Origin: a virus
Virus record (IMG/VR): IMGVR_UViG_3300045988_075790
Length of the DNA stretch: 62,548 bases
Direction: 5' to 3' (one strand)
Shown: one piece after another, positions 1 to 62,548 of the stretch
Layout of the letters: each line of letters opens with the position of its first letter
How positions within the stretch are numbered: the first letter of the stretch is position 1
Notes under the pieces: generated by a model
The model's database searches: none
The model's input: only the letters and a program-made list of their open reading frames with translations
Told to the model about the DNA's origin: nothing
Translations under genes and position numbers: made by a program

Positions 1-3000
1 AGACCGCGGCTGCATCTACCATCTTCGGCAAAGAGGCAATGGCCGGTATGCTGGCTATCATCAACGCCTCCACTGATGATTATAACAAGCTGGCCGCCGC
101 CATTGAAAACTCCTCTGGAGCTACCGAAAAGATGGCCAACACCCAGCTCGATAATCTGGGCGGTTCTATCACTCTGTTGCAGTCTGCTGTGGATGGCGTG
201 AAGATCAAGTTCGGCGATAGGTTAAATCCCTATGTCCGTTCCGTGGCTGACGGCCTGACCGCCGCCATGCCTGATGTCGAAGCTGCCCTGAGCGACTTTA
301 TGGACTTCGTTGACCGCAAATACGATGTCATGCAGGCAAAGATGCGTGACCTGACCGCGTCCGATGAGTGGCAGAATGCCGACTTTGGCGGGCGTGTAAA
401 GCTGGCGTGGGACGAAATCGTTGCTGAGCCTTTCAGCGATTGGTGGAAGAACACCGGCAAGTCTATGGTCTCCAATATTGCCGGAGATGTTGGCCGCGGC
501 ATTGGCTCTGGCATCGGTGCTGGGCTGATGATGCTGCTGGGAATTGATGTGTCCGATTCCGTAAATGAGGGTGCATCTGTTGGCAAGGCATTTGCTCAGG
601 GCTTTGCCGATGGCTTCGATTTTGACACCATCAAAGACGGCCTGTTGTCTGGCATTGGCAACCTGTTCTCCAGTGCTGGAAAGCTGCTGCCGGGAGGCAA
701 GAGCGCAGACCTCGGCTCTGTTGTGTCTGCTGCTATCATTGCGAAAGCTGCAATGCCTGCTGTGGGCATTGGCAAAGATGTCTGGACTATCGGAAAGGGC
801 GTTTTTGGCGCACAGGCTTCCCTTGGCGGCGCGTCTCTGGCCGGAACAGTCGCTGGGTCTACCGGCAACGCTATGGTCGATGGCACTGGCATTCTGGGCG
901 GCCTTGCAAATGTTGGCTATGCTGTGGGCGGTGGCAGCAAGGCCGGTCTGTACTTCGGCAGCACCTCTGGTGCCCTGTCTGGTGGCATGGCCGCTTTGGA
1001 AGGTGCTGGAGCTGTTGCTGGTGCCGTTACTGCTGGCGCAACCCTTATCAGTGCCGGCATCGATGCCTACACTGCTATGAAGTCCAGCGATAAGGAAAAG
1101 CAGGCCGCCTATGGGCAGTCTGCCGCATGGAAAGCTGGCGGTGTGGCCACTGGTGCGGCTGCCGGTGCCATGCTCGGCTCTTTTATCCCCGGTGTGGGTA
1201 CTGTTGTCGGCGGCCTTGTTGGTGCTGGTATTGGCGGCCTGACCGGGTATGTAGAGGGCAAGCGCATCAAAAAGGAGTATCAGGAGAGCGCGGAAGCTGA
1301 GGCCCTGACCAACGAGAAGCTCCAGAAGGTCTATGAGATCACCGGTTCTTCCACCGACAGCGTGAACTTCAAAACCAAGTCTTTGACCGAGGCCCTGAAG
1401 GACACAACTGTGACCACCGAGGAGTTCAATACCATGCTCCAGAGGGCCGTGTCTGATGACCTTATCGAACATTTTGGCAGCCTGCACCTCTCCCTGACTG
1501 AAATCAAGGAGGCCGCCTCTTCCATTGCTTTTGACGGCGCAGAGACGAGGTTTAACAACTTCTCCACCGCGGTGCAAGATGTCGAAAGTTCTCTTTCCTC
1601 CGTAAAGTCCACCTTTAGCAGCTTGGAAAAAGAGAACTGGAAGATGAGCCTCGGCACCCATGTGACCGAAGCGGATGTGAAGGAGTACCGCTCCAGCATT
1701 GACCAGATGTTGTCCAGCACTGCAACTTACCTCGAAAACAAGCATTACGAGGCAAGTGCGGCCTTCAAGCTCATTATGGGCGAAGATGCCAACACGGACG
1801 GTCTGGATGCCACCTATTCTGCCATTGATGCCCAGCTGGATGGGTTGAAGGAAAAGCTCAACACCGCCATAGATGCCAACATTAAGCTGAACGGTGGCGT
1901 TCTGAAGCTGGACAGCGATAGTGAAATCCTGAGCTTGCAGCAGCAGATTCAGGATATTACCAATCAGGTGAGCACGGCGCAGGAAAATGCCAAGTTTGAT
2001 ACCCTGAAAATCAAATACGGCGGGGCTGCTCTGGATGCTGAATCCTTTGCCAGCCTGCAAGAGGAACTGAAGAACACGGTCAGCAGCATGACCAGCCAGT
2101 ACGATGAAGCTCTGGAAGTGAACGTGACCAACCTTCGGCTCCAGCTTGACCGTGGAGACATCGACCAAGCCGAATATAACCGCCAGTTGCAGGCTCTTAC
2201 TGATAGCTATCACGCACAGGTGTCCGACCTCCAAGTGCGCGTTGAATCCTTCCAGCTCGATTCTATTGCTGAGGCTTACAGCTCTGCTCTGGACGGCATC
2301 TTGCCCGACCTGAAAGGCACGACCTCCGAGAAGTTGCAGCAGGCTATGGACGCGGCCTTGAAGGAAAAGCCCAACGTGGCAGACTGGACGAACTCTGATG
2401 TTGTGGAGTGGTTCGACCTGAACGGCATGGATGCCGAAACGCAGGCAGCCCTCGTGGAGCGGCTGAAGGCTGTTGCGGACTCTATGCCTGCTTCGTTTGC
2501 TGATTCCATCCGCGGCAGCGGTCTGGGAGAAGCGGCCCGGGACGCAGTAGACGATGAGCTGGATGCTGTTTCTGCTACCAAGTTCAAAAAAGATGTCTAC
2601 GCCCAGTTCAATCTTCACTCCTCCATGAACAGTGTCGTTGCTCCCTCTTCCTCTGGTTCCAGCAGCTACACAAGCCCGGTGACCGGCAAGACTGTCACCC
2701 CGTATGCTGCTGGCTATCATGGCATGAGCATCGGCGGCCATGCAACCGGCGGCATGGTGAATGGCCGCGAGCTTTCGTGGGTCGGTGAGGAAGGCCCTGA
2801 GATGATTATTCCGCTCGTTCCCGCAAGGCGCGAGCGGGCTGTTGAGCTGTACCAGCAAGCCGGAGAAATCCTCGGCGTGACTGCCCACGCAAATGGCGGT
2901 CTGGTTGGCTCTGGTTCCAGCAGCTACACAAGCCCGGTGACCAGAAACTATATGGACAGCTATTATGACGGCCACACGAGCCGCCACAATGAGTTTTCCT

Positions 3001-3329
3001 CCGATACGGTAGATTATCTGTCTCAGACTGTAAACGAGGCTCCTGTGGCCTCCAATCTGTTCTCTGAGGATGATTCCACCGCATCCACAAGCTCCAGCTC
3101 TCAGAACGTGGCCTCTACCTCCCAGAATGTGACCGTGCAACCCGAAGTTACGGTTAAGGTTGACGTAAACCCTGAGTTCAACATCACCGGCGGCGAGAAG
3201 TCCGAAGACGAAATCATGGCCGTCATCCGGCGGCACATGAAAGAGATGGCAGACGAGATCGGCGGCGAGCTTGCAACAAAGCTCGATGAGGTGTTCTCTA
3301 ATATGCCGCTGAAGGGGGTAAGTGCATGA
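1..3329 (+). CDS. Tail tape measure protein, C-terminal part (same gene as 61416..62548, joined across the circular junction)
   Basis: Frame of ORF 39..3329 stays open to position 1 and is in phase with ATG 61416 once the 55-bp end overlap is removed (about 1468 codons, hand count). Gly/Ala-rich hydrophobic block and long coiled-coil middle. Lies between XkdN-like chaperone and LysM gene. Confidence 0.9.
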   Translation, partial: TAAASTIFGKEAMAGMLAIINASTDDYNKLAAAIENSSGATEKMANTQLDNLGGSITLLQSAVDGVKIKFGDRLNPYVRSVADGLTAAMPDVEAALSDFMDFVDRKYDVMQAKMRDLTASDEWQNADFGGRVKLAWDEIVAEPFSDWWKNTGKSMVSNIAGDVGRGIGSGIGAGLMMLLGIDVSDSVNEGASVGKAFAQGFADGFDFDTIKDGLLSGIGNLFSSAGKLLPGGKSADLGSVVSAAIIAKAAMPAVGIGKDVWTIGKGVFGAQASLGGASLAGTVAGSTGNAMVDGTGILGGLANVGYAVGGGSKAGLYFGSTSGALSGGMAALEGAGAVAGAVTAGATLISAGIDAYTAMKSSDKEKQAAYGQSAAWKAGGVATGAAAGAMLGSFIPGVGTVVGGLVGAGIGGLTGYVEGKRIKKEYQESAEAEALTNEKLQKVYEITGSSTDSVNFKTKSLTEALKDTTVTTEEFNTMLQRAVSDDLIEHFGSLHLSLTEIKEAASSIAFDGAETRFNNFSTAVQDVESSLSSVKSTFSSLEKENWKMSLGTHVTEADVKEYRSSIDQMLSSTATYLENKHYEASAAFKLIMGEDANTDGLDATYSAIDAQLDGLKEKLNTAIDANIKLNGGVLKLDSDSEILSLQQQIQDITNQVSTAQENAKFDTLKIKYGGAALDAESFASLQEELKNTVSSMTSQYDEALEVNVTNLRLQLDRGDIDQAEYNRQLQALTDSYHAQVSDLQVRVESFQLDSIAEAYSSALDGILPDLKGTTSEKLQQAMDAALKEKPNVADWTNSDVVEWFDLNGMDAETQAALVERLKAVADSMPASFADSIRGSGLGEAARDAVDDELDAVSATKFKKDVYAQFNLHSSMNSVVAPSSSGSSSYTSPVTGKTVTPYAAGYHGMSIGGHATGGMVNGRELSWVGEEGPEMIIPLVPARRERAVELYQQAGEILGVTAHANGGLVGSGSSSYTSPVTRNYMDSYYDGHTSRHNEFSSDTVDYLSQTVNEAPVASNLFSEDDSTASTSSSSQNVASTSQNVTVQPEVTVKVDVNPEFNITGGEKSEDEIMAVIRRHMKEMADEIGGELATKLDEVFSNMPLKGVSA
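2651..2942 (+). repeat. Two perfect 34-bp direct repeats (2651..2684, 2909..2942) inside the tape measure gene
   Basis: ctctggttccagcagctacacaagcccggtgacc occurs twice, 258 bp (86 codons) apart and in frame. Both copies encode SGSSSYTSPVT. Confidence 0.9.
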
Positions 3330-4015
3330 TTTGCCTGATTCCAGCAGGAGGCGGTACGCCGTTTTTCTTCACCCCTCTGCCTGAACAGGTCGAGGTGAAG
3401 TATGGAGCAAAATACCAGACATTCGACACCATTTCCCGCGGTACTGTGAAGGTGCCGCGCGGAACTGATGTCACGGAGGTTTCTTGGAACGGGGAATTTT
3501 TTGGATTCCCGCGCCGGAATGAAACCATCGTAAACAGGATGTTCTGGATGCTCCCTGCTGCTGCTCGCAGCATCATCGAGGAGTATGTAGACAACGAAAC
3601 TGTTCTGACCCTTATCATCACTGATATTTGGCTGAATATTGACGTTACTATATCTTCTTTCCACACAACCGGGTATGGTGCGTTCGGGAACCTGAAGTAC
3701 GACATCTCTTTTGCACAGAAAAAACCTCTCGAAATCTACACAACGGATGAGCTGAACACCGATTCCTATGTGAAGAAAACCAACCCGCGCACTGACCTTG
3801 CTGCTACAAGCACTGGTTCTGGCCAGAGCTATACCGTAAGCAGTGGAGACAGTCTCTGGAAGATTGCCCAGAAGCAGTACGGGGATGGCTCCAAGTGGAA
3901 GAAAATCTATGATGCCAACAAAGACGCTATCGAAGCTGCGGCTAAAAAGCACGGCAAAAAGAGCAGCGACAGCGGCAAGTGGATTTACCCGGGGGCCTCC
4001 CTGATTATTCCGTAG
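3326..4015 (+). CDS. LysM-domain tail protein (XkdP-like)
   Basis: ATGA overlap with tape-measure stop. C-terminal 'YTVSSGDSLWKIAQKQYGDGSKWKKIYDANK...IYPGASLIIP' is a LysM motif. Position matches xkdP in PBSX-type tails. Confidence 0.75.
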   Translation: MICLIPAGGGTPFFFTPLPEQVEVKYGAKYQTFDTISRGTVKVPRGTDVTEVSWNGEFFGFPRRNETIVNRMFWMLPAAARSIIEEYVDNETVLTLIITDIWLNIDVTISSFHTTGYGAFGNLKYDISFAQKKPLEIYTTDELNTDSYVKKTNPRTDLAATSTGSGQSYTVSSGDSLWKIAQKQYGDGSKWKKIYDANKDAIEAAAKKHGKKSSDSGKWIYPGASLIIP

Positions 4016-4025
4016 GAGGCTGCTC

Positions 4026-5264
4026 ATGGTCGATGTTGCAAAGCTGAAGTACAGCGTTTCCGTTGTCGGCGATGATGGAACGCAGTACAACATCAAAAAC
4101 TATATCGAAGCTCTGGGCTGGGAAGAAGCCAATAAGGAGATCTCCATGCGGCTGACCTTCAAGGCCCGGAATGATACCACATCGAAAGGCCAGCTCTCCA
4201 GCGTTGTGAAGCTGGGGAGCCTTATCGTGGTAACTGCCAGCGATGGCGGTTCCTTCAATGGTGAGGTGGCCCGTGGTTTTGTGGAGAAGTGGAACCCGCA
4301 AGACCGAAACTCTGCATCTGACCTGTCCTGCATCTGCTATGATGAGCTGTACAAGCTGCAAAAGAGTCAGGATAATGTGTATTTGCCTGATGGCACCGGC
4401 ACACAGTCTGCAATCCAAAAGATTTTGGACGAATGGGGTGTTACCCTTGGGCAGTATAAGGGGCCGAATGCTACTCACGGAAAGCTGACCTTCAAGAACA
4501 AGTATCTTTCGGATATCATGCTGGAGCTGCTGGATGATGCCGTAAAGAAGGGCGGCGAGAAGTGCGTTATCCGGGCCACTAAGGGCAAGGCCGAAATTGT
4601 TCCACTTGGCGGCAATGATGATGTCTACGTTTTCAAGCTTGACAACACCATCTCCGTCAGCAACAGCCTCAGCACCGAAGACCTTGTAACGAAGGTCAAG
4701 GTCGTTGGCCAAGAGAATAAGAGCGGCCAAAGTAAAGTCGAGGCAACTCTGGATGGCCTTACCCAGTATGGAACCCGACAGCGTATCTACCGCCGAGGCT
4801 CAGACGAAAAGCTGGCAGATGCTAAATCTGCGGCACAGGCCATTCTCGATGAGGACGGCAAGGTCGTTGAGGAAGTATCCGTCAACACGCCGGACATTCC
4901 ATGGTTGCGGAAAGGGCATCTCGTCTGTCTGAAAGCCGGCACATCGCAGGGCAGCTATTATGTGCGCGGCGTTGTGCATAATGCGGAAAGCCTGACCATG
5001 ACGCTTGACCTCCTGAAGGCTCCCGATGATGGCGGCGATTCTGGGGGCAAGCATTCCGTGGGTGACATTGTGAATTTTCACGGCGGCACCCACTACGTCA
5101 GCAGCTATGCCGATGCGAAGGGCTACAAAGCTACTGCTGGAAAGGCGAAAATCACCAAAGACCCGTCCTGCGCAAAGAATGGAGGGGCGCACCCGTGGCA
5201 CCTCATCCATGTGGATAGCTCCAGCAACGTATACGGATGGGTGGATGAAGGCACGTTCGATTAG
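4026..5264 (+). CDS. XkdQ/YqbQ-like tail/baseplate hub protein
   Basis: 412 aa, SD taggagg. Synteny directly after the LysM gene as in PBSX-type tail modules. Confidence 0.6.
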   Translation: MVDVAKLKYSVSVVGDDGTQYNIKNYIEALGWEEANKEISMRLTFKARNDTTSKGQLSSVVKLGSLIVVTASDGGSFNGEVARGFVEKWNPQDRNSASDLSCICYDELYKLQKSQDNVYLPDGTGTQSAIQKILDEWGVTLGQYKGPNATHGKLTFKNKYLSDIMLELLDDAVKKGGEKCVIRATKGKAEIVPLGGNDDVYVFKLDNTISVSNSLSTEDLVTKVKVVGQENKSGQSKVEATLDGLTQYGTRQRIYRRGSDEKLADAKSAAQAILDEDGKVVEEVSVNTPDIPWLRKGHLVCLKAGTSQGSYYVRGVVHNAESLTMTLDLLKAPDDGGDSGGKHSVGDIVNFHGGTHYVSSYADAKGYKATAGKAKITKDPSCAKNGGAHPWHLIHVDSSSNVYGWVDEGTFD

Positions 5265-5277
5265 GAGGTGAACGCCT

Positions 5278-5784
5278 ATGGATATGGATTCCAGCCCCGG
5301 TACAAACCGGCTGGGGCAGACCATTGCAAAGCGAATCGGAAAGCAGATGGAGGGCGAAAGCTCTCTTGTTCTGGACTTTGGCGAAATCAAGGATGACGAG
5401 AGCCTGCTGACGAATACGTTCCCCATACCCATCCCGAAGGGCGAGTACCACGTTTTGCGGAGCTTGACCTACGGGAAGGTTGGGGACATCCTTGCCAAGA
5501 CGCAGAATATTGGCAGCCCCGGCAGCGGCGAACACGACCACAAAACCTTTGTGCTGAATAGCGTTCATGGCCCCGTGAAGGGAACTATCGGCACCACCGC
5601 TTCCGGCCAGCCTGACCCTCCAGACCCGCCGCAGAGCAGCGCGGGAGGTGGTGGCTCTGAAGGTGCCCATCAGCACCACGTTCTCGTGCCTGAGAAGATG
5701 CGGAGCCTGAAACCGGGTGACCGTGTTCTCGTGGCATGGGTGCAGAACGAGGCCGTTGTCATTGATATTGTGGTCAGCTCGTAA
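5278..5784 (+). CDS. XkdR-like small baseplate/spike protein (DUF2577-type)
   Basis: Synteny. C-terminal 'LKPGDRVLVAWVQNEAVVIDIV' resembles gpV/DUF2577 OB-fold ends. SD taggaggtg. Confidence 0.5.
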   Translation: MDMDSSPGTNRLGQTIAKRIGKQMEGESSLVLDFGEIKDDESLLTNTFPIPIPKGEYHVLRSLTYGKVGDILAKTQNIGSPGSGEHDHKTFVLNSVHGPVKGTIGTTASGQPDPPDPPQSSAGGGGSEGAHQHHVLVPEKMRSLKPGDRVLVAWVQNEAVVIDIVVSS

Positions 5785-5798
5785 AGGAGGCGGGCGCA

Positions 5799-6230
5799 AT
5801 GGCTCAAAAGTTATACCAGACCTTTGAAGTGCCGGAGATCATCAACGAGGAAGAGCAGCTCGATAAAGAGTACCACCGCAGCATGAAGTGGAACCCTGAG
5901 ACTGGTGATTTTGTTCGGGATGGCTCCAATAGGGTGCTGGACTGTGACGGGCGCGAAGCGTTCATGATTTGGTGCTTTAAGGCTGCCCAGACTGAGCGTT
6001 ACCAGTGTCTGGCATATCCTCGCTCCATCGGCACTGAGATGGAAAGCGTGAAGGATGATGACCGGGAGGTGGCACAGTCCATGGTGGAGCGCACCATTAC
6101 CGAGGCCCTGAAGGTCAACCCTCGCACGGAATACGTCCGCGATTTTAAGTTCACATGGGACGGTGACGAGCTGCATTGTTCCTGCGTGGTGAAGGGCGTG
6201 AACTGGGGCGAGTTCCAAATCTCAATCTGA
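5799..6230 (+). CDS. XkdS-like baseplate wedge protein (gp25/W-like, DUF2634-type)
   Basis: 143 aa, SD aaaggagg. Lies immediately upstream of the baseplate J-like gene. Confidence 0.5.
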   Translation: MAQKLYQTFEVPEIINEEEQLDKEYHRSMKWNPETGDFVRDGSNRVLDCDGREAFMIWCFKAAQTERYQCLAYPRSIGTEMESVKDDDREVAQSMVERTITEALKVNPRTEYVRDFKFTWDGDELHCSCVVKGVNWGEFQISI

Positions 6231-6268
6231 AAGAAAGGAGATGATGCGATACGCAGCCTGAATTTAAT

Positions 6269-7372
6269 ATGCCGGACTTCATGGAGGGGACATCTGCTGA
6301 TGAAATCCACCGCAGGATGATGGCCGAGCTGCCCGATGACATTGACGATATGCCAGGCGGCTTCCCCTACGACATGACACGCCCTACTGCACTGGAAAAG
6401 GCCGAGCTTATAAACTTCCATCTGGCCCGCGCTATTATGATTGCGTTTCCGCAGTCCGCGTGGGACGAATGGCTTGACCTGCACGGGCAGCAAGTCCACC
6501 TGACCCGTCACGATGCTGTCCACGCTACCGGCACGGTGACCGTCACCGGCTCTGCTGGCACGGTGCTGGCTGCCGGCACGGTGTTCTGTACCACGGCCAC
6601 GGATGATGGCCCTTCGATTGAGTTCCGGTCGAATGAGGCAGCAACCATCCCTGACACCGGCAGCATCGACATCGAGGTGACAGCCGTTGAAGCTGGAACC
6701 GGTTCCAATGTGAAGGCCGATACCGTGATTCTGATGCTCAAACCCATCAACAATATCACGGCCATCACCAATAAAGAGAGCATCACCGGCGGTACTGAGC
6801 GCGAGAGCAACGATGACTTCTACGACCGGATTGCTGTGGAGTATAGCAACTCTATGACCTACCTCGGCAACGATACCGACTACAAGCGGTGGGCAAAAGA
6901 GGCCGGAGCCGGTGACTGCATCGTTGACCCGGCGTGGAAAGGCCCCGGTACTGTTCGGCTTGTTCTGGTAGACGGTAACGGGCAGCCCGCAAACAAGGAG
7001 CTGCTGGATGCTGTATTCAACCATATTGTATCTCCTGATGACCGGGCGGCCCGCCTGCTGCCTACCGGCTGCGCCGAGCTGACCTGTGCGGCAGCCACCA
7101 CTGTGAAGGTGGACTATACCTGCACTGGCCTTATCTACGACAGTGAGCATACCACTGCTGAGGAGATCGCTTCCCAGTTTGGCGAGCTGGTCAAAGCTCT
7201 GTATGGGGAGGCGAAGGCAAATAATGTCCTACGCTACAATGACGTTCGCCCACTGCTGGCCGACATCCCCGGCGTGACAGACTTCTCCACCTTCCTGATG
7301 AACGGCAGCATGAATAATATCACGCTGGCGAATATCGAATACCCTGCCACCGGCACGGTAAAGTTCAGCTAG
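6269..7372 (+). CDS. Baseplate J-like protein (XkdT-like)
   Basis: 367 aa. Size and position typical of Baseplate_J in PBSX/P2-type baseplates. The N-terminal region looks similar to XkdT-family proteins (from memory). Confidence 0.7.
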   Translation: MPDFMEGTSADEIHRRMMAELPDDIDDMPGGFPYDMTRPTALEKAELINFHLARAIMIAFPQSAWDEWLDLHGQQVHLTRHDAVHATGTVTVTGSAGTVLAAGTVFCTTATDDGPSIEFRSNEAATIPDTGSIDIEVTAVEAGTGSNVKADTVILMLKPINNITAITNKESITGGTERESNDDFYDRIAVEYSNSMTYLGNDTDYKRWAKEAGAGDCIVDPAWKGPGTVRLVLVDGNGQPANKELLDAVFNHIVSPDDRAARLLPTGCAELTCAAATTVKVDYTCTGLIYDSEHTTAEEIASQFGELVKALYGEAKANNVLRYNDVRPLLADIPGVTDFSTFLMNGSMNNITLANIEYPATGTVKFS

Positions 7373-7385
7373 GAGGTGCAGCAGG

Positions 7386-8657
7386 ATGAGGGCGAAGAAA
7401 ATTGACCTCGAAAATTTTCCTACCAGCGAGAGTGCCCAGCGAATGCTGGCCTCGGTCACCCCCGGCTTCTACGATAAGTCCTATGTTGGCAAGTGGCTGT
7501 ATCAGGTCATGGGCCTCGAATTTGATGAGGCCGAAAAGCTGATTGCTGAGGAGCTGCCCCTGCAATTTTTCCCAGAAACAGCAACATGGGGCCTGATGTA
7601 CCACGAAATCAAGTGGGGGCTTCCTGTGCGCGATTATCTCTCCTATGAAGAGCGCAGAAAGCTCATCTACGAGAAGCGCGACCAACGCGCCCCAATGACC
7701 CCTTACCGCATAGAAACCATGCTCGGAAATGTCACCGGATTCTGGGCCAATGTCTGCGACATCCACGATGGCGGCAAGTATGGCTACAAGGTGAGCCATC
7801 CCAATACTTTTATTGTGGTTTTCGTGGGCGATGGAACCCTGAACACCAAGGCCGTAAAAAGGCTGCTGGATTCTGCCAAGCAGTCCCATACGACCTATAC
7901 GATGATCGACCGCATGGACACTGTGCTTGACTGCTCTACTCTGGAGCAGATGCTGCTGCGGAATATCAATATTAGAGCCGCCGTTCCGTTCTGGAGGGCG
8001 GCTCTGCTTGACGGCAGCGGCTATCTTGACGGTTCCATGCTGCTGGATTCCATGCGCGAGTATGATTTGCGGCTGGGCCTGATGTACCGTCAGGGCGAGC
8101 TCTACACGCTGCAGAGCATCGACCTGAAAAAGCTAAGGGTTTACCTCCAGTACGGGGTATCTGAGCAGTACGCGAACCAGAAAGTGCGGCACAGCATGGC
8201 CGTGTATTTTTGGCCTGCTCTCCGGCTCGATGGCTCTGTATTGCTGGATGGCTCCGAGGGCCTGAACTGGTCGAGACAAGACTGGCCTGTTTCTATCAAG
8301 TACAGAGTGGGCCAGTTTGTCACCCAGAACGATGTCATCATTCACCGGCTGAGGATTCCGCTCAAGGCTGAGCTGTCCGAATCCTATACAGCCAAGGTGA
8401 AGCATGGGGGCGAAGTTCATTTCTGGACGGCCCTGAAACTGGACGGCTCTGCAAAACTGGACGGGAGTGAGCTGCTGGATAAGTCCCGGCAGCCGTGGCC
8501 TGTCGCCGTCGCTGTGGCTGCCTCTGCTCCTCGTATGGCTGAGGAGATGGAGAACGCCACCGTTATAACCCGGAAAGACCTTGCGTACATGGACGGCTCG
8601 CTCCGTCTTGATGGCACAAGGATTTTGGATTCTGAATACAACAAGGAGGCTATCTAA
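7386..8657 (+). CDS. XkdU/gpI-like baseplate protein with four C-terminal 'LDGSxxLDGS' repeats
   Basis: 423 aa following baseplate J. Repeats are FWRAALLDGSGYLDGS, FWPALRLDGSVLLDGS, FWTALKLDGSAKLDGS, YMDGSLRLDGTRILDS. Confidence 0.55.
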   Translation: MRAKKIDLENFPTSESAQRMLASVTPGFYDKSYVGKWLYQVMGLEFDEAEKLIAEELPLQFFPETATWGLMYHEIKWGLPVRDYLSYEERRKLIYEKRDQRAPMTPYRIETMLGNVTGFWANVCDIHDGGKYGYKVSHPNTFIVVFVGDGTLNTKAVKRLLDSAKQSHTTYTMIDRMDTVLDCSTLEQMLLRNINIRAAVPFWRAALLDGSGYLDGSMLLDSMREYDLRLGLMYRQGELYTLQSIDLKKLRVYLQYGVSEQYANQKVRHSMAVYFWPALRLDGSVLLDGSEGLNWSRQDWPVSIKYRVGQFVTQNDVIIHRLRIPLKAELSESYTAKVKHGGEVHFWTALKLDGSAKLDGSELLDKSRQPWPVAVAVAASAPRMAEEMENATVITRKDLAYMDGSLRLDGTRILDSEYNKEAI

Positions 8658-9040
8658 TGGCGAAAAATGTTATTATCACCAAGACCGCCAGAAAGAAGCT
8701 GGTGCAGGCGAGGGCCGGCATTATTGCCCTGCCCAAAATCGTTGGCATGGCTTTTGGCTCTGGTGGCGTGAACAGCAAAGGTGAGGTTGTACCTCCCACG
8801 GACAACCAGACCACCTTGACCGCTGAGATGTACCGCAAGAAGATTGACGGCTACAGTGTCCTTTCGGATACCTCTATCCGTTATGAGTGTACCCTGAGCG
8901 AGAGCGAGCTGGCTGGCAAGAGCATCAGCGAGATCGGCCTGTATGATGCTGCCAATGATTTGGTCTGCATCAAGACCTTTACCGCCAAGGGCAAGGATGA
9001 TGACATCCAGATGACCTACACTCTGGATGACGTATTCTGA
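8657..9040 (+). CDS. Tail-fibre N-terminal (tail-collar/DUF3751-like) protein
   Basis: 'MAKNVIITKTARKKLVQARAG...IVGMAFGSGG...LTAEMYRKKI' resembles the conserved N-terminus of P2/Mu-type tail fibres. SD aaggagg. Confidence 0.55.
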   Translation: MAKNVIITKTARKKLVQARAGIIALPKIVGMAFGSGGVNSKGEVVPPTDNQTTLTAEMYRKKIDGYSVLSDTSIRYECTLSESELAGKSISEIGLYDAANDLVCIKTFTAKGKDDDIQMTYTLDDVF

Positions 9041-9057
9041 GCCGGGAGGGACGCAGC

Positions 9058-9285
9058 ATGAAAAAGTATACTGTTGACCCCAAGACCGCGGCGTATTCTG
9101 ATTCTATCGAGATCACCGAAACCACCGATACGAACCACGCCGATAATATCAATCAGGCCCCGAAGCAGCTGATGGCAAACACGGCCGAAAACCACCGGCG
9201 CATTGTCGCCATTGAAAACCGTAAGGTTCAGGCCGTCTACGATACCACTGACGGCGGCCTGAACTTCATCGTTAAGGAGGACTAA
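9058..9285 (+). CDS. Hypothetical small tail-fibre-associated protein
   Basis: 75 aa, SD gggaggg. Lies between two fibre genes. Confidence 0.5.
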   Translation: MKKYTVDPKTAAYSDSIEITETTDTNHADNINQAPKQLMANTAENHRRIVAIENRKVQAVYDTTDGGLNFIVKED

Positions 9286-9288
9286 AAC

Positions 9289-10986
9289 ATGGCAGATACC
9301 GTTATCAATTTCCCTCGTGATACCACGCTGAAGCAGCTGAACGCAATCCAGCGGGCCGCTGCTGCTGGATGCTCTACCCCCGGTGCGGCAGACCTGTGCT
9401 ACAAGCATTTGGTGGCCTGCGCCACCAGCAAAGCTGAGGTGGACAGCCTGTTTGTCGAGTGGTGGAAGGCACAGTACGATTCCACCAAGTACACCAAGGT
9501 GCAGATGCTGGAACGCTGGTTCGGCAATGTGCTGGAAGATGACCGCGTCCACGGCTGCACCGTTCCGCTGTACGCCACCAGCACCTCTGCCATTGGTGAG
9601 CTGACCGATGACAGCGTGGGCCTTGTCTGCACTCCTTCTACCGCCTCTACTCCGGGCCGCGATGACTTTGCACACCTTCCGCAGTTCTGGTGTCTGGAAG
9701 TTGCCGCCGAAAAGAAGGAGGACGGCAGCCACGAAATCTTCTATGTCGAGCATATCGACGATTTGGATGATGTGCGTTCTGGCGAACATCTGTGCTGGGT
9801 GCTTCAGAAGAATACCTTCGTCCGCGAGTGGCGCGAGAATGGATACCAGCACCTCCAGATGAAGTGCCACCAGACCACCGGTTTCAAGCAGTGGCGCGAG
9901 GGCAAGGACCGTACCGGCCATGTCTACGCATATATGGCCCACCCGAAGTATTATGCCGGTAAGGTTGGCGGCAAGGCATCTTGCGGCACCGGTCTGGCCC
10001 CCATCAACTACACCAGCCATACCTCTGGCGTAGCTCTGTGGCGCACCCGTGGCACCCAGTATTCTGGTGCTTCTGGAGCCATTGCAAAGTTCCTCGACCG
10101 CATGATGCGCCTGAAGTACGCCAAGAAGGGCAACTCCGGCACCATTGAAGGCTGCTCCTCCTACAACTACCAGTACAAGGCAGCCGTGGCCGAGACTGGC
10201 GCAAAACGCTTTATCCTGACCACCGCACAGGCTGCAAACCTGTTTGTCGGCAGTGCTATTTCCATCGGCACTGATACGGACGGCTCCACTGACCGCAACG
10301 TGGCTGATGTCCACGATATTGCAACCGAGGTTCGCATCACCGCCATTGAGCCTGTCACCATTGAGGAGGCCCAGTATTCTGCTGTCTATGTGGATGTCGC
10401 AGAAGCCTTTGACACCGTGAAGGACCAGACCCTGCTCAGCACCATGCCTTACTTCTCCGGCTGGAATGACGATGTGCAGGGCACCGATGGCAGCAAGTAC
10501 AGTGCTACCTCTGGTAAGGAGCCGGGCCTGCTCCAGAAAATCGAATTCCAGAACGGCTCCTATCTGATTATCAGTGACGAGATTTGGCAGTGGGGCAAGG
10601 ATTCCAATGAGGACTTCACCCTCGACTGCTACGTCTGTAAGGACCAGAGCAAGGTATCTGGCACGGCTGTCACTGAGGATTATGTCAAGCAGGAGGGCCT
10701 CACCCTGACCTTCCCGAAGGACAACACCAACTGGCGCTGGCAGTGGATTGAGGACACTGACTGCGGCGATGTTGAGTGGCCTTCCGGCGTGAACGCATCC
10801 GGCAGCGGTGTCGGCTGTAAAGCTGGCCTCGGTGTCCATCCCGCTGCCTCTGGTCTCCGTGCCGGTTGGCTCTGGAGTGCCCTCTATGACGGTGGCCACT
10901 GCGGCGTGGCCTGCCGCCTCTCGAACAGTTCGCTGGGTGACGCGTACTGGTACGGCTCTCTGGGCGCGGATGGTTTGAACGGGTAA
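9289..10986 (+). CDS. Tail-fibre/receptor-binding protein, DGR target (variable C-terminus)
   Basis: 565 aa, SD aaggagg. The last ~55 codons form the VR that pairs with TR 11103..11248. Confidence 0.85.
   Translation: MADTVINFPRDTTLKQLNAIQRAAAAGCSTPGAADLCYKHLVACATSKAEVDSLFVEWWKAQYDSTKYTKVQMLERWFGNVLEDDRVHGCTVPLYATSTSAIGELTDDSVGLVCTPSTASTPGRDDFAHLPQFWCLEVAAEKKEDGSHEIFYVEHIDDLDDVRSGEHLCWVLQKNTFVREWRENGYQHLQMKCHQTTGFKQWREGKDRTGHVYAYMAHPKYYAGKVGGKASCGTGLAPINYTSHTSGVALWRTRGTQYSGASGAIAKFLDRMMRLKYAKKGNSGTIEGCSSYNYQYKAAVAETGAKRFILTTAQAANLFVGSAISIGTDTDGSTDRNVADVHDIATEVRITAIEPVTIEEAQYSAVYVDVAEAFDTVKDQTLLSTMPYFSGWNDDVQGTDGSKYSATSGKEPGLLQKIEFQNGSYLIISDEIWQWGKDSNEDFTLDCYVCKDQSKVSGTAVTEDYVKQEGLTLTFPKDNTNWRWQWIEDTDCGDVEWPSGVNASGSGVGCKAGLGVHPAASGLRAGWLWSALYDGGHCGVACRLSNSSLGDAYWYGSLGADGLNG
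10821..10966 (+). repeat. DGR variable repeat (VR)
   Basis: 146 bp aligned gap-free to TR. There are 13 mismatches, all at TR adenines. Confidence 0.9.
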
Positions 10987-11000
10987 CGAGCAGGGTGAAT

Positions 11001-11041
11001 TGTCCGGCACCGCCCGGACAAGAGGGGCCGCAAGCCCCTCT
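11001..11041 (+). promoter_or_regulatory. Two GC-rich hairpins just downstream of VR (possible DGR homing-associated hairpin and/or terminator)
   Basis: tgtccgg-caccgc-ccggaca (11001..11020) and agagggg-ccgcaag-cccctct (11021..11041), followed by ttagtg. Confidence 0.5.
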
Positions 11042-11102
11042 TTAGTGTAACTGCATTCTCAGGATTTTGCAAAACCCTGAAAAGGGTGCTGCGGTGTCAG
11101 GG

Positions 11103-11248
11103 AGCTGGCCTCAATGTCAATCCCGCTGCCTCTGGTCTCCGTGCCGGTTGGCTCTGGAGTAACCTCAATGACGGTGGCAACTGCGGCGTGGCCTGCCGCA
11201 ACTCGAACAATTCGCTGGGTAACGCGAACTGGAACGGCTCTCTGGGCG
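11103..11248 (+). repeat. DGR template repeat (TR)
   Basis: Non-coding copy of the VR with AAY at every diversified codon. Contains 25 adenines, of which 13 differ in the VR. Confidence 0.9.
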
Positions 11249-11588
11249 TAACTGGATGCAAGGTTAGAAATGGGCGTTTCTCTTTCATTGCACCGCAGTA
11301 TCCTCGCTTATGTGCGAAAATTGCCTGAAACCGGCAGCGGCTGGTACCGCAAGGGAAGGCTGCTGATAGCAACCAGATGCTTTTTATCAGAAAGGTGGAA
11401 ATACCACGATATCGAAATGCAAACCCGCCGAGGTAAATGTTGAATCGGCAAAATTCAATCTGCCTGCTGTTTTCCGAGCTTTTAGCAAGGGAAAGCTGGG
11501 CAGGGCTGATTTTCGGCGCGAGCTGATAAAGACAGGCTATATCACAAAAAAGGAGCTGGCCCTCGAACGACTGGACAAGCATGGCTGT

Positions 11589-12677
11589 ATGCCAAAGACT
11601 GCCCGCGCCATCCGCGCTTATGATGAGGAGCTGACCGCCTGCATTGTGAGGCGTGACCTGAACCTTTTGCCGATTCGCTGTTTTCAGCGTGTGGATGGAC
11701 TGACCCAAAAGCTGAGGGACATCTGCCAAGAAAGCCCCAAGCAACAGGTTATGGAGTACATCGCAGTGGAAGCTCTGCATCCGCTGTTCCGTGCAAAGTT
11801 CCTGCCTGTGCAATATGGCAGTGTTCCCGGCAGGGGGCAGGCCCTTGGCAAACGGAAGATAGAACGTATCTTGCGAAAAAAGCTCACCGGCAAGACTGAT
11901 GTTGCGAAAGGGGATGTCAAAAAGGCATACCCTTCCGTAACTGTCGAGTGCGTGATGAGGCTGCTGCGCAAGGATGTTGGCAAAAATAAGGTGCTGCTGT
12001 GGTTCGTGGCTGCCCTGATGGAGAACTATCCGGGCGGCCATCTCTGCATTGGCTCTTATCTTTCCACATGGCTCTTCAACTACGTCATGTCCTATGTCCT
12101 CCGCTACATCCTGAGCCTCGAACAGTGCCGCCGTGGGAAGTCTGACCGCTATGTCAAGGCTCTTGTCTGCTACGCGGATGATACCTCCATCTACGGCAGA
12201 TTTTCACAACTTGTGAAGGTCATCAAGAAGGCTACACGATGGGCGAAAGCTACCCTCGGCCTGAATCTCAAACCTGCATGGCAAGTCTATCACATCGCCT
12301 CTTTCGAGGAAGAAAAGGCCATGAAGGAACGCCGGAAAGCTGGATGCTGCCAGCGTACCGATGGCGTGGACATGATGGGCTTTGTGGTCCGTAGGACTTA
12401 CACCATCATCCGAGGCCGCGTGTTCCAGCGTATCCGCAGGCAGACCTTGAGGGCGTGGGATGATGTGCAGAGGCTGGGCTTTCTTCCGTGGTGGAGGGCT
12501 GCCCGCATAGCAGCCTACAAAGGTTGGGTGAAGTATTCCGATAGTGTCCACTTCTCTGTTAAATATAGTTTTTCTAAGCTGCTGCAGCTTGCCCGTGTGA
12601 GCGTGAGCCAGCACAACAGGAAGGAGATCATCAAGCATGAGCAAAGAATTTTACGAGAAGCAGCCTGCTGCTGTTGA
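11589..12677 (+). CDS. DGR reverse transcriptase (coordinates from first ATG; coding signal extends upstream to about 11370)
   Basis: 'VCYADDTSIYG' YxDD box, 'IGSYLSTWLFNYV' motif-4-like segment, 'PGRGQALGKRKI' upstream. Adjacent to TR. Confidence 0.85.
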   Translation: MPKTARAIRAYDEELTACIVRRDLNLLPIRCFQRVDGLTQKLRDICQESPKQQVMEYIAVEALHPLFRAKFLPVQYGSVPGRGQALGKRKIERILRKKLTGKTDVAKGDVKKAYPSVTVECVMRLLRKDVGKNKVLLWFVAALMENYPGGHLCIGSYLSTWLFNYVMSYVLRYILSLEQCRRGKSDRYVKALVCYADDTSIYGRFSQLVKVIKKATRWAKATLGLNLKPAWQVYHIASFEEEKAMKERRKAGCCQRTDGVDMMGFVVRRTYTIIRGRVFQRIRRQTLRAWDDVQRLGFLPWWRAARIAAYKGWVKYSDSVHFSVKYSFSKLLQLARVSVSQHNRKEIIKHEQRILREAACCC

Positions 12678-13017
12678 GGTGTACCCGGTTAGCACCGGCA
12701 CGGATATTATTCTGCGCCGCGATATTGCCGAGTGTACTGTGACCAACACCGTGACCGATGAGGAAGGCCAGACCTCTGAAGTGAAAACCACCGGCTTTGG
12801 CTGCGAGGAGGTTCAGCACCGCTACCGCGGCACCGTGACTGCTGAGGAAGTCGAAGCGAAGTTCGACTACTGGTGGAGCATCGCCAGCGGTAAAACTGAG
12901 GACGAAGCTGAGGATGACGATGCCGAGAGTAAGGGCCTGCCCACTCTGGCCGAGCGCGTGAGCATTATGGAGGACGCTGTTGCGGCCCTCGCGGAGGTGA
13001 TTCTGGATGCTGAATAA
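12637..13017 (+). CDS. Hypothetical acidic protein (XkdW-position)
   Basis: 126 aa, SD aggaga. Overlaps the RT 3' end by 41 nt and precedes the XkdX-like ORF. Confidence 0.55.
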   Translation: MSKEFYEKQPAAVEVYPVSTGTDIILRRDIAECTVTNTVTDEEGQTSEVKTTGFGCEEVQHRYRGTVTAEEVEAKFDYWWSIASGKTEDEAEDDDAESKGLPTLAERVSIMEDAVAALAEVILDAE

Positions 13018-13132
13018 ACTGGCGAAGTTCTATGCCACTCAGATCAAGCTTGGCAAGATGACCATTGACGAGGTTCCGGCCAAGGTGCGGGAGCTGACCC
13101 GGAAGCTGCTGGAAAAAGAGCGGGAGGACTAA
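13007..13132 (+). CDS. XkdX-like small protein
   Basis: 41 aa 'MLNKLAKFYATQIKLGKMTIDEVPAKVRELTRKLLEKERED'. Hand-translated and not in the ORF track. Resembles XkdX-family '...Y..G..T.EEV' peptides found before lysis genes. Confidence 0.5.
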   Translation: MLNKLAKFYATQIKLGKMTIDEVPAKVRELTRKLLEKERED

Positions 13133-13135
13133 CAG

Positions 13136-13282
13136 ATGAGCTGGCCAGACCTGTGTGAAAAGCTGCTCACACTGCTGGAGGCTGCCGGTGCTGACACCTC
13201 TGAGGAGCGCGGTGAGTTTGCTGTTCTGGTAGCTGGATGCAGTGCGCATGGCTGCCCTCTGGCCAGCGAGAACAGGAGATGA
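13136..13282 (+). CDS. Hypothetical small protein
   Basis: 48 aa, SD gggagga 7 nt upstream of ATG. Hand-translated. Confidence 0.4.
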   Translation: MSWPDLCEKLLTLLEAAGADTSEERGEFAVLVAGCSAHGCPLASENRR

Positions 13283-13286
13283 TTAT

Positions 13287-13946
13287 TTGGACATCATAAC
13301 CTTCCAGCGCGGTGACAAGACTGCGCTGACGAAGAATTTTTCTCTCTATGAGTTCGAGTGCCCGTGTGGATGCACGGCGCAGATGATCGACAGGGAGCTT
13401 GTGGAGAAGATGCAGGCCCTTCGTGACAAGCTCGGCAAAAAGGTCAAGGTCACCTCTGGCTACCGCTGCGTGAAGCACAACGCCAGCAAAGACGTTGGAG
13501 GCAGCAAGCAGAGCCGCCACCTTTATGGCATCGCGGCTGACTGGAGAACCGACAATCGCTCCGTCAACCCGGTTGCGCTGGGCATTCTGGCCCAGAAAGC
13601 AGGGTTCGGCGGTATTGGTATCTACTGGCACAGCAAGGCGGCAATCGTACACACCGACACGCGGGGCGGCAAGGCCACATGGCTCTGCACCACGCCCGGA
13701 CAGTACCCCAGTACCACTTACAATGCCTTTATCCTGCCTACCATCAAACAGGGATGCTCTGGAGCTGCAAACCGCAGTGCAACCATCATGCTCCAGAAGC
13801 TGCTGAAGGTGAAAGCTGACGGGAGTTTTGGGCCAGGCACCACTGCTGCCCTGATGGATGCCCAGCGCAAGCATGGCCTTGTTGCTGATGGCATCTGCGG
13901 CCCAAAGAGCTGGACGGCTCTTTCTGGGGCTGTCAAATATCTGTAA
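13287..13946 (+). CDS. Endolysin: peptidase M15-type domain + C-terminal peptidoglycan-binding (PG_binding_1-like) domain
   Basis: 'SGYRCVKHN...GGSKQSRHLYGIAADW' (M15/DUF882-type metal site) and 'LQKLLKVKADGSFGPGTTAALMDAQRKHGLVADGICGPKSW'. TTG 13287 sits 7 nt after aggaga. The track's ATG 13242 has no SD. Confidence 0.8.
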   Translation: MDIITFQRGDKTALTKNFSLYEFECPCGCTAQMIDRELVEKMQALRDKLGKKVKVTSGYRCVKHNASKDVGGSKQSRHLYGIAADWRTDNRSVNPVALGILAQKAGFGGIGIYWHSKAAIVHTDTRGGKATWLCTTPGQYPSTTYNAFILPTIKQGCSGAANRSATIMLQKLLKVKADGSFGPGTTAALMDAQRKHGLVADGICGPKSWTALSGAVKYL

Positions 13947-13961
13947 TTGGGGGTGATTCCA

Positions 13962-14531
13962 ATGTGGCAATTCATCCTCGAATACTGGGCAGAGTGGGCC
14001 TTCGGCCTGCTGGGAGGCGCGTTCATCGCCGTTGTGGTGAAGTACAAGGCCATGAAAGAAGGGCTTCTTGCCATCTTGCATGACCGTATTTATCAGGCTT
14101 GCCAGCACTACCTCGCACAGGGGAATATCGACACCCCCGGCCTGAAGAATATCGAATATCTTTATCGTAGCTATCACACGTTGGGTGGCAATGGGACTGG
14201 AACGGAGTTGTATAACCGCTGCAAGGCCCTCCCCATCCATGACACCGATGTATGGATTCAGAAAGGACGGAACAAGAATATGTCTAACAACAAAATTTCT
14301 GCTGGTACTATCGCTCGCACTGCCTGCCTGCTGCTGGCCCTGACCAATCAGGTGCTGTCTGCTCTGGGCAAGCCTGTGCTTCCCATCGAAAGCGAAACTG
14401 TGGAACAGCTGGTAACGGCAGGCATCACGACCATCGCAGCCCTCATCGCTTGGTGGAAGAATAACTCCTTCACCCACGCAGCTCTGGAGGGCGATAAGAC
14501 CTACGACCGGGTGAAGAAGTCCGGCTATTGA
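13962..14531 (+). CDS. Holin (SPP1/LL-H-type holin C-terminal half fused in frame to an extra N-terminal 1-TM domain)
   Basis: C-terminal half 'MSNNKISAGTIARTACLLLALTNQ...IAALIAWWKNNSFTHAAL' is holin-like. N-terminal half has TM 'WAFGLLGGAFIAVVV'. SD gggggtg before ATG 13962. Confidence 0.65.
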   Translation: MWQFILEYWAEWAFGLLGGAFIAVVVKYKAMKEGLLAILHDRIYQACQHYLAQGNIDTPGLKNIEYLYRSYHTLGGNGTGTELYNRCKALPIHDTDVWIQKGRNKNMSNNKISAGTIARTACLLLALTNQVLSALGKPVLPIESETVEQLVTAGITTIAALIAWWKNNSFTHAALEGDKTYDRVKKSGY

Positions 14532-14736
14532 TGTTTTCGTGAAGCCGCGCAGACATACCTTTTTCGTGAGGCAACGAAAATGGTCTGGGCCTCAGGTGTT
14601 TACATTTTGTTAGCACCTGAAATACCGCTTTCAGGAAATGAGTTCGACCTAAGAGGCCCAAAAAGTCGAACTTAGGCCCTGAATTTGCACAAAAACAGCC
14701 ATTTTCGAGCATTAAGCCTGCTAAAAAGCCGCATTA

Positions 14737-14765
14737 TTGCAATTCGGCCCATTTTCTGGTAAGAT
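14737..14765 (+). promoter_or_regulatory. Sigma70-type promoter (TTGCAA-17-TGgTAAGAT)
   Basis: -35 at 14737..14742 and extended -10 at 14757..14765. No CDS follows. Confidence 0.5.
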
Positions 14766-14771
14766 GTTCTC

Positions 14772-14990
14772 ACTTGAAAGGCTGCGAGCCTTTGTAGAGA
14801 GCGGGCGGCCCTGTGGGGCTGCTCACTCTTGATTTTTCATTTGGCGGCTGCGGCGGCAGGGCCTTCCACTCAACCGTACCCGGTTTGAGACGAAAGGCCC
14901 CTATATTAGACGAAAATCCCCCTGCTGATACCGAAGCCTCACGTTCCACGCGAGGTATATGTAGGTACAGCGGGGGGATTTTTTTATTTT
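14772..14990 (+). ncRNA. Candidate ~220-nt small RNA between promoter and terminator
   Basis: Hairpins aaaggct-gcg-agccttt and gcggccc-tgtg-gggctgc. Terminal long hairpin aatccccctgctg...cagcggggggatt followed by a T-run at 14979..14990. No SD-led ORF. Confidence 0.35.
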
Positions 14991-15229
14991 GCCTGCTCTT
15001 CCGGCACGTCCGGCTCGTAGTCGTTCTGGAATGCCTTGCCGGTGCTGGTCACTGTCTGGACTGTGCAACCCATGAGCGATACAATTTTCAAATAGTCCGT
15101 ATAGGTGAATGTGCCCCGGCAGAGCCTGTTACTGAAGCTGTGGGGGGTGCAGCCCATACCGGCGGCAAGTTCCCGGACGGTGGTTCCCGTTTCGGCCATG
15201 AGCTGCTTGATAACTTTTGATGCTGACAT
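14984..15229 (-). CDS. HTH DNA-binding protein (moron regulator)
   Basis: 'VIKQLMAETGTTVRELAAGMGCTPHSFSNRL' helix-turn-helix. SD gggagg 7 nt before ATG 15229 (internal to track ORF 14984..15262). Confidence 0.6.
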   Translation of the reverse strand: MSASKVIKQLMAETGTTVRELAAGMGCTPHSFSNRLCRGTFTYTDYLKIVSLMGCTVQTVTSTGKAFQNDYEPDVPEEQAK

Positions 15230-15301
15230 TTTGCGACCTCCCTTCTGCATCCTATTATACATGGTTTTGTCCCGTTTGGCAATACGAAATCCTCAAAAAA
15301 A

Positions 15302-15343
15302 GGTATATTTTCTATTGACAATATACCCTCATCGTGGTATTAT
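15302..15343 (+). promoter_or_regulatory. Promoter TTGACA-17-TGgTATTAT with 8-bp inverted repeat operator
   Basis: -35 at 15315..15320 and -10 at 15338..15343. GGTATATT (15302..15309) / AATATACC (15320..15327) brackets the -35. Confidence 0.55.
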
Positions 15344-15398
15344 ATCCTCAGAACAAGGGATGCAAACAAGAATTGATGTACTTTAGGAGGTACTTACT

Positions 15399-15932
15399 AT
15401 GATGAAGCGTTTTGAAGTCGGCCACACTTATTATGACCAGTATGCTTGTGACCATGAGACCCTGAGCGTTATCAAAATCGTCAAGCGCACCCCGAAGACG
15501 GTTGTCTTTGAGCGTCATGGCAAAACCCGCCGCGCAAAGCTCTACGAGGATAGCAACGGTGAGTACATCGTTCCTGACCACTATTCCATGGCCTGCGTCT
15601 ACCGCGCAGAACGTGAGCTGGTCGATGGCGAGCCTGCCACCGAAGAGCACATCATCACCGCCGATGTGCCTGAGGCTTGCGGTGACATGGATGCTGCCGA
15701 CACTGCTGCTGATGTAGAGCAGCCTGATGCCGATAACTCCATCCGCTTTCCGGCTGCGGTTGCTCAGAAGCCCGCACAGGCTCCTGTGGCTGGCTATGCT
15801 GTGGCAGATGCTCTTGTTCGCTATACTGTCAAGCAGGCCGTTGGTGTCTTGTTTGGCGACTGCGAGCTGAGGGCGAAAGAGCTCGACTTCCTGATGGCGT
15901 TGACTGACCGCGCCTGGAGGGTTGTCAAGTGA
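15399..15932 (+). CDS. Hypothetical protein (moron)
   Basis: 177 aa, SD aggagg. Acidic middle region. Confidence 0.55.
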   Translation: MMKRFEVGHTYYDQYACDHETLSVIKIVKRTPKTVVFERHGKTRRAKLYEDSNGEYIVPDHYSMACVYRAERELVDGEPATEEHIITADVPEACGDMDAADTAADVEQPDADNSIRFPAAVAQKPAQAPVAGYAVADALVRYTVKQAVGVLFGDCELRAKELDFLMALTDRAWRVVK

Positions 15933-16027
15933 TGGCCCCGGGCCGGATACCCGGCGGCTCTATTGATACCCCACCGCGCAGGTGGCACAATATACAAAAA
16001 GCCCCTCAAGGGGCGGGAGGAAACACG

Positions 16028-16327
16028 ATGGAAACTTTGCAGGGACTTGAGAACAAAAAATGGGATTTCTCCAAACAGGAGGAGGCTGCTGTCTCTTGGC
16101 TGCTGGAACGCGGTTTCGAGGTCATGCTAGAAAAGCAGTATACATCAAAGGATGTCTATACTGTCGCAAAAGATGGCGTTTCAGATGAATTTACCTTCCC
16201 GAGTGGGCAGAAGAATATGAATGTCCGCACCTTTATGGAAAGGTATGGTGAAAATTTCGAGAAGAAAAAGGAGCTTATCAAATTGAGAGCGGAGGCAGCA
16301 AGGGCCGTTCCAGGGTTCAAAAAATAA
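16028..16327 (+). CDS. Hypothetical protein (moron); possible frameshifted continuation to 16469
   Basis: SD gggagg 7 nt before ATG 16028. Ends in an A6 run followed by TAA. The +1 frame stays open for 47 more codons to 16469, just before a strong terminator. Confidence 0.5.
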   Translation: METLQGLENKKWDFSKQEEAAVSWLLERGFEVMLEKQYTSKDVYTVAKDGVSDEFTFPSGQKNMNVRTFMERYGENFEKKKELIKLRAEAARAVPGFKK

Positions 16328-16478
16328 ATCCCGGGCGGCTCACGACGTCAAGGCCACGGCCTACACGAAGGCCCTTGAGCGCATCATCAATGGTGATGAC
16401 TACGAGAAGGCCCTTGTAGATGCAGACGCTGAATGGAAAGCGTATCTTGACGAGCACATCTGGGACTGAAAAAAATTC

Positions 16479-16524
16479 GAGCCGGGAAGCTGCTGGAAGG
16501 CAGCCGCCCGGCTCTTTTCTTTTT
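16479..16524 (+). terminator. Rho-independent terminator
   Basis: gagccggg...cccggctc stem (with inner gctgc/gcagc stem) followed by ttttcttttt. Confidence 0.75.
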
Positions 16525-16561
16525 GGATTTTGCAAGGGCTTTTTGCCTTTCAAAATCCGAA

Positions 16562-16790
16562 GTGGGGCCAAAAGTGGGGCCAGAGGATAAAGAAAGACGC
16601 TGATTCTTTACGAACCAGCGCCTTTTCTGCATGGAGCGGGCAATGGGAATCGAACAACTGTTTTTATTCATCGACGTTGTAAAAACCAGATGTTTTTACT
16701 GAAAGCGCATCGTTTTTTCTGGAAGGGCTTGCATCTATTTGCTGGCCCTTTTTATTTTTTACAAAAATATGTGGGGCCGAAAGTGGGGCC
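16562..16790 (-). other. Candidate attP: tRNA 3'-end core (16632..16655) flanked by two tandem pairs of GTGGGGCC arm-type repeats
   Basis: Minus strand of 16632..16655 reads GTTCGATTCCCATTGCCCGCTCCA (T-loop, acceptor 3' strand, discriminator U, CCA). GTGGGGCC occurs at 16562, 16574, 16771 and 16783 (12-bp spacing within pairs). The integrase stop lies 220 bp away. Confidence 0.55.
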
Positions 16791-16875
16791 AACTGGGTGG
16801 CCGTTTGGGTGGAGGTCTCAATCCGACCACCCAATGTTCTTCCGGCCCGCACGGTCTGGGGCTGGGGCCTACTGC

Positions 16876-18012
16876 TCACCCGTGGGCCTTCTTGATGGCC
16901 TCCGTGGTGGCATCTGCCAGCTCTGCCCTCTGGCCCTGCATCTCGTGTTGATACACGCCAAAGGTGTCCATGTTCTTACTGTGTCCAACCAAAAGCTTGA
17001 GCTGCCCCTCTGTGAGCTGCCCGGCCTCCATGCTGACAAAAGTGTGCCGCAGCTCGTATAGGGTGATTCTGGGCGATATGCCGTTTGTGTCCTGATACTT
17101 TTCCCACCGGCGGGCAAGCGACCTCTGACAAGGTATCTGGAACAGCGGCGTGTTATAGTTGAGCTGGACGCCCTGAGCCTTCAAGAGCTGTACCTGTGCC
17201 TCGTATGCTTCTCTGGCCTGCTGGCACATATCGAAAGACCTGACGCTGTTCTCGTTCTTTCCTGTTGTCTCCTCATCCAGCGTGTTGATGCTGCGCCTGA
17301 GGCTGACAGTGTTCCCTTTGATGTCTCCATACCATAGGCCCACAAGCTCCCCGGGACGCACCCCTGTGGACACGGAGAACCTATATGCGTAGATATAGTC
17401 ATCGAAAATTCGCTTCGTATGCCAGAGGCGCGTATCCACCGAAAATAGGATTCTCAGCGCGTTGGGCTGGAGTATCTTCCGCTTTCCCATTCTGGCCCCC
17501 TTGGGGATGCTCAACTCAGGGTTCAGGGTGGTGTACTTATTCCGGCGGCACCAGCGCAGAAAGCTGTTGGAGGTGGAGCGGATGGTCATGAGTGTTTTCT
17601 TGCTGAGGGGCTTGTCGCTGGTTTTCATAACCTTACGCTTTGCCAGGCACCTCTTTTTGTACGACATATCAATGGCCTTCTGGAGATCGCCCTCGGTCAG
17701 CTCCTCGATTCTGAGGTTGCCGACCACTGGGAGAATATAATAATCGCCATACTTCCGGCACTGCATCACATAAGATGTCCCGGCTGAAAGGGCCACATCT
17801 TCCACCCACTCATCGTATAGAGTTGATACCTTCTTTCGGCCATCCCTGACGCTATCATCCAACCATGCGTCCGCTTTGGCGTTGGCTTCCCTCTGGCCAG
17901 TTCTGCCCGGCGTGTTGCTGTAAAAGCATTTTTGCGTTCCGTTCTTCTGGACTTTGATTCGCCAGCGGCCTTCAGCCTCTCTCCATGTCGCGGTTCCTGT
18001 TCTCTTTTTCAC
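16876..18012 (-). CDS. int: Tyrosine integrase
   Basis: 378 aa. C-terminal 'LYELRHTFVS...LLVGHSKNMDTFGVYQH' fits the R..H-x-x-R..Y catalytic pattern. SAM-like N-terminal region. Confidence 0.9.
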   Translation of the reverse strand: MKKRTGTATWREAEGRWRIKVQKNGTQKCFYSNTPGRTGQREANAKADAWLDDSVRDGRKKVSTLYDEWVEDVALSAGTSYVMQCRKYGDYYILPVVGNLRIEELTEGDLQKAIDMSYKKRCLAKRKVMKTSDKPLSKKTLMTIRSTSNSFLRWCRRNKYTTLNPELSIPKGARMGKRKILQPNALRILFSVDTRLWHTKRIFDDYIYAYRFSVSTGVRPGELVGLWYGDIKGNTVSLRRSINTLDEETTGKNENSVRSFDMCQQAREAYEAQVQLLKAQGVQLNYNTPLFQIPCQRSLARRWEKYQDTNGISPRITLYELRHTFVSMEAGQLTEGQLKLLVGHSKNMDTFGVYQHEMQGQRAELADATTEAIKKAHG

Positions 18013-18436
18013 AGCATAGCCAACCTCCTCTCCTGTCCTTGTAAAAGTAGTATGCCCGCCTGACGTACTCTTCCGTTGTGTCCAGCTCCTCTGCTATCTC
18101 CCAAGCATCAAGGCCCTGCTGGAGTAGTGACATCAGCTTGCCCTCTGGTATCGCGTGAAGTATGTACCAATGGTCGGCCCTGACCTCATGCTGCTCCATG
18201 AGATCGTAAGGCGTGGCGCGTGTATAGAACCCTCCGTATAGACAATGGCCCAGCTCGTGCCCAAGGCGGGCGGCCTCCTCTGCCTGCGTCAGCTTCCGGC
18301 TGCTGTCGATGCCGATATAGCATCTTCCTCCCTGCTCGATGCTGATGCTACCTGTTTCCGGCAGTGGGAAGCTGAGCACCTCTATTCCGCTTTTCTCTGC
18401 TGTGTCGTAAAGCTCACTTACTCTGTCCATTCGCAT
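17972..18436 (-). CDS. ImmA/IrrE-family metallopeptidase
   Basis: 'LGHELGHCLYG' HExxH motif. Overlaps and follows the XRE repressor gene, as in ImmR/ImmA pairs. Confidence 0.8.
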   Translation of the reverse strand: MRMDRVSELYDTAEKSGIEVLSFPLPETGSISIEQGGRCYIGIDSSRKLTQAEEAARLGHELGHCLYGGFYTRATPYDLMEQHEVRADHWYILHAIPEGKLMSLLQQGLDAWEIAEELDTTEEYVRRAYYFYKDRRGGWLCCEKENRNRDMERG

Positions 18437-18788
18437 CCCGCTCCTTTATAAAACGAGCGAAGTTCTTGACTTCCTCGAACTGAGCGTCCGTCACATCGCC
18501 ACCCCCGAAGAGCGCGAACTTCAGATCTTCATCCGTAACACCTCGGCTGCTATCTGCTGCCGGGGCTTTTTCTTTTTCTGGGGTGTCCGATTCTCCGTAT
18601 AGATATGCGCTAGTCGTACCTAGCTGCTCCGCGCAAAAATTTACAAATTCCCTTGGCGGTTCTGTGTTGCGCTTCTCGAACATTCTGATGTAGTTGTCCG
18701 CATGCCCTGAGGCTTGGCAGAGAGCTTTTCTTGTTATTCCGCTGGATTTTAAGAGCGAATCGAGCCTATCAAACATAAATGTACCCAT
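18414..18788 (-). CDS. XRE-family repressor (CI-like)
   Basis: N-terminal HTH 'LLKSSGITRKALCQASGHADNYIRMFEKR'. Divergent from the early promoter/operators. Confidence 0.8.
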   Translation of the reverse strand: MGTFMFDRLDSLLKSSGITRKALCQASGHADNYIRMFEKRNTEPPREFVNFCAEQLGTTSAYLYGESDTPEKEKAPAADSSRGVTDEDLKFALFGGGDVTDAQFEEVKNFARFIKERDANGQSK

Positions 18789-18832
18789 CTGGAACCTCCA
18801 AAATTAACAAAAAGCTAAATTTTTTCAAAGAG

Positions 18833-18894
18833 ATTAGCGGAAAGCTATTTACAAATTAGCGAAAAGCTAGTATAATAGCATTGTCAAAAGTAGT
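18833..18894 (+). promoter_or_regulatory. Early promoter 1 with operators (copy 1 of a 62-bp repeat)
   Basis: TTTACA (18848..18853) -17- TATAAT (18871..18876). Operators TTAGCGGAAAGCTA and TTAGCGAAAAGCTA are 21 bp apart. 58/62 identical to 27210..27271. Confidence 0.8.
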
Positions 18895-18956
18895 TAGAAA
18901 CTAGCTAAATGATAGCATCAACTAATAAAAAAATCAACACTTTGGAGGAAAGAAAA

Positions 18957-19124
18957 ATGAAGAACATCGAAATGATGAAACAGTACATCCGAGAGAACAG
19001 CCTGACCGGTCAGGTGAGAGAGCTTGTCAATGGCGCGGATATGGATTCCGAAGACGCAATCGAGTACGTGTACGATGCTCATGTTATGAGCAAAAAGGAT
19101 TTTGCTGCCAAGTATTTTGGCTGA
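18957..19124 (+). CDS. Hypothetical early protein
   Basis: 55 aa, SD ggagga (ttggaggaaagaaaaATG). Confidence 0.5.
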   Translation: MKNIEMMKQYIRENSLTGQVRELVNGADMDSEDAIEYVYDAHVMSKKDFAAKYFG

Positions 19125-19147
19125 GCCTTGAATTGGAGGAAAGAAAA

Positions 19148-19339
19148 ATGAAAAGTTTCGATGTGCTGCACGAGGGAAACAAGGTCTGGAACGAGGAGGA
19201 CGGCACCATGTCCGTGATGTTCTGCGATGTCAACAGTGATGGCAAAAAGATCATGTGCCTCGCTGATGACCGCAGCATTTACCCGGCCAGCCAGTTTGAC
19301 CCTGCCGACTGGGAGCTGCTGGAGAACAAGGAGGGCTGA
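19148..19339 (+). CDS. Small early protein with DUF2829/Tad2-like motifs (tentative)
   Basis: 63 aa. 'LHEGNKVWNEEDG' and 'YPASQFDPADWELL' resemble the 'LK.GKKV.R.GWNG' and 'PWLASQTDLLAEDWEIV' blocks of DUF2829 (from memory). Confidence 0.35.
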   Translation: MKSFDVLHEGNKVWNEEDGTMSVMFCDVNSDGKKIMCLADDRSIYPASQFDPADWELLENKEG

Positions 19340-19342
19340 ACA

Positions 19343-19549
19343 ATGAGGTGGTTTAAGGATTCCGATAGATACGTCCGTGAGGACGGTAAGTGCTACATCC
19401 GGCAACGGGAAGTTCGCATCAATGGCCGTTGGTGCTGGCGATGGTGCGTGTATGGTGATGTAGGAGGTCGGCACATTGATGATGTCATTGAGATGTTCCG
19501 GACCCTGAAGGCCGCAAAGCTGGCCTACGATAATGTCAACCCCGCCTGA
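19343..19549 (+). CDS. Hypothetical early protein (Trp/Cys/Arg-rich)
   Basis: 68-aa ORF directly after the preceding stop. Confidence 0.45.
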   Translation: MRWFKDSDRYVREDGKCYIRQREVRINGRWCWRWCVYGDVGGRHIDDVIEMFRTLKAAKLAYDNVNPA

Positions 19550-19606
19550 TGATGGCTGCGTGGCAGCAGCCGAAACACCCGAAAGGGTGTCGCGGGAGCC
19601 ACCGCA
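19541..19606 (+). promoter_or_regulatory. Conserved three-hairpin RNA element, copy A (nut/put-like candidate)
   Basis: ggctgc-gtggca-gcagcc, caccc-gaaa-gggtg and gcgg-gagcca-ccgc. Near-identical to 27886..27952, with a stem-preserving C->T change. Confidence 0.55.
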
Positions 19607-19638
19607 GAAAATAATGAGTACATGGGAGGTTTATTTTT

Positions 19639-20118
19639 ATGGTTGATAAGAACGGCAGGCAGATTCAGACCGGCGATGTGGTGCTGGTATCTGGAGGCTA
19701 TTTCAAGTCGGATAATGGCCTGTTCGCGGTGATTCACGCACCCGGCGACCCCGGCTGGTATGGCGAGAGCTGCTGCCTGAACAAGCTGTGCAGGAGCGGC
19801 AAGCTGAGTGAGGGCAAGTATGCCACGGCCTTTTGGCCCATTGCTGTGAATGCTGGAAGCTGGCGCACCCGGATGGATGCCAAGAGCTGGAACGCCGCCA
19901 ATGCTGAGATTCTGGTCGTGGATGATGTGAACCACTCCTATATTGCTGAGAATTTCCGCAGTAGGGCCGAGATGCTCCAGCCGACCATTGACCGTGCCCG
20001 GTGGAATTCCGGCGAAGATGGAGATGAGTTCAAGCGGCTGGAGAATCTGAGGGCTTTCTATATCAGTGTAGCCGACCGTGCTGCTGCCGCGAACTGGCTG
20101 CAAAACGGAGGCGTTTGA
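19639..20118 (+). CDS. Hypothetical protein
   Basis: 159 aa, SD gggagg. Confidence 0.55.
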   Translation: MVDKNGRQIQTGDVVLVSGGYFKSDNGLFAVIHAPGDPGWYGESCCLNKLCRSGKLSEGKYATAFWPIAVNAGSWRTRMDAKSWNAANAEILVVDDVNHSYIAENFRSRAEMLQPTIDRARWNSGEDGDEFKRLENLRAFYISVADRAAAANWLQNGGV

Positions 20119-20119
20119 G

Positions 20120-20371
20120 ATGGCACAGAAGATTTACATCGTGCAGGCGGGGTTCTTACCTGTTGGGGCCTCTGATGTGACAGGATGGCGCAGCCACTCT
20201 TTCTATGCTGGCCGCAGGGCTTATGATGGTGCGGTGGCCGAGTATGAAAAAGAGGTTCGGAAGAATCTCCACCCGCAGCGGCGGTTCCGTGTGGTCTGTG
20301 CTGAGGATTGCAGCCGCAAAGATACCTACGCCTACGTCTGCGGGTTTAAGAGCAGCGCAAAAACACTCTAA
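20120..20371 (+). CDS. Hypothetical protein
   Basis: 83 aa. ATG 20120 immediately after the upstream stop. Confidence 0.5.
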   Translation: MAQKIYIVQAGFLPVGASDVTGWRSHSFYAGRRAYDGAVAEYEKEVRKNLHPQRRFRVVCAEDCSRKDTYAYVCGFKSSAKTL

Positions 20372-20384
20372 GGGAGGCAAGAAC

Positions 20385-20912
20385 ATGACCGTTTTAGAAA
20401 GATTGAAGGCTGCCGGATATGACCCGGCAAAGGCCATCACTCATTATCCTGCTGCTGGCACGGGCGAGATGGAATGTGCCAGAATCGCAATCAACACCTT
20501 TCGCGGCCTTCCCCTTGAAAGAAACATCCTTGTTGTGGCTGCTACCGCTTTCACGGTGCTTCCTGATGGCTCCTATGGACTGTACCCTGAATACTGGCCG
20601 CACTATCTGGAAGCCTCTGCACATCTGTACTTTCCACTTGATGCTGAGTTCGGCAGCTGTGAGATTGACCCGCAAAACCGCAGTGAGCACGACCGCCATG
20701 TTCTTCTTGACCGCCTCTTGTCAGATTGCAGATACTTCCTTGGAGCTGGGCACCGGAGCGATGCTTGCCTCTGGGCCGGAAACGTCCAGAGCCAGGCACA
20801 GACAATGCGGAGCCTGTGGGCGAGCCTCCCTGAGGACTGCAAGCCCACATGGACTACGCTGGAGAAAATCAACCAGTATGTTGAGGAAATGCAGCGGTGC
20901 GAGATTTACTGA
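20385..20912 (+). CDS. Hypothetical protein
   Basis: 175 aa, SD gggagg before the internal ATG 20385 of the track ORF. Confidence 0.55.
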   Translation: MTVLERLKAAGYDPAKAITHYPAAGTGEMECARIAINTFRGLPLERNILVVAATAFTVLPDGSYGLYPEYWPHYLEASAHLYFPLDAEFGSCEIDPQNRSEHDRHVLLDRLLSDCRYFLGAGHRSDACLWAGNVQSQAQTMRSLWASLPEDCKPTWTTLEKINQYVEEMQRCEIY

Positions 20913-20927
20913 TTGGAGGAAAAGACA

Positions 20928-21323
20928 ATGTTCAACATTACCGATAATGAGAAGCTGCGGGATGCGTATGCGCTCTTGATGTTCATGCAGAACGATATTC
21001 CTGCCTCTGCTGAGAAGAAGTCCGCCGTGAAAAATTTGGCCGCAACAGTCAAGAGGGAGATTCGGGCCTACAACAACCGCCCGGCTTCCAATGTGCGCAT
21101 CATCAGTGGTGATTATAATGGCCATCTGGATTTGGTTCGGCTGCCCGATGAACTGGACAGGATGCACGAAGAGGCTGCTGCTGACTGGTTCCGCGGCAAC
21201 TGCTATCTGGAATACCACAACAGCCCCTATGACTGCACAGGGCAGGAGTTCACGAACTGGTTCTATCTGTTCCGGCGGCATGGCCACTGGTTTGCATACC
21301 ACAAGGTGTGCCTGGATGTCTGA
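20928..21323 (+). CDS. Hypothetical protein
   Basis: 131 aa, SD ttggagga. Confidence 0.55.
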   Translation: MFNITDNEKLRDAYALLMFMQNDIPASAEKKSAVKNLAATVKREIRAYNNRPASNVRIISGDYNGHLDLVRLPDELDRMHEEAAADWFRGNCYLEYHNSPYDCTGQEFTNWFYLFRRHGHWFAYHKVCLDV

Positions 21324-21336
21324 GGAGGTGGAAAGG

Positions 21337-21579
21337 ATGGCAAAATACACAATCGATGCAGTTCTGGAGGTCTGGGGCAGCTTTGATGTTGAGGCTGACA
21401 ACCTTGGAGAAGCATATCGGAAGGCTGGGGAGAACCCCGGCAAGTATGCCAACCTGAAGGTCTGGAATGATGGAGCGGAGGCACAGCTCAGAACGTACAG
21501 CCACATCAACTGCATTGGCGAGTATGACGTTGACGATGCTGTTGCTGCTCTCACTGGGAAGGAGGCGAAGAAAGAATGA
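21337..21579 (+). CDS. Hypothetical protein
   Basis: 80 aa, SD gaggaggtgg. Confidence 0.5.
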   Translation: MAKYTIDAVLEVWGSFDVEADNLGEAYRKAGENPGKYANLKVWNDGAEAQLRTYSHINCIGEYDVDDAVAALTGKEAKKE

Positions 21580-21854
21580 ACGAGCGTGTTCGAGCTGCTG
21601 GGCAGCCTCCTGTTGGGAGCTACCGCAATATTCCGTATTTTGCCCTGAGAGGCATTTTCCATGAGCACGGATACCATGACAGGGAGGTTGCTGAAGCCGT
21701 TGGCATCAGTGAAGGCGCATTCTCTATGAAGATGCGGGGCCATTCCCATTGGCGTGGAGATCAGATTGCTGCAATCTGTGAGCTGATGGACATCCCGCAG
21801 AAGGACATCGGGAGGCTGTTCTTCCCGCAAGTGAATGGAGGCCGTAAACAATGA
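21576..21854 (+). CDS. Small HTH-type regulator (tentative)
   Basis: 'HDREVAEAVGISEGAFSMKMRG' HTH-like. ATGA coupling at both ends. Confidence 0.45.
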   Translation: MNERVRAAGQPPVGSYRNIPYFALRGIFHEHGYHDREVAEAVGISEGAFSMKMRGHSHWRGDQIAAICELMDIPQKDIGRLFFPQVNGGRKQ

Positions 21855-22780
21855 GCTATGAGATTAACGAGGATATGGCCCGGCTGGCGCACGAGATGCG
21901 CTCTGACAGGGAGTATGTGCCCGGCTCTGCAACCGCCGAGTACCAGCGTCAGGTGGATGAGGCGCGGCGCATTGCTGAGGAAGTGAAGGCCCAGTGCAAG
22001 ACCACCGCCCAGCGGAATCGGGTGGATGGGATGCTCGACAAGTACGAGCGGACGCTGGCCTTTTACATCAACCGTGACAACGAGATTGGTACATGGTGCC
22101 CCAGTATCCTGATTGCCGGAGGCTCCAACTTCCCTGCGAAGAAGAAGGAACGCCAGAACGATGCTTGGCGGGCCAACCTCGCCAACTACGATAAGGCTGC
22201 GGAGCTGCTGGATAATATTCGGGACTATGGGCACAATGCCCCCATCAATAGCCGCGACCCTGAAGCTCTGACCGCCCTGCGGAAGAAGCTGGAGCGCGTC
22301 AAGGACCAGCATGAGCACATGAAGGCCGTCAACCTGTTCTACCGGGAGAACGACACACTTGATGGCTGCCCGGACATTGGCCCTCTGGAGAAGGCTGCAA
22401 TCGAAGGCCGAATGCGGCAGTGGAATGACCGCAAGCCGTACCTCACATGGCAGATTGGGAACGTCAGGAAGCAGATTCAGCAAATCGAAAAGCGCATTGC
22501 TGAAATGGAAGCCGCTGTGCAGGAAAACGCCCAGCCGGTTGCCGTGGAGGACTTGCCCGGCATTACTTACCACGAGAATAGCTCTACCATGCGGGTGCAG
22601 CTCATCTTTGAGGGAAAGCCTGAGCCTGACATCCGGGCCATTCTGAAGTCTCACGCCTTCAAGTGGTGCCCTTCTCAGGGCGCATGGCAGCGGCAGCTCA
22701 CGGAGAATGGAAAAAGGGCCGCCCGCGAGGTTCTGGCCCAGATCCGGATGCTCCAGAATGGAGGTGAGCAGGGTGCTTGA
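21851..22780 (+). CDS. DUF3560-like protein (tentative)
   Basis: 309 aa. C-terminal 'LKSHAFKWCPSQGAWQRQLTENG' resembles the DUF3560 terminal motif (from memory). Confidence 0.4.
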   Translation: MSYEINEDMARLAHEMRSDREYVPGSATAEYQRQVDEARRIAEEVKAQCKTTAQRNRVDGMLDKYERTLAFYINRDNEIGTWCPSILIAGGSNFPAKKKERQNDAWRANLANYDKAAELLDNIRDYGHNAPINSRDPEALTALRKKLERVKDQHEHMKAVNLFYRENDTLDGCPDIGPLEKAAIEGRMRQWNDRKPYLTWQIGNVRKQIQQIEKRIAEMEAAVQENAQPVAVEDLPGITYHENSSTMRVQLIFEGKPEPDIRAILKSHAFKWCPSQGAWQRQLTENGKRAAREVLAQIRMLQNGGEQGA

Positions 22781-23198
22781 CAACTGCGGCGATACCATGA
22801 AGGCCCGAAAGAAGCTGCTTGTGTCCTTCCCCGGCAGCTATATCAACAGCCGAGACGAGTTTATTGCTCATCCGCGCACAAACCAATATTTCCTGCTGGC
22901 CGACTGCATGACCCCTGAGGACGTCCAAGCCAAAGTGCTTGAGTGGCTGTCGCGGGCTGCCTTCAAGACGCAGCCCTATTCTCAAGAGTGGCGAAATGAC
23001 CGCTTCCACAGTGCCATGCGGGTTTCCATCAATGCTTTTCTGGGCACAGCCTTTACCGAAGAGGATATGGAGATCATTTATTGCAAGCCGGGAAACCGCA
23101 TCAACCACGAGCTGACGATGCAGTTTATTCTCACTGGATGTGACATTGCGTGGCTGGCCTCTGATGGCAAGACGCGCTCAGAACCGGATTGGAGGTGA
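22773..23198 (+). CDS. Hypothetical protein
   Basis: GTG 22773 lies 8 nt after ggagg. Start is uncertain (alternatives 22758 and 22797). Confidence 0.45.
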   Translation: MLDNCGDTMKARKKLLVSFPGSYINSRDEFIAHPRTNQYFLLADCMTPEDVQAKVLEWLSRAAFKTQPYSQEWRNDRFHSAMRVSINAFLGTAFTEEDMEIIYCKPGNRINHELTMQFILTGCDIAWLASDGKTRSEPDWR

Positions 23199-23202
23199 TT
23201 CT

Positions 23203-23406
23203 GTGGATATTCTGGATATTTTGATAGCTGGGATGCCGAAGGCCCCATCTGATGCCTGCGACTTCTGGCAAGACGGCGAAGAAGTTTTCTGCCGCACCGA
23301 AGAGCAGGCAAATGCCATAGCTGAGCTTTTCGTAAAGCTGCTGCCTGACAGCACGGTTGCTGTCACCCTGCTGGAAGAAATCGGCTGGTATTGCGTCAAC
23401 GTCTAA
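23203..23406 (+). CDS. Hypothetical small acidic protein
   Basis: 67 aa. GTG 7 nt after ggagg. Confidence 0.45.
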   Translation: MDILDILIAGMPKAPSDACDFWQDGEEVFCRTEEQANAIAELFVKLLPDSTVAVTLLEEIGWYCVNV

Positions 23407-23459
23407 AAATAAGCGTTCCTGCGTTAGGGACCACTTGAATTTTGAAGGGAGATTTTTAC

Positions 23460-24053
23460 ATGAACGGTATGTTTTATCGTGGCGAGGTCTACTATGTTTA
23501 TCCTACTGGTAATGAGATTGGGAGCGAGCAGCACGCTGGCCGCCCGGCCATCATTGTGAGCAACAACCATAACAACAAAAACTCCTCCACTCTGGAGATC
23601 GTCTATTTGACCACGCGGGAGAAGAAGCCCATGCAGACCCACGTTCACATCAATGCTGCTGGGAAGCTGCAGGAATCCACTGCCCTCTGTGAGCAGATTT
23701 TTACTGTGGACAAGCTGCGGCTGAATGACTACATCGGCCAGCTGTGCGATAAGGAGATGCAGGACATCGAGTTTGGCCTGATGGTCAGTTTGGGCCTTGA
23801 CAACTACATTTCCAAGCCGAAAGAGGCTCCTGGCACTGCTGATATTGTTGGCCCTGTTGCCGTTCCCGACCCAGCCCCGGCTCCTGTCAAGAGTGCTGTG
23901 CAGGCCTTTTCTGATGGCCGCAAGAGCCTTGTGCAGCCTGCTGCTCCTTCTGAGGGGGGGCATTCTTACGAGCGGGAGTTTATCTCTGCTTGCGCACAGC
24001 GTGATGTTTACCGGGAGTTGTGCATGAAGATGATCGAGCAGCGGAGGGTGTGA
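23460..24053 (+). CDS. PemK/MazF-family toxin-like endoribonuclease domain with Pro-rich linker and ~60-aa C-terminal extension
   Basis: 'RGEVYYV...GSEQHAGRPAIIVSNN...VYLTT...THVHI...LCEQIFTVDKLRL..YIGQL' matches the MazF/PemK fold pattern. 197 aa versus ~115 typical. Confidence 0.65.
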   Translation: MNGMFYRGEVYYVYPTGNEIGSEQHAGRPAIIVSNNHNNKNSSTLEIVYLTTREKKPMQTHVHINAAGKLQESTALCEQIFTVDKLRLNDYIGQLCDKEMQDIEFGLMVSLGLDNYISKPKEAPGTADIVGPVAVPDPAPAPVKSAVQAFSDGRKSLVQPAAPSEGGHSYEREFISACAQRDVYRELCMKMIEQRRV

Positions 24054-24054
24054 G

Positions 24055-24249
24055 ATGATTCTGGAAGAAGTCGCGCAGAGCGTTCTGGCCATCGTAGCAA
24101 CAGCCATTATTTTGACCTTGTTTGTACGCATGGTCACTGTTGCTCTGAAAGCCGTTGCAGAGGGAGACAGGAAAATGATGATTGCTGCGTATTCTTCGTT
24201 GGCTGCCCTCGTTTTTGCCCTTGCGATTGTGTATTGGGCCGTGAGCTGA
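24055..24249 (+). CDS. Small 2-TM membrane protein (paralog A)
   Basis: 64 aa with two hydrophobic helices. ATGA coupling to the MazF-like gene. Confidence 0.55.
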   Translation: MILEEVAQSVLAIVATAIILTLFVRMVTVALKAVAEGDRKMMIAAYSSLAALVFALAIVYWAVS

Positions 24250-24262
24250 TGGAGGTGCAAAG

Positions 24263-24457
24263 ATGCTGTTGGAAACCCTGAAAAAGGTTCTCGCCGCTGT
24301 CGGCGTGTATCTGTGTATGCTTGGCCTGCTGAAGGCTGCAATACACACCAACTATGCAATTCAGGAGAAAGATGGCAGACGTATGGCTGCGGCAATGTCC
24401 GTGATGGCCCTGCTGTTTTTCCTGCTGTTTCTGCTGGTTCCTGTTGTGGGAGGCTGA
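24263..24457 (+). CDS. Small 2-TM membrane protein (paralog B)
   Basis: 64 aa with the same architecture and shared 'M.LE....VLA.V...(E)(K/G)D.R.M..A' pattern as 24055..24249. Confidence 0.55.
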   Translation: MLLETLKKVLAAVGVYLCMLGLLKAAIHTNYAIQEKDGRRMAAAMSVMALLFFLLFLLVPVVGG

Positions 24458-24460
24458 GCG

Positions 24461-24670
24461 ATGGCAAAATCCGAATTGAAACCGTGCCCGTTCTGCGGAG
24501 GCTCTGCCAGAATCCTGAGGCTCAGGGGCGGCAAGTATTGCGTGGCCTGCTCCAGCTGTGGGGCCAGAGGTGGTGCTGTCTGGGTGAAAGACTGGCACGA
24601 CACGCCCTTTGCTGCACAGGGGCAGGCTGCAAAACTCTGGAACGCCCGTAACGAAATGATAGGAGGCTGA
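24461..24670 (+). CDS. Lar-family restriction-alleviation-like zinc-ribbon protein
   Basis: 'LKPCPFCGGSA...YCVACSSCGARG...AAKLWNARN' matches the Lar pattern. Confidence 0.6.
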   Translation: MAKSELKPCPFCGGSARILRLRGGKYCVACSSCGARGGAVWVKDWHDTPFAAQGQAAKLWNARNEMIGG

Positions 24671-24674
24671 TAAA

Positions 24675-24983
24675 ATGAGAATCTATTCGCTGAAGGTACG
24701 CGATGATGCCAAGAAAGACCCCGGCTGCGCCGTGGTGGAGCTGAGTGGGCTGGAGCTTATCGCGCTCAATAACATCTTGTGTAAGATGGCTCGTGAAGGC
24801 GGCAGCAGTTCTGAGCTGCTTGTCAACATGGCCTGCACAACGCATACCGCAAACGCTGTTGTGCAGCATGGAGGCTTTGATAAAATCGACCTGAGTGCAA
24901 TGGAAAGGCTGTACGCACAGTGTCCAGAGAGAAACCGGAATGGTTTGGAGGGTGAAACAAGTGAGAAGTTTGCAGGAGATTGA
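24675..24983 (+). CDS. Hypothetical protein
   Basis: 102 aa, SD ggagg. Confidence 0.5.
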   Translation: MRIYSLKVRDDAKKDPGCAVVELSGLELIALNNILCKMAREGGSSSELLVNMACTTHTANAVVQHGGFDKIDLSAMERLYAQCPERNRNGLEGETSEKFAGD

Positions 24984-25317
24984 CCGCGACATTGCTGCCC
25001 TGAGGAAAGACGAGCAGGCATACGCCCACACCAAGGGCCACCGATTTTCTCCCATCGTAGACGATGAACGGATGGCCACGCTGAAGGCTCTGGGAGATGC
25101 TGGCCTGAAAAAGTACAAGGCTCTTATCCTGCCGAAGCCTGAGAACAAAAACAGCGTCTGTGCTGCCTGCTATGTGTTTTATGCAAAGGATAGCACTCAG
25201 GCTTATGAGCGCGGCAAAGAAGTATTTGTATCCGAATTTGCTCGGTATGGTGTGACTGCTGAGGACTTCGATGCAGAGTACGACATCGCTATTACCAGCG
25301 GCGAGAATGTGAAGTGA
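24961..25317 (+). CDS. Hypothetical protein
   Basis: GTG 24961 after ggaggg. 118 aa. Confidence 0.45.
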   Translation: MRSLQEIDRDIAALRKDEQAYAHTKGHRFSPIVDDERMATLKALGDAGLKKYKALILPKPENKNSVCAACYVFYAKDSTQAYERGKEVFVSEFARYGVTAEDFDAEYDIAITSGENVK

Positions 25318-25332
25318 TGGAGGTTCTGACCG

Positions 25333-25662
25333 ATGAAAAAGAGATTCTCTTGTTTTGCTGTGGCCGTTGTGCTGCTGACCCTGATGACGCTCTGGGCTAC
25401 GGCCTGTGGTTCCACCTCTGCTGAGGCTGGAACTGCTGACCACCCCTGTTACCACGTCACCGTCTATTCTCCTGCCATTGAAGATGGAACATACGCAACC
25501 CGGCGATATCCGAAGTATACCATCACTGTGGAGGACTTCGGCGAGCTGCTGCCTGACCCGAAGCTATCTGCTGAGCGTGAGTATCAGCTGCTCCGCATTC
25601 CTCTGGAAGATGGCCGCTTTGAGCTGGTGTCCACCTCTCTGGTGGAAATCGAATATTACTGA
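25333..25662 (+). CDS. Putative lipoprotein (possible superinfection-exclusion type)
   Basis: Signal peptide 'MKKRFSCFAVAVVLLTLMTLWATAC' with a lipobox-like ATAC. SD ggagg. Confidence 0.5.
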   Translation: MKKRFSCFAVAVVLLTLMTLWATACGSTSAEAGTADHPCYHVTVYSPAIEDGTYATRRYPKYTITVEDFGELLPDPKLSAEREYQLLRIPLEDGRFELVSTSLVEIEYY

Positions 25663-25676
25663 TTGGAGGTGCGAGC

Positions 25677-26318
25677 GTGAAAGCTGTTTTACTGAGTATC
25701 CGGCCTGAGTGGTGCAAGAAAATTCTTGACGGAGAAAAGACAGTTGAGGTGCGCAGGACTTGCCCTGTGCACGGAACACCGTTTAAGGTGTACATCTACT
25801 GCACTTTGGCTGGGAGTGACAGCCTGTTTATGGATGTCCTCAACCGGGATGTGGCCGCGTGGAACCGTGGCGGCTGGCCAGAAAAAAGGGGACGCGTCAT
25901 TGGCGAGTTCACCTGTAAGAAAATTACCGGCCTAACCCATGTTGGAGAAACAGGAAGCTGGGAACCGGCAAGCCTGTGCGTTATGGCACCCGGATCATAT
26001 TACAAACCAGCAGATGAACTTCTTGAAGCAGCCTGCATGAGCAAGGAAACCGCCGAAAAATATCTCAAAGGCCGTGACGGCTGCGGCTGGCACATCTCCG
26101 ACCTGAAGATTTATGACAAGCCAAAGCCGCTGTCTTGCTTCTCCAAACATGGCTTTAGTAGTCTGTTCGGAACAAGCGTCTGCGGGAATGAGGATTGCGA
26201 GTATTATGAGCCTTCTGGCGATAGGATGGTACCGCCTACTTGCGGCCTGAATGGATATTGCTCGTTGCACCGCCCGCCTCAAAGCTGGTGCTACGTGGAG
26301 GAGCTGAAAGATGTCTGA
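25677..26318 (+). CDS. ASCH-domain protein
   Basis: 'KAVLLSIRPEWCKKILDGEKTVEVRR' is a typical ASCH/PUA-like N-terminus. C-terminal 'RPPQSWCYV'. Confidence 0.6.
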   Translation: MKAVLLSIRPEWCKKILDGEKTVEVRRTCPVHGTPFKVYIYCTLAGSDSLFMDVLNRDVAAWNRGGWPEKRGRVIGEFTCKKITGLTHVGETGSWEPASLCVMAPGSYYKPADELLEAACMSKETAEKYLKGRDGCGWHISDLKIYDKPKPLSCFSKHGFSSLFGTSVCGNEDCEYYEPSGDRMVPPTCGLNGYCSLHRPPQSWCYVEELKDV

Positions 26319-26850
26319 TTCTATCGGAGAGAAAATCCGCACGGTGCGGAAGGATGCCGGTTTGACGCAGACGCAGCTTGCGGAACGGATGGGCACGACA
26401 CAACAGGCTGTATACATGTACGAAAGAGGCGAAAACAGCCCTAGAATCGACACCGTTGTGAAGATCGCTGAAGCGCTGAAGGTTCCTGTTGAATATCTGC
26501 TCAGTACGGAATCAGACTGTGTGCATCATTGGGTCAGCGTCAAAGTGCGCCTGCCAGAGGTTGGAGATGATGAGCCGTTTGCCCGCTGCATTGTGAATGT
26601 CATTCGGTGGAGTGAGGGCTGGACAGGCCTTTGGAACCAGCCAGAGCCGACACTGAACGAGGAAGAGTTCGCCGCTGCTGCTACCTACAACCCGGAGCAG
26701 AAAATTTTCACAGTATATGATGGCTTTGGCAGCTCGATGGTCATAAACGCTCTGCTTTCCCCTGATGACTGCGACGGTGAATCTGGATGCCGTGTCACTC
26801 ACTGGATGGAACTTCCCGCAACCTTTGGATTCTGGGAGGCACCTCGATGA
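26311..26850 (+). CDS. XRE-type HTH fused to DUF551-like C-terminal domain
   Basis: 'IRTVRKDAGLTQTQLAERMGTTQQAVYMYERG' HTH. C-terminal 'VTHWMELP' is DUF551-like. Confidence 0.65.
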   Translation: MSDSIGEKIRTVRKDAGLTQTQLAERMGTTQQAVYMYERGENSPRIDTVVKIAEALKVPVEYLLSTESDCVHHWVSVKVRLPEVGDDEPFARCIVNVIRWSEGWTGLWNQPEPTLNEEEFAAAATYNPEQKIFTVYDGFGSSMVINALLSPDDCDGESGCRVTHWMELPATFGFWEAPR

Positions 26851-27080
26851 AATAATACTGCCGGTACTGCTGTAACGCCTGTCTGAACGATGACGAGCTG
26901 GCCTATTGCAGCTACAAAGACGAGATGCTGGACGGCCCTGCCCTGCGGCGGCTGAATCACTGCAAGGGCTTCCAGTTCTGCGAAATTGATGTCTTGACCC
27001 AAACCCGTATCTACAAGCCCAGATCCGCAAAGCCTCCTTCTGAGGCCCCGGAGGATTCCGGGCAGACAACCCTATTTTGA
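26847..27080 (+). pseudogene. Cys-rich small ORF with in-frame TAA at codon 3
   Basis: ATG AAA TAA TAC TGC CGG TAC TGC TGT AAC GCC TGT... (MK*YCRYCCNACLNDDELAYCSY...HCKGFQFCEIDVL...). ATGA-coupled to the upstream gene. The next in-frame ATG is at codon 25. Confidence 0.5.
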
Positions 27081-27085
27081 ATTGA

Positions 27086-27115
27086 GAGCACCGGCTGCGG
27101 CTGGTGCTCTTTTTT
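27086..27115 (+). terminator. Rho-independent terminator ending early operon 1
   Basis: gagcaccggc-tgcg-gctggtgctc (10-bp stem) followed by tttttt. Confidence 0.85.
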
Positions 27116-27209
27116 GCTGCTGGATGCTCCCGGCACGAATGTCTGGAGCATCTTCTGGTGGCGGCGTTTTCCGAAAGAAAATAGCTTTTCGCTAAAAAAA
27201 TATCAAGAA

Positions 27210-27271
27210 ATTAGCGAAAAGCTATTTACAAATTAGCTCAAAGCTAGTATAATAGCACTGTCAAAAGTAGT
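27210..27271 (+). promoter_or_regulatory. Early promoter 2 with operators (copy 2 of the 62-bp repeat)
   Basis: TTTACA (27225..27230) -17- TATAAT (27248..27253). Operators at 27212..27224 and 27233..27245, plus an inverted copy TAGCTTTTCGCTA at 27182..27194. Confidence 0.8.
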
Positions 27272-27296
27272 ACGAAAGCAACCGGAGGTACATACC

Positions 27297-27440
27297 ATGA
27301 AGAACCTGAGCGAGATGAGTAAGACCGAGATGAAGCAGGAAATCTGCTTCGCCAAAGATTTTGTGAACAATGGTGGCTGCCTGAATGAAGAGCAGTGGAA
27401 CCGCATCCGCAAGATGATGCAGCTTGTCAAGGAGGGCTGA
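27297..27440 (+). CDS. Hypothetical small protein
   Basis: 47 aa, hand-translated (MKNLSEMSKTEMKQEICFAKDF...). SD ggagg. Confidence 0.45.
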   Translation: MKNLSEMSKTEMKQEICFAKDFVNNGGCLNEEQWNRIRKMMQLVKEG

Positions 27441-27443
27441 GAG

Positions 27444-27701
27444 ATGAAAAAGATGTACATTGACCAGATTCACACCGGGCTGAACACTCTGGCCCTCTCT
27501 ATGGACGCTCAGTGGTTCGGCATGAACCGCAAGGATGCAACCGAAGCTCAGCGGAATGCTTGTGAAGGTCTGTATCAGGGCTACATCGCAGCCATCTGCA
27601 TGATGGGCGGCGACTGGAAGCGTGACCAGAACGGCAAGCACCGCATCTTTCTTGCTGGGCTGTCCAGCCGTGATGTGGATGAGTACAACGAGGAGGGCTG
27701 A
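27444..27701 (+). CDS. Hypothetical protein
   Basis: 85 aa, SD ggaggg. Confidence 0.5.
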   Translation: MKKMYIDQIHTGLNTLALSMDAQWFGMNRKDATEAQRNACEGLYQGYIAAICMMGGDWKRDQNGKHRIFLAGLSSRDVDEYNEEG

Positions 27702-27704
27702 GCC

Positions 27705-27884
27705 ATGAAAAAGTACATCGCAACCTTCTGGAGAGGCAACCCGCAGTTGAAGGATGGCGGTTATGAAACCACCCGTGAGATTGAGGCTGTGTCCATCGCC
27801 TCTGCCCGTAAGAAGGCCCGTGACATTGAAGATGGCTGTGTGTATGGCAGCATGAGCCTGTTGAGCATTGAGAAGGAGGACTGA
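27705..27884 (+). CDS. Hypothetical small protein
   Basis: 59 aa, hand-translated (MKKYIATFWRGNPQLKDGGYETTREIEA...). SD ggaggg. Confidence 0.45.
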   Translation: MKKYIATFWRGNPQLKDGGYETTREIEAVSIASARKKARDIEDGCVYGSMSLLSIEKED

Positions 27885-27885
27885 A

Positions 27886-27952
27886 CCCGCCTGATGATGG
27901 CTGCGTGGCAGCAGTCGAAACACCCGAAAGGGTGTCGCGGGAGCCAACCGCA
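27886..27952 (+). promoter_or_regulatory. Conserved three-hairpin RNA element, copy B
   Basis: Same sequence as 19541..19606 except C->T in hairpin 1 (G-C becomes G-U) and one extra A in the hairpin-3 loop. Confidence 0.55.
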
Positions 27953-27978
27953 AATAAAAAATGGGAGGAAATACAACC

Positions 27979-28602
27979 ATGAAGAAACTGAAGGTCAGGC
28001 TTACCTTTACTGAGCCTGTGCTGGGAACGTGGCCCAGCAACCAGAACATCGCCCGTGAGTTCATTGCCAGCAAGTCCCCTGATGCTGCTACTGTCGAAGA
28101 TGAGGTGGCAGCTCTGGGAGCTGATGCTGTGGCAGACAAGGGCATGACGGTATTCCCCCGGAACGAAGCTGGACAGCCTGTTCTGTACGACTACCAGATT
28201 AAGGGCTTCTTCAAAGATTCCTGCGGGATGCTGGGCCGCATTGGTGGCAAAACTGAGACCGGCAAGAAGAAGGCCGTGAACGAATCTGGCAAGATCACCG
28301 CCTACAAGAAGGTTATTGATGGTCTGATTTTTGTTTCGCCCCGGATGATTCCTATTTGCTTTAGTGGTGAGATGTCTGAGTGCCAGCGTCCTCTCCGTGC
28401 CCAGACCGCACAAGGCGAGCGCGTCAGCCTTGCCAACTCTGAGCAGATTCCCGCAGGCTCCACCTGTGAGTTTGAGGTGCTGTGCATGGATGATTCCCAC
28501 GAGAAGGCCGTCCGCGAGTGGCTTGACTATGGCGTTCTGCGTGGCATTGGCCAGTGGCGCAACTCTGGTAAGGGCCGCTTCACCTACGAGGTTCTTGACT
28601 GA
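27979..28602 (+). CDS. Hypothetical protein with RAMP-like motifs (tentative)
   Basis: 207 aa. C-terminal 'GIGQWRNSGKGRFTYEV' fits the G-h-G-x5-G-x-G glycine-rich loop plus terminal strand. 'YDYQIKGFFKDS' resembles the RAMP 'IKGxxR' segment. SD gggagga. Confidence 0.3.
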   Translation: MKKLKVRLTFTEPVLGTWPSNQNIAREFIASKSPDAATVEDEVAALGADAVADKGMTVFPRNEAGQPVLYDYQIKGFFKDSCGMLGRIGGKTETGKKKAVNESGKITAYKKVIDGLIFVSPRMIPICFSGEMSECQRPLRAQTAQGERVSLANSEQIPAGSTCEFEVLCMDDSHEKAVREWLDYGVLRGIGQWRNSGKGRFTYEVLD

Positions 28603-28603
28603 G

Positions 28604-29000
28604 TGCAATGGCATCGGTCCGCTCTGGTTCGCTTCGCCAAGGCACAGCTTGGAATTGCTGATAATGGCATGGCTATGGCACTGCCTTGAGACGTGGCGCG
28701 AAGGAATTGCATGGAAGAGTGAAGCAGCGGCAGAGCATCGACACGACTTGTGCTGCAACGGCATAGCTCCGAATCGAGGCGATATGCTTTGCAATGGCAT
28801 TGCCTAGAGACGCATGGCGCGGCAAGGGCATGGCTGGGAAGGGCGATGAGCAGCCAAGGCGTGGAGCAGTTATGCGATACCCTGCAACGGCGGAGAAAGG
28901 CGAGAAAACGCATGGCGATGCTTTGATATGCAGTGGCAAAGCGGAGTATCGCAGAGCTGGGAGTAGCAAGGGCAAAGAAAAGCAACTGCAATGCGAAGAA
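28604..29000. repeat. Non-coding region of degenerate repeats (TGCAAYGGCAT cores; two ~130-bp diverged tandem units)
   Basis: Cores at 28604, 28754 and 28790 (the last within palindrome GCAATGGCATTGC). Degenerate forms at 28663, 28883, 28929 and 28987. Units 28661..28789 and 28790..28928 share ordered blocks. No SD-led ORF. Confidence 0.6.
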
Positions 29001-29057
29001 ATTCATTTATGCTTGTTTTGCCTGCTGATATGAAAACACAGAAAGGAGGTGGGAAAT

Positions 29058-29297
29058 GTGCCCGAATCTGGATACTACAACACCGACCAAGCTGCTGAGG
29101 TTCTGGGCGTTCACCGTTCTAGGGTGCTTCAGCTCCGTAGGGAGGGCAAGCTCACTGCCTACACTCGTGGTGAGAAGGGCAGCAAGAGCAGACTGTATTT
29201 CAAGGCCGAGGATTTGGAGTATTACAAGGTCCATAAAGATGACCCCAAGCCTCTGGCACCCCTGCACCCCGTAGGAAACGAAAAAGATACTGCTTGA
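29058..29297 (+). CDS. Excisionase/MerR-type HTH (HTH_17-like) DNA-binding protein
   Basis: 'YNTDQAAEVLGVHRSRVLQLRREGKL' motif. GTG 29058 lies 8 nt after aggagg. Confidence 0.6.
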   Translation: MPESGYYNTDQAAEVLGVHRSRVLQLRREGKLTAYTRGEKGSKSRLYFKAEDLEYYKVHKDDPKPLAPLHPVGNEKDTA

Positions 29298-29323
29298 TGT
29301 TTGAGACGTAGGAGGAAACGAAA

Positions 29324-29623
29324 ATGCGTAGGTTTATGCGGAAGGCCGAAGGTCTGGCCGTTGCAGCTCTGGCACTGATTGGAGCTGGTCAGGTTGTGGT
29401 CTGGATGAATCAGGCCATGCAGTATGCTCTTGTTGCATACGGCCAGTGGGAAGCTGCTGAGGCCGCCAAGGCTGCCCCGCTGATTCTGTTCTCGCTGGCA
29501 TTTGGTCTGGCCCTCTCTCTGTATGGGATGTATGAGGACAACAAGCGGTACACCCGCAGCAGCCCTTATGGGTGCGTGAAGAACAGCCAGAGCCGCAGCG
29601 ATGACAGCCGGAAGGTGGGCTGA
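29324..29623 (+). CDS. Small membrane protein (2 TM)
   Basis: 99 aa with two hydrophobic segments. SD aggagga. Confidence 0.5.
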   Translation: MRRFMRKAEGLAVAALALIGAGQVVVWMNQAMQYALVAYGQWEAAEAAKAAPLILFSLAFGLALSLYGMYEDNKRYTRSSPYGCVKNSQSRSDDSRKVG

Positions 29624-29626
29624 CCT

Positions 29627-29782
29627 GTGAGCTGGGGAATGTATGACATTGCCCTTGATGGGTACGCACCTCCGATGGAGCCGCCCGATGGCTATTACTT
29701 TATGACCGATGCTCAGATGGCTGAGGCTGCTGAGCTGGAGGCCGAAAACGAAAAATGGGAGGATGAAGCCGATGACAAATGA
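29627..29782 (+). CDS. Hypothetical small acidic protein
   Basis: 51 aa, hand-translated. GTG 8 nt after ggaaggtgg. Confidence 0.4.
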   Translation: MSWGMYDIALDGYAPPMEPPDGYYFMTDAQMAEAAELEAENEKWEDEADDK

Positions 29783-30713
29783 ATTGACCGTCCGGGTACA
29801 AAGCCCGGTCATTCCTGCTATGAGCTGGAACGAAGAGGAAGTCCAGCGGAACCTTGACGAAATGCTTGCTGCCTATACTGGCCGGGTGTATACCCCGGAG
29901 AGCATCAAGGGAGCCAAAGAAGATCGTGCCAAGGTCAATGCTTGGAACAAGCAGCTTGGCGCATCTCTGACCGCTGCAAAGAAGCTGTACATGAAGCCTC
30001 TGGAGGACTTTCAGGGCAGCATCAAGAAGATGCAGGCCCAGTGTGCACAGGTATCCTGGGCCATTGATACACAGGTGAAAGCTGTGGAGCAGGCTGAGAG
30101 GGAGGAAAAAGCCTCCAGCCTGCGTTTGGTCTACCGTGACAGCATCGGGGAGCTGGAGCCGCTCATTCCGTTCGAGCGGTTGCTGGTTCCGCAGTGGCTC
30201 AATAAGACCTATGACCTGAACAAGGCCACAAAAGACCTGCGGCAGGCCATTGAGGACATCAAGAGCGATATGGAAGCCATTCGAGATACCTGTGGCGAAG
30301 ATGCGGAAGCCTGCACCACGGAGTACCTGAAGAGCCTGAGCGTCAACGAAGCCATGCGAGAGCACAACCGCCGTGAAAAGTCTCGCGCAGCTCAGCGTGA
30401 AGCTGAGGCGGCCAGAATTGCCGCAGAACGTGCCCGTGCTGCTGCTCCTGTCTTTGTGCAGCCCACCGATGAGGAACGCGAAATGAAGGCTCGCGCGGCT
30501 GCTGCAACGCAAGCCAAGATGTTTATCACCTCTGAGGGGCGGCTGGATTTCAAAGCCGTGAACGAAGCCGCTGTGGATGCTGAGCAGTCTGAGGCTGAGG
30601 AATCCCCGGAGCGCAACCGTTACCGCTTCTGGGTTGAGTTCACCCAGCAGGACATTGAGTGGTTCAAAAAGGGAGCTGCTGAGCGCGGTTTCCGTTTTGG
30701 CTGCATCAAATAA
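29772..30713 (+). CDS. DUF1351-like recombination-module protein
   Basis: 313-aa coiled-coil protein immediately upstream of the annealing protein. 'QWLNKTYDLNKATKDLRQAIEDIKSDMEAI' is DUF1351-like (from memory). Confidence 0.5.
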   Translation: MTNELTVRVQSPVIPAMSWNEEEVQRNLDEMLAAYTGRVYTPESIKGAKEDRAKVNAWNKQLGASLTAAKKLYMKPLEDFQGSIKKMQAQCAQVSWAIDTQVKAVEQAEREEKASSLRLVYRDSIGELEPLIPFERLLVPQWLNKTYDLNKATKDLRQAIEDIKSDMEAIRDTCGEDAEACTTEYLKSLSVNEAMREHNRREKSRAAQREAEAARIAAERARAAAPVFVQPTDEEREMKARAAAATQAKMFITSEGRLDFKAVNEAAVDAEQSEAEESPERNRYRFWVEFTQQDIEWFKKGAAERGFRFGCIK

Positions 30714-30739
30714 TTTTAATTTGTTGGAGGTCAATTATT

Positions 30740-31594
30740 ATGGGATTCACTTCAAGAGCCGGTGGCAATGGTGCCACTACTACCGCAACCACCACGCAGG
30801 GCCGCCCTTTTGCTGCCCAGATGCGGCAGCAGAATGAGGCCATGCAGCCTGCTGCATCTTCCACCCCTGTGGAGATCGAGGCGATGGATGGCCAGCGCAT
30901 GATCGTCACCTTTGATGATGTGCGGAACTTTATCTGCAAGGAAGCCACCATCGCCGAGTGCCGTATCTTCTTGGAAACGTGCAAGCAGTACCACCTCAAC
31001 CCTTTTACCAAGGAAGCTTACCTCATCCATTATGACAACAAGAACGGTGATACGGCCAGTACCATTGTTCTGGGCAAGACCTGCTACATGAAGATGGCAG
31101 AGGCGCACCCGCAGTATGATGGCTTTGAGGCAGGCCTCATCCTTCAGGATGATGTGGCCGGAGAGATTTATCACCGTGAAGGCTCTATCATCTATGAGGG
31201 CGAAACGCTGCTGGGCGGCTGGGCCAAGACCTACCGCAAGGACCGTTCCCGCCCGTTCTACGAGGAAGTGAGCTTCAGCGAGTACGACACAAAAAAATCC
31301 CTTTGGGTGACCAAGCCTGCGACTATGATTCGCAAGGTCGCTCTGGTTCATACCCTGCGTGAAGCCTTCCCTGCTACCTTTGGCGGCCTGATTGACGAGA
31401 GCGAAGTTCCTGTTGATGCAGAGGCCGATTTCCGCGAGCTGTCTGCTGAGGAAGTTGCTGCCGCTGGCACTGTTCCTCCCCGCCGCCGCATCCAGAAGCC
31501 CAAGAAGGAAGAGCCTGCACCGCTGGCTGTTGAAGCTGACGAAGTTGAGGGCGACCCCTTTGCAAATGCTGGAACTGGAGGCGATGAGCAGTGA
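30740..31594 (+). CDS. RecT/Bet-family single-strand annealing protein
   Basis: 'KQYHLNPFTKEAYLI...GKTCYMKMAEAHPQYDGFEAG...KPATMIRKVALVHTLREAFPATFGG' matches the Bet/RecT conserved blocks. Confidence 0.8.
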   Translation: MGFTSRAGGNGATTTATTTQGRPFAAQMRQQNEAMQPAASSTPVEIEAMDGQRMIVTFDDVRNFICKEATIAECRIFLETCKQYHLNPFTKEAYLIHYDNKNGDTASTIVLGKTCYMKMAEAHPQYDGFEAGLILQDDVAGEIYHREGSIIYEGETLLGGWAKTYRKDRSRPFYEEVSFSEYDTKKSLWVTKPATMIRKVALVHTLREAFPATFGGLIDESEVPVDAEADFRELSAEEVAAAGTVPPRRRIQKPKKEEPAPLAVEADEVEGDPFANAGTGGDEQ

Positions 31595-32127
31595 TTATCA
31601 AGACCAGCACCGGAACGAAAGTTACCGGAACCCTGACCCGTGACCCCGAAATGAAGGAAACCAAAAGCGGCAACTCCTTCCTGAGCCTGAGCGTGAAGGC
31701 CCACAGCGTAAAGGACGAATCTGGCAAGTGGAACAGTGTGTTTGTGGAGTGCTGCCTCTGGAAGAACCTCGACCAGTGGGACGGCCTGTTGCAGAAGGGC
31801 GACTTTGTGGAGGTCTGCGGTAAGGAGTTGAAAAGCCGGGAAGCCAATGGCAAGACGTACTGGAGCCTTCTGGATGTTGACGGGGTGGTCGTTGGCGGCC
31901 TTGTCAATGCCCGGTGGGTACAGATGGCCATTGACCTGATGCAGCCGGCGGTCCCTGCTGGAGAGCCTGCTGCATCTGCCGTTGATGGCTTTGCTGAAGA
32001 GGAAGGCCCCACGCCTTTTGATGCAGAACCGGCCCCGGTAGCTTCTAAGCCTGCCCCCGTTGTTCAGCAGTATGCCGATGATGCTGACCGCATTATCAAT
32101 GACGATGCTGATGACCTCCCGTTCTAA
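31591..32127 (+). CDS. ssb: Single-stranded DNA-binding protein
   Basis: OB-fold-like N-terminus and canonical acidic tail '...DDADDLPF'. Confidence 0.8.
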   Translation: MIIKTSTGTKVTGTLTRDPEMKETKSGNSFLSLSVKAHSVKDESGKWNSVFVECCLWKNLDQWDGLLQKGDFVEVCGKELKSREANGKTYWSLLDVDGVVVGGLVNARWVQMAIDLMQPAVPAGEPAASAVDGFAEEEGPTPFDAEPAPVASKPAPVVQQYADDADRIINDDADDLPF

Positions 32128-32158
32128 ACCAAAATAAACCACCAGAAACCATTTGGTT
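32127..32158. repeat. AACCA iterons at 10-bp phasing plus palindrome (origin candidate, part 1)
   Basis: AACCA at 32127, 32137 and 32147, followed by the inverted TGGTT (AAACCATTTGGTTT). Confidence 0.5.
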
Positions 32159-32184
32159 TTTGAAGTTAGAAAGGAGGTGGGCAG

Positions 32185-32997
32185 ATGGCGGACGAAATTG
32201 AGAATGCCCGCCCAAAAGGGCTGCTGATTCCGTTCGATAAGCTCAAACTCCTCGATATTCTGGATGATGCGGCATTCCGGCAAGTGTTTCGTGCTATGGC
32301 TGCTTATGTCAAAACCGGGACAGAAACGGATTGTCTGGAGCCTATCGAACAAGTTGCCTTTGAATCCATGAGGCCGTTCCTTGATGAGAATATAAAGACA
32401 TACCAACGTGCCGTTATTGCTCACAGGGAGGCCGGACGAAAGGGCGGCAGACCGAAGAAAAAGGAAGAAAACCAAGAGGCTTCCGAAGAAACCAAAGAAA
32501 ACCAAAAGGAACCAAATGGTTTTTCTGAGGAACCAAACGAAACCAATAGCCCCCAAAGTACAAAGTACAAAGTACAAAGTACAAACGATACTAACGTATC
32601 GGATACTGTTGTAGTAGTTAAGGGAAATTCGGTTGACGAAGACCTTGCGAAGATAGTACGGCACTATCAGGAAGTTGCTGGAGATTTTCCGAGGTCTGCA
32701 CTGGAGAGGCTGCAAAGCTGGAGGCAGACGTTCAGCACGGAGATGATTCTGCTGGCTATTGACCGAGCCGCTGAGTCAAACAGGCGGTCGTGGGCGTATA
32801 TCAATGGCATCTTGATGAACTGGCACCGGGATAATGTTCACACTCCCGGCGGCGTGGCTGCCCTTGATGAACAGCACCAGAGCCGCCAGCAACAAGGCAA
32901 CCGGGCTGGAAATGCCCGGAAGCCTGCTGAGGATGTAGGAAGCCAGCTCGACCGCGTACTGGCAAAGATGGACAAGGAAAGAGGGTTTGAACCGTGA
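32185..32997 (+). CDS. Replisome organizer (DnaD-domain-like C-terminus)
   Basis: 'MILLAIDRAAESNRRSWAYINGILMNWHRDNVHT' is DnaD/DnaB_2-like. Low-complexity linker carries the iterons. Confidence 0.6.
   Translation: MADEIENARPKGLLIPFDKLKLLDILDDAAFRQVFRAMAAYVKTGTETDCLEPIEQVAFESMRPFLDENIKTYQRAVIAHREAGRKGGRPKKKEENQEASEETKENQKEPNGFSEEPNETNSPQSTKYKVQSTNDTNVSDTVVVVKGNSVDEDLAKIVRHYQEVAGDFPRSALERLQSWRQTFSTEMILLAIDRAAESNRRSWAYINGILMNWHRDNVHTPGGVAALDEQHQSRQQQGNRAGNARKPAEDVGSQLDRVLAKMDKERGFEP
32470..32582. repeat. AACCAA iteron array and (AAAGTAC)x4 inside the organizer gene (origin candidate, part 2)
   Basis: AACCAA at 32470, 32490, 32500, 32510, 32531 and 32541 (spacings 20,10,10,21,10). AAAGTAC x4 at 32555..32582. 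Confidence 0.55.
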
Positions 32998-33569
32998 CGA
33001 AAGAAGATGCTGCAAAGCTCATCCAGATGAACTTCGTTCTGTATAAGCTCGGCTCGAAACCCCTGACCGATGCCGAGATGGAGATCATGCTGGATGTCTG
33101 GACGTACCAGTTCCGGGACTATCCCGGCGAGGTGGTCAAAAGGGCTTTTCTGGCCGCGAACAGGGTGTGTGTCTATCCCATCACTGTGGCCGATATCTTC
33201 AAGCAGCTTTCGCAGGCCATCAACCCGGATGCTGAGTGGTCCGCTCTGGCAGATGCCGCCCATAAGGCACAGAAGTACATCAGCTGGCGCAACTGGCCGA
33301 TGGTGGTAGGAATAGACGAACGCGGCGGTCTGATGCGGAGCGATGGCACAGAAGAGCTGAAGAAGCTGTTCGAGAGCCTGCCACCGGCAGCCAAAAAGTA
33401 TGCAGGCAGCGTTGGAGGGCTGGAAGAGCTGGCCCGAACGCCGGACCTTACATACCGCCGGGTGGAGTTCCTGAAGCAGGCGCAGGGTGATATTTCTACT
33501 ACGCCGAGGGAGGCTGCCCGCCTGAGAGCAGGGGCAACCCAGACCAGACTGGAGGCAGCCAATGGGTAA
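32994..33569 (+). CDS. G39P-like helicase loader (tentative)
   Basis: 'MLDVWTYQFRDYPGEVVKRAFLAANRVCVYPITVADIFKQL' resembles the G39P family 'W...L.dY....V..A......kfPP..adI' (from memory). Follows the organizer gene. Confidence 0.5.
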   Translation: MTKEDAAKLIQMNFVLYKLGSKPLTDAEMEIMLDVWTYQFRDYPGEVVKRAFLAANRVCVYPITVADIFKQLSQAINPDAEWSALADAAHKAQKYISWRNWPMVVGIDERGGLMRSDGTEELKKLFESLPPAAKKYAGSVGGLEELARTPDLTYRRVEFLKQAQGDISTTPREAARLRAGATQTRLEAANG

Positions 33570-33747
33570 GTTCAGGGTTTTAGTGGAGTGCCGCAACGAA
33601 GGCGGTACAGACCTCCACTGCTGGGATAATGTGCAGGCGGTCAACGAGAAGGACGCTGAGCACAAGGCTGTGGAGATGGCCAGAAGGTATTACCCGGAAT
33701 TTGATGAGTTCGAGCCTGTGCGGGTCGAACCATCCCGGTGGAGGTGA
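33562..33747 (+). CDS. Hypothetical protein
   Basis: 61-aa coupled ORF. Confidence 0.45.
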   Translation: MGKFRVLVECRNEGGTDLHCWDNVQAVNEKDAEHKAVEMARRYYPEFDEFEPVRVEPSRWR

Positions 33748-33753
33748 CAGGCG

Positions 33754-34044
33754 ATGGAAGTTGAGCAGCTTTCCTTGTTCGAGTTGGCCGCTGGGCCTGC
33801 TGTTGGGCCTGCTTTGGCCGTGTGCTGCATGGATGGCCGCAGCTTCCATGCTGAGCCTGCGGAAAGCTGGATGCGGCGACTTGTGAGCGGAGCGGAGTAT
33901 TTCATTCTTGCTGGAGGGCACCAGATGGCACTCAGACCTACACAGAAGCCTTCTGAGGGCATTCCAGCCGGTCACGAGTATTATCACTACTCCGTGGGCG
34001 AAAGCCTCTACACAGGCATCTTTGTTGGGAGGGACAGCGCATGA
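33754..34044 (+). CDS. Hypothetical protein
   Basis: 96 aa, SD ggtggagg. Confidence 0.5.
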   Translation: MEVEQLSLFELAAGPAVGPALAVCCMDGRSFHAEPAESWMRRLVSGAEYFILAGGHQMALRPTQKPSEGIPAGHEYYHYSVGESLYTGIFVGRDSA

Positions 34045-34211
34045 CCATGACGTACAAAATCGCCTTTGCTGACCTCGGTTGGTATGAGGTGAAGGCTGAG
34101 AACCGGAAAGAGGCTGAGGAAGTGGCCCTTTTCGCTGCCCGGAACTTCCACCCGGAGCTTCCTGCTGAGAAGCTGAAAATCGAAAAAACAGAGGTGTTAC
34201 ACAATGGATGA
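34041..34211 (+). CDS. Hypothetical small protein
   Basis: 56 aa, hand-translated (MTMTYKIAFADLGWYEVKAENRKEAEE...). ATGA coupling. Confidence 0.45.
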   Translation: MTMTYKIAFADLGWYEVKAENRKEAEEVALFAARNFHPELPAEKLKIEKTEVLHNG

Positions 34212-34695
34212 AGAAAAGAAGGTCTCGGAGATTTTGCCCCCGACTGAGATTCTGGCGCAGATGTCCGAAGAGTATTCCGAAGGTGCGCAGGCCGCGCTGA
34301 AGCTGCGCCGCGCTCTGGATGGCACGAACCCTACTCCCAAGACCATCGAAGAGTGCTGGGAGAATCTGAAAGAGGAGTTCGGGGATGTCCTGAACAGCAT
34401 CTATGCCCTGCTGGGCGAGCCTGTGAACGGCTTTGCCATGCAGGAGTTTTACGAAGAATGCTGGGAGAAGGCACAGGAAAAATACCCACGCTGGAAGAAA
34501 CGTCTTGCGGAGCGCAAGAATGTTGCCGTACTGGGCTGGCCTGTCTGCCAGAACTGCGGCAGGCCGATGGTTATGTGCCAGCCGCCGGAGATTCTGGCCG
34601 GGGTGAAGTATCTGCATTATTGCTGCCCTGTCTGCTACAACCAGAGCTGCAGCCGGAAGATGCTGGAGCCTGAGGAGGTGCAGACGAATGACTGA
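34204..34695 (+). CDS. MazG-like NTP pyrophosphohydrolase domain + Cys4 zinc ribbon (tentative)
   Basis: 'MSEEYSEGAQAALKLRRAL...LKEEFGDVLNSIYALLG' is MazG-like. C-terminal CxxC...CxxC. Confidence 0.4.
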   Translation: MDEEKKVSEILPPTEILAQMSEEYSEGAQAALKLRRALDGTNPTPKTIEECWENLKEEFGDVLNSIYALLGEPVNGFAMQEFYEECWEKAQEKYPRWKKRLAERKNVAVLGWPVCQNCGRPMVMCQPPEILAGVKYLHYCCPVCYNQSCSRKMLEPEEVQTND

Positions 34696-34948
34696 GAGAA
34701 GGACCGGCCTTTTTAAGTGCCGCAACTGCGGATGTATCTTCGAGGAAAAAGTGGATGTCACGCAGGCTGTGAACTGGGCCATCAAAGACATTACCGAAAC
34801 TCTGGGAGGAGACGGTATTACAAGCGTATTCCACGGGTCGTTCCTTCCTGATCGGTTTATCATCCACTGGTGCAAAAAGGATAAGGCTTGCATCTGCGAC
34901 CTTATCGGCTGGAAGGTCGGAGAGGAGGCGCAGGACGATGGCAAATGA
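34688..34948 (+). CDS. Hypothetical Cys-rich protein
   Basis: 86 aa, 'FKCRNCGC'. Confidence 0.45.
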   Translation: MTERRTGLFKCRNCGCIFEEKVDVTQAVNWAIKDITETLGGDGITSVFHGSFLPDRFIIHWCKKDKACICDLIGWKVGEEAQDDGK

Positions 34949-35276
34949 TGTTCGCCCTGTGGATGCCAATGAGCTGCTGAAGCAGGCCATCTACTGCAAA
35001 GAGGAGGACGGCTCAGGCGTGTATGCCGTGCCCATCAACTGCATCTTCGCCGCTCCAACTTTGGAGGTGGAGCCTTCCGAAAAGCCCACATGGAACACCC
35101 CTGACAAGAAGCCTACCAAAGAGGACGCGGACGAAAATGGCTGTGTTATGGCTGTCCATAAAAACTGGACTGGCGAGGCCAGCAAATGGCTGTTCTCTGT
35201 CGTGGCAAACCACCCTGAAAATTTTTACTGCTGGTTCCCGCTGGCCGTACCGCCGGAGGCACTGAAAGATGGCTGA
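34938..35276 (+). CDS. DUF551-like protein
   Basis: C-terminal 'FYCWFPLAVPPE'. Confidence 0.45.
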   Translation: MANDVRPVDANELLKQAIYCKEEDGSGVYAVPINCIFAAPTLEVEPSEKPTWNTPDKKPTKEDADENGCVMAVHKNWTGEASKWLFSVVANHPENFYCWFPLAVPPEALKDG

Positions 35277-35640
35277 GGGAAAGAAGATCATCCGGCTGGT
35301 CGATGTTGGCGAACTGGAAGCTGACCTCAAAAAAGACCTCGCAGAAGAGGAAGCCAAGGGCAAGGCTGCCGACATCCTGTTCTGCGAGAGCATCGAAGAT
35401 GAGCTGTCCGATCTCGAAAAACTTCCTACAATCGACCCGAAAACGCTGCGGCCTGTGGCACACTGGGAGGAAATTCCCGGCTCCTATGAGGTCTGTGCCG
35501 GGAAAAACGGCTCATGGTGTGTACCAGCAACTCGTTGCTCGAACCCGGAATGTGGAGAGGTCAATCCGTGTGGCCTCAAAACGCCGTTTTGTCCGATGTG
35601 TGGATTCAGAATGGAGGATGTACCATATGACGATGATTGA
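35269..35640 (+). CDS. Hypothetical zinc-ribbon protein
   Basis: 'CSNPECGEVNPCGLKTPFCPMCG'. Confidence 0.5.
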   Translation: MAEGKKIIRLVDVGELEADLKKDLAEEEAKGKAADILFCESIEDELSDLEKLPTIDPKTLRPVAHWEEIPGSYEVCAGKNGSWCVPATRCSNPECGEVNPCGLKTPFCPMCGFRMEDVPYDDD

Positions 35641-36079
35641 CCGTGACGAGCTGCTCAAGCACGAAGTTATGATTATCACCAAGGGTAACGCTGCTTTTCA
35701 TGGCGTTCCGTCCTCACTTATCGAGACGGCCCCGGTTATTGACATCAAGAACCTGCAGCCCGTATGGAGAGACCCGGAAACCGACCCGCCCAAGGTCGAA
35801 ACCGAAGTGCTGGTGCTGGTTGATTGTGGAAAAGGCTACTGCATCACAACGGCCTTTTATGAGGACGGAACTGTTTCTCAGTACGAAAGCCTCTGGCAGT
35901 GGGAAGATGTCGATGATTACGGCATTTATGACGAAGAAGATGATTTGTATAGGCTCCCGAAAGGCTGGTGGGAATACCGCCACTTTACACCAGAAGATGC
36001 ACTGGAATGTCCGATAGCTAAGCCGGTCGTAGGCTGGATGCCGCTTCCGGAGAAGCCGAAAAAGGAGGGCGTGGCATGA
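35627..36079 (+). CDS. DUF551-like protein
   Basis: C-terminal 'VVGWMPLPEKP'. Internal ATG 35627 of the track ORF. Confidence 0.5.
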   Translation: MTMIDRDELLKHEVMIITKGNAAFHGVPSSLIETAPVIDIKNLQPVWRDPETDPPKVETEVLVLVDCGKGYCITTAFYEDGTVSQYESLWQWEDVDDYGIYDEEDDLYRLPKGWWEYRHFTPEDALECPIAKPVVGWMPLPEKPKKEGVA

Positions 36080-36420
36080 GCAAGCGGAAATATCTTGAGG
36101 CTGAAACCCTGAAGCAACATCTTTTCGCGGAGGCCACTCTGGGCTACATCAAGACATTGGCTGACGTGGATAGGGTTATTGATGCCCTGCCTGAAGCTGA
36201 CCCGCAGGAAATGGCCCGCCAGCTCTGGAGAGACGCAAAGAAAGACCCGCCTGACCCGAATGTTGATGTCATCGTGTACTGTTCTGATGGTGCTATCTTG
36301 ACCGCATTCATGTATGACAGCGGAGATTGGGCTGAGAACAGAGAGTGCATTCCTCTGGATGATGTTACCCACTGGATGCCTAACATCACAGGCCCTGAAC
36401 TGGAGGAACCTGAAGCATGA
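36076..36420 (+). CDS. DUF551-like protein
   Basis: 'DDVTHWMPNITGPE'. Confidence 0.5.
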   Translation: MSKRKYLEAETLKQHLFAEATLGYIKTLADVDRVIDALPEADPQEMARQLWRDAKKDPPDPNVDVIVYCSDGAILTAFMYDSGDWAENRECIPLDDVTHWMPNITGPELEEPEA

Positions 36421-37068
36421 AAGTTTTGATAGCCTGCGAGGAGAGCCAAGAGGTTTGCAAGGCTTTCCGAGCACGAGGGCATGAAGCATACTCTTGCGAC
36501 ATTCAGGAACCATCTGGCGGTCACCCGGAATGGCACATCCTTGGCGATGCTCTGTTGCCCCTGAGGGGGGGGGCAAATTGAGACGATGGATGATAAAGGG
36601 CATTACATTGATGCTTGGGACTTGCTCATTGCGCACCCGCCCTGCACATACCTGAGCAATGCCGGCGCACGGCATCTCTGGAAAGGGCACCAGCTTCAAG
36701 CTGACCGCGTGATGTTGGGCATTCAGGGCCGCGACCTGTTTATGCGGTTCTGGTGGGCAGATGTGCCGAGAATCTGCGTGGAAAATCCCGTGCCGAGTAA
36801 GGTTTTCTGTCTGCCACCGTATACGCAAGCTGTGCAGCCGTATGAGTATGGACACCCATACAGCAAGAAAACTTGCCTTTGGCTGAAGGCTCTGCCGCCA
36901 CTATTCCCGACCGATATTGTGGAGCCTGTGGCTACATGGTGTCCGTCCTGTTCTTACGCACATAAGCATGATGAGCGCAACAAGGGTATGTTTACCACTG
37001 ACCGCGCTAAAAATCGAGCAAAAACATTCCCCGGAGTTGCGAAAGCTATGTCTGAGCAGTGGGGATAA
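36417..37068 (+). pseudogene. DNA methyltransferase-like gene ('MKVLIACEESQ...AHPPCTYLSNAG' family) split by a G9 homopolymer
   Basis: N-terminal 54 codons (36417..36581) stop just after G9 (36565..36573). The C-terminal ORF 36586..37068 is in the +1 frame. G8 would give one 216-codon ORF reading ...LRGGQIETMDDKGHYIDAWDLLIAHPPCTYLS. Confidence 0.6.
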
Positions 37069-37084
37069 CAGGAGGAAAAGAACA

Positions 37085-37408
37085 ATGGGCAAATTCGGAA
37101 GCCACCAGCCGCGAGGAAAAGCGGTGATGACCACCAATATGAGGAAGATCGTGCGGCAGAATCAGCTCTGCGGCTTTCTCATGGCTCTGGATGGCATTGC
37201 CATCACATGGGGTGCCCTGATTCAGAATCTGCGGTGTGAGCTTGGCCTGACCGATGAGCAGGTGCAGAAGATCATCCGCGTTGGCGACAGGTACTGGGAG
37301 ATGGTCGGAGAGTTCAAGAACGAGGGCATGGCCCCGGAAGAGTTTGCAGAGTATCTCGAAGCAAAATCCGCACAGGTCGAAAAGGACTTACGGGAGATGT
37401 GGACATGA
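37085..37408 (+). CDS. Hypothetical protein
   Basis: 107 aa, SD aggagga. Confidence 0.5.
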   Translation: MGKFGSHQPRGKAVMTTNMRKIVRQNQLCGFLMALDGIAITWGALIQNLRCELGLTDEQVQKIIRVGDRYWEMVGEFKNEGMAPEEFAEYLEAKSAQVEKDLREMWT

Positions 37409-37719
37409 GCAACGAAAAAGAGCTGGTGCTGTTCTGCCGGGCAGACGGCAAGTGGGCTGTCTATGATGATACCTACGACATCACCATTCACTGTGAATCC
37501 CAGCAAGAGCAGGACAAGGCGATGGAGCTGCTGCGCAAGGCAAACCAAGATGCCTGTGAGGAGATGAGCCTCAAAGAAATGGCCCGTTGCCTGATGGGTG
37601 CTTGCCACTGCCATTTGGAGGTCGGAAACGGCTGCCCGGGGTGCCCGTTTGATAAGCCAACCAGCAATGATGGCGATGGAGAATGCCGCCTCGGTGTTCC
37701 TTCCGACTGGGACATCTGA
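37405..37719 (+). CDS. Hypothetical protein
   Basis: 104 aa, SD gggaga. Confidence 0.5.
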   Translation: MSNEKELVLFCRADGKWAVYDDTYDITIHCESQQEQDKAMELLRKANQDACEEMSLKEMARCLMGACHCHLEVGNGCPGCPFDKPTSNDGDGECRLGVPSDWDI

Positions 37720-37731
37720 GGAGGCTGCCGG

Positions 37732-38028
37732 ATGAAGTGCAATGTGAATATCCCAGAAGCCTGCCCTTTTTGCGGCAGGCAGCTCCAGCAGGAAAGCAAA
37801 GACTTTGCCCTGCTGGATGAGCAGAGCAAACCGATTGGCAAGTTCTGTCACATCTACTGGAGGCACCCGACTACCACCGACTGCATCTTGGGTGACTGCA
37901 ATGTGACCTACGAGCCGGACGGCATCGAGAGAACCCAAGGCTATTCCTTCTCGAACACGCCTGACGAAATCAGGAAGTGGAACAAGAGGAGCCTGAGCTG
38001 GGACATGAATAAAGCCAAATGGAGATGA
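37732..38028 (+). CDS. Second Lar-like zinc-ribbon protein (tentative)
   Basis: 'ACPFCGRQL...' and a terminal 'IRKWNKRS' pattern. Confidence 0.45.
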   Translation: MKCNVNIPEACPFCGRQLQQESKDFALLDEQSKPIGKFCHIYWRHPTTTDCILGDCNVTYEPDGIERTQGYSFSNTPDEIRKWNKRSLSWDMNKAKWR

Positions 38029-38032
38029 TAAA

Positions 38033-38338
38033 ATGGACCGAATTTTCTGCGAGAGGCTGAAAGCCTGCCGTGTGGCTGCCGGCCTGAGCCAGAAAGAGCT
38101 TGCGTATAGGCTGGGAACTGATTTTCAGGTTGTGAGCTTGTACGAGAGAGGTGGCGCAATGCCTGGCATTGAAGCTATCCGCAAGTTTGCGGAAGCTCTG
38201 GGCGTGTCTGCCGGGTATCTGATTGACAGGATGCCGCCGCGCCGTGTTGATGTCTGCCCCTGCTGTGGGGCAAAGCTGGAGCCTCAGAAAGGGGGTGTGC
38301 GTTATGAACTACCGCGAGTTTCTGGAGCGGAAAATTGA
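38033..38338 (+). CDS. XRE-type HTH + C-terminal CxxC regulator
   Basis: 'LKACRVAAGLSQKELAYRLGTDFQVVSLYERG'. Overlaps the start of the helicase-methylase gene. Confidence 0.6.
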   Translation: MDRIFCERLKACRVAAGLSQKELAYRLGTDFQVVSLYERGGAMPGIEAIRKFAEALGVSAGYLIDRMPPRRVDVCPCCGAKLEPQKGGVRYELPRVSGAEN

Positions 38339-40805
38339 CATCGCGCCCATGTCTGGCATTGAGATTGACCCGTCCGAGGTCAACCCTGTGCTGAAAGACC
38401 ACCAGCGCGTCAGTGTCCTGTGGGCACTTCGTGGGGGCCGCAGGGGTATCTTTGCCAGGTTTGGTCTGGGAAAGACCGTCATGCAACTCGAATGGTGCCG
38501 CCTCCTGCAGAAGCATGAGGGTGGACAGGTGCTCATCGTGATGCCCCTGAACGTGCTGCCTGAGTTCAAGGCAGATGCTGTGAATCTGCTGGGGATGGCC
38601 GAACCTCCCTACTGCCGCACGATGGCAGAGGTGGAGGCCAGTAACGCACCCATTGTCCTGACGAACTATGAGCGTGTCCGAGATGGTGACATTGACCCTC
38701 ACCGCTTTACTGCTGTTTCTCTGGATGAGGCGGCCACCTTGCGCAGTTTCGGCAGCAAAACGTACCAGAGCTTTATGCTGAAGTTCAAAGGGGTCAAGTA
38801 TAAGTTGACCAATACGGCCACGCCTTCCCCGAACCGGTATAAAGAGCTGATTCACTACGCAGGATTTCTGGAGGTTATGGACACTGGGCAGGCCCTTACC
38901 CGTTTTTTCAAGCGAGATTCCACCAAGGCGAACAACCTGACCCTTTATCCGGGCCGCGAACGCGAGTTCTGGATTTGGTGCGCCAGCTGGGGGCTGTTCC
39001 TCCAGAAACCTTCCGACCTTGGCTTTTCGGATGAAGGGTACGCCCTGCCCCCGATGGACATCCAATACCACAAGCTCACCAGTCTTGACCGCCCTGCGGA
39101 GTTTGAGGCTGACGGCCAGATGAAGCTCGGCCATGATGCGGCGATGGGGCTGTCTGATGCCGCCAAAGAGAAGCGAGACAGTATTGACATCCGTGCTGCT
39201 GAGGTGGCCCGCATCATTGCTGAGGCTCCTGCCGATGAGCATTTTGTGGTCTGGCACGACCTCGAAGATGAGCGCAAGGCCCTCAAAAAGGCTGTGCCTG
39301 AGATGGTGGACATCTATGGCAGCATGGAGCTGGAGGCCCGCGAGCAGCGCGTCATGGATTTTGCGCAGGGCCGCACCCGCATCTTTGGCACGAAAAAGAG
39401 CCTGTCCGGCTCTGGATGCAATTTCCAAAGGTTCTGCCACCGGGCAATCTTCATGGGCATCGACTATGAATTTAACGACTTCATCCAAGCCATCCACCGC
39501 ATCTACCGCTTCCTGCAGAAGGCCCCCGTCATCATCGACATCTTGTATATGGACACTGAAACGGAGGTTCTGCTGGCCCTCCAGCGCAAGTGGCGGCAGT
39601 ATGATGAGCTGAGCGAGAAGATGGAAGAGATCATCAAGGAATACGGCCTCGGCAGCCTTGCTCTGGAGGCCCTGAAACGAACGATAGGATGTGAGCGTGT
39701 GGAAGTTAAGGGAAACAATTATACGGCCATCAACAACGACTGCGTGGAAGAGGTGCGGAGCTGGCCGACAGACAGCATCGACCTATATGTGACCTCTATT
39801 CCGTTCGGCAACCACTATGAGTACAGCCCCAGCTACAACGACTTCGGACACAACCCGAACGATGATGAGTTCTTCAAGCAGATGGACTTCCTCACCCCTG
39901 AGCTGCTGCGGACTCTGAAGCCGGGCCGCGTGGCTGCGATTCATGTCAAAGACCGCGTGGAGTTCGCCAATGTCACCGGGCTGGCCGCGCCTACCATTGA
40001 GCCGTTCCATGCTGACTGCATTGCCCATTTCCGGAAGCATGGCTTTGCGTACTTTGGGATGATTACCGTAGTCACGGATGTTGTCCGGGAGAATAATCAG
40101 ACCTACAGACTCGGCTGGACTGAGCAGTGCAAAGATGGCACAAAAATGGGCGTTGGATGCCCTGAGTACATCTTGCTGTTCCGCAAGCTGCCTACCGACC
40201 GCAGCCGCGGCTATGCTGATACCCCCGTGAAGAAGTCCAAAGAGGAGTACACCCGCGCACAGTGGCAGATTGACGCCCATGCTTTCTGGCGTTCCAGCGG
40301 TGACCGGCCTTTTACCCGGGAAGAACTGGAGAAGATACCCACCTCGAAGTTGCAGGCGGTCTACCGAAAATTCAGCCGTGATACCGTCTATTCTTACGCT
40401 GAGCACGTCAAATTGGCCGAAAGTCTGGATAAAGACGGGCGGCTGCCTTCCACCTTCATGGTTGTCGCCCCGGGAAGCTGGGACATGACGGTCTGGGATG
40501 ATATTGTGCGTATGCGCACCCTGAATACCTCCCAGAGCCAGCGGCGGCAGAACCTTCATGTTTGCCCTCTCCAGCTGGATATTGTGCAGCGGCTGATTGA
40601 GCGGTACTCCAACGAGGGCGAGCTGGTAGCTGACCCCTTTGCAGGGCTGTTCACTGTGCCCTATGAGGCCGTGAAGCTGGGCCGCCGCGGTAAAGGCGTA
40701 GAGCTGAACCCTGACTATTTCCGGGACGGTGTGGGCTATCTGGAGAGCGCAGACGCTGAGCGCGATGCGCCCACCCTGTTTGACCTGTTGGAGAATGGAG
40801 CGTGA
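38304..40805 (+). CDS. SNF2-type helicase fused to N4/N6 DNA methyltransferase
   Basis: 'GLGKT' Walker A, 'SLDEAA' DEAD-like box, 'SIPFGNHYEY' (motif IV-like) and 'ADPFAGLFTVPYEA' (motif I). ATG 38304 after gggggtg. Confidence 0.8.
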   Translation: MNYREFLERKIDIAPMSGIEIDPSEVNPVLKDHQRVSVLWALRGGRRGIFARFGLGKTVMQLEWCRLLQKHEGGQVLIVMPLNVLPEFKADAVNLLGMAEPPYCRTMAEVEASNAPIVLTNYERVRDGDIDPHRFTAVSLDEAATLRSFGSKTYQSFMLKFKGVKYKLTNTATPSPNRYKELIHYAGFLEVMDTGQALTRFFKRDSTKANNLTLYPGREREFWIWCASWGLFLQKPSDLGFSDEGYALPPMDIQYHKLTSLDRPAEFEADGQMKLGHDAAMGLSDAAKEKRDSIDIRAAEVARIIAEAPADEHFVVWHDLEDERKALKKAVPEMVDIYGSMELEAREQRVMDFAQGRTRIFGTKKSLSGSGCNFQRFCHRAIFMGIDYEFNDFIQAIHRIYRFLQKAPVIIDILYMDTETEVLLALQRKWRQYDELSEKMEEIIKEYGLGSLALEALKRTIGCERVEVKGNNYTAINNDCVEEVRSWPTDSIDLYVTSIPFGNHYEYSPSYNDFGHNPNDDEFFKQMDFLTPELLRTLKPGRVAAIHVKDRVEFANVTGLAAPTIEPFHADCIAHFRKHGFAYFGMITVVTDVVRENNQTYRLGWTEQCKDGTKMGVGCPEYILLFRKLPTDRSRGYADTPVKKSKEEYTRAQWQIDAHAFWRSSGDRPFTREELEKIPTSKLQAVYRKFSRDTVYSYAEHVKLAESLDKDGRLPSTFMVVAPGSWDMTVWDDIVRMRTLNTSQSQRRQNLHVCPLQLDIVQRLIERYSNEGELVADPFAGLFTVPYEAVKLGRRGKGVELNPDYFRDGVGYLESADAERDAPTLFDLLENGA

Positions 40806-40809
40806 CCCG

Positions 40810-41037
40810 ATGAACCGTGACAATGATATGGGCCGGAATGCTGAGCATTACGCCGACCCGACCCCCGCCGCAGCCATGAAGAACATCCGCAAGGAAGAAC
40901 GCCAGAAAGATGCCGCAACCATGCTGCAAATCAGCATCCTCGTGCCCCTGCTGCGTCAGGTGGCCGACCTTGCAGGATTTGAGATTCTGGGCCGAATCCC
41001 CCTGAGAGATAAGGCCACCGGGAAGGAGTGGCGATAA
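40810..41037 (+). CDS. Hypothetical protein
   Basis: 75-aa coupled ORF. Confidence 0.5.
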   Translation: MNRDNDMGRNAEHYADPTPAAAMKNIRKEERQKDAATMLQISILVPLLRQVADLAGFEILGRIPLRDKATGKEWR

Positions 41038-41038
41038 C

Positions 41039-41347
41039 ATGGACGTGAACGAGAGCGAGAAGATCATTGCGACCTGTCGTGATACGATGCTGACCGCGCT
41101 GGAGAAGGTCGGCGGCCAAAGCCTTATCTGCTCTTGGACGCGGCAGGATGGCTCTACTGTCAAGCTCAGCTTGACCATCCGCGAGAGCGACCAGAACACC
41201 GTTGCTGACTGCATCCGCGACATGGACGATGAGGAGATGGCGCGGCGGCTGGTGCCCAATGTGCTGGATGTTTTTGCAGATGGTGGACAGAGCGAGGACG
41301 ATGTCCGGGACTGGCTGGAGCTGCCGGAGAGCTTTCTTCGGCACTGA
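41039..41347 (+). CDS. Hypothetical protein
   Basis: 102 aa. Confidence 0.5.
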   Translation: MDVNESEKIIATCRDTMLTALEKVGGQSLICSWTRQDGSTVKLSLTIRESDQNTVADCIRDMDDEEMARRLVPNVLDVFADGGQSEDDVRDWLELPESFLRH

Positions 41348-41402
41348 AATACAAATGCAGTTGAATAATCTGCCGTGTTTTATGCAAGTAGGAGGTGGAA
41401 AC

Positions 41403-41642
41403 ATGGATAAAACCGATTTTGTCAAGCAGCTTGCCACACTGGAATCCCTGACAGACTGGGAAGATGGTGATGCTGTTCTGGAGGCTCTGGACACAGCTCG
41501 CCGGGAGATTTACATCCAGTACCGTACTGGCAAGATGAACGCAGAGGAGTTCCGGGCCCTAAACGTGCTGGCAGGCTGTCTGGAGCATCGGGCCCTTGAT
41601 TCTATGATGGACAAGTGGGATGAAGAAGTGGAAAGGATGTGA
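41403..41642 (+). CDS. Hypothetical protein
   Basis: 79 aa, SD aggaggtgg. Confidence 0.5.
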   Translation: MDKTDFVKQLATLESLTDWEDGDAVLEALDTARREIYIQYRTGKMNAEEFRALNVLAGCLEHRALDSMMDKWDEEVERM

Positions 41643-41646
41643 GCAC

Positions 41647-41826
41647 ATGGCACAGCATTTCAAAATCGACTGCAACCTCGTGGATGACCGCCGCACCCTG
41701 ACCGCGATTCTGGCCCAGAATGGCTACGCTGTCAGCTGGGGCAAAGAGAAGCGCAGCGGCAAGACGGGGTACGTCTACTTTGTGGAGTATTGGAGGCCGG
41801 AAGATGAGCGAGAAGATGTCCGTTGA
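41647..41826 (+). CDS. Hypothetical small protein
   Basis: 59 aa. Confidence 0.45.
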   Translation: MAQHFKIDCNLVDDRRTLTAILAQNGYAVSWGKEKRSGKTGYVYFVEYWRPEDEREDVR

Positions 41827-42073
41827 ACGTGCCACCGGGATTCTTGACCCGAGGCACCGCGAGAGATATGAAAGCCTTTCCGTTGTCGAGGACGCCTGCT
41901 CGATGGGCCGCGATGCCCTGCTGCTGAGGATTCCGCGCAGCCCGTATCCAGATGGCGATAAGAGCATCCTGAGCTGTCCGAACTGCGGCTCTGGTGAATA
42001 TCTGCACAATCAGGACGAAGCCGAAAACACGTTCTGTGGGCAGTGCGGGCAGGCTATTTTGTGGGAGGACTAA
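41804..42073 (+). CDS. Hypothetical zinc-ribbon protein
   Basis: 'CPNCGSG...CGQCG'. SD ggagg. Confidence 0.5.
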   Translation: MSEKMSVERATGILDPRHRERYESLSVVEDACSMGRDALLLRIPRSPYPDGDKSILSCPNCGSGEYLHNQDEAENTFCGQCGQAILWED

Positions 42074-42078
42074 AACAC

Positions 42079-42411
42079 ATGACCGAAAAACCGAAGATTC
42101 CGTACAATTCTCAGATGGCCTTTGCCATCGCCGCCGGGCGAGATGCTGATGCCAGCCGCATCATGGCAGAGGCTATGGGGGAGATCGTGGGCAAGGCTTG
42201 CGGCTTTGCTCAGCTGTTTGACTTCTCCGACCTTCCCTTTGTGGTGGCCGGCATGAGGGCTGCTGCAAACATCCTCGAAAACTCGATGGACGAAAAAAGC
42301 AAGGTGCTGGCCGATAATATCCTCAGCCACACCCGATATGTCACTGTGGATGCCGCTGAACTGAAGCGGCAGATGGAAGCCGAGGAGGGCAACGACAATG
42401 GCAATGCGTAA
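42079..42411 (+). CDS. Hypothetical protein
   Basis: 110 aa, SD gggagga. Confidence 0.5.
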   Translation: MTEKPKIPYNSQMAFAIAAGRDADASRIMAEAMGEIVGKACGFAQLFDFSDLPFVVAGMRAAANILENSMDEKSKVLADNILSHTRYVTVDAAELKRQMEAEEGNDNGNA

Positions 42412-42949
42412 ACCTATTACATCCGCTACCATTCGCCGGAGCATGACCGGGGCACGGAGCCGCGCCGAAGGTGCTGGCTTTGAGAGTCTCATCAATTCTG
42501 CCTGCGAGTATTACCGCACCAATGGTATTGCGGACATCGAAAAGACCCCTGAGCCGATGAAGCCTCTGGGAGGAGCTGACCGCTCTGGCCGCTTCCTTGC
42601 CTGCTATACCAAGCAGGCCCAGCCTGACTACAAGGGCATTCTGGCAGGTGGCACAGCCGTGACCTTTGAAGCGAAGCACACGAACAGCGGAAAGATGGGG
42701 CTTGACCGTGTATCATCCACGCAGGCGGCCTGCATGAGCCGCACAACGCTTCTTGGTGGTGTGGCCTTTGTCCTTTGCTCTTTTGGAGCAAACGCCTATT
42801 ACAGAGTTCCGTGGCCGGTCTGGTGCGATATGAAAAATCTGTTCGGTAGGAAGTACGTCACGCAGGATGACCTGAAGGCGTATCGCGTCCGATTTGCGGC
42901 ACCCGGTGTGCTGCTGTTTCTGGAGGGCATGAAAAATGAAAAGCATTGA
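42398..42949 (+). CDS. recU: RecU-like Holliday junction resolvase
   Basis: 'GAGFESLINSACEYYRTNGIADIEKTPEP...PDYKGILAGGTAVTFEAKHT' matches the RecU blocks. Confidence 0.6.
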   Translation: MAMRKPITSATIRRSMTGARSRAEGAGFESLINSACEYYRTNGIADIEKTPEPMKPLGGADRSGRFLACYTKQAQPDYKGILAGGTAVTFEAKHTNSGKMGLDRVSSTQAACMSRTTLLGGVAFVLCSFGANAYYRVPWPVWCDMKNLFGRKYVTQDDLKAYRVRFAAPGVLLFLEGMKNEKH

Positions 42950-43280
42950 GGAAATGAAGAGCAGCCCGCGCCTGCTGGTTGTCAAGGAGGGCTTTGATGG
43001 TCTGATGGGCTATCTGCACCACCCGCGGTATAGGCTTCATGCTGTGGCCATTATTGCCTCGTGGGGCGGCGGCTGGGAACACGTTAGCGTGAGCCTGAGC
43101 AACCGTTGCCCGACATGGGAGGAAATGTGCATGGTCAAGGACATCTTCTGGGGCGAAGATGAGTGCGTTATCCAGTTCCACCCTCCCAAGAGTGTGAACA
43201 TCAACATCCACCCGTACTGCCTGCACATGTGGAAGAAAATCGGTGCAGAGTATGAGCTGCCGCCGAAAGAGTTTGTTTGA
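42936..43280 (+). CDS. Hypothetical conserved phage protein
   Basis: 114 aa, 'WEHVSVS...CPTWEEM...VIQFHPPKS...HPYCLHMW'. Confidence 0.5.
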   Translation: MKSIEEMKSSPRLLVVKEGFDGLMGYLHHPRYRLHAVAIIASWGGGWEHVSVSLSNRCPTWEEMCMVKDIFWGEDECVIQFHPPKSVNINIHPYCLHMWKKIGAEYELPPKEFV

Positions 43281-43294
43281 AGGGAGCGGAAACA

Positions 43295-43621
43295 ATGAGC
43301 AAGAGAGAGAATAAGCGCATCCGGCAGCTGGAACGCCGGGTGGAAAAGCTGGAGCGCATCTTATGTGACAAGCACAGAGTTCCAGACTATGAGATTCAGA
43401 TAACTGCTGCCGGAACCCCTGAGATGCTGGACGATATGGGCACCAAGCTGGCAGAGAGTATCCAGCAGGCGTTTGGGAAAGCCGCGAGCATTGAGAAACC
43501 GCCGGAATCTGTGCCCATGGAGTTCAAGTTCGCCGCTGATAAGGACAAGCAGGCCGAAAAAGCCCGCAAAACTGTGTATGAGGTGCTGAAGGATAGATTT
43601 ACCGCTTCAAGCTACCGTTAA
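43295..43621 (+). CDS. Hypothetical protein
   Basis: 108 aa, SD gggag. Confidence 0.5.
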   Translation: MSKRENKRIRQLERRVEKLERILCDKHRVPDYEIQITAAGTPEMLDDMGTKLAESIQQAFGKAASIEKPPESVPMEFKFAADKDKQAEKARKTVYEVLKDRFTASSYR

Positions 43622-43664
43622 GCTCTTTCGAGCTATTTTTCAAGCAAAAACGGGGAGGAACAAA

Positions 43665-44198
43665 ATGGATAAGATCAGAGCGTGGAAAGCTGGAGATGAT
43701 GAGAAGCAGGCCGAAGTGGCCGAGGTTAGAGCGTGGTTCCGCAAGCTGCGCGATATGGCCGAGGCCGTGAACATCCAGAAGGAAAAAGTGCAGAGGCAGC
43801 TGGATGCTGCTACCAGAGTCACCCAGAGCTTTAGCGGTATGCCTGTGTCGCCGGGAAATGGGGACAAGATTCTGGATGCCGTGTGTAGGGTGGATGGAGA
43901 AAGCCAGGAGCTGTCCCGGATGATGTCTGAGCTGACCAAGTTGCGTGTTGAGGCTATCTCCCGGACGTTCTGCATCGTCTATGCTGAGACCAGCTCCAGC
44001 CTGCGGGATGCTGATGCGCTGAGAGCGTATTACATCGAGTGCGAAACCAGAGATGCACAGGGCAACTTCAAGCTCAAAACGTATCTGGATGTATCCATAG
44101 AGTTGGGCGTTGCGCAGTCTACTGCCTGCGATAGCATCCGGCATGGGCTGGAAGCTCTGGCAGAGATTTGGCCCGACATCTCAAAGAGCTGTGCATAA
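43665..44198 (+). CDS. Late-gene regulator candidate (sigma region-4-like HTH; DUF1492/RinA/ArpU-type)
   Basis: Last early ORF before the packaging genes. 'SGMPVSPGNGDKILD' and C-terminal HTH 'YLDVSIELGVAQSTACDSIRHGLEAL'. Confidence 0.45.
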   Translation: MDKIRAWKAGDDEKQAEVAEVRAWFRKLRDMAEAVNIQKEKVQRQLDAATRVTQSFSGMPVSPGNGDKILDAVCRVDGESQELSRMMSELTKLRVEAISRTFCIVYAETSSSLRDADALRAYYIECETRDAQGNFKLKTYLDVSIELGVAQSTACDSIRHGLEALAEIWPDISKSCA

Positions 44199-44268
44199 TG
44201 CTCAATATGCACAAAACCTGAGCTTTAATTTTTATGCCTTCCCGGTGTGCCATCGGTGTGCCGCCGTG

Positions 44269-44298
44269 TTGCCGCTGGTACGCAGGCTGTGCTAAAAT
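44269..44298 (+). promoter_or_regulatory. Promoter TTGCCG-18-TGcTAAAAT
   Basis: -35 at 44269..44274 and extended -10 at 44290..44298. Opens the ORF-free region. Confidence 0.5.
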
Positions 44299-44458
44299 GA
44301 CATAAGCGCACCCGCGCAATGCGGAAACGCGCCGGACATAATGAAGGCCGGTGGGCTGGATGGCTTGCGCGAGCTGTTTGGCCTGCCCTCCCCATTACCC
44401 TTTATTGTGTTCCCTGCGCCACTGAAACAGCCAATGCTGTGTAGGTGGCTCTTTATAT

Positions 44459-44530
44459 GCGGATGTATGAAATGACAGCACCAGCAGCAGGCATCGTGTT
44501 GTGGCGGTTTGATTCCGTCCATCTGCACCA
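44459..44530 (+). ncRNA. tRNA-like module 1 (acceptor + T-arm + CCA, no canonical D/anticodon arms)
   Basis: gcggatg / catctgc acceptor (one G-U). T-arm ggcgg-tttgatt-ccgtc, then discriminator A and CCA. The middle folds as a 6-bp stem with a 14-nt loop. Confidence 0.3.
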
Positions 44531-44801
44531 GAACCGGCCGACCCCGTAGGCCGAAGTGGACACATGGCCCCATGAACCACCGGGAGCTTGCCGCGGTACC
44601 CATACGCGGCGCACCTCTTGGGTTCCTTTTCTCCTTTTGACACGGCGAGACCTTTCTTCTCTAGGATTCCTCCAAAACTTTTGCTTTCTACCAGTCGGAG
44701 GCCCCGGAACGCCAAGGCGGTACTTATCAGCCGCCCGCGTGTGTGTCCAAAAATAACAGCCCGCTCCTGAGCTGACCACCGCAGGAACGGGCTGTTTATA
44801 T

Positions 44802-44936
44802 GCCGTTGTAGCTCAATGCAGAGCGGCGGGCATTTAACCCGCGTCACACTGACGATACGCAGAGCTGATTCCTTCCGGCCCCTGTCATCCGGGAGGCTGA
44901 TGCTCTGTGGTGCTGGTTCAAGTCCAGCCATCGGCT
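44802..44936 (+). ncRNA. tRNA-like module 2 with 69-nt insertion between anticodon arm and T-arm
   Basis: Acceptor gccgttg/catcggc (one T-T mismatch). D-arm gctc-aatgca-gagc. Anticodon arm gcggg-CATTTAA-cccgc (A at position 33). Canonical T-arm gctgg-ttcaagt-ccagc. Confidence 0.35.
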
Positions 44937-44946
44937 ATTTTTATAT

Positions 44947-45076
44947 GCTGCCCTAGCGCAAGCGGAGCGCGTGAGGGCAGTGAACTGGTGACAAATTGTC
45001 ACCGGATGCCGCCCTAGCGCAACGTGGAGCGCGTTCGTGGGAGTAGCCACGGAAGGTTCGATTCCGAAAGGCGGCC
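44947..45076 (+). ncRNA. tRNA-like module 3 (duplicated 5' half, 9-bp hairpin, degenerate 3' tRNA)
   Basis: gctgccctagcgcaagcggagcgcg and gccgccctagcgcaacgtggagcgcg are two similar acceptor+D-arm halves, separated by ctggtgaca-aat-tgtcaccgg. The 3' part has ggttcgattcc and aggcggc. Confidence 0.3.
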
Positions 45077-45081
45077 ATTGT

Positions 45082-45157
45082 ACGGCAGTAGCTCAATTGG
45101 AAGAGCAGCGGTCTCCAAAACCGCCGGTTGATAGTTCGATTCTATTCTGCCGCGCCA
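45082..45157 (+). tRNA. tRNA-Trp (anticodon CCA)
   Basis: Hand-folded cloverleaf: acceptor acggcag/ctgccgc (A1-C72 mismatch); D-arm gctc-aattggaa-gagc; anticodon arm gcggt-CTCCAAA-accgc; variable loop cggtt; T-arm gatag-ttcgatt-ctatt; discriminator G; encoded CCA. Confidence 0.85.
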
Positions 45158-45208
45158 AATATGCGGTCTAAAAAGTGCATGGATACGCCAAAATTTCGTT
45201 AAAAACGC

Positions 45209-45237
45209 TTTACAAAATACACAAAAAGTAGTATAAT
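45209..45237 (+). promoter_or_regulatory. Consensus promoter TTTACA-17-TATAAT (late-operon promoter candidate)
   Basis: -35 at 45209..45214 and -10 at 45232..45237. Confidence 0.65.
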
Positions 45238-45288
45238 AATAGCGTAGAGAGGAACCGCAAAAGGTTCGTCCAGAAAGGAAGCGAGGAC

Positions 45289-45414
45289 ATGGATGAAATG
45301 ACCACCCCGGAACTGAATCAGTATCTGGAAAATCTGGCAAAGCTCATCGAGGCCACTGCAAAGACCCCTGAAGAAGCCGCACAGATCATCCGCGATAGCA
45401 AAATCAAGGTGTAA
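45289..45414 (+). CDS. Hypothetical 41-aa protein / leader ORF
   Basis: MDEMTTPELNQYLENLAKLIEATAKTPEEAAQIIRDSKIKV, hand-translated. SD aggaagcgagg. Confidence 0.4.
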   Translation: MDEMTTPELNQYLENLAKLIEATAKTPEEAAQIIRDSKIKV

Positions 45415-45468
45415 AAAAATCAGGCTCCCGTGAAAGCCTGCCAGCAGCGGGGAGCCTGAAAAGCGAAA

Positions 45469-45507
45469 AAGCCGCCCGGAAACTCTACTCCGGACGGCTT
45501 TATTGTA
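45469..45507 (+). terminator. Intrinsic terminator candidate T2
   Basis: aagccgcccgga-aactctac-tccggacggctt (12-bp stem, one mismatch) then tattgtat. Confidence 0.5.
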
Positions 45508-45533
45508 TCATATTAGCGCAAAATTATCAATGA

Positions 45534-45562
45534 CCCTGCCCACACGGCGGGGCTTTATTTTT
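45534..45562 (+). terminator. Intrinsic terminator T3 immediately upstream of the late genes
   Basis: ccctgcc-cacac-ggcgggg followed by ctttattttt. Only about 20 nt separate it from the ParB-like gene SD. Confidence 0.7.
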
Positions 45563-45594
45563 GCCAAAATACTAAATATATGGGAGGTCTGACT

Positions 45595-46323
45595 GTGGAC
45601 ATCGTAAGCCTGAAACTTTCTGAGCTGCATCCCTATGAGAACAACCCCCGGCAGAATGACGATGCTGTGGATGCTGTTGCCGCCTCCATCAAGGAGTTTG
45701 GCTTCAAGGTTCCAATCGTTGTGGATAAGAACAACGTCATTGTGGCCGGGCATACCCGCTACAAAGCCGCCAAGAAGCTGAAGCTCAAAACTGTGCCCTG
45801 TGTTGTGGCAGATGACCTGAGCGAAGAACAGGTCAATGCTTTCCGGCTGGCAGACAATAAGACCGGTGAGCTTGCCCTGTGGGATGACGAGAAGCTGGCG
45901 CAGGAATTAGCTGGCATTGCCAATATCGACATGGAGCAGTTCGGCTTTGCTCTGGAAGCCGTAGACCTGAGCGAGGGCGTAGCCGATAACCCCTATACCA
46001 CTGAAACCACCATTCCGCAGTATGAGCCGACCGGCGAATGCCCTGACCTCTCTGCTCTGTATGATACCGCAAAGACGGATGACCTTATTGCGGAGATCGA
46101 AGCATCCAAGCTGCGGCCTGATGAAAAAGGCTTTCTGCTGAGAGCTGCAGGCCGGCATACGGTTTTCAATTATCGGAAAATCGCTGAGTATTATGCCCAC
46201 GCCTCCCCTGAGATGCAGGAACTGATGGAAAAATCGGCCCTTGTTATCATTGACGAAGATGATGCCATTCGCAATGGCTTTGTGGCACTCTCCAGCAAGG
46301 TTTCTGAGCTGATGGAGGAATGA
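45595..46323 (+). CDS. ParB N-terminal-domain (ParB-like nuclease) protein
   Basis: 'LSELHPYENNPRQNDDAVDAVAASIKEFGFKVPIVVDKNNVIVAGHTRYKAAKKL' is the ParBc motif. GTG 45595 lies 8 nt after gggagg. Confidence 0.75.
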   Translation: MDIVSLKLSELHPYENNPRQNDDAVDAVAASIKEFGFKVPIVVDKNNVIVAGHTRYKAAKKLKLKTVPCVVADDLSEEQVNAFRLADNKTGELALWDDEKLAQELAGIANIDMEQFGFALEAVDLSEGVADNPYTTETTIPQYEPTGECPDLSALYDTAKTDDLIAEIEASKLRPDEKGFLLRAAGRHTVFNYRKIAEYYAHASPEMQELMEKSALVIIDEDDAIRNGFVALSSKVSELMEE

Positions 46324-46326
46324 GCC

Positions 46327-47214
46327 ATGCTGCGTGACGATTTTGCTGTATTCATCCTGACCCACGGGAGAGCTGACAACGTAGTGACCGCAGACACCTT
46401 GAAGCGGCAGAAGTATTCCGGGAAGCTGTATTTTATCATCGACAACGAAGATGATACTGCTGAGCTGTACCGGGAGAAGTTTGGAGCCGAGAACGTCATC
46501 ATGTTCGATAAGGCCGCTGCTGTTGCCAGAGCTGACACGATGGACAATATCTGCGAGCATCGAGCCATCTTGTACGCCCGAAATGAGAGCTGGAGAATCG
46601 CCAAAGAGCTGGGGCTGAAATACTTCCTCATGCTGGATGATGACTACAAAGACATCTTGATTCGCTGGCCGGAAGGAACCAAGCTCAAGGGAAAATCCAT
46701 GGTCGGGCCGCAGTTAGATGGCCTGTTCGAGGCTATGCTTACGTTTCTTGATGCTTCAGGTGCTGCTATGGTTGCCCTTGCTCAGGGTGGTGACATGATA
46801 GGCGGTGTGAATGGTGGCGGGTACAAGATGGGCTTGAAGCGGAAGTGCATGAACAGTATGTTTTGCAGGACCGATACGCCCGTAGAGTTCCGTGGAACGA
46901 TGAACGAAGATGTTACTACCTACACCACCCTTGGTAGCCGCGGCGTACTGTTTTTCACATTTATGCGCTGTCAGGTAACGCAGATTCAGACGCAAAGCCT
47001 GTCCGGCGGTATGACTGAGGCGTATAAGGAGAGCGGGACGTACACGAAATCTTTCTACTCTGTCATGTCTATGCCGTCTTGTGTGGAGATCGGGAAAATG
47101 GGAGGGAGCCACCAGCGCACCCACCATCAGATAAACTGGGACTGCTGCGTCCCGAAAATCCTGAACCAGAAATACCGAAAGGAGAAGAACGATGCAGAAT
47201 ATCGCCGGGAATAA
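46327..47214 (+). CDS. GT-A-fold glycosyltransferase-like protein (tentative)
   Basis: 295 aa. 'FILTHGRADN' N-terminal strand, 'FLMLDDDY' DxD-type motif and 'NEDV'. SD ggagga. Confidence 0.4.
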   Translation: MLRDDFAVFILTHGRADNVVTADTLKRQKYSGKLYFIIDNEDDTAELYREKFGAENVIMFDKAAAVARADTMDNICEHRAILYARNESWRIAKELGLKYFLMLDDDYKDILIRWPEGTKLKGKSMVGPQLDGLFEAMLTFLDASGAAMVALAQGGDMIGGVNGGGYKMGLKRKCMNSMFCRTDTPVEFRGTMNEDVTTYTTLGSRGVLFFTFMRCQVTQIQTQSLSGGMTEAYKESGTYTKSFYSVMSMPSCVEIGKMGGSHQRTHHQINWDCCVPKILNQKYRKEKNDAEYRRE

Positions 47215-48154
47215 GATGCTCGCCCACCTCGACCGCATCGTGGGAGAGCATAAGCCTATTACGGCAGATATATTCCTGAACAACTTTTGCAATAACCGCT
47301 GCCCCTATTGCACATACGGGAGATGGGAGCTTGACCCCGGTGCAAGAGCTATGAGCTTCAAGGGCTTCCGCAAGTATGCCACCCGCCTGATGGAAATGGG
47401 CGTGGAGGGCTTCATCTTGACCGGAGGCGGAGAGCCTACGCTCACCCCTGATTTTGACCGTATCACCGAATGGATGGACGAAAAGGGGCTGCATTATGGC
47501 ATCAACACGAATTTCAACGTGCTGAGGCTGCCCAGACCTGACTACCTGAAAGTCAGCCTTGATGGATGGGACGAAGATAGCTACGAGCACCGCCGCGGTG
47601 TGCGAAAGTATGCTGTTGCCGTGAAGAATATTCAGGACTACGCCGTGTGGAAACGCCAGCACAGCCCAAGAACGTCTTTGGGCATTCAGTGTGTTGTTAC
47701 ATCTCCTGATGACGTTATGCGCTTCTACGAGGCAAATTGCGACCTTCTTGTGGATTATATTGCGTTCCGACCTATCGAAAGCACTGGCGGGAAAGCCTAC
47801 GCTCTGGATATGGCGAAGGAGCAGGCTGCAAGGACGATGGCGGCGGTGAAGGAACTGGCAGCGAACGACAGCCGGGTGGTGCTCAATTTCAAGTGGGAGC
47901 TGCTGGACCGTCAGGAAGAATCCTGCACCGCATCGTGGGCGCAAATCGCCCTGAATGAGCGCGGCGAAGTTATGTACTGCTGCCACAAGCCGTATCAGAT
48001 CATCGGCCACATCCTCGACCCTGATATTTTGGAGAAGAAGAGCCGAGCTGCAACCGATATGGCCGGGTGTGACATTCCTTGCCGCATGACCGGGCCGAAT
48101 ATGTATGTCCACGAGATGCTGCTTGCTGGCCGGAAAGATGCCTGCTTCATCTGA
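47192..48154 (+). CDS. Radical SAM enzyme
   Basis: 'FCNNRCPYCTY' CX3CX2C cluster motif, 'LTGGGEPTL' SAM-binding motif and extra C-terminal Cys residues (YCCHKP, GCDIPC). Confidence 0.8.
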   Translation: MQNIAGNKMLAHLDRIVGEHKPITADIFLNNFCNNRCPYCTYGRWELDPGARAMSFKGFRKYATRLMEMGVEGFILTGGGEPTLTPDFDRITEWMDEKGLHYGINTNFNVLRLPRPDYLKVSLDGWDEDSYEHRRGVRKYAVAVKNIQDYAVWKRQHSPRTSLGIQCVVTSPDDVMRFYEANCDLLVDYIAFRPIESTGGKAYALDMAKEQAARTMAAVKELAANDSRVVLNFKWELLDRQEESCTASWAQIALNERGEVMYCCHKPYQIIGHILDPDILEKKSRAATDMAGCDIPCRMTGPNMYVHEMLLAGRKDACFI

Positions 48155-48189
48155 CTTCTCCACCCTGAAAACGAGAGGAAGGTGGTGAA

Positions 48190-50004
48190 GTGGCCAACGA
48201 AAAGAACCTCATGCCTATTGATGAGGTAAACGCGAGAAAAACGCCAGAGGAGAGGTCTGAATCTGCGCGAAAAGCTGGCATCGCCTCTGGAGAAGCAAAA
48301 CGGGCCAAGAAAAACATGAAAGAGCTGGCCCAACAGCTCATGAATGCCCATGTCGGAAAGACTATGGGCGCAAGTCTGGAAGTCTACGGCGTTGCCAAGG
48401 ATGACCAGACGTACAGCGCGGCCATTGTGGCACGATTGATGCAGAAAGCTCTTCTTGATGGAGATACGGCATCAATTCGGCTGCTTGGAGAACTGACAGA
48501 CCAAGTTGGAGCTGGTGCCGCCGGGCAGGAAGATGAGAAAATCTTCACTGTGGAATATATGCCAATCTGTATCCCTGACAATGGACGGGATAAGAGAGAG
48601 GCAGCAACCATCGGCCCGCAAGCTGGCCCGCAAACCATGTTCATGGCCTCGAAAGCCGATATTGTTATTTACGGAGGAGCTGCCGGAGGCGGCAAGACGT
48701 ATGCTCTGCTTCTGGAGGGACTGCGGAACAGGGGCGTAAAGGGATTCGGCGGCGTTATCTTCCGTCACTCCTATACCCAGATAACAGCCCAGGGCGGCCT
48801 TTGGGATGCCAGCCATAAGATTTACGACCTTGTGCCTGATGCGGTGCCGGGTATGACCCCGAAGCTGCATTGGACATTTGGAAGCGGTGCCCGCCTGAAC
48901 TTCGCTCACATCACGAACGATGATGACCTGAAGGGCTGGCAGGGCACAGAAATTTGCTACCTTGGCTTTGACGAGCTGACACATTTCAGCCGCAAACAGT
49001 TCCTCTATATGCTGAGCCGTAACCGCTCTACTTGCGGCATCCGGCCTTATGTTCGAGCCACCTGCAATCCCGATGCGGATAGCTGGGTGGCCGATTTTAT
49101 ATCTTGGTGGATTGACCAAGATACCGGTTATCCCATCCCTGAGCGCAGCGGACAGGTGCGGTATATGTGCGTTCTGAATGACACTATATACTTCGCCGGG
49201 AGCGTGGAAGAGCTGGAAAAAGAGCACGGCGTTACCCCTGAGCAGTGCAAGAGCGTGACTTTTATCGCCTCCCGCCTGCAAGACAACAAAGTGCTGATGG
49301 AGAGCGACCCCGGATATATTGCCAACCTGAATGCCCTTCTGGAAGTTGAACGAGAAAGACTGCTCAACGGCAACTGGAAGATCAAGGCGGCAGCGGGCCT
49401 CTACTTCAAGCGCAGTCAGGTCACCCTGCTGGATGAGCTGCCAAAAGACGTTGTCGCATGGGCGCGTGGCTGGGATTTGGCCGCCACTGCTGAGGACGAG
49501 AACGGAGAGCCTGCCTATACCGCCAGCGTTCTGCTGGGCAAGCGGCGTAATGGTCGCTATATTGTAGCGAACGTCACCAACCAGCGGTTGTCTGCTGATG
49601 ATGTCCGCACCCACATCAAACAGACCGCCCAGATGGATAAGAAAACTCACAAGCGTGTTGTGGAGAGGCTGCCGAAAGACCCCGGACAGGCTGGTAAAGC
49701 ACAGGCCCAGAGCTTTGTGAAGATGCTGGCCGGATTCCCAGTCAAGACCATTGCCGAATCTGGCAGCAAGGAGGTCCGAGCTGAGCCTTTTGCCGCCCAG
49801 TGGCAACATGGCAATGTCGATGTCCTGCTGGCCGACTGGAACGAGATGTACTTCTCGGAGCTGGAGAGCTTCCCTGAATCCAAATTCAAAGATATGGTCG
49901 ATGCAGGCTCTTCCGCTTTTGCTGAGCTGGAGAGCAGCGCGGTGGCTGCCGCGCCCCCTACTTCCGGTGGGCTGCAGAAGGCCAGCTACTGGAAAAACAA
50001 ATAA
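48190..50004 (+). CDS. terL: Terminase large subunit with ~150-aa TerS-like N-terminal extension
   Basis: Walker A 'YGGAAGGGKTYAL' at about residue 165. N-terminus 'RKAGIASGEAKRAKKNMKEL...ARLMQKALLDGDTASIRLLGEL' resembles small-terminase sequences. No separate TerS ORF seen. Confidence 0.85.
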   Translation: MANEKNLMPIDEVNARKTPEERSESARKAGIASGEAKRAKKNMKELAQQLMNAHVGKTMGASLEVYGVAKDDQTYSAAIVARLMQKALLDGDTASIRLLGELTDQVGAGAAGQEDEKIFTVEYMPICIPDNGRDKREAATIGPQAGPQTMFMASKADIVIYGGAAGGGKTYALLLEGLRNRGVKGFGGVIFRHSYTQITAQGGLWDASHKIYDLVPDAVPGMTPKLHWTFGSGARLNFAHITNDDDLKGWQGTEICYLGFDELTHFSRKQFLYMLSRNRSTCGIRPYVRATCNPDADSWVADFISWWIDQDTGYPIPERSGQVRYMCVLNDTIYFAGSVEELEKEHGVTPEQCKSVTFIASRLQDNKVLMESDPGYIANLNALLEVERERLLNGNWKIKAAAGLYFKRSQVTLLDELPKDVVAWARGWDLAATAEDENGEPAYTASVLLGKRRNGRYIVANVTNQRLSADDVRTHIKQTAQMDKKTHKRVVERLPKDPGQAGKAQAQSFVKMLAGFPVKTIAESGSKEVRAEPFAAQWQHGNVDVLLADWNEMYFSELESFPESKFKDMVDAGSSAFAELESSAVAAAPPTSGGLQKASYWKNK

Positions 50005-50025
50005 CAAGAAAGGAGGCGAACCGCT

Positions 50026-51450
50026 ATGAGCAAAGGTTCTGAGGAGCTGGGCCGTGTTGGCCAGCGCAGATACGGCGGTATCTTTTACGAAGAGTTCTTG
50101 CCTGAGCTGCGTGGCCGCAAAGGTGCTGAGGTTTTCACCGAGATGTCCAACAATGACGAAACCGTTGGTGCAATCCTCTTTGCTGTTGAGATGCTCGTGC
50201 GGCAGGCCAGCTGGAATGTGGAGCCGGGCGGCAGCACGGCAAAGGACCGGGAGGCCGCTGAATTCGTGCAGAGCTGTATGGAAGATATGGACATGACGTG
50301 GACTGACACCATCTCCGAAATCCTGTCTTTCCTCACCTATGGCTGGAGCTTGCACGAGATCGTCTATAAACGGCGCATGGGCCGAACGAAGGATAAGCGC
50401 ACCAACTCCAAGTTCTCTGATGGTCTCATCGGCTGGGCCAAGCTGCCCATTCGTTCCCAAGAAACCCTTTACCAGTGGGAGTATGACGACCAAGACAACC
50501 TCACTGGCATGACGCAGATGCCGCCGCCGGATTTTGGCCTGATTACTATTCCCATCGAAAAGTGTCTGCTGTTCCGCACCCGGAGCCGCAAGGACAACCC
50601 TGAGGGCCGCTCTATCCTGCGTACCGCATACCACTCTTGGTATTTTAAGCGGCGTATTCAGGAGATAGAGGGCATCGGCATTGAGCGCGACCTTGCCGGT
50701 CTGCCTGTCATCACCACCCCGGAAGGCATAAACCCTTGGGACACTGATGACCCCGATATGGTAAAACTGCGCACCGGGCTGGAAGGCATGGTGAAGAATG
50801 TTCGCCGGGATGAGAGCGAGGGCGTTGTGCTGCCCTTCGGATACAGCTTTGAGCTGATGAGCACCGGCGGCTCCCGGCAGTTTGATACCAATGCCATCAT
50901 CGAGAGATATGACACCAAAATCAGCCAGACCGTCCTTGCTGACTTTATCCAGCTGGGCCATGAAAAGGTCGGCTCTTTTGCTTTGAGCAGCGACAAGACC
51001 AACCTGTTCGCAATGGCCATTGGTGCTTATCTGGACATCATCTGCGAAGAGTTCAACGCGCACGGTATTCCGGGCCTGATTGACATCAACGGCGAGAAGT
51101 TCTCCGGCATCACGGACTATCCGAAGATGACCCACGGGGACATTCAGGACGTTGACCTCAAAGAGCTGTCCACCTACATCAAAGATATGGTGGGCGTGGG
51201 TGTCCTTATCCCTGACGAGGCTTTGGAGGAGTTTGTACGCCAGACGGGTGGGCTGCCCAAGCGCACCACCGATACCGTGCCTGCTGAGGCAAGGCTGCTG
51301 GATGGCCGCAGGCTCAACCCTGAGCCTGAGCCGCCCAAGACCGCCGCCGGGCAGAGCGATGCTCTGGAGGATGACGAGGCGGCTATCGAGGCCGCAAAAA
51401 AGCGTCTGGGGAGGGTTGCGAATGCTGGTAAGGATTCCGCATCCCGGTGA
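50026..51450 (+). CDS. Portal protein (Mu gp29/DUF935-like)
   Basis: 474 aa after TerL. 'VFTEMSNNDETVGAILFAVEMLVRQASWNVEP' block. Followed by a MuF-like gene. Confidence 0.8.
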   Translation: MSKGSEELGRVGQRRYGGIFYEEFLPELRGRKGAEVFTEMSNNDETVGAILFAVEMLVRQASWNVEPGGSTAKDREAAEFVQSCMEDMDMTWTDTISEILSFLTYGWSLHEIVYKRRMGRTKDKRTNSKFSDGLIGWAKLPIRSQETLYQWEYDDQDNLTGMTQMPPPDFGLITIPIEKCLLFRTRSRKDNPEGRSILRTAYHSWYFKRRIQEIEGIGIERDLAGLPVITTPEGINPWDTDDPDMVKLRTGLEGMVKNVRRDESEGVVLPFGYSFELMSTGGSRQFDTNAIIERYDTKISQTVLADFIQLGHEKVGSFALSSDKTNLFAMAIGAYLDIICEEFNAHGIPGLIDINGEKFSGITDYPKMTHGDIQDVDLKELSTYIKDMVGVGVLIPDEALEEFVRQTGGLPKRTTDTVPAEARLLDGRRLNPEPEPPKTAAGQSDALEDDEAAIEAAKKRLGRVANAGKDSASR

Positions 51451-52399
51451 GGTCTGGAAGGCCCGCCCACGGCGCAGCAAGAAAAAGAGCGCGGTGCTGA
51501 AGAAGCTGGAAAAGTACCTCGTTGACGAGCAGGATGAGCCCATCAAAAAGCTCTGCCGCCTCTGGGATGACCAAAAGCAAGCCCTCTCTTACAAAGAGAT
51601 ACGGCAAGCTGTCCTGAGGGGGGAGCTGGACGAAGATGTGTTCATGGAGTTCACACAGGACTATTCCACGTTCGTTGACAAGGAGTTTTCCGCTGTCTGG
51701 ATGAAAGCTCTTTCGGCTGGAGCTATGGCACAGCCTGCCCTCCTGCAGCTCGATAAATTCTATTTTGAAACTGAGGCCCCCGGCGCAGCGCAATGGATTG
51801 CCAGCCGTGGAGCCTCTTTCGTTACCCGGAGTTCTGAGGTGCAGCGGGAAGCAATACGCGCTCTGCTGGCCCAGAAGATGACCGAGGGACACACCGTTGA
51901 TGAGCTGGCCCGCCTGATTCGCCCATGTATCGGTCTGACTGCACAGCAGTCTGCCGCTACTGTGAGATATTACGAAACCGTGCTGACCTCCATCAAGGAC
52001 AACCACCCCCGAATGAAAGCTGAGGCCGCCCGGACAAAAGCTCTCGAATCTGCCTCCCGGTATGCTGAGAAGGCCCACAAGTACAGAGCTGCCACCATTG
52101 CGCAGACTGAGCTTGCCTTTTCCTTCAACCAAGGCGCAGACCTTGGAATTCGGCAGGCACAGCATGACGGGCTTCTCGGCCCCATGATAAAGGTTTGGTG
52201 CACATCTGGAGATGACGCTGTGTGCGAAACTTGCGAAGCTCTGGACGGTATGGAAATCGGCATGGATGATTCCTTTAGCTATACCGGCAGGCTCTTGTTT
52301 GCCGGGCAGAAAATGCTGCCCCCGGCGCATCCTCGCTGCGGGTGTACTGTTGAATATGTCGAACAGCCAGCCGACTACTGGCAGAAAGGACACCGATGA
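51422..52399 (+). CDS. Head morphogenesis protein (Mu F / SPP1 gp7 family)
   Basis: 'VCETCEALDGMEIGMDDSF...LPPAHPRCGCTVEY' is the C-terminal signature. Internal ATG 51422 avoids a long overlap with portal. Confidence 0.8.
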   Translation: MLVRIPHPGEVWKARPRRSKKKSAVLKKLEKYLVDEQDEPIKKLCRLWDDQKQALSYKEIRQAVLRGELDEDVFMEFTQDYSTFVDKEFSAVWMKALSAGAMAQPALLQLDKFYFETEAPGAAQWIASRGASFVTRSSEVQREAIRALLAQKMTEGHTVDELARLIRPCIGLTAQQSAATVRYYETVLTSIKDNHPRMKAEAARTKALESASRYAEKAHKYRAATIAQTELAFSFNQGADLGIRQAQHDGLLGPMIKVWCTSGDDAVCETCEALDGMEIGMDDSFSYTGRLLFAGQKMLPPAHPRCGCTVEYVEQPADYWQKGHR

Positions 52400-52869
52400 T
52401 TGCATTCAATGACCTTATCGCGGCAACGCCGCCCCCTGATACGCCCACCGCTGAAGGCGGCGTGAAGAAAAAGCACGGCCTCCGCATTGCAAAAAGCGAT
52501 GACGAGCGGATGCTGGCTTTTGGCTGGGCGAGCGTGGCCATCCGCGTGGATGGCGAGCAGATTGAGGACTGGCAGGAAGATATGATCGACCCGGCAGACC
52601 TCGAAAATGCTGCCTACCGTTTCGTGGAGCTGTACCGTGAAGGCGGCGAGATGCACGAGCGAGGAGATGTTGCCGTGCTGGTGGAAAGCTGCGTTTTTAC
52701 CGAAGAAAAGCAGAAGGCTCTGGGCCTCGAACCTGGCACCCTGCCTGTCGGATGGTGGATAGGCTTCCATGTGACCGACCGCGATGTGTGGGAGAAGGTC
52801 AAGAGCGGCGAGTACACCATGTTCTCCATTGAGGGAGAAGCTGAGCGCGTGGAAGTCGAACAGCAATGA
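52396..52869 (+). CDS. XkdF-like putative prohead protease
   Basis: 'LAFGWASV...DWQEDMIDPADLENAAYRFV...MHERGDVAVLVES...GWWIGFHVTDRDVWEKVKSGEYTMFSIEG' matches the XkdF-family pattern. Confidence 0.65.
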   Translation: MIAFNDLIAATPPPDTPTAEGGVKKKHGLRIAKSDDERMLAFGWASVAIRVDGEQIEDWQEDMIDPADLENAAYRFVELYREGGEMHERGDVAVLVESCVFTEEKQKALGLEPGTLPVGWWIGFHVTDRDVWEKVKSGEYTMFSIEGEAERVEVEQQ

Positions 52870-52930
52870 TAATTCCAGCCGAGGGTGAAAGCTCCCGGCT
52901 GTAATTATATTCACCCTGATAGAAAGGAGG

Positions 52931-54154
52931 ATGAACGTGGCAACAAAACTGAAGCATCTGAAAGTCACGAATGTTGACTTTGTAGATGAGGGCGCAAACC
53001 CGGACGCTTTTATCAAGCTCTTCAAACGGAAAGATGATGCTGCTGAACCCGGTGCCGGAGCTGATAGCTCTGAGGGCACTGGATTCTTCAAGCGGCTTTC
53101 TTCTGGCCTTGTGAAGATGTTTGGCGTGGCGCAGGAGCCGGTAAGTGCTGAGCAGGATGTGCAGAAAAACTCTGTCGGGTTTACCGAGGCATACGGCGAG
53201 ATGAAAAACCGCCGGGTGTGCGATGAGGTCTGGGATGTATGCTTTGCACTCAATCAGTCTATCTGTTCCATCCTGAACGATAACGAGCTGGATGGGGATG
53301 CGACCAAAACCGCGATGTTGGAAAGCCTTGACGAGTTCAATGCGGCCGCAAAGAACTTTGCAGAGCAGTGGTCCGCTGGCAAGGTAGCCAATGTCGTGCT
53401 GAAGAATATCCCTGTGGATGATGCAACCGTTGCTCTTGCAAAGGCTGCTGTGGATGCCATCAACGAACAGATTGAGAAGCACAATCACTCTGGGGATACC
53501 CCCGTATCCAAGGACACTGCGGCCAAAAACAACGGCGATGAGCCGGAAGGAGACGATACCATGAAAATCGACAAGTCCAAGATGACCCCTGCAGAGCTGG
53601 CGTTTTTCGAGTCTATCGAGAAGCGTTACGGCTCTGATGAGGGCCAGACCCCGCCCGCGGCGGCCCCTGCCGCCCCTGCTGCTCCTGCTCATGATGTGGC
53701 AAAGAGCCTGACCACTCCCGCTGCACCGGCAGCTCCTGCAGCCCCCGCATACGCCCAGCTTGACCCTGCTGTGAAGGCTGAGCTGGATTCTCTGCGCAAG
53801 TTCCGCGAGGATTCTCTCGACCGTGAGCTGCGTGAGGTTGCCAAGAAGTACGCCATCATTGGCAAGAAGGAAGATGAGCTTTTCCCTGTCCTGAAGTCCA
53901 TGAAGGCTGCCGGCGGCACTGTCTATAACGACTATCTGGCCGTTCTGGACGAGGCCGTGAACATGGCCAACACCTCTGCTGTCTTCTCTGAGGTCGGCAA
54001 GCATGGCAATGGCTCTGCCCCTGATGCTTGGACGCGCGCCGAGGCGAAGGCTGTGGAGCTGATGAAGTCCAAGAATGTCACCAAGGCTCAGGCTCTGGAC
54101 GAAGTTCTTGTGAACGACCCCACCCTGCGTGCTGAGTGTGAGAAGGAGGGCTAA
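52931..54154 (+). CDS. Scaffolding protein
   Basis: 407 aa, acidic and helical, with PAAAPAAPAAPA repeats. Lies between the protease and capsid genes. Alternative GTG start at 52937. Confidence 0.6.
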   Translation: MNVATKLKHLKVTNVDFVDEGANPDAFIKLFKRKDDAAEPGAGADSSEGTGFFKRLSSGLVKMFGVAQEPVSAEQDVQKNSVGFTEAYGEMKNRRVCDEVWDVCFALNQSICSILNDNELDGDATKTAMLESLDEFNAAAKNFAEQWSAGKVANVVLKNIPVDDATVALAKAAVDAINEQIEKHNHSGDTPVSKDTAAKNNGDEPEGDDTMKIDKSKMTPAELAFFESIEKRYGSDEGQTPPAAAPAAPAAPAHDVAKSLTTPAAPAAPAAPAYAQLDPAVKAELDSLRKFREDSLDRELREVAKKYAIIGKKEDELFPVLKSMKAAGGTVYNDYLAVLDEAVNMANTSAVFSEVGKHGNGSAPDAWTRAEAKAVELMKSKNVTKAQALDEVLVNDPTLRAECEKEG

Positions 54155-54157
54155 AAC

Positions 54158-54565
54158 ATGGCAGACGTTACTTTTATCGGCTCTACCATCAATGAGAGCG
54201 CAACCGTGACCTTCAAGGCGAAGGAGAAGCTGGAAGGCGTTCAGGGCATTGCTCTGGCCCTGAGCGAAGGCAAGCTGGACCTGCCCACCGCTGGCGCAAA
54301 TGTGCTGGGCCTGTCTCTGTTTACCAATGATGCTGCCGCTGATGCTGGCAGTTCCCTGACTATTCAGGTCAAGGACATTGGCAAGTGGATTGCTGGCGGC
54401 ACTATTGCTGCCGGTGATGAGCTGGCCACGGATGCCGCTGGCAAGGCTGTGAAGGCTACTGACGGCCAGTTCATCGTGGGCATTGCTCTGTCTGCTGCCG
54501 CAGCTGCTGGCACGGTTGTTTCTGTTCAGCTCACCAAGTCCGGCTACAAGCCCGAGGCTTCCTGA
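54158..54565 (+). CDS. Head decoration protein (DUF2190-like)
   Basis: 135 aa, Ala/Gly-rich, immediately upstream of the major capsid gene. Confidence 0.55.
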   Translation: MADVTFIGSTINESATVTFKAKEKLEGVQGIALALSEGKLDLPTAGANVLGLSLFTNDAAADAGSSLTIQVKDIGKWIAGGTIAAGDELATDAAGKAVKATDGQFIVGIALSAAAAAGTVVSVQLTKSGYKPEAS

Positions 54566-54589
54566 CCGGAGAAAGAGAGGTAAAACCTT

Positions 54590-55621
54590 ATGAGAGACAA
54601 TATGAACAATGCTGCCGGCATCATGGCTGCTATTGCAAAGGGCTGGAAGCCGAACCGCTACCTGTCCAACATGAGCATGGCAGCCTTTGCCGACCCCAAA
54701 GACTACGTTGCAACCAAGATTTTCCCGATGTGCCCTGTGAGTACCACTACGGGCTTCTACTACGAGTTCCTGAAGGGCGACATCTCCCGCGACAATGTGC
54801 AGCGCAAGCCTGCCTTTGGCAAGGTGCAGCCTGCCAAGCGCGGCCACACTGATAAGACCTACAAGTGCGAGGTCGATCAGATTCTGGTTGGCGTGGATGA
54901 GATCGGCGCACTGGACTACTCCCGCTCTGGTGCTCCTGCCTCTATCGACCCGCGCCGCTCCAGCACCCGCTTTGTCAACGAGCAGATGCTGCTGCACCTC
55001 GACCTCCTGTTTGCCGAGAACTTCTTCAAGACCGGCGTGTGGGACAATGAGTTCACTGGCATTTCCTCTGGCGTCCCCGGTGCAAAGCAGTTCCTGAAGT
55101 TCACCGATGCCAACTTCGACCCGGTGCACTTCTTTGATGAGCGCAAGCGCGAGATCCGTCTGGCTGGCCGCCGCACCCCGAACAAGCTGTGCCTCGGCTA
55201 CGATACGTATCTGGGCCTGAAGGCTCACCCCGACATTCTGGAGCGCGTGAAGTACGGCGGCTCCACTCCGAACCCTGCTACCGTCAACGAGAACGTGCTG
55301 GCGCAGCTGCTGGGCTTCAACGAGGTCCATGTCCTGATGGCCACCCACAACAAGGCTGATGAGGGCCAGCCTGATGATATGGACTTCATCTGCGAGAGCG
55401 ATGGCGCACTGATGTGCTATGTCACCGACCACCCGCAGCTGGATGAGCCTTCCGCAGGCTACACCTTCACTTGGGATATGCTGGGCAATGGCAACTACAT
55501 GGCCATCAGCACTTTCGAGGGCGACCCCGCAACCCATGCTGAGTTTGTCGAGGGCCTGCTGTCTACTGATATGCGCAAGACCTCTGACGACCTTGCCTGC
55601 TATCTGTCCAAGTGCGTGTAA
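54590..55621 (+). CDS. Major capsid protein (lambda gpE-like family)
   Basis: 343 aa. 'YVATKIFPMCPVSTTTGFYYEFLKGD' is an N-terminal block typical of the 'major capsid protein E' family. Position supports the call. Confidence 0.8.
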   Translation: MRDNMNNAAGIMAAIAKGWKPNRYLSNMSMAAFADPKDYVATKIFPMCPVSTTTGFYYEFLKGDISRDNVQRKPAFGKVQPAKRGHTDKTYKCEVDQILVGVDEIGALDYSRSGAPASIDPRRSSTRFVNEQMLLHLDLLFAENFFKTGVWDNEFTGISSGVPGAKQFLKFTDANFDPVHFFDERKREIRLAGRRTPNKLCLGYDTYLGLKAHPDILERVKYGGSTPNPATVNENVLAQLLGFNEVHVLMATHNKADEGQPDDMDFICESDGALMCYVTDHPQLDEPSAGYTFTWDMLGNGNYMAISTFEGDPATHAEFVEGLLSTDMRKTSDDLACYLSKCV

Positions 55622-55634
55622 CGGAGGTGCCGAC

Positions 55635-56093
55635 ATGAGCTATATCTGCCGGAAAACTCTTTCTCTGGGTGGCGTAACCTACCAGCCCGGTGATGCAATC
55701 CCTGATGGTGCTGTGCTGCCCTCCCGTGTGCGCTCTCTGACTTCCTGCGGCTATATCGTGGAGCAGACCGATGAGCCTGCTGCTGGAGCTGCTGCACCCG
55801 CCGGGGAAAACTCCGGCAGCGTGCTCTACGTTCCCATCAAGGGCGATGATGATTTGGCTGTTCCCATCCCTGTGGATGGTGCAGCCTTTATTTTTGCCCT
55901 CCAGCAGTCCACGGCTGACGAGGCTGCTGCCATGGTGCAGGATGTTGAGGACGAGAATGTTCTTATCCTTATCCACGCCACGGACAGCCGCAAAAGCGTC
56001 CGCGCAGCGGCAAAGGCTCGCGCGGCTGCCCTGCATCCCTCTGAAGATGCAAATGGCGGCTCTGCGGCCTCCCACCCGCCTGACAAGGCATGA
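55635..56093 (+). CDS. Hypothetical head-associated protein
   Basis: 152 aa. Internal ATG 55635 of the track ORF. Confidence 0.5.
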   Translation: MSYICRKTLSLGGVTYQPGDAIPDGAVLPSRVRSLTSCGYIVEQTDEPAAGAAAPAGENSGSVLYVPIKGDDDLAVPIPVDGAAFIFALQQSTADEAAAMVQDVEDENVLILIHATDSRKSVRAAAKARAAALHPSEDANGGSAASHPPDKA

Positions 56094-56116
56094 TGAGCTG
56101 ACAAGGAGCGCACTGT

Positions 56117-56545
56117 ATGGCAAAAAGCTACAATTACGACCCCTCTGCCATTGCTGAGTATGGCAAGGACAGGATGCGGTTTGAGCTGGGCGATACTGCC
56201 ACAGAGGGAGGCCCTGACACCACGGCCCTGACCGATGAGGAAATTGAGGCCGCCATCTCTGCTTACCCGAAATCGTGGAAAAGGGCCAAACTGATGCTGC
56301 TGGAAAGTCTGGCGCACCGTTTCAGCTATGAGGTGAACACCAAGACCGGCCCGCTGACGTTGTACCTCCAAGAGCGAGCGAAGCTCTGGAAAGAGATGTA
56401 CAAAGACCTCAAAAAAGAGGTGTCTCTGGGTGCAGCGTCCGTTCCGCAGCCGCCTGACTGCTGCAAGAAGCCGCCGTACTTCTACACCGGCATGATGGAG
56501 AATGACCGCACCGGGAACGTCTGGAGGCACAGACACCATGATTAA
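56117..56545 (+). CDS. Head-tail connector candidate
   Basis: 142 aa. Called on position only. Confidence 0.45.
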   Translation: MAKSYNYDPSAIAEYGKDRMRFELGDTATEGGPDTTALTDEEIEAAISAYPKSWKRAKLMLLESLAHRFSYEVNTKTGPLTLYLQERAKLWKEMYKDLKKEVSLGAASVPQPPDCCKKPPYFYTGMMENDRTGNVWRHRHHD

Positions 56546-56888
56546 CGCACGGTTTATGTACCTGAGGCCCGGAAACCTCCCGAAATCCTTTGTCATAGAG
56601 CGCGGTAAGGGCGGCTTGAAAAATGGTCGCCCGACTGTGCAGTATGACGGGGACGGAACGGAGTTCCTGAAAGGCTTCCTGACAACGGCTACGGAGGCCG
56701 ACAGGGCGCATGGAACTGCTGACCATATTGTTACTCACATCATTGTGCAGAGCGGTGGCCAGCAGGCCGAGAGGACGGACAGGCTCATCCTTGGTGACAG
56801 GCTTTTCTACATCGTGGATATTGACCCGGCCTGTTCTCTTGGCATAGCCACCATCTACTATGCAGAGGAAAGGACGGACGTAAAATGA
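56538..56888 (+). CDS. Head-tail adaptor / head closure protein candidate
   Basis: 116 aa. 'DRLILGDRLFYIVDID' resembles adaptor-family ends. Confidence 0.5.
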   Translation: MINARFMYLRPGNLPKSFVIERGKGGLKNGRPTVQYDGDGTEFLKGFLTTATEADRAHGTADHIVTHIIVQSGGQQAERTDRLILGDRLFYIVDIDPACSLGIATIYYAEERTDVK

Positions 56889-57322
56889 CCGCCCCGAAGA
56901 AAGCTCCCGGCAAGCTGAAGATTGCCGTTGACGAAACGGTGCAGAAGCTCAATCAGGAAGTGGCCTCAAGGGGTGTCCGTGCCACGAATGCCCTCCGTAA
57001 TGCTGAGCTGGAAGTGCTGAGAGGTCAGCGTTCTGGCCGTGTATATCGCAAGCCTCACAGCAAAGCTCGGTATACGGCATCTGCCCCCGGTGAACCTCCT
57101 GCCCGCCGGACTGGTATGCTGCGAACGAACTGGAACGGCACTGTCGAAAGTGCCTCTTCTGGTTCCGGCATCCGCGTTTCTGCCGTTCTGGAAAGTCAGG
57201 AGAAGTATTCTGTATATCTCGAAAATGGCACTCGCCACATGGCGGCCCGCCCGTTCCAGCAGGAAATCGTGGACAAGGCCGCCCCTGAGATAAAGCGGAT
57301 TTACAGCGAGAAATATGAGTAA
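56885..57322 (+). CDS. HK97 gp10-family neck protein
   Basis: 'YSVYLENGTRHMAARPF' is the gp10-family signature. Confidence 0.7.
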   Translation: MTAPKKAPGKLKIAVDETVQKLNQEVASRGVRATNALRNAELEVLRGQRSGRVYRKPHSKARYTASAPGEPPARRTGMLRTNWNGTVESASSGSGIRVSAVLESQEKYSVYLENGTRHMAARPFQQEIVDKAAPEIKRIYSEKYE

Positions 57323-57336
57323 AATGGAGGAAGCCG

Positions 57337-57621
57337 ATGGAGCTTATCATCAAAGAAACCCGCGCCCGGTTCGATACTGAGGCCGTAAAGATGGGCTACG
57401 CCCTCTATGCGAAACACGCCTCTTGGGAGAAGGGCCGCACCGGTGTCGTTACTGCTGTAACTGATACCACCATCATTGCTATGTTCCACCCCGGCATTGG
57501 GAATGTCATCAACCACTTTGCCATCCCTGTTTCCGAGGTGGAGCGCGGCGAGTGGGACGTTCGCTGGTCTGCTGACCTGTCCGAGGTGAACGAACTGAAA
57601 GCTGCGGAGGTCAAACAATGA
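57337..57621 (+). CDS. Hypothetical neck/tail protein
   Basis: 94 aa. Confidence 0.5.
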   Translation: MELIIKETRARFDTEAVKMGYALYAKHASWEKGRTGVVTAVTDTTIIAMFHPGIGNVINHFAIPVSEVERGEWDVRWSADLSEVNELKAAEVKQ

Positions 57622-58490
57622 ATCTTGAAGAGCTGATTTACAAGCGGCTGTCTGAGGCCAAAAACCTCACCAAATACCTTACACGGTACGCCGGGCAGCC
57701 TGCTATCTTCACTCCTGAAGCACCGGGAGACCGGGAATCCGGATGGGGCCGCGCCACGCAGTACCCGCGGGCTGTGTTCAATTTTGATATGCAGGCCGAT
57801 GGGGAGCGCAAGAGTGCTGGCACTCTTTCTGTGGCCCTGATTTGCCGGAACGATTCTGAGGCGGTGCCTGAGCTTATCGAACCGGCTGTCAAGAAGGCCC
57901 TGAAAGATGTCCTGCTCAAGGATGACAACGGCACTCTGTACGCCTTTGCATGGGCGCGGACTGAGGGCTTCTCGATGACCGAAGAGAAGAACGAACTTCT
58001 CATTGGCTCTGAAATCCGCTTCGACATCATGGAGTATCCGCTGCAAGAAACGACCGACCCTGACCCCATTATGGCAATGGCCCGGTATATCAAAAATCTG
58101 TACCCGGACAGCATTGTTGTGGGAGTTGACCACATGGCAGATGAAACCGAGGCTTCCAAAGAAGCCCCGGTATTTTATTGCCGCTTGACCGAAATCGAGA
58201 AGCTGGAGGAAACCAACAACTGCGTCTGGACGAACGGGAAGATTGCAATCTCCCTGCTCTGCCCTGATAGCTCCACCCGGCTGAAAATGGCCGCTGCTGT
58301 TTTCAACAGCCTCTCCCTCGATGGCGAAGTCACTATGCTGGATGATTCCCCGATGTTCATGGAGAGGCTGACTGCAAACCTCAAATCCGACTACCTGAAG
58401 GACGGACAGATTTTCGTCACCGGGCGATATGGTCTGCTCCGCTACAAGGCGGTCGGCTACCCGCTTAGACACCCCAATATCAATTACTAG
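57618..58490 (+). CDS. Tail completion/terminator-like protein (DUF3168-like N-terminus, tentative)
   Basis: 290 aa upstream of the sheath gene. Confidence 0.45.
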   Translation: MNLEELIYKRLSEAKNLTKYLTRYAGQPAIFTPEAPGDRESGWGRATQYPRAVFNFDMQADGERKSAGTLSVALICRNDSEAVPELIEPAVKKALKDVLLKDDNGTLYAFAWARTEGFSMTEEKNELLIGSEIRFDIMEYPLQETTDPDPIMAMARYIKNLYPDSIVVGVDHMADETEASKEAPVFYCRLTEIEKLEETNNCVWTNGKIAISLLCPDSSTRLKMAAAVFNSLSLDGEVTMLDDSPMFMERLTANLKSDYLKDGQIFVTGRYGLLRYKAVGYPLRHPNINY

Positions 58491-58502
58491 GAGGTATGAC
58501 CT

Positions 58503-58712
58503 ATGGCAACGAAAAACGCTGCTGCTGACACCGTGCAGGCCCCTGCTGAGGCCGAGTACACCGTCAGCGAGTTCGCAGCGAATTCCATGGCACTGTTTGG
58601 CGCACGGAAAGAGTGCGTTGAAGCTGCCATGAAGTCCGCAAATATCAAGAGCTGCCCTCTCTCCAAGGCAAAGGAGATCGTGGCAGCCTTTATGAGCAAG
58701 GAGGTCAAATAA
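58503..58712 (+). CDS. Hypothetical small protein preceding sheath
   Basis: 69 aa, SD taggagg. Confidence 0.5.
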   Translation: MATKNAAADTVQAPAEAEYTVSEFAANSMALFGARKECVEAAMKSANIKSCPLSKAKEIVAAFMSKEVK

Positions 58713-58713
58713 T

Positions 58714-60132
58714 ATGGCTGGAAGCTATACCCCCGGCGAGAAGAAGGTTCGCCCCGGTGCGTATTACCACATCGGCAAGACTGGCACCGGCGATACGGCT
58801 GGTGCAGTGAGCGGCGTGACCGCCGTTCTGTTCCGCGCAGACTTTGGCCCTCTCGGTGCTGCCGTTGAGCTGTCCTCTGATGAGGACTATACGGACACCT
58901 TTGGCGATGCTCTGACTACCGATGCCATCGCTCAGGCTGTGGCTGGTGGCGCAAAGACCATCGTTGCGGTTCGCGTTGGCACTGGCGGCACTGCCGCAAC
59001 CATCGACCTGAAGAGTAGCGGCGAAAGCCCTGCTGCTGCCGTTACCCTGACCGCGAAATACCCCGGTGCAAAGCCCCTGACCTGCACCGTCCGCAAGACG
59101 CTGGCTGATGAGAGCGTCAAGGAGTGCATCATCTATTCCGGCACCAAACAGGTGGAGAAGGTGGAGTTTGAGGCCGGTGCTGGCGAGGCTGGCGCACTGG
59201 TCGAGGCCTTTGCCGCTTCCAAGAACTTCATCGCAACTGCCAAGACCGGCCAGACCGCCAAAGAGCTGGCTGATGTATCTCAGACCCTGTTTACGGCTGG
59301 CACGAATCCCACCGTCAACAACGGTGCGTATTCCGACGCTCTGGAGCTGGTGGAGCCTTTCGAGATCAATACCCTGTGCGTGGACACTGAGGACAACGCC
59401 GTGCATCTTCTGGTGCAGTCCTTCATGTCCCGCATGATGGATGTCGGCAGCCTGATGACCGCGGTCGTTGCCGAGAAAAAGGGCACTGCTCTTGATGACC
59501 GCATGACCCATGCCGCTGCTTTCAATGACGAGCGCATGATGTACGTTCTGAACGCCTCCGCACAGTATGGTGATACCATGCTGGACGGCTATCAGACTGC
59601 TGCCCGGCTGGCCGGTCTGATCGGTGCGACTTCCGCAAGCTCCTCCCTGACCCACACCGTTATCAACGGCTTCTCTGGTCTGGGCGAGCCTCTGTCCAAC
59701 ACTCAGATCATCAAGGCCGAAAAGAAGGGCTGCATCGTGCTGAGCATGAACAAGTCCGGCCAGGTCTGGATTGACAGCGCAATCAACACCCTTGTCACCC
59801 CGCCTGCTGACCGTGACGAGGGATGGAAGAAGATTCGCCGCACCAAGACCCGCTACGAGCTGATTCGCCGCTGCAATACCACCAACGACAACATGGTTGG
59901 TAAGGTTGACAATGATAATGCTGGCCGCGCTGCCATTATCAGTGCCCTGCAGACCATTGTCGATGAGATGGTGGCCGAGAGCAAGCTGGTTTCTGGCACC
60001 GTTGCTCTGAACCCTGCGTATATCCCCAACGGTGACAGCGCATGGTTCCAGATTGATGTTATCGACAAGGATTCTGCCGAGCACATCTACACCGACTTCC
60101 TGTTCCGTTTCGCAACCACTGACAGCGAGTGA
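58714..60132 (+). CDS. Tail sheath protein (XkdK-like)
   Basis: 472 aa. 'GEKKVRPGAYYHIGKTG...' N-terminus. Followed by tube and chaperone genes. Confidence 0.85.
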   Translation: MAGSYTPGEKKVRPGAYYHIGKTGTGDTAGAVSGVTAVLFRADFGPLGAAVELSSDEDYTDTFGDALTTDAIAQAVAGGAKTIVAVRVGTGGTAATIDLKSSGESPAAAVTLTAKYPGAKPLTCTVRKTLADESVKECIIYSGTKQVEKVEFEAGAGEAGALVEAFAASKNFIATAKTGQTAKELADVSQTLFTAGTNPTVNNGAYSDALELVEPFEINTLCVDTEDNAVHLLVQSFMSRMMDVGSLMTAVVAEKKGTALDDRMTHAAAFNDERMMYVLNASAQYGDTMLDGYQTAARLAGLIGATSASSSLTHTVINGFSGLGEPLSNTQIIKAEKKGCIVLSMNKSGQVWIDSAINTLVTPPADRDEGWKKIRRTKTRYELIRRCNTTNDNMVGKVDNDNAGRAAIISALQTIVDEMVAESKLVSGTVALNPAYIPNGDSAWFQIDVIDKDSAEHIYTDFLFRFATTDSE

Positions 60133-60147
60133 GAGGAGGAAATCTAA

Positions 60148-60603
60148 ATGCGTAACACTTCTTCTGCGAGCGATTCCCGCCGCACCCGTTCTGGCAAGGA
60201 CGCTTCTGTCTATAACGAGAACGGCGTGATGGTGGCGTATATCGAAACCTTCAAATCCACTGTGAACTTCGCCAACTCCAAGTACAAGGTGCTGGGCGAT
60301 ATGCAGGAACACGCTACCCCCGGTAGCTATACCGTCACCCTGAGCTTCTCTGCCATCACCATTATGAGTGAGGAGTTCTTCACCGATGTGATGGCGGCCA
60401 TGGAAATCGGCGAATCTCCCCGCTGGAACATTCAGGGTGCTCTGGGTGGCCGCGATGGCGATGAGGAGCGCGTCATGTACCGTGACGTTCTGCCTGATGG
60501 CGATATCGACATCCAGAACTACACCGTGGGCGATACCATCAAGCGGCAGTTCAACTGCTTCGTCAACAAGCCCCCGAAGCTGGCAAGCCTGCTGGCCGCG
60601 TAA
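60148..60603 (+). CDS. Tail tube protein (XkdM-like)
   Basis: 151 aa directly after the sheath gene. Confidence 0.8.
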   Translation: MRNTSSASDSRRTRSGKDASVYNENGVMVAYIETFKSTVNFANSKYKVLGDMQEHATPGSYTVTLSFSAITIMSEEFFTDVMAAMEIGESPRWNIQGALGGRDGDEERVMYRDVLPDGDIDIQNYTVGDTIKRQFNCFVNKPPKLASLLAA

Positions 60604-60636
60604 GGCTGCATAACCTGATACCCGTTCCGTAACCCG

Positions 60637-60676
60637 CATGAGGGGAGGCAATGAGCTTCTCCTCATGTTTATTTTT
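60637..60676 (+). terminator. Intrinsic terminator/attenuator between tube and chaperone genes
   Basis: catgagggga-ggcaatgagct-tctcctcatg (10-bp stem with one G-U) followed by tttattttt. Confidence 0.65.
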
Positions 60677-60701
60677 ATATTATGACAAGGAGACATTTAC
60701 G

Positions 60702-61259
60702 ATGGCTGATTTTAAGAAAGGCGTTTCCCTTATGACTGATACTTCTGAAGCTGCTGTGCCTGAGGTCGATGATACTGAGTACACCGAGGATGAGGCCAAG
60801 AGCGTTATCAAGGCCAACGAAGAGAACTTCATTCAGGGCCTGATTGATGCCGCTGGCTTCAACGCAACCGAAACCCAGCGCATCGAGATCGCCCGTGAAG
60901 GCCGCCTCTTCTTTGCCTTCAACATCCACCCTCTGACCTCCACCGACTATAACCGCTGCAAAGAGAAGCACACCAAGTACGTCCGCAGCAAGCAGCTTGG
61001 CATGAAGCTGCCCGAAACCACCGACAGCGTGAAGTACCGCTCCGAGATTATCTATCAGGCCACTACTGAGGATGACCGCAAGAAGCTGTGGGGCAACAAG
61101 GCCATCTGGGATGCGCTGCTTGCACAGGGTCTGCAGATCATGGGGCCTCTGGATGTCATCGACTACTGCCTGAAGGCTGGCGAGAAAGACCGCGTCATTG
61201 ATGCCATCGACAAGCTGAGCGGCTTCGAGTCTGATTTGGAGGAAGTTGCAAAAAACTGA
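60702..61259 (+). CDS. Tail assembly chaperone (XkdN-like), short product
   Basis: SD aaggaga before ATG 60702. The track ATG 60651 lies inside the terminator hairpin. Confidence 0.75.
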   Translation: MADFKKGVSLMTDTSEAAVPEVDDTEYTEDEAKSVIKANEENFIQGLIDAAGFNATETQRIEIAREGRLFFAFNIHPLTSTDYNRCKEKHTKYVRSKQLGMKLPETTDSVKYRSEIIYQATTEDDRKKLWGNKAIWDALLAQGLQIMGPLDVIDYCLKAGEKDRVIDAIDKLSGFESDLEEVAKN

Positions 61260-61423
61260 TACAGTCCGGCGGGAAGCTGTGCCTGCTGCATCACATCTTC
61301 CAGCGTACCGGCATAACCCCTGACGAGTTCTATTTGAAGCCGCCCGGAGTGCAGACCTTTATGCTTGCCTCCATGCGGGTAGCCATTGAATCCATGCAGA
61401 AGGGAGGGGACGAAAATGGCTGA
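60702..61423 (+). CDS. Tail assembly chaperone, -1 frameshift product
   Basis: Slippery A_AAA_AAC at 61250..61256. The -1 frame is open for 56 codons (KLIQSGGKLCLLHHIFQRTGITPDEFYL...) to TGA 61421, overlapping the tape-measure ATG. That frame has no independent start near its 5' end. Confidence 0.7.
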
Positions 61424-62548
61424 AACAATCCGAATTGAAATCCCTATTGAAACCGTGGACAAAACCGACCCCGGTGTGTCCAATGCCACCAAAAAGCTGG
61501 GGAAGCTGGGAGATGCTGCTGATAAAGCTGGCCAGTCTGTTGATAGGAGCCGCGAATACGTCTCTAAATTCGATGAACAGGCCAGCAAAACCCAGCAGAA
61601 CCTTGCGAAGTGGGCCAAGGAAAAGTACCAGATTTATCTGGAGGCCAAAGAGAACATCTCTCCTGTTCTTGATACAATCGGTGGCGGCGTAAAATCTCTG
61701 GCAGGCAAGACGTGGAGCTTCACCCTGAAAGCTCTGGACTTCGCCACCACGCCGGTTAGAACCTTGCTGAACCTGTTGAAAAACCCCCTGCTTCAGGCGG
61801 GGGCGTTTTTTGGGGTAAGTCTGGGGCTGACCGATACCATCAACACCCAAAAGGACTTTGAGGCGGCCATGTCGCAAGTGCAGGCCACGAGCGGAGCTGA
61901 TGACGGTGAGCTGGAGCAGCTGACCAAAAAGGCTGAAGAGATGGGTGCGAACACCAAATTCACTGCTTCCGATTCTGCGGAGGCCATGAATTATATGGCC
62001 ATGGCCGGTTGGAAAACGGAGGATATGCTGGACGGCATCACCGGCATTATGCAGCTGGCCGCTGCTGCAAACGAAGACCTTGGCACGACCTCTGACATCG
62101 TGACGGATGCCCTGACCGCCTTCGGCCTGAAGGCTTCAGACTCTGGGCATTTTGCTGACGTTCTGGCACAGGCCAGCGCGAACGCGAACACGAATGTTTC
62201 CATGCTTGGCGAATCTTTCAAGTATGTGGCTCCTGTTGCTGGTGCCATGAAGTATTCCGTTGAGGATGTCTCGCTCGCTCTGGGCTTGATGGCGAATGCG
62301 TCCATCAAGGGTTCCATGGCTGGCACGTCACTGAAAACCTCCATCGCAAACATGGCGGCCCCTACGGATAAAATGCAGGGCGCTATGGACAAGTACGGCA
62401 TCTCCCTGACCAAGCGAAACGGTGAAATGAAAACCTTCCGTGAGGTGCTGGATATGCTGCGCACCCAGCTGGGCGGTCTGTCCGAAACTGAGCAGACCGC
62501 GGCTGCATCTACCATCTTCGGCAAAGAGGCAATGGCCGGTATGCTGGC
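61416..62548 (+). CDS. Tail tape measure protein, N-terminal part (runs off the window end, continues at 1..3329)
   Basis: Hand translation MAETIRIEIPIETVDK...FEAAMSQVQATSGADDGELEQLTKKAEEMGANTKFTASDSAEAMNYMAMAGW...SFKYVAPVAGAMKYSVEDVSLALGLMANASIKGSMAGTSLKT matches the TP901-type tape-measure core. No stop before 62548. Confidence 0.9.
   Translation, partial: MAETIRIEIPIETVDKTDPGVSNATKKLGKLGDAADKAGQSVDRSREYVSKFDEQASKTQQNLAKWAKEKYQIYLEAKENISPVLDTIGGGVKSLAGKTWSFTLKALDFATTPVRTLLNLLKNPLLQAGAFFGVSLGLTDTINTQKDFEAAMSQVQATSGADDGELEQLTKKAEEMGANTKFTASDSAEAMNYMAMAGWKTEDMLDGITGIMQLAAAANEDLGTTSDIVTDALTAFGLKASDSGHFADVLAQASANANTNVSMLGESFKYVAPVAGAMKYSVEDVSLALGLMANASIKGSMAGTSLKTSIANMAAPTDKMQGAMDKYGISLTKRNGEMKTFREVLDMLRTQLGGLSETEQTAAASTIFGKEAMAGML
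62494..62548. repeat. 55-bp terminal overlap identical to 1..55 (circular assembly closure)
   Basis: agaccgcggctgcatctaccatcttcggcaaagaggcaatggccggtatgctggc is present at both ends. Confidence 0.95.

Follow-up and report, generated by a model that had tools for sequence, protein, structure and literature searches.

A gap between replication and packaging genes

What is encoded in the 883 nt without a gene that separate a stop codon at position 44198 from a tRNA-Trp (45082–45157) in a phage of the human gut? We analyzed this locus within a DNA stretch of 62,548 nt, subsequently called the window (IMG/VR record IMGVR_UViG_3300045988_075790); the host of the phage is of the Faecalibacterium or Lawsonibacter type. 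A first-pass annotation had described an ORF-free, promoter-driven, GC-rich and structured region of about 880 nt at the early/late boundary and had proposed a large phage ncRNA, either related to ROOL or GOLLD or belonging to a new class. The length of the gap and its position agree with our analysis: replication/recombination genes (RecT, DnaB_2, helicase-methylase, RecU) lie on one side and packaging genes (terminase, portal) on the other. The region cannot be called GC-rich, as its GC content of 0.558 is not unusual against roughly 0.48–0.58 elsewhere in the window.

The longest open frame in the gap (minus strand, 44395–44931, 178 aa) is not kept in relatives, whose longest frames in the homologous gap measure 70–128 aa and lie on other strands and in other frames. 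At a DNA identity of ~75% the frame shows 38% amino-acid identity, and the flanking genes are intact at 52–84% amino-acid identity. The loss of the frame among relatives together with its low amino-acid identity rules out a protein-coding reading. Four independent assemblies likewise contain a homologous gap of ~700 nt without called genes. One relative is found on a 685-kb contig of assembly GCA_048320955.1, and its regulator-like protein is listed by NCBI under Faecalibacterium sp. 9. Among cultured-phage records, similar DNA was found for the tRNA-Trp alone.

The gene upstream of the gap had been termed late-regulator-like, and weak hints of sigma-70 region 4 are indeed present in its product. 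The predicted fold is mostly coiled coil (pLDDT 72.8); as a Foldseek search of this fold against the PDB gave no match with E ≤ 0.001, its role as a regulator is at most putative. A partial Pfam scan of the phage for RNA-handling enzymes returned none but a distant PemK/MazF-like domain.

Promoter, P1 hairpin and leader

The 5′ part of the region contains the following features:

44269–44298, plus strand: promoter-like site, TTGCCG, 18-nt spacer, extended −10 TGcTAAAAT; 9 of 12 matches plus TG
44306–44332, plus strand: P1 hairpin by the inferred transcript start; outer stem GCGC/GCGC, inner hairpin CCGC-GCAAU-GCGG
44336–44458, plus strand: variable leader; long hairpin with a pyrimidine-rich strand, hairpin 44418–44449, then UCUUUAUAU spacer

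The promoter was thus recovered where it had been proposed, and its position is conserved: a −10-like box, often extended, lies 5–7 nt upstream of the AAGCGCA hairpin P1 in 34 of 34 distinct relatives, even in lineages with a different upstream gene. P1 is almost invariant across all lineages; in the L018 lineage its outer stem is altered on both sides (AAGCGG/CCGCUU). The leader is found in the window and in the L012 and L176 types and is missing from the L010 and L017 types. Three stem-loops listed at first pass are real, namely the inner hairpin of P1 (44312–44324), a core hairpin named P7 (44756–44795) and a hairpin at 44987–45003.

Downstream, tRNA or tRNA-like units are set apart by short AU-rich spacers behind the one conserved promoter. 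Altogether the locus is built of separable, conserved and covarying modules: P1 with the leader, a tRNA-like RNA (M1), a core RNA, a tRNA with a very long variable arm (long-arm tRNA), a second tRNA-like RNA (M3) and tRNA-Trp. A covariation check on homologous regions, as suggested at first pass, supports the structures of the core, M1, the long-arm tRNA and M3; the counts given below stem from about 6–8 lineages and therefore reflect few independent events.

The tRNA-like RNAs M1 and M3

44459–44530, plus strand: M1, tRNA-like RNA; pairing kept among lineages
44947–45007, plus strand: 61-nt insertion; partial copy of the M3 5′ part (44947–44980, self-folding) and hairpin 44985–45005
45008–45076, plus strand: M3, tRNA-like RNA; pairing kept among lineages
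45082–45157, plus strand: canonical tRNA-Trp (anticodon CCA); ARAGORN call, Rfam 60.7 bits

M1 has an acceptor stem of 7 bp, a 9-nt connector where the D-arm would be and a middle arm of 7 bp, which 2 more base pairs extend up to an AGCAG pentaloop; the T-arm reads GGCGG UUUGAUU CCGUC, and the RNA ends in an encoded ACCA. It thus departs from a tRNA in having no D stem and a pentaloop instead of a 7-nt anticodon loop. In the alignment 96.9% of cells are paired and 7 pairs are changed on both sides, with slid controls reaching at most 52%. Some lineages carry G3-U70 together with A73 in M1, and G3-U70 is not conserved. A tmRNA or two-piece tmRNA was rejected: ARAGORN reports no tmRNA, Rfam gives no match, M1 closes on itself and a string resembling a tag (…DDSFA*) is confined to one lineage.

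The acceptor stem, D-arm (GCGC AACGUGGA GCGC) and GGUUCGAUUCC T-loop of M3 look normal; its oddities are a 6-nt anticodon-like loop (GAGUAG) and a weak T stem of 2–3 bp. Its alignment is paired in 96.3% of cells with 3 pairs changed on both sides, and its DNA identity to divergent lineages amounts to 87%. The 61-nt insertion in front of M3, in which a direct repeat (D4) and an inverted repeat (I7) were detected, is missing in L004 and L007, where 44972 is joined directly to 45006. Three tRNA-like modules had been placed after TTTATATGC junctions at 44452, 44795 and 44940. The junctions are present, but the third precedes the truncated duplicate (44947–44980), and the full third module starts at 45008. 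In the L019 lineage a tRNA-Lys(UUU) is found where tRNA-Trp sits in the window. A CRISPR-DR4-like match on the minus strand (44940–44985; 23.9 bits, E = 0.018) falls on the M3 duplicate and has a loop of 23 nt compared to 5 in the repeat; we consider it a chance match. Matches to YrlA, SNORD15 and P26 are at chance level, the YrlA model reaching 16.1 bits where its gathering score is 69 bits (E = 3.7).

A tRNA with A33 and a giant variable arm

44802–44936, plus strand: tRNA with a giant variable arm; Rfam tRNA 42.1 bits against a threshold of 29 bits
44831–44837, plus strand: anticodon loop CAUUUAA; A33 at 44832, anticodon UUU at 44833–44835
44843–44911, plus strand: variable region of 69 nt; long hairpin whose apical GUCA (44884–44887) pairs with UGAC (44850–44853) at the arm base

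Homologues of this RNA in relatives score 35.7–50.1 bits with the Rfam tRNA model. ARAGORN, a check already recommended at first pass, calls the tRNA-Trp but none of M1, M3 and the long-arm tRNA, and neither M1 nor M3 matches the Rfam tRNA model even at E ≤ 10. The cloverleaf of the long-arm tRNA is paired in 97.5% of cells with 8 pairs changed on both sides, and the loop of the arm contacts its base in 17 of 17 sequences, two positions of this contact covarying. U33 is near-universal in tRNAs; here the anticodon loop has the usual 7 nt, yet position 33 is an A. All 32 distinct long-arm variants combine A33 with an arm of 68–88 nt, whereas the normal-sized homologue, a 75-nt Thr-UGU that occupies the slot in L121 and L136, has U33. 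An arm of this size lies outside the ranges of class I (4–5 nt) and class II (about 10–24 nt). The anticodon is UUU in the window and GUU or GCU in relatives. Furthermore, the D-loop in the window is without G18G19. Together with A33, this argues for an RNA that may have no part in decoding. The RNA is also found alone, without the core, in unrelated gut phages (L315–L327). In L323 the order is regulator-like gene, structured leader, long-arm tRNA, terminator and HNH/terS/terL.

Several other readings were rejected. A suppressor tRNA would result from shifting the reading of the loops by one base in the 3′ direction (UUA, UUA, CUA); this would need an unprecedented loop geometry, chance alone gives such anticodons in about half of the cases as U36-A37-A38 are fixed, and the ORFs of the phage read through in the standard code. 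The CUGAU/UGAUU internal loop that suggested a K-turn or C/D-box motif in the arm is not conserved. A mini-hairpin GUCA-CAC-UGAC at the arm base is not supported by the L018 lineage, in contrast to the loop-to-base pairing, which is present throughout. Likeness to a T-box, on either strand, is seen in one lineage only and has no Rfam match.

A core RNA with a four-way junction

44531–44801, plus strand: core RNA of 271 nt; four-way junction, its closing helix long-range and covarying; no Rfam match
44535–44553, plus strand: Pa hairpin
44557–44565 / 44741–44749, plus strand: long-range helix P2
44566–67 / 44577–78, plus strand: helix P3
44580–44588 / 44700–44707, plus strand: helix P4
44590–44610, plus strand: P5, optional hairpin, absent in the L176 lineage
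44668–44673, plus strand: conserved UCCUCC in the variable linker
44709–44720 / 44731–44740, plus strand: helix P6
44756–44795, plus strand: P7 hairpin, followed by a UUUAUAU spacer

RNAalifold yields 46 pairs for the core, 11 of which are changed on both sides; an R/Y position of P2 is GC ten times and AU five times, and the L176 lineage carries CUA/UAG in place of UGG/CCA. The same architecture was recovered by separate minimum-energy folding in 12 lineages. The folding energy corresponds to z = −3.45, with no shuffle equally stable. The junction (CACCGGGAGCU / GGAGGCCCCGGAAC) is invariant and resembles a site where a protein or a second RNA binds.

We searched all 4227 models of Rfam 15 with the gathering score on the window, at E ≤ 10 on 44100–45300 and at E ≤ 5 in five divergent relatives. 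tRNA was the sole family matched in the window and relatives; ROOL, GOLLD and other large-RNA models gave no match in any of these searches. The core pattern had 0 matches in 185,579 species-representative genomes. The core is a separate structured RNA, and because it matches no described RNA family the proposal of a possible new class holds for this part.

One operon of small RNAs or one large RNA?

The modules are shuffled, lost and replaced among related phages. L017 is without M1 and the long-arm tRNA and L010 without M1, whereas L109 and L113 carry tRNA-Trp and an extra element ahead of the long-arm tRNA. The largest unit kept together among relatives measures ~250–290 nt. As relatives carry differing subsets of the parts, the region is very probably not one large RNA, and we somewhat favor one promoter-driven operon of small stable RNAs. 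Of the ncRNA proposed at first pass, the non-coding, promoter-driven, conserved and structured character stands; a single 0.9-kb RNA does not, since parts are gained and lost independently and the tRNA-like parts each follow a hairpin and a UUUAUAU spacer, the arrangement of a tRNA operon.

According to a different explanation, which we regard as unlikely, P1 and the core act in cis as an antitermination or attenuation element of the late operon that RNA polymerase reads along with the upstream gene product, and the tRNAs are passengers. Such a leader, comparable either to lambda Q with PR′ and the 6S leader or to put RNA, would fit with a start right after the gene with faint sigma-70 similarity, with the fixation of P1 at the transcript start in all lineages, with the GC-rich hairpins P5 and P7 and the U/C-rich tracts after them, and with the same gene-leader-tRNA-terminator-HNH/terS/terL order in the unrelated phage L323. 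However, a second promoter 3′ of the region (45209–45237, TTTACA-17-TATAAT, 11 of 12 matches) is stronger than the site at 44269–44298 and could alone drive the late genes, and no terminator-like site was scored on the plus strand from 44300 to 45157. P5 as an essential terminator is rejected since the L176 lineage is without it, the invariant four-way junction exceeds the needs of a terminator, and L113, L114 and L121 keep the core despite a different upstream gene. The cis-acting leader is compatible with the operon of small RNAs and does not exclude it.

Much less probable is a single large 'ornate' RNA of ~0.85 kb that folds as one unit in the manner of ROOL or GOLLD. GOLLD and ROOL occur in a Firmicutes phage or prophage setting and often near tRNA genes, as is the case here; one promoter without an internal terminator-like site and the folding energy of the whole stretch (44303–45160, z = −3.88, no shuffle equally stable) also point in this direction. 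However, besides the missing matches to ROOL, GOLLD and large-RNA models, relatives retain the core although M1, the long-arm tRNA, M3 and tRNA-Trp are lost or exchanged, the long-arm tRNA exists without the other parts, and all supported long-range pairs are confined to single modules. Least credible is a decaying tRNA array, with M1, M3 and the long-arm tRNA as pseudogenes and the remainder as functionless spacer: ARAGORN finds tRNA-Trp only, the Rfam tRNA model recognizes neither M1 nor M3, the anticodon loops deviate from the canonical form (pentaloop, 6-nt loop, A33) and the 61-nt partial duplication is polymorphic, but two-sided changes preserve the pairing of every module, identity in M3 and block A amounts to 86–89% between lineages with a neighboring protein only 55–67% identical, and A33 and the loop-to-base contact are conserved in all variants.

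Proposed processing and possible role

In the favored operon of small RNAs, host RNase P would cut the primary transcript at each tRNA-like module, as suggested by the acceptor/T-arm shape and the ACCA end of M1; RNase P needs only an acceptor/T-arm helix. 3′ trimming, perhaps with cleavage by RNase Z, would complete the release of the modules. A hairpin followed by UUUAUAUGC lies upstream of both M1 and the long-arm tRNA (repeats D1 and D2), and upstream pieces would be left with a protective hairpin and a U-rich tail (44418–44458, 44756–44801). M1, the core RNA, the long-arm tRNA, M3 and tRNA-Trp may then accumulate as separate species.

The tRNA-derived members may, speculatively, supply or mimic tRNAs that are attacked by host defence nucleases. 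Among relatives the slot of the long-arm tRNA is filled by Lys-UUU, Asn-GUU, Ser-GCU or the normal-sized Thr-UGU, all of which read ANN codons. The conserved A33 adjoins the PrrC cut site, and the folded 69-nt arm could conceivably block or bind tRNA-cleaving enzymes. In the most far-reaching reading, which we consider rather unlikely, the long-arm RNA would be a new structural tRNA class of gut Oscillospirales phages, marked by a canonical cloverleaf, an obligatory A33 and a 68–88-nt arm with a pseudoknot to its base. With M1 and M3 it would make up a counter-defence island consisting of RNA alone, whose nuclease-resistant members stand in for, or act as decoys of, the ANN-reading Lys, Asn, Thr and Ser tRNAs destroyed by host immune nucleases; the core would be one more phage RNA family, acting in trans and not described before.

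Genes for tRNAs in phages have come to be viewed as weapons against host tRNA-cleaving immunity, and the locus suggests that gut phages have moved on from tRNAs with point changes to strongly rebuilt RNAs of tRNA origin, exemplified here by the folded 69-nt arm with A33, by M1 and by M3. The core is a compact, covariation-supported RNA of ~270 nt missing from Rfam, and Faecalibacterium-type hosts are abundant in the human gut. Since the modules are short and sharply bounded, hypotheses on processing, charging and nuclease resistance are directly testable in vitro.

Comparison with known systems

ROOL and GOLLD form one unit of roughly 500–800 nt, in contrast to the modular locus with its largest conserved unit of ~270 nt; as no Rfam family but tRNA matches, the region is neither of the two. 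M1 resembles the tRNA-like domain of tmRNA and the bacterial Y RNA (YrlA) in its acceptor stem, T-arm, single-stranded D-analogue and encoded CCA end. In contrast to tmRNA, M1 is without an mRNA-like domain, and its ends lie within the acceptor stem and are not permuted.

The long-arm tRNA shares with class II tRNAs (Ser, Leu, Tyr, Sec) an extra helix between the anticodon and T arms, and the GCU anticodon of relatives is that of class II tRNA-Ser; a long arm is an identity element for SerRS. We know of no class II tRNA with an arm near 68–88 nt. The class II arm is defined as 'greater than 10 nucleotides', and allo-tRNAs likewise join a long arm to unexpected anticodons (PMC7609411). The arm described here differs from both groups in its 68–88 nt, its pseudoknot to its own base and A33 instead of U33, and with a 7-bp acceptor stem and a 5-bp T stem the RNA is without the 8/4 or 9/3 architecture of allo-tRNAs.

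With respect to counter-defence, tRNA-Lys, -Thr and -Asn of phage T5 counter PARIS AriB and mycobacteriophage tRNAs counter VapC (PMC12409363, PMC10264068); phage tRNAs bear anticodon-loop changes that evade nucleases (PMC10264068). The variable slot is occupied by the AriB-cleaved set Lys-UUU, Asn-GUU and Thr-UGU, with an anticodon stem-loop off the normal pattern. However, the T5 and mycobacteriophage tRNAs are normal-sized with point changes, Ser-GCU is not a known AriB target, and the Faecalibacterium or Lawsonibacter type of host has no known link to PARIS or PrrC and no known nuclease of this kind.

The closest model for the locus is the tRNA cluster of phage T4, in which small structured RNAs are co-transcribed among phage tRNA genes. 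T4 RNAs C and D (species 1 and 2) are released by tRNA-processing enzymes. Transcription of both originates in the tRNA region, and no role is known for either (PMC3014915). As in T4, small RNAs alternate with tRNA genes behind a single promoter here. The two loci have no sequence relation, and in contrast to T4 the canonical tRNA is here one of five or six products, the largest product is a 271-nt RNA with a four-way junction and the host is a Gram-positive gut anaerobe.

Phage context and comparison set

The window is a tailed-phage genome of ~62 kb with 55% GC; its close relatives are all of human-gut metagenomic origin. Its terminase shares 81–82% identity with copies from contigs attributed to Lawsonibacter asaccharolyticus and Faecalibacterium prausnitzii, and a homologue of the upstream gene (67% identical) is recorded from Faecalibacterium sp. 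9. We compared the locus with about 100 related loci (L numbers below), obtained by an upstream-gene search, two DNA-pattern scans of viral contigs and one metagenome scan. As judged from sequence, the locus is a string of separable modules:

Upstream genes: RecT, DnaB_2-type replication protein, helicase-methylase, RecU, DUF7694 protein
44306–44332: P1, nearly invariant hairpin at the predicted transcript start
44336–44458: variable leader, 3′ end formed by a hairpin and UCUUUAUAU
44459–44530: M1, tRNA-like RNA of 72 nt
44531–44801: core RNA, four-way junction (covariation, independent folding)
44802–44936: long-arm tRNA, Rfam tRNA 42 bits, covarying cloverleaf
44947–45007: polymorphic 61-nt insertion, made up of an incomplete copy of M3 (5′ part) and a hairpin
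45008–45076: M3, normal acceptor stem, D-arm and T-loop, 6-nt loop, weak T stem
45082–45157: tRNA-Trp, last module, replaced by tRNA-Lys in one lineage
Downstream genes: ParB-like protein, TET-associated glycosyltransferase, radical-SAM protein, large terminase, portal

The glycosyltransferase and radical-SAM genes, which follow the ParB-like gene, are DNA-hypermodification genes (46327–48154); in relatives L328–L331 (8544–9011) they are replaced by a different set including a QueT-family (queuosine-precursor transporter) gene. The early region encodes a 203-aa ORF with a PemK/MazF-like endoribonuclease toxin domain (23442–24053, plus strand; Pfam E = 2e-21). A full-length Rfam match to DUF3800-VIII RNA (14916–14979, plus strand; 74.1 bits, threshold 40.2) is a second non-coding RNA of the phage, unrelated to the 44199–45157 locus.

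Non-coding status and promoter

The first-pass annotation had proposed a promoter-driven, ORF-free large RNA, either ROOL/GOLLD-like or of a new class. The 883-nt gap from 44198 to tRNA-Trp indeed lacks a conserved reading frame, and independent annotations place no gene in the homologous gap. A 178-aa minus-strand frame is disrupted in relatives and shows 38% amino acid identity versus ~75% DNA identity; the flanking genes behave as coding sequences in the same comparison. The promoter pattern at 44269–44298 is present, and a −10-like box, often extended, ends 5–7 nt upstream of the same AAGCGCA hairpin in all 34 distinct relatives, even where the upstream gene differs. The named stem-loops were likewise recovered, and folding is more stable than that of dinucleotide shuffles (z-scores: core −3.45, whole stretch −3.88). 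However, the supposedly GC-rich locus does not exceed the genome in GC. No terminator-like site was found on its plus strand. Directly 3′ of tRNA-Trp lies a near-consensus promoter (45209–45237, TTTACA-17-TATAAT, 11/12 matches), followed by a conserved leader hairpin, a conserved 41-aa ORF (45289–45414) and bidirectional terminator-like hairpins (45421–45552).

In an Rfam 15 search, tRNA was the sole matching family at curated thresholds and also at relaxed cutoffs (E ≤ 10 for the window, E ≤ 5 for five divergent relatives), so the locus does not belong to ROOL or GOLLD; Rfam 15 has no entry for the core RNA. ARAGORN detected no tmRNA.

Structure of the modules

In M1, a 9-nt connector replaces the D-arm; the acceptor stem has 7 bp, a T-arm and an arm capped by an AGCAG pentaloop are present, and the ACCA end is encoded. 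Its structure pairs 96.9% of alignment cells versus at most 52% in slid controls, with both-side changes in seven pairs; covariation throughout the locus is drawn from few lineages. In the core, a 9-bp long-range helix, UGGACACAU (44557–65) / GUGUGUCCA (44741–49), closes a four-way junction with helices P3, P4 and P6. This helix has a covarying R/Y position (GC 10, AU 5), and the most distant lineage (L176, L187, L198) carries CUA/UAG in place of UGG/CCA. Independent minimum-energy folding recovered the architecture in 12 lineages. P4 is invariant, as is the junction (CACCGGGAGCU / GGAGGCCCCGGAAC), while the linker at the P4 apex varies from roughly 60 to 110 nt and conserves only UCCUCC; hairpin P5 is optional, and UUUAUAU comes after the terminal hairpin P7.

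The 69-nt variable region of the long-arm tRNA folds into a long hairpin, with base pairing between GUCA at its apex and UGAC at the arm base. This contact is kept in 17/17 sequences, varying as GAC/GUC, GGU/ACC and GAU/AUC. All 32 distinct variants have A33 and arms of 68–88 nt; their anticodon loops are CAUUUAA (n = 24), UAGCUAA (n = 6) and CAGUUAA (n = 2). The only normal-sized homologue recovered by tabulation, in the same slot of L136, has U33 and anticodon UGU. A33, together with the lack of G18G19 in the window copy, makes decoding doubtful. We found no description in the literature of a tRNA combining a ~70-nt variable arm pseudoknotted to its own base with A33. L271 (2326–2463), an Oscillospiraceae MAG contig, carries another, distinct tRNA-like gene that scores 44 bits with the Rfam tRNA model and lies ~3.5 kb upstream of a related terminase. 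It has normal acceptor, D and T arms, but a 79-nt insert takes the place of the anticodon arm and the variable region. Phages of this bacterial group may commonly carry expanded tRNA-like RNAs.

M3 is 87% conserved across lineages. Of the three TTATATGC junctions noted before tRNA-like modules, the third exists at 44940 but precedes a truncated duplicate that is missing in some near-identical relatives. L004 and L007 lack the 61-nt insertion in flanking DNA otherwise 93–98% identical to the window. A weak CRISPR-DR4-like match on its minus strand (E = 0.018) was judged to be chance.

Modules vary among relatives: L017 has core, M3 and tRNA-Trp only, L010 lacks M1, and in L109 and L113 tRNA-Trp and a further structured spacer precede the long-arm tRNA. 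Another gut-phage group (L315–L327) carries a solitary long-arm tRNA without core, M1 or M3. The conserved structured spacer of ~115 nt between tRNA-Trp and the long-arm tRNA (UGCGUACCCUAGAGGGGGCGGCGCAAUAGCGG...; L018:5199–5314, also L109, L113, L114, L129) shows both-side changes between lineages in two helices (GCAUCUGG/CCAGAUGC vs GCAUCCGG/CCGGAUGC; GCAGCGGCAACG/CGUUGCUGC vs GCAGCAGCGCCC/GGGCGCUGC); it has no Rfam match and is not present in the window.

Possible roles

A single promoter precedes a series of tRNA-shaped units with short AU-rich spacers between them; M1 and the long-arm tRNA each have a hairpin directly 5′ of the spacer that precedes them. Since RNase P recognizes the acceptor/T-arm helix of its substrates and 3′ ends are trimmed by RNase Z or exonucleases, cleavage would most likely divide the transcript into M1, core RNA, long-arm tRNA, M3 and tRNA-Trp. 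Hairpins and U-rich tails would stabilize the excised non-tRNA pieces. The T4 tRNA cluster is a known parallel: alongside its tRNAs it also yields the small RNAs C and D, for which no role is known (PMC3014915).

Alternatively, the locus could act in cis as an antitermination or attenuation leader under the control of the upstream gene, as P1 is fixed at the predicted +1 and L323 again places the long-arm tRNA between a small regulator-like gene and HNH/terminase genes. However, a stronger promoter lies downstream, P5 is dispensable, the core is kept in lineages with a different upstream gene, and the only hints that the upstream protein is a regulator are faint sigma-70 region 4 signals, a fold search being uninformative. 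Across the stop codon of the upstream gene lies an inverted repeat, TGTGCATAATG / CAATATGCACA (44190–44213), which a DNA-binding regulator may use as its operator; relatives have similar GTGCA...TGCAC repeats at the equivalent site. The gain and loss of modules argues against the single large functional RNA proposed at first, and covariation together with modularity disfavours both this idea and pseudogenes.

A more speculative proposal is that the tRNA-derived modules may serve as resistant substitutes or decoys against tRNA nucleases. The variable-slot anticodons (Lys-UUU, Asn-GUU, Thr-UGU, Ser-GCU) all read ANN codons, and A33 adjoins the PrrC cleavage site; on the other hand, we know of no tRNA-targeting nuclease of that kind in the host, and the doubt about decoding likewise speaks against such a role. 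Evasion of nucleases by phage tRNAs via anticodon-loop changes has been proposed (PMC10264068). The PARIS nuclease AriB cleaves tRNAs that phage T5 tRNAs replace, and three of the four variable-slot tRNAs are exactly this set (PMC12409363).

Parts of the locus may already be included in a survey of 10,006 candidate viral RNAs (PMC10690425). The type of locus, a phage tRNA/small-RNA operon, is already known, but not its members.
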